A stretch of DNA of 12,366 bases from assembly GCA_964035545.1 (NCBI GenBank), contig CAXIUT010000247.1, forward strand, positions 1 through 12,366, written 5' to 3'. The translations under genes were made by a program, and so were the position numbers. How positions within the stretch are numbered: the first letter of the stretch is position 1; every line of letters begins with the position of its first letter. The notes below the pieces were generated by a model. That model saw nothing but the letters and a program-made list of their open reading frames with translations, had not been told where the DNA came from and made no database searches. Positions 1 through 12,366 of this stretch are shown here, one piece after another. The DNA is from Bugula neritina (taxonomy: Eukaryota; Animalia; Bryozoa).

Positions 1-74
1 CCCAACCCCCAACCCCACCCCAACCCCAACCCCAACCCCAACCCAACCCCAACCCCAACCCCAACCCCAACCCC
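1..74. repeat. Left telomere, (CCCCAA)n, Tetrahymena-type C4A2 repeat
   Basis: Tandem CCCCAA units run from base 1 to 74 with a few irregular units, then unique AT-rich sequence begins (TATGAAC...). Confidence 0.98.
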
Positions 75-313
75 TATGAACAAAATCATTCATATATACC
101 ACAGTATGTGACTCAAAATTCAATGATATAAAATATAGGATATACAAAAAAAGAATCCAATTCAATCAAATATGATCTTTCTTTATCTTTTTTAACTACT
201 TTTTTAAGACCTTGATTATTTGTCTTAATTATCTATCTACTATCAAGAATATTAATTTTTTATCTTAGAAGAATTAATGAATAAGTAACTATATTAACCT
301 AAAAAGATCAGAA

Positions 314-766
314 TCAACTCCATCTTCTCACAGAAGTCAATCTACTTTCTGCTTTTGTAGAATTTGTTTTTAACAATCCATCAAGATATTTTTGATCTTT
401 AATATGATTTATTCTGCTCTCTCCTCTATCTTGTTCATATTTACTCCACATTAACTTTTCCTTCATCATGCAATCTTCTTGAGAATGTTTGATATCATTA
501 ATAAATTTTATTCCTTCCTCTTCTCTTTTATTTCTTGAATCTCTGAGTCCATTTCCAAGAGTTTATGATTTCTAAAGAATCTTTTCAAGACCTAAATAGT
601 TTTTAGAGATACCTTCAGTTGCTTGATTAGCTCTATTATCAGCTCGTCTGCTTGTTCGAAGCAAATCAGTTCCTACATTGAAGATTTATCTATCCAAGTA
701 GGGCACTCTTGAGTATAAAGGAACATAGTGCTGGTATACTCTTTGATCATGGTATTTTCCAAACAT
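314..766 (-). CDS. Hypothetical protein, about 150 aa (UAR=Glu code)
   Basis: The frame runs from ATG at 766 to TGA at 316-314 with no internal TGA: MFGKYHDQRVYQHYVPLYSRVPYLDREIFNVGTDLLRTSRRADNRANQ...KAESRLTSVRRWS*. A second in-frame TGA follows two codons later. No family recognised; start and end are less certain than for the conserved genes. Confidence 0.6.
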
Positions 767-871
767 TTTATTGGAAGTATTCTATCTAAATTAATATTTA
801 TTGAAATCATAAACTTTGATATAAAATTAAATAATAGGCAAACAAATATAAAATAAAGTTTATTGAATCAT

Positions 872-1715
872 TCAATTACTTTCATATACCAAATCGAAAA
901 AGACCAATTTGAACATCAAAAACAAGAAGATTTGAGCTGCTCCAATAATTCCATAAACTATAAAAGCTTTTTTCTACAAATCTTACAAATATTCAGCCAA
1001 GTTGAAAACCAAAAAAGCAATTGAATTGATCATACCATAGATCATCAATATCCAATGAAGCCAAGACCATGGAAAGATACTCAACAAAAAGACAAGAATA
1101 AAGCAACCAAAAGAATATCCATAGATACATACAATCTAAATAATATGATCATTACCTCAGGAAATTTAAGAGTATCACACTTAAGAAATTTGAGTAGAAG
1201 ATACAAAATGGCAGGAATACCAAAACCAATTCCATAGATCAAAACAACTCCATATCTTACAAGTTCCAATTTGAAGATATATTCTGATTTCTACCAGTTG
1301 TAAAAGTATCTAGATAGATTTCCTGTAGAACCAAGAAGGAAAATAATGGTAGTCAGAATCCATAGAGGACCATAGAAGTCAGGATTTTATCTAATCTTTT
1401 CAATGAATTCTTTCTTAATAGGCATAAAGTTAAGTTTGATGCGTTCAACCACTTGCTCCTGACTGACTTGGAAATACTTCTAATAGTATGCCAAACTGCA
1501 GAATCGAGTACAACCTTGCTGTTCCTACTCATGGTTGGATGAAGAGTTGATAGGTGGTTATTGTGGCTGTTAGGATTTCCTTTCCTATACTGTTTAATGA
1601 TCCATCTTGATCGTGCAAAAAGTACTTTGTAGAAGTCTGGCTATTCTGGCTGAGGTCTTTCTTGGGTGCGAGGTGATTGACTCACATCTTATCCATCTAT
1701 GCTGTATTCCTCCAT
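872..1715 (-). CDS. YIPF1: Yip1-domain Golgi membrane protein, YIPF1/YIPF2-like, 267 aa; exons 1715-1626, 1605-1156, 1135-872
   Basis: Translation gives SLAYYEKYFQVSQEQVVERIK...ENPDFYGPLWILTTIIF and PEIVCIYGYSF, matching the YIPF1/2 motifs (NPDLYGPFWI, EIVCVYGYS), plus several hydrophobic segments. Two 20-nt GTA..AG introns restore the frame. Spliced length is 804 nt, ending in TGA at 874-872. Confidence 0.9.
1136..1155 (-). other. 20-nt spliceosomal intron (YIPF intron 2)
   Basis: GTAATGATCATATTATTTAG; removal joins ...KFPE to IVCIYGYS, a conserved motif. Confidence 0.92.
1606..1625 (-). other. 20-nt spliceosomal intron (YIPF intron 1)
   Basis: GTACTTTTTGCACGATCAAG; removal joins the ATG-1715 frame to the Yip1-domain frame. 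It lies in a non-conserved N-terminal region, so support is weaker. Confidence 0.75.
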
Positions 1716-1781
1716 TCAATTTTTAAACTAGTAAATATTATACTCACAGAATTCACATTCAATATCAGATATATCAAACTA

Positions 1782-2705
1782 TCAATATTCCCTACTTGCA
1801 TATTTTGACTTATCTAGTGATTAAAAGTAAGGATGATTCAATGCCTCTTCTGGTGTTATTCTATTCAATGGATCATAATTTAACATTTGCTTCAATAAAT
1901 CGATTCCTTCAGCTGATATTTTACTACATTGGGAATCTAGTTTATTTTCAGTCCATTTAGGAAAAGTTGCCTTGAAGTCTTTGAGATTTACAACTGAAGG
2001 CCAAGTAGTTGGAGTTGGAGTTCCTAATATTTTGAATATTTTGAAAAGTTGATCTATTTCTGAATCTCCACAAAACAAACATCTTTTATGAGCCATCTCA
2101 TAGAAAATACATCCAATCGACCAAGTATCTACAGTTGGATAGTATTTTTCCATTCCCAATAAAATTTATGGAGCTCGATACCAGAGAGTAATAATTTAGT
2201 GAGTATACTCTCTCAAAGGGTAAGTATAGACTCGTGCCAATCCAAAATCAGCTAATTTGATATTCAGAGCCTCTTTGTTTACAAGTATGTTCTGAGGTTT
2301 GAGATCGCGATGAACAATTCTGTTGGCATGACAGTACTAGATTGACAAAAGTAGTTGGTAAATGACAGCTTTTACTTGTTCTTAGTTCATAATGGTCCCT
2401 TAGAGGTACTTTTTGAGATCACAGTCGACATACTCAAAGATAAGATTGAGTTTGTTTTCAGCTGATACGACTTATTTGAGGTCTACAATGTTAGGATGAC
2501 TGAGTTTTTTAAGGAGAGATATCTAGCGAACAGCAGTAGATGGAATTCCTTAATCTTAGTGGTCAAGTCTGATCTTTTTGACTGCCACTATGTCGTTAGT
2601 AATTTTATCTCTAGCCTTATAAACCACTCCATAAGTCCCTTAACCTATTTTGCTGATTCTTTGGTAGCGTTAGACTTCACTTCCACCTGAACTATCAATG
2701 ATCAT
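1782..2705 (-). CDS. CDK1: Cyclin-dependent kinase, CDK1/cdc2-like (PSTAVRE variant), 307 aa, intronless
   Basis: KIG[TAA][17 protein letters not shown], [TAA]D[TAA]GIPSTAVR[TAG][23 protein letters not shown][TAA]IITLWYRAP[TAA][23 protein letters not shown]. Length 924 nt, ATG 2705 to TGA 1784-1782, with 12 in-frame TAR codons. Confidence 0.96.
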
Positions 2706-2898
2706 GATAACGGTCTTGGTAATTAATACTAAAATTATCAGATAGTTATCAATAAAAATCCTTTTAAACTAATAAAAAATTATATTAATACTAAAATTTC
2801 ATAAAAAATAACTCTCAATGGGACCTATTAAAAAAAGATCTCGTTATTTTATCACTATTTAAAATCATCCAAAATATAAGCATCAATGATCAAGAATA

Positions 2899-3930
2899 TC
2901 ATCTTATCATAACTTTTTTTTAAACAATTGATTAAGCAGAATCAGCAACAGAATCTTTTTGTTACCATGAATAGGTATTTTTAGCTTGATATAAATTATG
3001 CATATTTTTACTAAAAGTAAAATCTTTTGGTAATTTATCATTCTGATAGCTTCTTTTCACATTTTATTAAAAAACACTAGACTTATTTCTCACCTCAGGA
3101 GATATATATTTAGACACAAAAACTTGAGAGGAATCAACCATAGATATACTTTTAAAACTTTATGACTTGTATGTATTGATCTTACTCCAATAGATATCCA
3201 TAATCTCTCTAAACTCTTTCAACTAAATACTGCCATTGATTTCTTTTATATTCTCACAGACATCTGACCTTAATAGTTCAAACTATTAGTAATACTGACT
3301 GATTTTACTTTCTTCTTCTCTAATTTTTAACAACTGTTTTTAAATGATATTTTCATGCTATTGTATCTATCTATCATACTTTTTATTTATCTGACATATA
3401 ATTTCCCGCCTCTATTATTCGATATCTTATCTAATTTTAACAAAATTGTTTTATATATGGTACTTTTCTCTGTTAAACACTCCAAATTTATCATTTAAAG
3501 TAGTCAAAATATCCTCACATACTTTCACATATTCTTGAGCCTATGTCAACATTTTTGAACCAACATCATCTTTTTTGACTAAAATTACTTTCCTTCCTTT
3601 ATGATTCAAATCAAAAGCACATTCTTCACAGTAGTAAAAAGGAGATTTGTCAAATTATAGCATATACTTTCCCATCTTCTCCCGATGGTTTATACATTTA
3701 GTAGACACATAACTATTCTTAGTTTAGAAAGAAGGTCGAGTAAAAGTCTTCTTTTGTGATGATTTATCAAATTGTACAGGACGATGACTATTCCGAGGAG
3801 AAAGACTAGGAGATCTCACAATCTATTTCTCTAGTTTAGGCTTACTGTAAAAATGATTGGTTATATTGAGAAGAGGATTTCGTTTCATTTTTGGAGATGG
3901 CTGAGGTTTAAGAAGTTTAATGCCTTTCAT
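2899..3930 (-). CDS. Hypothetical protein, 343 aa, with N-terminal D-box-like motif, degenerate B-box-like Cys/His cluster and coiled coil
   Basis: TGA-free frame from ATG 3930 to TGA 2901-2899, with a backup TGA three codons later. It contains RNPLLNITN (aa17-25), C79xxH82...C101xxC104...H110 (CINH...YYCEECAFDLNHKGRKV), then a charged helical region. Confidence 0.8.
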
Positions 3931-3974
3931 TTGAAATATTATCGTTATTTATAAGAATAAGTATTTATATGAAT

Positions 3975-3980
3975 AAAAAA
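3975..3980 (-). terminator. RNA polymerase III terminator (T6) of the tRNA gene
   Basis: A run of six T on the minus strand immediately follows the tRNA discriminator base. Confidence 0.8.
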
Positions 3981-4052
3981 TATCCTGACAGGGAATCGAA
4001 CCCTGATTAATGGTTTTAGAGACCACTGTTCTAGCCGTTGAACTACCAAGAT
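3981..4052 (-). tRNA. tRNA with CUA anticodon (UAG-decoding), probably tRNA-Glu(CUA)
   Basis: 72-nt cloverleaf on the minus strand: acceptor ATCTTGG/TCAGGAT plus A73; D-arm GTTC-AACGGCTA-GAAC; anticodon arm GTGGT-CT(CTA)AA-ACCAT with the anticodon at 4019-4017; 4-nt variable loop TAAT; T-arm CAGGG-TTCGATT-CCCTG. A and B boxes are intact and there is no intron. The amino-acid identity is inferred. Confidence 0.95.
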
Positions 4053-4377
4053 TTATATTTATATCTGTTTTTAGGAATCAAAATACCACCCCTTTTTCCT
4101 TATACAAATATTTCTAAGTAAATAAGTTTAAAGTATTCTTTAAATGGTTCAATAATCTTATTACAATAATTCTCCAAAATAAAAGAAGAAGAAAATCAAA
4201 TAATTATAAACAGATAAAGTAAATATTATTTATTATTCTTGTAAAATTGATAACTACAAAAATGAAAGATATTTTTTAAAATTCTTTTTATATTATTTCA
4301 TACACTGAAGCTGATAAATGGTGTTTTAATAACAACATTAATAATTTAAAATATTTTATTAATAATCGAATTTACTC

Positions 4378-7057
4378 ATGCGTTTGTCGAACAGCCGTTT
4401 GAGCCACGAAGAACAAGTTAAGGTAGTAGTTCGTCTAAAACCCTAACAGACCTAAAATCCAAAAAATAAATGTGTCTACCTCTCTTAACAATAAAATCAT
4501 CTTGTTGTATAAACAGATCTCAAAAAATAAATATTCGTCTTCGATCACGTAGCCCATCAATTCTCCTCTCAACAAGATATCTACGAAATGATAGGAAAAG
4601 AAGCAGTCACCGCCAGTCTCGAAGTACCTCTCTCGTGATCCAGGGATATAACTGTTGTCTCTTTGCCTACGGACAAACTGGAGCAGGGAAAAGCTACTCC
4701 ATCATGGGAGATATTGTAGAATTACAAATCGATCCCAGTTGTAAAAGCAGAGGTATTATCCCCAGATTGCTATAAGATCTGTTCAGTTCGATTTAGTAAT
4801 CGAAAACTAATTTTTCAGTTATCTGCTCGTACATAGAAATATACAATGAACAGATTTATGATTTGGTACTAATCGAATAATATAGCTTTCGTCTGATAAA
4901 AGAGTTCATCAGATAAGGTAAGATCACAGGAAAGGAGTTTTTGTTGAAGGGACCATAGAGATTAAATTGAATTCTTATCAATAGGCTATTTAGGTTCTTT
5001 TAGAAGGAGATAAAACAAGAAAAATAGCAACCACATCAATGAATAACTAAAGTTCACGCTCACATGTCATCTTCTCAATAGTCATTTAATCGTAAATTCG
5101 ATAAGGATAAGTATACAAAACAAAGAAATCAAAACTCAATATAATTGATTTAGCAGGCAGTTAAAGAGTCAAGTATACAAACGTTGAAGGATAGAGATTA
5201 AGATAAGGTTGTAATATCAATAAATCTTTACATGTGCTTGGAAATGTCATCAATTCTTTAGTTTAATCAACAAAAAAGAAAAAACATATTCCCTATAGAG
5301 ATTCTAAACTTACGTATTTTCTTAAAGATTCTCTTGGAGGTAACTCAATAACCAAGTTATTAGCTAACGTTCACTGCAAAAAAGAATATTATGGAGATAC
5401 TTTATCAACTCTTATGTTTGCTAAGAGAGCTAAAATATTGAAAATGAAGGTATAAGTCAATTAAAATTGTACATAAAATTATTAATCTTTGAGAAATCAA
5501 ATCAAAAAGTTGAGATCTGAGCTAGCTGAAGCTAAATATTTTAGATAAAGTTCAAAAACTTAAGGGACAAGTTTTTATGAACTTGAACCTCAAAATTTAT
5601 AAAGATATACTGAACGTTCAGTATAATCATTACCAAGTACAAGCATCGTCAAAGTTTTCTAATAAAACTAAATCCACTATAAAACACTCATTTAAATGTA
5701 CTAAGAACATATGAAAAATTGTGTCAATATAAATAAAAGAAGAAACAGCATAAATAGAATATAATAATGGAAAAATCTATAAAGAAAAAATATTGCCTTG
5801 ACTAATCTAGTCAAACAATTTCCTAGCTTTACCAGAATATACAAAGAAAATATATTATTGAAACAATAAAGAAATAAAATAGATTAATGTTCAAATTCAA
5901 CTTAAAAATATACCAATAAGAAAGGAAGTACTCAATATACAACCTTTATTTCAATAAAATAACCTTAACAAGAACAAAAATAAGTATCTTTGGAGTAAAT
6001 AATAAAAACATATTAAGATCTAATCGATAATATGAAGACTAAATTTACTTAGCAATTTGATATTCTTGAGAAATCTTATATTTAGTTAGAACAAGACTGC
6101 AACTTAAAAGATAAGAAGGTTAAATAACTTATAAAAAGACAAAATCTTCCTCCAGATATCTAATAATTACAAAATTAAAATTAGTATCTTCAACTAAATA
6201 TATTAAACCTTGAAAATTAGATAAAATAATTATAATAAAATATCAATAAGTTAAATCTCTAAAAAAGTAAAAAACTATTTCATAAAAAAACACACTAAAA
6301 ATAAAGTTTTTATCAAGAATAAGATGATGATCTTGTAAACTATCTATTATAAAAACTTTCATAAATAAAGAAATAAGCATAAGAGGAAGAAAAGATAGCA
6401 AATACTTAAAAATAAAACATGTAAAGTATAATATCTTAACTAAATGCTCACATAGTATCACTTTCTAATTAAAATAATAAATTAAAATCAAAAAATCAAA
6501 GAAGTTTTAGCCAAAGAAAAGAAAAATAACCATAAAAATACCTAGATTAGATCTTTCTTTCAGATAGTAAAAATTTTAGACATAAAAAAATATTTAAAAG
6601 CTAATAACCCATCAACCATTCTGATATCTAATTCAATAACGCACAGTCCAACTTAATCGCCACCTTAAAAATGGAACTCAAAATGAAACAAAAATAGACT
6701 AATAGTCTCAAATAGTAGGTATAAAAATTTGATTTATAAAATAAAAAAGTTGAAGAATAGTTTGGAAAAAATATAAATAATATCATCAAAGAATATAGAT
6801 AAATATATCAAAAACAATTTTCACCACCTCAAATAAAAACAACAAAAAGCATCAGTCGATATAAATAAGAATATTGTCAAAGCATAAAACCTTAAAATAA
6901 AAAATACACCTAAAGATATAACAATAAAAAGTCATCAATCGACAGCAGAGATATCAAAGATAAATAAACTCCTAAAAGCAAAAAGAAAGAAGAATTAAAT
7001 CAAAATGATATTTATAACTATAGTAGTAGTAAAGGCAAGTTTTTTACAACCCGATGA
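4378..7057 (+). CDS. N-terminal-motor kinesin, KIF15/kinesin-12-like, 879 aa; exons 4378-4623, 4644-4865, 4886-7057
   Basis: [34 protein letters not shown] (P-loop), [29 protein letters not shown][TAA][45 protein letters not shown], then a long coiled-coil tail with no TGA until 7055-7057. Spliced length is 2640 nt. The subfamily call rests on IREDxxKGVFV and ANVH and is tentative. Confidence 0.93.
4624..4643 (+). other. 20-nt spliceosomal intron (kinesin intron 1)
   Basis: GTACCTCTCTCGTGATCCAG; removal gives the conserved ...SLE|GYN. Confidence 0.93.
4866..4885 (+). other. 20-nt spliceosomal intron (kinesin intron 2)
   Basis: GTACTAATCGAATAATATAG; removal gives the conserved IYDL|L and restores the motor-domain frame. 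Confidence 0.93.
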
Positions 7058-7106
7058 TCTTTCCTCACTCTTATATATCACTATATTATCCAAAAATATC
7101 TAATCA

Positions 7107-8918
7107 TCAAATAATCGGTTTCCAATCCTTTTTCACTGGCTCATTGTATTTCTTACTTTTAACTGCTTCTCTCTACATCAGCAAAGGCTCACTCTGGTAT
7201 ATATCTTCAAGATTCACTTTAACTTGGTTGTCAGATATTGCTTTAGGATATATTTGCACCTTAGATGATCTACCTAGTTCACAATCTACCCGATTCTTTA
7301 GTATCTAATTGTACTCCTTTTTATTTTTATCAGCTTTTTATTTCTTTTTCTTTTTTATTTATTACTTTTCTATCTTTTATTCTTTATTTTTCTTGATATG
7401 ATTCACATAAGCATCGTACTTTAGAGTAGAATGAGGTTGAATTTTTGGTTCTTAGGTATATTTTCTTACCTTTTTACTTTAAACATGCTCTTATTCATAA
7501 TCCTTATAATATTTATTCAACTGATCTTTAGGTTCACGAGGTTGACTTAAGTTAAAAGGTTTCACTTGGGTTGACTTTCTTTCTTAATATTTATATTACT
7601 CCATTTCAGCCATACCCCTTCGATGGATGTCTTCAAAATTAGGAATAGATTTTTGTTTTTCCACATATTTTTGTTTTGTATATTTCTTTTCTAATTCTAT
7701 ATTTTTTTATTGAATAACTTCAGTATAATTATTAAGATATTTCATTGTTGATGGATAATTTGAAGAATGCAAAAGTTCTAGAGCTCTTTTTTTCTTATCA
7801 TCCTAACTAGCCAATTTAATTTGTTTAGGATTATAAGTTGTTTTTGGAACCTATTTCGGATTAATATTTCTATTTTTATCCCAATTATAATAATCTTCTA
7901 TTTTAATGACATCAGCTTTAGCAGTCAGATTAAAAGGCTATGGTTTTGTCTTTTACATTTGAGATTTAGGCCTTTATTTTGGTTTATCATATGTGCTCTT
8001 TGGGATAGGATTCGCATGAAACTTATTTTATTTTAAATCTTATTCTTTATTATCTGAAGCTATCATTTTATTATTAACTATTTTCTCCTTTATTTCTGGT
8101 TAGTAAGGAATAGTTATTTTTTTATTTAATAATTAATTAATAATTTACCAATCTAGTTCCCTTTATGATTAATTCTTTCCAAGTGAATTGATATTATTTT
8201 TATCAATAATATTATCTTCAAAATCATTTAAATTAAAATATCCATAAAAGAAGATGTTTTTCTTAAGCAAATCCTTGAACTATTTTAATTTTATAGTTCT
8301 TTAATTTTAAGTATTAATATTATAGCATACTCTACTTAAATAGTTTTAGAAGTCCAACCATAGCTAGTCATTACCTATTTTCTTTTTAAGAAGATAGCTA
8401 GAACTTTTAAATAAAATAAATTAACAAAATACCTCATTAAATTACATATTTTTATTTTTCTTATTTAAAATTTATACCAATTTCTATTTGATTTTTTCAT
8501 ATTAATTCTTGTATAATAATTTATTTGCTTTCTCTTAATAGTTATCAACTTTATGATAAGTTTTCATAAATTTCTTCTCTTCCTAAACTCTTCGATTATT
8601 CTATTCTTATTAATTAATATCAATTATTGATTCTTTTTTATTTACACTCACTAATCTTAATATCGATTTTTGTTGCTATTCAACTATCTATCGAGTCTTG
8701 TTCTATTTAGGCAAAGATTGTTAGTATAGCTATTTTAAGTTACCTATTTTTAGTTGAGAAAATAAATCATCATCATTATCGTTTATTGTTGTTTATGACT
8801 CATTATTTTGCTTATGAGGAGGGTGATAGTTTCTAAAGCCAGCAGAATATTCCTTTCTCACGGGCTTTTTCTTGACCTGCTGATAAGTACTTTAATTTTA
8901 GAATTATTAAAGAAACAT
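7107..8918 (-). CDS. FAM161: FAM161 (UPF0564)-like centriole/basal-body microtubule-binding protein, 603 aa
   Basis: TGA-free 1812-nt frame from ATG 8918 to TGA 7109-7107, followed by a second TGA. The C-terminal half has FAM161-type motifs in the expected order: KITIP, KFHANPIP, PEPFNL, PKEVPKTTY, RALELLHSSNYP, IPNFEDIH, TQVKPFNL, PLLMER. The family was recognised from memory of motifs only. Confidence 0.75.
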
Positions 8919-9078
8919 AACTAACTATTATAATCTCAATTAAATAACTTTTCCTTAATTATGTTTATTTTTATCCATATTTAAACTAAAAAAAACTATA
9001 AGAAAGATCAAAGACCTTGAAATTTAACATATTTTTAAAGATCTAATTTTGTATAATAAATAATAATTTAAAAGAGAA

Positions 9079-10335
9079 ATGTAGCCATCTCTTCAACCAA
9101 ATCAAAACCAACAATGTCCATATCTATCCACAATAAAACGCCATTTGCTCGACTTCGATCTCTAGAAGATCTGTTGCATAAGTCTTTCAAACACAAACAT
9201 TTATTCTTGTCTGATATGTGGAAAATATTATCAAGGAAAAAATATTGAATCTCCCCTCTACGAGCACAGCATCGAATTCAATCATCATCTCTTTATCAAC
9301 CTCACAACAAACAAAATATATTGTTAACCCGATAACTACGAAGTACAATCACATACTCTCAATGATATCAAGTTCAATTTACAACCTGTTTATCATAAAA
9401 CTGATCTGGAACTCCTCTATTCGTATCAACAAAAATACAACATAGATGGAAAATCTTATATTCCAGGAATAATTGGTATTAACAACCTAAAAGGTACTGA
9501 CTATGCCAACTGTGTCTTTCAATTATTCAATACAATTAGACCCATCAGATAGTTCTTTTTGCTTGATTAGCACTTCTAAGATCCTTTTCTTTAAAAATAT
9601 AGTATTTTCATAAAGAAGATATGGAACTATCAGCAGTTTAAAGGATCTATCAGTCCACATTAAATAATGCAAACTATTACTGATAAATCTAATAAATTGT
9701 ATAAGATAGGGAAAAAAAGTGATCCCTCTAACTTTATCATCTGGTTCATTGATAACCTTTTTAGGAGTTTGAAAAAATAAAAAAGCAAATTCAATCTTTT
9801 ATCTCTTTTTCAAGGTAATATAAAAACATCCTACATTAAAGGCATTAAAAATTCTGCTTAATATTAAAACTTTCCAACAAAAATAGAGAATAAAAATTTT
9901 ACCATCATAAAACTATAATTTCAAGAAAGAGGTATCTTCAATAAAGTCTAAGATCACGTTGATATCAAAGATATGATGGAATATTACCTTGGATCTAAAG
10001 GAAAGACTCAAGGAGAAGGGCTTTTATATGTTTTGATCACATAGTTTCCTCAATATCTCATTATAGTCTTCAAAAGATTCACTTTCAATGATTATAAAGT
10101 TTAAAAAAATACAAGTCAAGTGATCTACTCAGGCTTTTTGTAAATTTAAGGTCATAAGTATAAGCTAATAGGGCAGATATGTCATCAAGGTAGTGCATAG
10201 AATGGTTCATACAAAGCGTCAGTATGTCATGGAGACAAATGGTTCGAGGCCTAAGATTTGATGATAAGCTAGGTTCTTAAAAAGCAGATGTTACTAGGAG
10301 AACCTTACATTCAGTTGTATTAAAGAATTAATTGA
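9079..10335 (+). CDS. USP39: U4/U6.U5 tri-snRNP-associated protein 2 (USP39/Sad1): ZnF-UBP plus catalytically inactive USP domain, 418 aa
   Basis: CPYLSTIKRHLLDFDL[TAG]KIC, YSCLICGKYYQG, HHLFINL, PDNYE, YIPGIIGINNLKGTDYAN (Asp in place of the catalytic Cys, diagnostic of USP39), KKIWN..FKGSISPH[TAA], KRFTFNDYKV[TAA]KN, YIQLY. ATG 9079 to TGA 10333-10335, no intron needed. Confidence 0.95.
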
Positions 10336-10355
10336 TATCTACTTGTTTATAATTA

Positions 10356-10882
10356 ATGTCGAATTTTAAATTATCAACAAAATTTACCTTTTGGCTTCAA
10401 GAAGGAGATACAGTCAAATACTAACTCTACTCATAAAGTCTTAAAGCAATATCTACTTTCTCAGAAAGCAAGTAGTTCTGGTAATTTTTCCAATTCCTCA
10501 AAAAAACCACTGATCTTCCAAGTATTTATGTTAATATGTAGATTGTGATATGTATCTTTTCAAGTAGGGTTTGAAGCCCTAGTGGTAGGACAAAAGTAAC
10601 GTGGGTGGAGGTTTTTTCAAGATTCGTATATAAAAGAAGCGTTCAAATAAGCTTTGGGAGAACAGTGTATTTAGTATGATAAGTCCAAAAAATAAACATA
10701 TCGATATAATGAATGGAATTAGAATTAAAATTAGATAAAATTATGATTAACTGTAATTATGGATGAATTCCTCAGTTTCAGATAAATAAAAACTATAATC
10801 AATGAAAAACTATATAAAAGAAAATGTACTAATCACAGACTAAAGATCTTTCAATGTCATACCATTCGCATCAAAAAAATGA
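10356..10882 (+). CDS. eIF4E: eIF4E-family cap-binding protein, divergent (class II-like aromatic pattern), 168 aa; exons 10356-10521, 10542-10882
   Basis: LSTKFTFW, TFSESKEFW, DMYLFKEGLKPEW[TAG]DKSNVGGG, KLWEN, GIRIKIR...LELW follow the eIF4E aromatic-residue ladder. One 20-nt intron; spliced length 507 nt; TGA at 10880-10882. Confidence 0.9.
10522..10541 (+). other. 20-nt spliceosomal intron (eIF4E)
   Basis: GTATTTATGTTAATATGTAG; removal joins ...DLP-N to CDMYLFK in frame. Confidence 0.92.
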
Positions 10883-10931
10883 TAAAAATAAACTAATCAT
10901 ACAAATTTATATATATTTATCAATATTAATA

Positions 10932-12122
10932 TCATCTAAGATGAGATATATTCTAAGCAGTCACTGCTAACCTAGAATTAGTAGACTATATTATTTCTAC
11001 AGACTTATTTTTTCTATCTAGCATTTATCTAGCTTCTTAATCCAATCTAATATAGTTAGCTAGCTATTTTTATATTTCATTATTATTTCTTTAAGCTTCC
11101 ATTATCTACATAAGTATTTTATCAACTCTTTAATTAAGAGATTTATTCTAAGACGATAAAACCTGATGATCATTATACAACCCATCTCGATCCAATATTG
11201 CTGAATCTAAATTATTTTAAACCTTTCTTAACTAACTCTCAAATGTTTTCATAGTTTGAGCCTGCTCCTTATTACCATTCATCATCTTCTGCAAATTGTC
11301 ACTCACCTAGTTATAATCCTCTTGACTTTTAATACACTACCTTTATAGTTTTCTTGTTTTGTCTCGCAAATTGTCTATCTAAATATTTAGAGTTTCTAGT
11401 TTTTTGTATGTAGTATTTACAACATGATCTCTACTTTCAGCTTAATCTAATAACTATATATTTTTAGATCTACATCATTATTATCTTTTTATGCTACAGA
11501 TAAAATACTATGTAATTTATTATTTGCTGCCTATATACTTCTCCCTTATTTCTACAAAGCCTTCAATAATTCCATATTCTACTACAATGATACCACATAT
11601 CTCTAATTTTAAACTTCAATCATATTTCTATCTTATTTATGATTTTTAATCTAAATTCTAAAACATTTACTTTAATAGTTTGATTTTTATTTTACTCATT
11701 TATCTGTTAGTTTTGAGCATTTATCTATTGATTAGATTTTAACAAAGCTCCTATCTAATTCTATTTATTCTAACAACTTCTCTTGATACCTGTATTGTCC
11801 CTCAGTATCTCTTCGAATTGAACTGATAATCTATGAATTTGCATCTTTATATTATCACTCTCAGTTCTCAATTCAAGAATATTCTTTCTATTAATCTACA
11901 ACTTAATTCTATGTATAATTAAAGTTACTTTTGTTCGCTTTATATTCTTTACCTTTCATCAGCTAACATATCATACTTTGATTCAATATTATTCACCTAA
12001 TTTTCTAAAGGAATATATTAATGCTCTTTATCTTTCAAATCGTAGAGCTATTTTTTCAAGGATGCGATCAATGACTCTTTTTGATTATTTTCAATTTGTT
12101 CACTATTATTTCCTCTGTACAT
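10932..12122 (-). CDS. Coiled-coil protein of unknown function, 376 aa; exons 12122-11929, 11908-11671, 11650-11474, 11453-10932
   Basis: MYRGNNSEQ...KESLIASLKKELYDLKDKEHEY...ELANYIRLDEEAREMLDRKNKSV...HLR*. Heptad-like, E/K/N-rich throughout. Three 20-nt GTA..AG introns sit where the TGA-free frame switches. Spliced length is 1131 nt. Confidence 0.85.
11454..11473 (-). other. 20-nt spliceosomal intron (coiled-coil gene intron 3)
   Basis: GTAGATCTAAAAATATATAG; the downstream frame has a TGA just upstream of this point, so a frame switch is required here. Confidence 0.85.
11651..11670 (-). other. 20-nt spliceosomal intron (coiled-coil gene intron 2)
   Basis: GTAAATGTTTTAGAATTTAG, located at a required frame switch. 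Confidence 0.85.
11909..11928 (-). other. 20-nt spliceosomal intron (coiled-coil gene intron 1)
   Basis: GTAACTTTAATTATACATAG, located at a required frame switch. Confidence 0.85.
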
Positions 12123-12210
12123 TTATTATAAACGTTAAAGACTCTTCAAAATATATATAATTATTATCATACAATCAGAATAAAATAAAAATATAAAAAT
12201 ATCATATTCA

Positions 12211-12366
12211 GGGGTTGGGGTTGGGGTTGGGGTTGGGGTTGGGGTTGGGGTTGGGGTTGGGGTTGGGGTTGGGGTTGGGGTTGGGGTTGGGGTTGGGGTT
12301 GGGGGGGTTGGGGTTGGGGTTGGGGTTGGGGTTGGGGTTGGGGTTGGGGTTGGGGTTGGGGTTGGG
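12211..12366. repeat. Right telomere, (GGGGTT)n
   Basis: Tandem GGGGTT from 12211 to the end, the reverse complement of the left-end repeat. Confidence 0.98.

Follow-up and report, generated by a model that had tools for sequence, protein, structure and literature searches.

Does the splicing machinery that reads this locus hold introns to one fixed length, or do its very short introns only cluster around a preferred size? An earlier note on the same DNA had proposed the former: a length-measuring spliceosome with a fixed branch point, acting on introns that are all exactly 20 nt long. The comparison of sequences presented here argues that intron length is sharply peaked, not strictly fixed, and lends no support to a ruler in its strict form.

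A complete ciliate mini-chromosome with a peritrich genetic code

The window, by which we mean the whole 12.4-kb stretch of DNA analyzed, is a complete telomere-to-telomere ciliate macronuclear mini-chromosome. Its ends, read directly, are telomere repeats, (C4A2)n at the left (positions 1 to 74) and (G4T2)n at the right (12211 to 12366). The genes follow the peritrich code (NCBI table 30), in which UAA and UAG encode Glu and UGA is the sole stop. TGA terminates all nine genes, and among the Glu positions examined in the cyclin-dependent kinase (CDK) and the kinesin, the invariant Glu in PSTAVR-E is encoded by TAG and those in YTH-E, RAP-E, and DLAGS-E-R by TAA. A suppressor tRNA that reads UAG through its CUA anticodon lies at 3981 to 4052 on the minus strand (Rfam tRNA, 62 bits; ARAGORN anticodon cta), and the syntenic site in a relative holds a tRNA(UUA). 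The UAR = Glu code is that of peritrichs (PMC10553269) and points to Peritrichia as the lineage. The Paramecium code, with UAR = Gln, does not apply to the window, where UAA and UAG are Glu; the comparison with Paramecium drawn in the earlier note was founded on the wrong genetic code.

Removal of eight 20-nt elements restores complete reading frames

The eight 20-nt elements, i1 to i8, lie in four genes. Gene A (872 to 1715, minus strand), a Yip1-like membrane protein in three exons whose orthologues give a weak Pfam Yip1 match, contains i1 (1136 to 1155) and i2 (1606 to 1625). Gene D (4318 to 7057, plus strand), a kinesin in three exons matched by Pfam Kinesin in four pieces, contains i3 (4624 to 4643) and i4 (4866 to 4885), and Gene G (10356 to 10882, plus strand), an eIF4E-like gene in two exons whose orthologue's product matches Pfam IF4E, contains i5 (10522 to 10541). 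The remaining elements, i6 (11454 to 11473), i7 (11651 to 11670), and i8 (11909 to 11928), interrupt Gene H (10932 to 12170, minus strand; start codon approximate), a coiled-coil protein in four exons with an orthologue in relative L008. All are in phase 0 except i5 (phase 1) and i8 (phase 2), and each 20-mer is unique in the window; the minus strand carries five of them and the plus strand three.

Position, length, and exact junctions follow from the analysis of sequence. Taking out any one of the elements fuses two open frames, and with all of them removed each gene model reads as a complete ORF under code 30. For i3, the junction is also seamless on the Pfam kinesin profile: profile positions 43 to 72 end at nucleotide 4623, and positions 73 to 106 start at 4644. 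As in U2-type GT-AG introns, removal restores a coding sequence that is colinear with homologues and gapless.

The other genes provide the background. Gene B (1782 to 2705, minus strand), a CDK matched by Pfam Pkinase in two colinear pieces, has no intron and aligns with its orthologues without a gap over 307 aa. Introns were not detected in Gene C (2899 to 3930, minus strand) or Gene E (7107 to 8978, minus strand), each a single ORF, the former without a GT..AG-bounded insertion and the latter without an intron-like insertion relative to its orthologue, nor in Gene F (9079 to 10335, plus strand), a zf-UBP protein (USP39/Sad1-like; Pfam zf-UBP E = 5e-13) that lies in a single frame with 72% identity to its orthologue. 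Gene I (314 to 766, minus strand), open under code 30 and left out of the earlier gene models, encodes a conserved protein that is small, about 143 aa once spliced; its orthologues in relatives L001 to L007 share 56 to 73% identity and the same position after Yip1. Beyond these eight elements and one candidate in Gene I, considered below, there is no further GT..AG-bounded insertion relative to orthologues in any of the nine genes.

We considered whether the elements are something other than introns, namely errors of assembly, sites of programmed frameshifting, or germline internal eliminated sequences (IES) left behind. The 20-mers recur in four independent, low-coverage genomic DNA runs from three studies, and contigs are continuous through the introns. 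Among the runs that contain the locus, none is recorded as RNA. In strain contigs, substitutions are confined to intron positions 12 and 13 (both in i2, position 12 in i3), with no indels in introns. IES of the Paramecium type have TA-TA ends and are absent from macronuclear DNA; the elements here have GT-AG ends by direct reading and occur in macronuclear DNA, in a chromosome capped by telomeres and in all four DNA runs, so they are not of that type. Furthermore, the codon positions are conserved in five other assemblies, where the lengths shift the frame differently from species to species and the protein stays colinear. In one relative there is an additional 20-nt intron, and the window lacks exactly that stretch. 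Taken together, these observations make a nonintronic origin the least probable of the readings that we weighed. We conclude that the eight 20-nt elements are genuine, very small spliceosomal introns, and infer that they are spliced.

Intron positions are conserved and lengths vary among relatives

A fully syntenic relative (L001/L008), with 39 to 83% protein identity, has introns at all eight codon positions. Their lengths, from i1 to i8, are 20, 19, 22, 20, 22, 20, 20, and 21 nt, and their inner sequence is unrelated to that of the window. The orthologous introns of i5 and i8 split the same Asn and the same Lys codon, respectively, and the 21-nt orthologue of i8 contains an in-frame TGA. Further relatives (L003, L004 to L007, and L009) agree on the intron sites. 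At i1, the length is 20 nt in L001 and L004 and 21 nt in L003; at i2, it is 19 nt in L001 and L004, 22 nt in L003, and 20 nt in L009, a relative with 88% DNA identity whose i2 differs only at positions 5 to 14. Each of the nine sites in the window, the one in Gene I included, is matched by an intron in one or more relative species, at a conserved position and with diverged sequence.

Across the relatives, orthologous introns are 19, 20, 21, or 22 nt long, and 10 of 17 are 20 nt. The corresponding share in the window is 8/9, and the difference is not significant (Fisher p = 0.13). In the 19- and 21-nt introns, the missing or extra bases lie 5' of the conserved A discussed below, which is displaced, to -7 or -8, only in the 22-nt introns. 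Two introns in relatives have a length divisible by three (3n), one of them TGA-free.

The spacing motif and the adenine at position -6

All nine elements of the window, with the Gene I candidate, and all 17 introns of relatives have GT..AG ends, and all start with GTA. The earlier description of the eight 20-mers is accurate in every case: they begin with GTA and end with AG, position 15 is A, and position 16 is a pyrimidine (T in seven, C in one). The corresponding motif, GTA-N11-A-Y-NN-AG, has 9 matches in the window against 2.85 expected, a number reached by 0 of 200 shuffles, and eight of the nine matches (both strands, 24.7 kb) are the introns claimed. The ninth (10810 to 10829, minus strand) is antisense to Gene G and was taken as chance, given the 2.85 expected. 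When the same end motifs were sought at other lengths in the eight genes treated in the earlier note, there were eight sense-strand matches at 20 nt and none at 18, 19, 21, or 22 nt.

The A at -6 exceeds background, as the earlier note had required of its own claim: the chance that a given inner position is A in all eight introns is p = 3e-5, and only 1.9% of shuffles have any invariant inner column. Pooled over the window and relatives, 23 of 26 introns carry the A at -6, the three exceptions being the three 22-mers. It is often the sole A between -9 and -4, and A is at -5 in 1 of 26. It is also kept in GC-richer relatives, often as the sole nearby A. Complementarity of positions 9 to 14 to the U2 GUAGUA box is weak, and it is conservation that makes the -6 A the likely branch adenosine. 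Position 8 is T in all nine window elements, contrary to the view that positions 4 to 14 are unconstrained.

These data bear on the concern that the 20-mers were found because they were sought, with other lengths equally common and the A at -6 reflecting A-richness in general. There is some reason for it, as the earlier method was blind to 3n introns and overlooked one, and AT-rich DNA in which TGA is the only stop offers many alternative GT..AG pairs. However, once the nine elements are taken out, each gene reads as a complete ORF colinear with its orthologues, the length spectrum peaks only at 20 nt, and the invariant A is improbable by chance and persists where the genome is richer in GC. 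We regard this explanation as largely refuted and very improbable.

A candidate 21-nt intron in Gene I

The earlier note had cautioned that detection by frame switches could miss 3n introns, and orthology reveals such a case in Gene I. The element GTATCTCTAAAAACTATTTAG (592 to 612, minus strand) is 21 nt long, in phase 1, in frame, and TGA-free. At its exact codon, three relative species carry a phase-1 intron of 20 nt. The window has seven extra codons there, and taking out the 21-mer yields gapless colinearity with the orthologues. Its GTA, its A at -6 followed by T, and its TAG are all intact. We consider it a candidate intron, which may be either spliced or translated. A second 21-nt motif match in Gene I (424 to 444, minus strand), ending in GAG, was rejected as an exonic decoy; the peptide it specifies, W-SKYEQDR-G, is conserved throughout the relatives.

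With this element, the claim that all introns are exactly 20 nt holds for the eight as placed and fails for the ninth. Likewise, the A at -6 is conserved, but position 15 is not the constant, as the 21-mer has its A at position 16.

In its strict form, the ruler hypothesis states that the spliceosome accepts only 20 nt with a fixed branch A, that length replaces the polypyrimidine tract, and that the 21-mer of Gene I is unspliced and read as seven codons. Several observations fit it. Eight of the nine elements in the window are 20 nt long, four introns with 19, 21, or 22 nt in a relative all measure 20 nt here, and the lone exception is 3n and TGA-free, exactly the type able to persist unspliced. 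With the spacing fixed, moreover, the motif is nearly sufficient for finding introns (9 matches in 24.7 kb, both strands). Against this, the machinery of the clade is tolerant, the difference in 20-nt share between window and relatives falls short of significance, and the 21-mer retains all of its signals at a conserved site. We therefore consider a strictly length-measuring spliceosome unlikely. A related scenario, which we hold to be similarly doubtful, is that the species has collapsed nearly all introns to one length since its split from relatives with 19- to 22-nt introns, that its spliceosome reads the GUA-branch A-AG spacing as the main signal, and that 592 to 612 is an intron pushed out by a one-base insertion and becoming coding.

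We favor, with a probability of roughly 0.8, ordinary U2-type GT-AG spliceosomal introns at the extreme short end of the range, in a mini-chromosome of a UAR = Glu ciliate, with spacing that is tight and not absolute and a sharp mode at 20 nt. The A is conserved at -6 in introns of 19, 20, and 21 nt. Relatives have 19 to 22 nt at the same sites, which argues for a length that is peaked and not fixed.

How such introns may be recognized

Under the U2-type reading, the whole intron would be recognized as a single unit. The 5' GUA would pair with U1 and then with U6, the -6 A would act as the branch adenosine, and the GUAGUA box of U2 might offer its G as a pairing partner for the pyrimidine that comes next. 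Splicing at the 3' side would use the first AG after the branch A, in most cases as YAG, and this spacing would leave a polypyrimidine tract no room. The clade would tolerate 19 to 22 nt at the same sites, with the present species sharply at 20.

Length may also matter for quality control. At 20 nt (3n+2), a retained intron shifts the frame, and in the window TGA is then reached after 4 to 90 codons. This would matter in a code with TGA as its sole stop, since a TGA seldom occurs in short AT-rich introns of 3n length. Non-3n introns are a form of error control in Paramecium and other ciliates (PMC13685798). We infer that compaction pressure and selection against 3n lengths, jointly with a lineage-specific lower limit, could produce the peak; the two 3n introns of relatives count against this.

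Comparison with known systems

Chlorarachniophyte nucleomorphs have introns of 18 to 21 nt in AT-rich, compact genomes with the standard code. The window resembles them in length class and AT-rich compactness and differs in its use of TAA and TAG as sense codons and in its ciliate C4A2 telomeres.

Introns of Paramecium (Oligohymenophorea) have a median of 24 to 25 nt, a range of 15 to 100 nt, and a middle half of 23 to 26 nt (PMC12862383; PMC13685798). Shared features are an oligohymenophorean lineage, GT-AG ends, very short length, disfavored 3n lengths, and retention tied to frame disruption (PMC12862383; PMC13685798). The Paramecium distribution has its median near 24 to 25 nt and spreads over several nucleotides (PMC12862383). 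Here, eight of nine introns share a length of 20 nt, toward the low end of the Paramecium range, and the ninth has 21 nt; UAR is Gln in Paramecium. Closer to the present lineage, intron lengths in Campanella sinica, Epistylis hentscheli, and Vorticella campanula are described as "similarly narrow" to those of Paramecium in the available part of PMC13685798 (2026). These peritrich genomes share the UAR = Glu code (PMC10553269) with the window; modal length, branch-point position, and comparison of orthologues are not given in that part. Narrow peritrich intron lengths have thus been described already, and what is added here is a Stentor-like 3' geometry in introns five bases longer.

In Stentor, the putative branch A occupies position 10 in introns of 15 nt and position 11 in those of 16 nt, equivalent to -6, and the 5' end is GUA (PMC9505925). 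More than 80% of introns in the heterotrichs Stentor coeruleus and Blepharisma are exactly 15 nt (PMC9505925; PMC13685798), a genome-wide value against which the 8/9 at 20 nt is a count from one window. The likenesses are one dominant length (here within a single window), a strict 5' GUA, an interior that is AU-rich and carries no strong branch consensus, a putative branch A at -6, and the lack of a polypyrimidine tract (PMC9505925; PMC13685798). The window has both the 5' GUA and the putative branch A at -6. It does not share the length of 15 to 16 nt, the mostly 3n character, or the heterotrich lineage: its introns are 20 nt, with five extra bases between the 5' splice site and the A, and 3n+2. 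Their retention thus changes the reading frame; heterotrich 15-mers, in contrast, are 3n and depend on in-frame stops. The window has about 0.8 introns per kb of coding sequence, compared with <0.1 in heterotrichs, and lineage and code (UAR = Glu) differ. The convergence with heterotrichs suggested earlier gains plausibility, since the organism appears to be a peritrich by its UAR = Glu code, and the 3' geometry is as in Stentor (PMC9505925).

For annotation, code 30 should be used, introns of 19 to 22 nt allowed, and in-frame 3n introns sought by orthology. The nine sites, at 19, 20, 21, or 22 nt across species, together with the lineage-specific extra intron and the in-frame 21-mer, constitute a natural experiment on intron-length evolution and the ruler model. 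How little sequence a spliceosome requires is apparent from ciliates in which one intron length dominates, and the clear case so far has been the heterotrich 15-nt class. A second, independent lineage, with an A at -6, five more upstream bases, a non-3n length, and a single stop codon, separates two ideas and suggests that the 3' spacing is mechanically constrained, and that overall length is set by lineage-specific geometry and frame-shift quality control.

Eight introns of 20 nt

The eight 20-mers quoted in the earlier note were all located in the window, in one copy each, five on the minus strand and three on the plus strand. Two lie in the Yip1-like gene A (i1, 1136-1155, and i2, 1606-1625, both minus), two in the kinesin gene D (i3, 4624-4643, and i4, 4866-4885, both plus), one in the eIF4E-like gene G (i5, 10522-10541, plus), and three in gene H (i6, 11454-11473; i7, 11651-11670; and i8, 11909-11928, all minus). 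Each has the GTA start, AG end, A at position 15, and pyrimidine at position 16 that had been described. Nine matches to the motif GTA-N11-A-Y-NN-AG were counted in the window versus 2.85 expected; none of 200 dinucleotide-preserving shuffles reaches nine. Eight of these matches are the claimed introns, and the ninth, at 10810-10829 on the minus strand, runs antisense to a gene and is no more than chance would give. In the GC-richer relatives, the length spectrum of the motif is weak (flat in contig L001, with a slight 20-nt peak in L004 and L005).

We infer from sequence and orthology that all eight are spliced introns. Excising each 20-mer fuses two open frames, and once all eight are out, each gene model forms a complete open reading frame under code 30, the peritrich nuclear code. 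A frame-rescue search of 12- to 45-nt GTA..AG pairs was uninformative, since TGA is the sole stop and nearly all candidates are therefore open. At i3, the Pfam Kinesin profile provides an independent reading: the stop-free piece ending at 4623 covers profile positions 43-72 and the piece beginning at 4644 covers positions 73-106, so that the profile runs seamlessly from 72 to 73 and the excision is exact to the nucleotide. Pfam gave no match for the two Yip1 exon pieces of the window. The eIF4E and gene H junctions were checked by orthology rather than by family scans, because their stop-free flanks are too short for the latter.

Relatives were reached by word search with a piece of the CDK (gene B), whose matches, fragment proteins encoded on contigs from metagenomes, Logan, and NCBI, led to five related assemblies. 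In L001/L008, one species represented in two assemblies (38-39% GC), the entire gene block is present with order and orientation kept and 39-83% protein identity to the window. An intron occurs there at all eight codon positions of i1-i8, in the same phase and with unrelated inner sequence; the lengths are 20, 19, 22, and 20 nt for i1 to i4 and 22, 20, 20, and 21 nt for i5 to i8. As these lengths differ modulo 3 across species, the frames shift differently, and the proteins are colinear only if the exact segments are excised. A single tblastn HSP had suggested that i3 and i4 are absent from a relative's kinesin; this was ruled out, as frame reading shows both. At the i1 and i2 sites, the introns are 21 and 22 nt long in L003 and 20 and 19 nt long in L004 to L007. 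In L009 (NCBI assembly GCA_041156805.1; 88% DNA identity), i2 is 20 nt long and 6 of its 20 positions are changed, all within positions 5-14. An extra 20-nt phase-2 intron in the L001 Yip1 orthologue (about 10985-11004, plus; GTACAATCACTATTATCTAG), between ...KLELVR and YGVIL..., is precisely missing from the window, L003, and L004, which would fit either a lineage-specific gain or repeated loss.

Low-coverage genomic contigs of other strains (X5, X9, X3, and X4; window 850-6849) pass through the introns without joints. Within introns, the strain variants are substitutions confined to 1613 and 1614 in i2 and 4635 in i3 (intron positions 12-13), and there are no intron indels; the sole indel pair in these contigs (5314/5316) lies in an exon and is frame-restoring. 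Remnants of internal eliminated sequences (IES) were rejected as an explanation, given the GT-AG ends and the occurrence of the elements in macronuclear DNA. Searches of public sequencing runs for the locus found no RNA run that contains it.

A ninth element hidden in frame

The earlier note cautioned that introns of a length divisible by three (3n) escape detection by frame switches, and one had indeed been missed. Gene I (314-766, minus; a small conserved protein) is a single open frame in the window, and its orthologues change frame near residue 55, where a 20-nt phase-1 intron interrupts the Gly codon after ...E-G in three relative species. The window carries at this site a 21-nt element (592-612, minus; GTATCTCTAAAAACTATTTAG) with GTA at its start, TAG at its end, and a T after the A at -6. 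Its excision gives gapless colinearity with the orthologues; if kept, it adds seven codons and no TGA. The window tally is thus eight 20-nt introns plus one 21-nt element, and the statement that all introns are exactly 20 nt applies to the eight but not to 592-612.

Comparison of all nine genes with spliced orthologues revealed no further window-specific insertion bounded by GT..AG. The window also contains no tandem arrays of 20-nt intron-like units with exons of 1-2 nt between them. The only other sense-strand match to the strict motif at 18-22 nt, 424-444 (minus), was rejected as an intron, as it encodes a conserved peptide. This 21-nt decoy fits GTA...A(-6)Y..AG but has GAG in place of YAG at its end, which suggests that recognition depends on the -3 base or the exact length. 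Two protein-level differences, neither bounded by GT..AG, were also rejected: RSMIDFG, a relative-specific seven-residue kinesin insertion, was taken as an ordinary indel, and a Cys-rich segment of 25 residues specific to the window in the unnamed gene C (residues 86-110; 3601-3675, minus), unaligned in the L008 orthologue, probably reflects an ordinary indel or, as the gene evolves fast, an effect of the alignment.

Length and internal signals

The fixed geometry of 20 nt proposed in the earlier note describes eight of the nine window elements but is not supported as an absolute rule; orthologous sites in the clade range from 19 to 22 nt, clearly pointing to tolerance of these lengths. The 20-nt shares of 8/9 in the window and 10/17 in relatives do not differ significantly (Fisher p = 0.13), and the window count represents one 12.4-kb chromosome of the genome. 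A sharp genome-wide length mode at 20 nt is likely. Because 20 is 3n+2, retention of such an intron shifts the frame, and in the window retained introns meet a TGA 4 to 90 codons on. Short AT-rich 3n introns would usually escape surveillance where TGA is the sole stop. Introns of 21 nt occur in relatives at the i8 site (gene H orthologue of L008) and at the i1 site (Yip1 orthologue of L003); an in-frame TGA is present in one of these, and in neither the other nor the window 21-mer. The two in-frame introns in relatives show that the clade has 3n introns, which frame-shift searches would miss.

Signals were tallied over 26 introns, nine in the window and 17 in relatives. All 26 start with GTA, and 23 have A at -6; the three exceptions are the three 22-nt introns, in which the A is at -7 or -8. 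An A at -5 occurs in one of the 26. In many orthologues of the GC-richer relatives, the -6 A is the sole A from -9 to -4. For the window, an A shared by all eight 20-mers at a given inner position has a chance probability of 3e-5, and only 1.9% of inner-base shuffles yield any invariant column. The A noted at position 15 is conserved as A at -6, counted from the 3' end, and not as position 15: the 21-mers have A16 and the 19-mers A14; the length differences of 19- and 21-nt introns are located 5' of the A. On established splicing knowledge, the -6 A may be the branch point, and the pyrimidine after it may pair with the G in the GUAGUA box of U2. Complementarity to the U2 box further upstream of the A is weak.

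Positions 4-14 had been considered unconstrained, which is contradicted by a T at position 8 in all nine window elements. A T is also found at this position in the i2 of a close relative, and distant relatives have mostly, not invariably, a pyrimidine. We know of no pairing of this position with U1 or U6.

Chromosome and genetic code

The window begins with (C4A2)n (1-74) and ends with (G4T2)n (12211-12366), and with telomere repeats at both ends it is a complete macronuclear chromosome, 12.4 kb long. On it lie nine protein genes (the small conserved gene I, Yip1-like, CDK, the unnamed C and E, kinesin, zf-UBP, eIF4E-like, and coiled-coil) and one tRNA, separated by spacers of only 20-190 nt; the gene F stop and the gene G ATG are 20 nt apart. 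On the L001/L008 contig (at least 42 kb), the gene block runs on into further genes on both sides and the telomere is absent, so chromosome fragmentation is not alike in the two species. The zf-UBP domain of gene F (9079-10335, plus) is N-terminal, and the gene, intronless in the window and in a relative, looks like USP39/Sad1, a tri-snRNP protein.

There are next to no open reading frames under the standard code, and an exact look-up of one of them gave no record, whereas with TGA as the sole stop long frames tile the window. TAG stands where the CDK motif PSTA(I/V)RE has its Glu, and TAA at the Glu of YTHE, RAPE, and kinesin DLAGSE. These placements indicate that the reassigned UAA and UAG are Glu, not Gln as in Paramecium. 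UAR as Glu is the peritrich nuclear code, with a reported single origin in Peritrichia (PMC10553269). Paramecium was rejected as the source of the window based on its genetic code, and a chlorarachniophyte nucleomorph based on both its code and the ciliate telomeres.

The tRNA (3981-4052, minus) is a suppressor with anticodon CUA. The syntenic tRNA of L001 (8265-8336) has anticodon UUA and is identical at 59 of 72 positions; in the acceptor and anticodon stems the changes are paired. Based on this alignment, the orthologous gene seems to have changed its codon between UAG and UAA.

Comparison with known intron systems

The intron system of the window is a real feature that is partly in the literature already. 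Intron lengths in three peritrich genomes are called "similarly narrow" in PMC13685798, whose text gives neither a modal value nor a branch-point position; introns are unmentioned for the seven peritrich genomes of PMC12411067. The median intron length is 24 nt in Paramecium bursaria (range 15-100) and 25 nt in P. tetraurelia (PMC12862383). In heterotrichs, >80% of introns are exactly 15 bp (PMC13685798). Stentor introns strictly conserve the GUA, and their putative branch A, at position 10 in 15-nt and position 11 in 16-nt introns, likewise falls at -6 (PMC9505925). The window introns share with Stentor the 5' GUA and the A at -6, but they are five bases longer, non-3n, and belong to another lineage.

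Follow-up and report, generated by a model that had tools for sequence, protein, structure and literature searches.

Telomeres and genes of the mini-chromosome

The 12,366-nt stretch of DNA analysed here as a whole (hereafter, the window) represents an entire macronuclear mini-chromosome from a ciliate, 12.4 kb in length, with C4A2/G4T2 telomeres at its ends. Read directly in the sequence, the 5′ telomere consists of (CCCCAA)n repeats, a few of them irregular (positions 1–74), and the 3′ telomere of (GGGGTT)n (12211–12366). The window contains nine protein genes and one tRNA gene but no rRNA. A syntenic orthologous locus (L002) shares 65–72% DNA identity with the window over positions 319–10882. 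Pfam searches with short stop-free pieces returned no match for five of the genes, so these are named by eye only.

In the first third of the window, all genes lie on the minus strand. Gene A (314–811), a TGA-delimited frame shared with L002, encodes a protein of no assigned family, the longest piece of which had no Pfam match. It has an approximate start, three TAA and two TAG codons in frame, and a TGA stop at 316–314. The adjacent gene (872–1743) encodes a multi-pass membrane protein that looks Yip1-like by eye and has orthologues in the related loci L001, L002, and L004; it carries a 20-nt intron (1136–1155), seven TAA and five TAG codons in frame, and a TGA stop at 874–872. A CDK1/2-type kinase is encoded at 1782–2705, as judged from matches to CDK1/2/3 in the PDB (E of about 1e-37), a tally over 100 CDKs, and its orthologues. 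This gene contains 10 TAA and two TAG codons in frame and ends with TGA at 1784–1782. The gene at 2899–3930 encodes a Cys-rich (B-box-like by eye) and coiled-coil protein, the frame of which is shared with L002 at 39% identity; TAA and TAG are read through up to the TGA at 2901–2899, and the short piece searched had no Pfam match. It is followed by the tRNA gene (3981–4052, minus strand), which was predicted by ARAGORN with the anticodon CUA and scored 62.2 bits against the Rfam tRNA model.

On the plus strand, positions 4318–7057 encode a kinesin, with KIF15 as its nearest solved structure, based on the structure match, the alignment to L002, and Pfam. The gene has two 20-nt introns (4624–4643 and 4866–4885), 79 TAA and 13 TAG codons in frame, and a TGA stop at 7055–7057. 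A long Lys/Glu-rich protein of no assigned family is encoded at 7107–8933 on the minus strand, with an approximate start, 36 TAA and 15 TAG codons in frame, and a TGA stop at 7109–7107; its alignment to L002 (616 codons, 47% identity) ends at the stop codon. The plus-strand gene at 9079–10335 encodes a USP39/Sad1-type tri-snRNP protein with a zf-UBP domain (Pfam, 5e-13), and in the PDB, the orthologue from L002 matches USP39/Sad1. It contains 14 TAA and seven TAG codons in frame and stops at TGA 10333–10335. Next to it, also on the plus strand, lies an eIF4E gene (10356–10882; nearest solved structure, 4EHP/eIF4E2), identified by the structure match and the L002 alignment, with a 20-nt phase-1 intron (10522–10541), 10 TAA and four TAG codons in frame, and a TGA stop at 10880–10882. 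The last gene (10932–12090, minus strand) encodes a coiled-coil protein and was recognised from its frames and its DNA homology to L138, which extends to position 12073 of the window. This gene is spread over several frames and therefore has introns; its upstream boundary is approximate, its last exon alone contains eight TAA and 10 TAG codons, and it ends with TGA at 10934–10932.

TAA and TAG as sense codons

An earlier note on this DNA, made from the sequence alone, had cited eight TAA or TAG codons as standing for glutamate, and all eight were found where it had placed them. In the CDK gene, on the minus strand, TAA occurs in the GEGTYG (2642–2640), THE (2198–2196), and APE (2168–2166) motifs and TAG at the Glu of PSTAVRE (2525–2523). 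In the kinesin gene, switch II reads DLAGS-TAA-R (TAA at 5162–5164), and in the eIF4E gene, a W-TAG-D motif has its TAG at 10586–10588. At the remaining two sites, in the USP39 gene (TAG at 9163–9165 and TAA at 9661–9663), L002 also has TAG, which is consistent with Glu but is no test of it. The conserved Gln sites that the same note had singled out are indeed encoded by CAG or CAA, and TGA is the stop codon in all nine protein genes, as it had stated.

Throughout the window, approximately 236 TAA and TAG codons (hereafter, TAR) occur in frame among about 3,300–3,370 codons, whereas TGA never does, a pattern far beyond chance. TAR codons are the majority of the Glu codons in the window, accounting for about 62% of them. 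Furthermore, in all four genes checked (those for the kinesin, USP39, eIF4E, and CDK), the frames of the window and of L002 terminate at one and the same homologous codon.

Identity of the encoded amino acid

In the alignments with L002, the TAA codons of the window (n = 171) faced Glu in 65 cases, TAA in 31, TAG in 17, Asp in 10, Gln in nine, and Gly and Lys in seven each. The TAG codons (n = 58) faced Glu in 24 cases, TAG in 13, Asp in eight, Gln in five, and TAA in three. GAA and GAG had the same pairing profile as TAR, and the control codons behaved as expected from their standard meaning, CAA/CAG pairing with Gln and AAA/AAG with Lys. For all 61 sense codons, the residue most commonly found opposite in L002 was the standard one. 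Table 29 (the Mesodinium code, UAR = Tyr) was also considered and rejected; Tyr was opposite only three of the 171 TAA and one of the 58 TAG codons.

The likelihood of each amino acid was calculated from the 165 TAR codons that face sense codons of L002, with a substitution table derived empirically from the same alignments. Glu was the best assignment for TAA, with Asp 103 nats and Gln 135 nats lower, and also for TAG, with Asp 27 nats and Gln 51 nats lower. The TAR codons of L002 itself likewise gave Glu.

Other relatives agree with this assignment. In L001, the closest relative (89% amino acid identity), all 19 aligned TAR codons of the window face TAA, TAG, GAA, or GAG only. The alignments with L004, L005, and L006 are also consistent with TAR = Glu; in L005 and L006, the TAR codons of the window are matched by GAA/GAG or Asp. 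In-frame TAR codons occur in the own genes of at least three related lineages (L001, L002, and L004), which derive from environmental and single-organism assemblies. L002 has GAA/GAG at the DLAGSE, IRED, NxESSRSH, and WED sites, and these residues face Glu in the solved KIF15 and eIF4E2 structures. A related NCBI assembly is GCA_041156805.1. A comparison of reads from four DNA runs showed near-identical contigs with no variant at any TAR codon, and hence provides no test of the code. Among the sequencing runs containing this DNA, none was listed as RNA.

Outside this clade, the comparison used 100 full-length homologues of CDK1/2, drawn from plants, fungi, animals, and Paramecium. At the TAR sites 2642, 2558, 2552, 2525 (TAG), 2198, and 2168 of the CDK gene, Glu accounted for 88–100% of the columns, and at the TAG site 2525–2523, it was present in all 100 homologues. 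Three of the 12 in-frame TAR sites of the gene fell in variable columns and were uninformative.

Table 6, the ciliate, dasycladacean, and hexamita code used by Tetrahymena, Paramecium, and Oxytricha, has several points in common with that of the window: both TAA and TAG are translated, termination is left to TGA alone, and the host is in each case a ciliate with telomeres of the C4A2 type. In table 6, however, UAR encodes Gln. The nine TAA and five TAG codons opposite Gln in L002 would fit such a code; however, Gln is equally frequent opposite GAA (8 of 111). Given also the likelihood deficits for Gln, the predominance of Glu at the CDK sites, and the use of CAA/CAG at conserved Gln sites, a table 6 reading of the window is extremely improbable. 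The pairing, the likelihoods, and the CDK tally thus bear out what the earlier note had proposed, namely that TAA and TAG stand for Glu, not for stop or Gln, and that the code is distinct from the common ciliate one. A minority of TAR codons are opposite Gln, Lys, or Gly, which may reflect low-level ambiguity in TAR decoding, although GAA and GAG are opposite these residues at similar rates.

The two codons could also have been reassigned separately. In Oligohymenophorea sp. PL0344, UAA encodes Lys and UAG encodes Glu, and the tRNA(CUA) genes resemble tRNA-Glu (PMC10553269). The window shares UAG = Glu and UGA as the only stop with PL0344, and seven of the 171 TAA codons are opposite Lys in L002. 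However, Lys is outside the five best candidates for TAA, and TAA occupies the Glu positions of GEGTYG, THE, APE, and DLAGSE. Furthermore, unlike in PL0344, orthologues of the window and L002 exchange UAA and UAG for one another (17 cases of TAA facing TAG and three of the reverse), and the anticodon of the orthologous tRNA is exchanged likewise (CUA in the window, UUA in L002). The probability that the window uses such a split code is practically negligible, and Glu is the preferred reading for both codons.

A candidate decoder tRNA

The tRNA(CUA) of the window folds into a cloverleaf and contains a B-box-like element, GGTTCGATTCC; a T6 run follows the gene. Its orthologue in L002 (8265–8336 of that locus) has the anticodon UUA. 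The two genes differ at 13 of 72 nucleotides, and yet all 21 stem pairs are kept, with three compensatory changes affecting both sides of a pair. The anticodon CUA pairs with UAG, and UUA pairs with UAA and, by wobble, with UAG. On the basis of these sequence features, the tRNA(CUA)/tRNA(UUA) pair is a concrete candidate for the decoder of TAR. In a weaker variant of the second-origin scenario considered below, the anticodon switch could reflect an adjustment of the decoder tRNAs, within one lineage, to its use of TAA and TAG.

The isotype of the tRNA was approached through motif scans of other contigs. Scanning metagenomes for the exact 23-nt 3′ half of the tRNA(CUA) produced no match. A degenerate scan with the 3′ half in viral contigs returned six tRNA-Glu(CTC) and one tRNA-Cys, which look bacterial-type and do not allow a fair isotype comparison. 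A scan of metagenomes for the D-arm motif returned mostly bacterial-looking tRNA-Arg(CCT), in a panel that was biased, having been chosen on the pattern itself. The contig L074, labelled as a human-gut metagenome, was part of the ARAGORN and tRNA identity-ranking batches only. A tRNA(UUA) in L044 was rejected as a third family member; that contig is phage-like and encodes a sigma factor, and its ORFs follow the standard code. In L137 and L138, further along the contig of the relative, no additional tRNA was found.

The tRNA genes also bear on the possibility that U-to-G editing of the mRNA turns TAA/TAG into GAA/GAG, with the translation apparatus being standard or of the table 6 type. Such editing is very unlikely, because a decoder tRNA would serve no purpose if every UAR were removed before translation, whereas a conserved tRNA gene (CUA, or UUA in the orthologue), with all its stems intact and a run of T of the pol III type, is present on the same chromosome. 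In addition, UAR codons are present in peritrich transcriptome assemblies (PMC5062323). We therefore retain direct decoding of TAR as Glu. In the mechanism that we propose, the tRNA(CUA) and tRNA(UUA) would be charged with glutamate by GluRS, the eRF1 of the organism would recognise UGA only, and the organism would be a peritrich. Changes in eRF1 have been reported for ciliates that reassign UAR (PMC10089648).

The genetic code and its host lineage

Judging from the sequence comparisons above, the window almost certainly uses a ciliate nuclear code in which TAA and TAG are ordinary Glu codons and TGA is the only stop (NCBI table 30). The earlier note's equation with translation table 30 holds at every point: TAA = Glu, TAG = Glu, TGA as the sole stop, and all other codons standard, with no difference between the window and the known code. 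Table 30, the peritrich nuclear code, was described by Sanchez-Silva et al. (2003, as cited in PMC4967479), and TAA/TAG = Glu has been inferred from the transcriptomes of Campanella and Carchesium (PMC5062323). Since the code is that already described in peritrichs, the reading is correct without being novel, and the result is confirmatory. Beyond these descriptions of table 30, the window supplies a tRNA(CUA) on the same chromosome, together with its UUA orthologue in a relative.

The closest named CDKs of the window were those of Paramecium, itself an oligohymenophorean. Together with the C4A2 telomeres, the related TAR-using lineages, and the literature, this favours a peritrich as the host. 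Alternatively, the host may lie outside Peritrichia, with UAR = Glu having arisen a second time, independently, in another ciliate lineage. Several codes are in use among Oligohymenophorea, one of which has UAG = Glu in a non-peritrich (PMC10553269), and this lends the scenario some plausibility. Nevertheless, we consider it unlikely: UAR = Glu is described as having a single origin, in Peritrichia (PMC10553269), and all the UAR = Glu ciliates described so far are peritrichs (PMC5062323, PMC10553269). Like the peritrichs, the clade with TAR = Glu is diverse, and environmental assemblies commonly contain it; moreover, both the C4A2 telomeres and the affinity of the CDK to that of Paramecium fit Oligohymenophorea. 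A peritrich host is thus the favoured interpretation.

Implications

Annotation of this genome requires the right code first. Under the standard code or table 6, every protein of the window would be truncated or would have Gln at catalytic Glu positions, including those of GEGTYG, the PSTAIRE Glu, APE, kinesin switch II, and the WED Glu of eIF4E. The window presents table 30 across an entire chromosome in which most Glu codons are TAR, and the tRNA(CUA)/tRNA(UUA) pair could help to explain how an anticodon with a terminal A is accepted by GluRS.

Organization of the chromosome and its relatives

The 12,366-base window has telomere repeats at both ends, (CCCCAA)n at its start and (GGGGTT)n at its finish, and is therefore a ciliate macronuclear chromosome, linear and complete. 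Its GC content is 21–35%. Both strands contain long open frames if TGA alone is taken as a stop; under the standard code, stop-free pieces of the genes examined reach 114 codons at most. In total there are nine genes for proteins and one for a tRNA. The minus strand encodes an unknown protein, a multi-pass membrane protein, a CDK1/2-type kinase, a Cys-rich coiled-coil protein (B-box-like), the tRNA (anticodon CUA; 3981–4052; ARAGORN and Rfam), a long Lys/Glu-rich protein, and a coiled-coil protein, and the plus strand encodes a kinesin, a USP39/Sad1-type protein, and eIF4E. The four introns checked (1136–1155, 4624–4643, 4866–4885, and 10522–10541) are all exactly 20 nt long and of the GT..AG type. 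Intergenic spacers are very short throughout the chromosome: approximately 40 nt separate the membrane-protein and CDK genes, and a 20-nt gap lies between the USP39 stop codon (TGA, 10333–10335) and the eIF4E start codon (10356).

Used as the query of a word search, the longest CDK piece of the window without a stop matched CDK fragments at 67–88% identity in JGI, ENA, NCBI, and Logan assemblies, and several of these had an uninterrupted frame with E opposite a TAA of the window. The related loci were L001 (NCBI GCA_041156805.1; 87.7% DNA identity), L002/L003 (Logan), L004 (ENA), and L005 and L006 (both Logan). Locus L002 is syntenic with positions 319–10882 in reverse orientation, at 65–72% DNA identity, so the codons could be compared gene by gene. 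In the related species, the syntenic region is internal to contigs of 29–42 kb, which extend past the window's telomere positions by at least 18 kb on the left (1–74) and at least 8 kb on the right (12211–12366). No telomere repeats were found in the fetched parts of these contigs (L137 and L138), and chromosome breakage seems to occur at different sites in the two species. For positions 1700–7600, contigs with 95–100% DNA identity were present in DNA sequencing runs from three studies and under three different organism labels; the differences were mostly transitions, and none fell in a TAA or TAG (TAR) codon.

TAA and TAG encode glutamate

An earlier note proposed that both TAA and TAG encode glutamate, citing eight codons in the CDK, kinesin, USP39, and eIF4E genes. 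All eight were read in the window where the note had placed them; as it had claimed, CAG or CAA is used where Gln is conserved, and TGA is the terminal codon of all nine protein genes. After a mis-framed model of the Cys-rich coiled-coil (B-box-like) protein was set aside, the gene models contained no in-frame TGA. In approximately 3,370 codons, there were approximately 176 TAA, 60 TAG, 107 GAA, and 37 GAG, and TAR therefore accounts for approximately 62% of Glu codons, with TAA the commonest; the kinesin gene alone contains 79 in-frame TAA. In the relative, whose locus has a GC content of 38% versus 21–35% in the window, TAR accounts for approximately 38% of aligned Glu codons.

Frames delimited by TGA were aligned with TAR masked as X, so that the alignment could not favor any residue, and the codons were read back afterwards. 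The L002 partners of the 171 aligned TAA codons were Glu (65), TAA (31), TAG (17), Asp (10), Gln (9), Gly (7), and Lys (7), and those of the 58 TAG codons were Glu (24), TAG (13), Asp (8), Gln (5), and TAA (3). The 111 GAA codons were paired with Glu (59), TAA (15), TAG (11), and Gln (8). CAA/CAG, AAA/AAG, and TAT/TAC corresponded to Gln, Lys, and Tyr, respectively, and all 61 sense codons retained their standard meanings. In likelihoods calculated with an empirical substitution table built from the same alignments, Glu was the best assignment for TAA (Asp, −103 nats; Gln, −135 nats) and for TAG (Asp, −27 nats; Gln, −51 nats), and likewise for the TAR codons of L002 itself. The counts from the comparisons in this section exclude three other assignments, namely UAR as Gln, UAA as Lys with UAG as Glu, and UAR as Tyr; low-level ambiguous decoding of TAR may occur.

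The other relatives showed the same pattern. Nineteen TAR codons of the window could be aligned with L001 (89% amino-acid identity), and every one was opposite TAA, TAG, GAA, or GAG; L004, L005, and L006 agreed. Where the window has TAR, L005 and L006 have GAA/GAG or Asp. In-frame TAR occurs in the genes of L001, L002, and L004 themselves. For kinesin, USP39, eIF4E, and CDK, the alignment extends as far as the codon preceding the terminal TGA, in the window as well as in L002.

A second word search, with a 190-residue fragment from a relative, matched full-length CDK1/2 proteins of Paramecium, plants, fungi, and animals, 100 of which were aligned with the window CDK. Glu predominated in these homologues at the TAA codons at 2642 (GEGTYG, 90 of 100), 2558 (88), 2552 (98), 2198 (THE, 100), and 2168 (APE, 99), and at the TAG codon at 2525 (PSTAVRE, 100). 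The TAA at 2672 corresponded to Glu in 51 and Asp in 30, and those at 2474 and 2402 predominantly to Asp (83, and 71 with 26 Glu, respectively); three more TAR sites fell in variable columns. No CDK TAR site showed a preference for Gln or Lys among the 100 homologues. For kinesin, eIF4E, and USP39, the queries were stop-free pieces of the relative, in which GAA/GAG lies opposite TAR of the window. The L002 kinesin segments IRED, NSESSRSH, and DLAGSER aligned with LREH, NRESSRSH, and DLAGSER of KIF15, and FRDGLKPEWED of the L002 eIF4E aligned with FKEGIKPMWED of eIF4E2/4EHP; among these acidic or variable positions, the first three are TAG in the window. The identity of the USP39 gene was confirmed; its two cited sites are TAG in both the window and L002 (9163–9165), and TAA and TAG, respectively (9661–9663).

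A candidate cognate tRNA

The single tRNA of the window (62.2 bits) is directly followed by a T6 run. At the orthologous position in L002 (8265–8336, plus strand) is a tRNA with the anticodon UUA, an orthologue that is new here. Thirteen of 72 positions differ between them, among these the wobble base of the anticodon. Both tRNAs retain every one of the 21 stem pairs, and in three pairs the two bases have changed together (1:72, A-U to G-C; 28:42, U-A to C-G; and 31:39, U-A to A-U). The shuffle control, weak with two sequences only, gave 52 of 500, and slid controls showed no pairing. Of the two species, the one whose tRNA has CUA is richer in AT and uses TAA approximately three times as often as TAG. 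A decoder gene with such an anticodon switch between sister species is compatible with UAA and UAG having one meaning and speaks against a split code. Features that would match animal tRNA-Glu are the acceptor stem (xxCYUGG...UCAGGxx, with a G7-U66 pair), the GGGTTCGATTCCC T-arm, and the A73 discriminator, whereas A38 in the anticodon loop is presumably as in tRNA-Gln. We infer the charging of tRNA(CUA) from the codon evidence. A tRNA(UUA) on a phage-like metagenome contig (L044, 10789–10861), which carries a sigma-70-type gene and standard-code ORFs, matches the window tRNA at 24 of its first 25 nucleotides and differs in its 3′ half; this likeness probably reflects convergence on a common D-arm type. 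RNA editing, by which the TAR codons would be altered in transcripts, is unlikely because the cognate tRNA is conserved and UAR codons are present in peritrich transcriptomes (PMC5062323).

Genetic code and source lineage

With TAA and TAG as Glu, TGA as the only stop, and 61 standard sense codons, the code is that of NCBI translation table 30, as the earlier note had stated. The first description of this assignment, in peritrichs, is that of Sanchez-Silva et al. in 2003, as cited in PMC4967479; transcriptomes extended it to Campanella and Carchesium (PMC5062323). UAR as Glu has been described as having a single origin, in Peritrichia (PMC10553269), and the peritrich genomes of Vorticella campanula, Epistylis hentscheli, and Campanella sinica have already entered comparative work (PMC13685798). 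The glutamate reading is therefore correct but already known. The source of the window DNA is very probably a peritrich, given the C4A2 telomeres, the closest named CDK, which is from Paramecium, and the spread of related lineages across environmental assemblies, three of them with in-frame TAR (L001, L002, and L004).

Follow-up and report, generated by a model that had tools for sequence, protein, structure and literature searches.

A tRNA gene with anticodon CUA on a ciliate minichromosome with the peritrich code: a likely glutamate-delivering reader of UAG, most likely derived from a UAA reader

Background

What does a tRNA with the anticodon CUA read when it lies among genes that are full of in-frame TAA and TAG, which amino acid does it deliver, and from which kind of gene did it arise? 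These questions are raised by a 72-nt tRNA gene on a contig of 12,366 nt (C256; CAXIUT010000247.1) that is filed in an assembly of the bryozoan Bugula neritina (GCA_964035545.1). The contig was analysed at its full length and is referred to below as the window. An initial annotation, made from the letters of the sequence, had proposed that the gene is a remodelled tRNA-Glu(CUA) dedicated to a reassignment of UAG to glutamate. In this study, we report the structure of the gene, the genetic code of its neighbours, the suppressor tRNA family to which it belongs, and a comparison of its locus with orthologous loci in metagenome contigs. The results point to a gene that was most likely a reader of UAA before its anticodon changed, and that has since diverged at about three times the rate of its relatives.

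Methods

The whole window was searched for tRNA genes using ARAGORN. The candidate was compared with the Rfam model RF00005 (gathering score 29) and its minimum-free-energy fold was computed with ViennaRNA. Signals for RNA polymerase III were judged by reading the sequence, not with a promoter model; the consensus used for the B box is established knowledge.

Relatives were collected by scanning metagenome contigs with the pattern CTYTAAA followed by 11 free bases and GGGTTCGATTCCC. Because this pattern fixes 20 positions in every metagenome match, a ranking by raw identity, in which phage-like CUA tRNAs come out on top (81%, versus 75-78% for the family described below), was rejected as evidence. 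The ORFs of the window were compared with the metagenome loci by tblastn. For reading the genetic code, the CDK-family kinase of the window was aligned, with X at each TAA or TAG, to 24 full-length homologues that had been found via a stop-free piece of the gene. In the pairing test, 17-19 random substitutions were placed on the sequence of a relative in 100,000 trials. The occurrence of the contig in public sequencing runs was recorded at the level of contigs; the runs are DNA-like and none is recorded as RNA.

Results

The tRNA gene and its signals

ARAGORN found one tRNA in the window, at positions 3981-4052 of the minus strand, with the anticodon cta at position 34 (positions 34-36 at 4017-4019, reading TAG on the plus strand). 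The gene has neither an intron nor an encoded CCA. It matched RF00005 end to end with 62.2 bits (E 8e-12), and its minimum-free-energy fold was the cloverleaf. All 21 pairs are standard and none is broken, and the 13 universal bases are all in place (U8, A14, G18, G19, A21, U33, G53-T54-T55-C56, A58 and C61). Direct reading gave an acceptor end with A1-U72, U2-A71 and the discriminator A73, a fully Watson-Crick D-stem (GUUC/GAAC) closing the 8-nt D-loop AACGGCUA, a 5-bp anticodon stem with the loop CUCUAAA (A36-A37-A38), a variable loop of 4 nt and the T arm CAGGG-UUCGAUU-CCCUG. The gene is thus real and intact, and the complete 72-nt cloverleaf of the initial annotation holds, as do the structural details given there.

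The B box GGTTCGATTCC (3992-4002, minus strand) agrees perfectly with the consensus of the polymerase III internal promoter. The A-box region TAGTTCAACGG (4035-4045, minus strand) matches its consensus approximately, so the earlier description of both boxes as intact stands in full for the B box and only approximately for the A box. Six T follow A73 directly (3975-3980, minus strand; AAAAAA on the plus strand), as had been described; they form a likely polymerase III terminator, and the tRNAs of relatives in other contigs likewise end in T runs. By reading, then, the gene has the B box, the approximate A box, the T6 run and the absence of CCA expected of a eukaryotic polymerase III type-2 gene.

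The label 'Pyl' that ARAGORN attached to the gene arises because its anticodon is CUA. A body of the Pyl type has a short D-loop, a variable loop of 3 nt and a long anticodon stem, and tRNA-Pyl is ruled out by the 8-nt D-loop, the 4-nt variable loop and the 5-bp anticodon stem. The run A36-A37-A38 had been called odd. It is common to the whole suppressor family described below and is the textbook motif recognised by Mod5/TRIT1 for i6A37 in tRNAs that read codons starting with U, and is therefore to be expected here; an i6A37 modification of the window tRNA would fit it.

The host chromosome

The window is an entire contig of a 216-Mb assembly in 321 contigs. Telomere repeats of the C4A2 type fill its left end (1-74) and G4T2 repeats its right end (12,211-12,366), which identifies it as a complete ciliate macronuclear minichromosome. 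The same telomeres were found on many small contigs of the assembly, and the large contigs have GC-richer, metazoan-type tRNA genes. Public runs under three organism labels and from three studies contain the contig, and next to none of it is present in other runs labelled with the species of the assembly. This distribution suggests that the ciliate was carried along with animal samples, and the contig looks like that of an epibiont or contaminant in an animal assembly, which thus contains many ciliate minichromosomes as contamination. In an independent run (X3, record 11) the contig is identical across the tRNA gene. Run X1 holds, beside an identical contig, a second one over the spacer between the tRNA and the kinesin gene (4064-4318) with 20 differences and 7 gaps, which could represent another allele of the spacer or a paralogous copy.

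Other small contigs of the assembly were also of note. Contig C10 (21,272 bp; loci L041, L045 and L042) starts with C4A2/G4T2 tracts and has more of them inside, near 9.7, 11.0 and 19.6 kb; C11, C14 and C15 are built alike. The tracts in C10 may mark minichromosomes joined end to end or alternative sites of telomere addition. On another small contig, at least 11 tRNA genes (Met, Asn, His, Ser, Phe, Lys, Pro, Ser, Glu, Met and Tyr) are densely packed (C214:41188-45349; loci L002 and L013), and this array is organelle-like or bacterial-like.

The genetic code of the neighbouring genes

When TGA is taken as the only stop, the window encodes a CDK-family kinase, a kinesin and other proteins, and the genes are full of in-frame TAA and TAG. 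The kinase gene (1782-2705, minus strand) served for reading the code. It has TAG at the Glu of the PSTAIRE motif, where 20 of 22 homologues have E, and TAA at the Glu of the motifs GEGTYG, THE and APE, where E is found in 15 of 20, 20 of 24 and 22 of 24 homologues, respectively. The kinesin gene (4266-7054, plus strand), which is divergent from the tRNA gene and syntenic with loci L129 and L175, has many in-frame TAA and TAG codons. In an alignment of three kinesin orthologues, TAA stood opposite E 21 times, opposite TAA 16 times and opposite TAG 8 times; TAG stood opposite TAA 8 times, opposite E 6 times and opposite TAG 4 times. TAA, TAG and GAR thus interchange freely among the three. TAG is also a frequent codon, exceeding GAG in the ORFs of the window (49 versus 34), in which TAA was counted 155 times and GAA 89 times.

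On these alignments, the host code is one in which TAA and TAG both specify Glu and TGA is the sole stop, that is, the peritrich code (table 30). The earlier statement that the neighbours of the tRNA gene have TAG where Glu is invariant was borne out by the kinase and kinesin alignments, which place both TAA and TAG at Glu sites.

Within the kinesin gene the reading frame moves between two overlapping TGA-free frames at 4862-4967, where the sequence probably contains a short intron. About 50 nt downstream of the T6 run of the tRNA gene, and on the same (minus) strand, starts an ORF (2902-3930) whose product has a zinc-finger motif resembling a B-box.

A family of UUA and CUA suppressor tRNAs

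The exact 17-nt T arm of the window tRNA was found in only two contigs of the 216-Mb assembly, the window and C10. The second gene (C10:16787-16858; L032:1496-1567) also has the anticodon CUA, is 80% identical to the window tRNA by BLAST, starts with UCC, ends with GGA-G and scores 57.2 bits with Rfam. It has an A4-A69 mismatch, where most of its relatives have U4-A69, and metagenome locus L188 carries the identical sequence, mismatch included.

The metagenome scan returned 120 loci. Many lie in GC-rich bacterial contigs or belong to phage-like tRNA arrays, and about 27 low-GC contigs hold one coherent tRNA family with anticodon CUA or UUA and with U1-A72 or A1-U72. The members share the T arm, a D arm of the form GUUC-AAYGGYNA-GRAC, the loop CUYUAAA and a 4-nt variable loop NAAY; the body is 72 nt long, with C2-G71, C3-G70, no base 47, a D-loop of the GGUUAGGA type and, in many members, a UCC start. 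Of the cells in the paired columns, 98.7% are paired, and ten pairs have changed on both sides, a level of covariation that none of 500 shuffles reached.

The window tRNA carries the family marks (alignment A2). It scores 85.3 bits with the family covariance model, in whose training set it is included, and the other tRNAs of the assembly score at most 61 bits. On the 52 positions outside the search pattern it is 63-69% identical to the UUA genes of the family, and its Rfam score lies inside the family range (52.8-65.5 bits) and above that of the C10 copy. By its alignment and scores, the window tRNA is a member of this family of Glu/Asp-shaped UUA/CUA suppressor tRNAs. Its pair A1-U72, which had been singled out as odd, is present in 9 of 15 family members; U2-A71 is found in the window tRNA alone.

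The anticodon arm of the family, GGACU-YUA-AAUCC, resembles that of Gln-type suppressors (for example L109), the rest of the body being Glu/Asp-shaped, and the resemblance may reflect convergence for reading UAR or recombination. Phage-like packed tRNA arrays with CUA suppressors were seen at L086, L096, L099, L113, L117, L147 and L154. The 19-nt D arm of the window tRNA is present exactly in L086, probably by convergence.

The amino acid and the partner tRNA

Codon use in the genes makes it likely that the window tRNA is charged with Glu. UAR in the surrounding genes corresponds to Glu and not to Asp, and a single change turns the Glu anticodon YUC into YUA. The tRNA body is less specific. 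Against the tRNAs of the animal host, the family model scored 61 bits for Lys, 60 for Asp and 56 for Glu, and identities were similar across isotypes. A phylogeny had been proposed as a check; in a maximum-likelihood tree of 27 tRNAs, 14 of 24 branches were open and the window tRNA grouped weakly with one Gln-like and two phage-like suppressors, which gives no isotype placement. The usual end of a eukaryotic tRNA-Glu (U1-A72, C2-G71) is replaced by A1-U72 and U2-A71. The marks of Gln-type UAR suppressors, G1-G2 and U73, are absent as well, the window tRNA having A1, U2 and A73, just as the initial annotation had pointed out. Its term 'remodelled tRNA-Glu' is accordingly plausible from the family body and the hosts in which UAR is Glu, but neither identity nor the family model nor the tree tells Glu apart from Asp, Lys or Gln-type suppressors.

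Since the anticodon CUA reads UAG only, a partner with anticodon UUA is needed, and one had been predicted. Genes for tRNA(UUA) on the family body exist in related organisms, two of them at the syntenic locus. In the assembly, whose ciliate part is partial, a search for a tRNA(UUA) by BLAST with both CUA genes, by T-arm and anticodon patterns with ARAGORN, and by the family model found none; the prediction is thus supported by the relatives and not by the partial assembly. Neither was a canonical ciliate tRNA-Glu found in the partial assembly, where the patterns and the family model gave host genes or chance matches.

Synteny and the change of anticodon

A tblastn comparison identified an orthologue of the kinesin gene in metagenome contigs L129 and L175, with 56-57% identity in the motor domain and, in L129, with the tail aligning too. 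TAA and TAG stand for Glu in both contigs. Each also has a tRNA(UUA) with A1-U72 at a distance of 0.7-0.9 kb upstream of the kinesin gene and in divergent orientation, the arrangement seen in the window. The UUA gene most similar to the window tRNA is that of L169, a contig which carries a homologue of another window gene. At A1, at C16 and at the last base of the variable loop (U), the window tRNA agrees with these UUA genes and not with the CUA genes. The shared locus and the shared bases are most simply read as showing that the window tRNA corresponds by position to an orthologous UAA reader and most likely acquired its C34 by a change from U.

Rate and pattern of divergence

With UAR read as E, the kinesin motor of the window is 65% and 67% identical to those of L129 and L175, which are 71% identical to each other, so that the three species are nearly equidistant. 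The tRNAs of L129 and L175 agree at 66 of 72 positions, and the window tRNA agrees with either at 53-54 of 72; its rate of change is thus about threefold higher than that of its relatives. Ten positions are unique to the window tRNA, compared with 0-2 in each of the 14 relatives. In linear numbering these are 2 and 70 (pair 2-71), 31 and 39 (a pair), 27, 23, 9, 19, 44 and 72 (the discriminator). The unusual traits of the gene, namely U2-A71, A73, the switched 31-39 pair, the fast evolution and the probable switch from UUA to CUA at a conserved locus, had been noticed in part before.

The stem changes all preserve pairing. Random substitutions broke about 7 pairs on average and the window tRNA has broken none (P about 2-7e-5). 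Together with an Rfam score like that of the relatives, this argues for fast divergence under selection on the cloverleaf and against a dead gene.

Discussion

We consider it fairly probable that the window tRNA is a functional polymerase III product that reads only UAG in a ciliate with the peritrich code, likely carries Glu, and descends from a UAA reader by fast, compensated divergence. A UAA reader of the tRNA(UUA) type at the kinesin locus would have become a reader of UAG alone when U34 changed to C; fast change with compensating substitutions in the stems would have followed, and the tRNA would now decode UAG beside UAA-reading tRNA(UUA) genes and deliver glutamate. We infer that the gene is transcribed, that its product is charged by GluRS, and that the anticodon switch ran in this direction.

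The same observations can be read differently. The ten substitutions, which fall where 14 relatives vary little or not at all, could be those of a redundant paralogue in drift that may be transcribed but matters little; UAG would then be read mainly by the conserved C10-type tRNA(CUA), and through wobble by tRNA(UUA). The same assembly does hold the second CUA gene, and the C10 type occurs in many metagenomes, while the exact sequence of the window tRNA occurs only in the three runs with the contig. However, drift would hardly have left all 21 pairs intact by compensation, given the probability of this under random change (P about 3e-5), together with the universal bases, the B box, the T6 run and an Rfam score as high as that of the relatives, in a host where TAG is a frequent codon; this reading is possible but rather unlikely. 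A stronger form of the functional reading, in which the acceptor end and the anticodon stem are being remodelled under selection as the UAA reader becomes a UAG reader, is unlikely. If true, the remodelling could mean altered recognition by the synthetase or by a modification enzyme, and possibly a second meaning of UAG. Pair 2-71 and base 73 are often important for recognition by synthetases, and the unique changes at both could have altered the identity of the tRNA (U2-A71, A73), so that it accepts an amino acid other than Glu and UAG is partly ambiguous. Sequence similarity gives no firm tie to Glu, and some TAG sites of the window kinesin stand opposite Q, D or S in the orthologues. These variable sites are, though, poorly conserved positions, and TAG at the invariant PSTAIRE Glu and its exchanges with TAA and GAR in orthologues speak for Glu. 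Pair 1-72 also varies between U-A and A-U within the family, from which the synthetase seems tolerant of changes at the acceptor end. We regard a changed identity as very unlikely.

Two further origins concern the ancestry of the gene. The weak grouping with the Gln-like L109 in the tree, and the U8-A9 and the D-loop AACGGC that the two tRNAs have in common, would fit a gene left over or derived from the Gln-type UAR suppressors of other oligohymenophoreans (Tetrahymena, Paramecium) and kept after the peritrich switch to Glu. This is highly improbable for a tRNA that lacks G1-G2 and U73, that occupies the locus where L129 and L175 have a UUA gene of the family, and that is, on the unbiased positions, 58% identical to L109 versus 63-69% to the family's UUA genes. 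That the gene lies outside ciliate translation altogether, as an assembly artefact or as a phage or bacterial tRNA, can be given almost no credence: the top matches by raw identity are phage-like tRNA arrays, yet the gene is flanked on both sides by recoded ciliate genes, its contig runs from telomere to telomere and is identical across the gene in an independent run, and it has a eukaryotic T-run terminator and no encoded CCA.

If the window tRNA is the compensated descendant of a UAA reader, it offers a datable example of how a tRNA set is adjusted after a code reassignment, with a switch of a stop-codon anticodon at a conserved locus followed by threefold faster, fully compensated divergence. 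These are the new elements here. The divergence touches positions often read by synthetases, and the locus gives a natural set of Glu-type UUA and CUA suppressors for testing the tolerance of ciliate GluRS.

The code itself and its tRNAs have precedents. The peritrich nuclear code (NCBI table 30) goes back to Sanchez-Silva et al. 2003 (Curr Biol 13:442), with Heaphy et al. 2016 as a further reference, and the 2003 study reportedly described Glu-like cognate tRNA genes. No sequence of a peritrich suppressor tRNA was found in the literature searched, the 2003 report being outside that scope. The window agrees with this code in that TAA and TAG occupy sites of invariant Glu and only TGA serves as a stop, and its C4A2 telomeres fit the class Oligohymenophorea. 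UAR as Glu in peritrichs is published, and is cited as such in PMC11687900 and PMC10553269. As this code and Glu-shaped stop readers with CUA or UUA anticodons have been published, the main claim is not new, and the novelty that the initial annotation attached to UAR as Glu and to a Glu-like tRNA(CUA), both already described, is overrated.

In Oligohymenophorea sp. PL0344, ten CUA tRNA genes are 69-93% identical to the organism's own tRNA-Glu and UAG is Glu, whereas UAA is Lys and the UUA tRNAs are Lys-like (McGowan et al. 2023, PMC10553269). The window differs in that UAA is also Glu and that the UUA genes of its relatives use the body of the CUA tRNA, a comparison that rests on published identity tables without tRNA sequences. 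In Blastocrithidia, UAR is decoded as Glu by duplicates of tRNA-Glu genes in which A has replaced C36 (PMC12153298); this is an unrelated trypanosomatid in which UAA also terminates, and the published probe has a different anticodon arm. In Tetrahymena, as cited in PMC10553269, tRNA-Gln with anticodon UUA reads UAA and UAG and that with CUA reads UAG only. The division of labour proposed for the window is alike, but the Tetrahymena tRNAs are of the Gln type with G1-G2 and U73, in contrast to the window tRNA, which has A1-U2 and A73 and belongs to an organism that decodes UAR as Glu. Shifts between isoacceptors are a general phenomenon, in which one base change at position 34 of a duplicated or orthologous gene alters the synonymous codon that is read. 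The shift suggested for the window tRNA is distinct from these in that it would have taken place between two reassigned stop codons and have been followed by a burst of compensated change.
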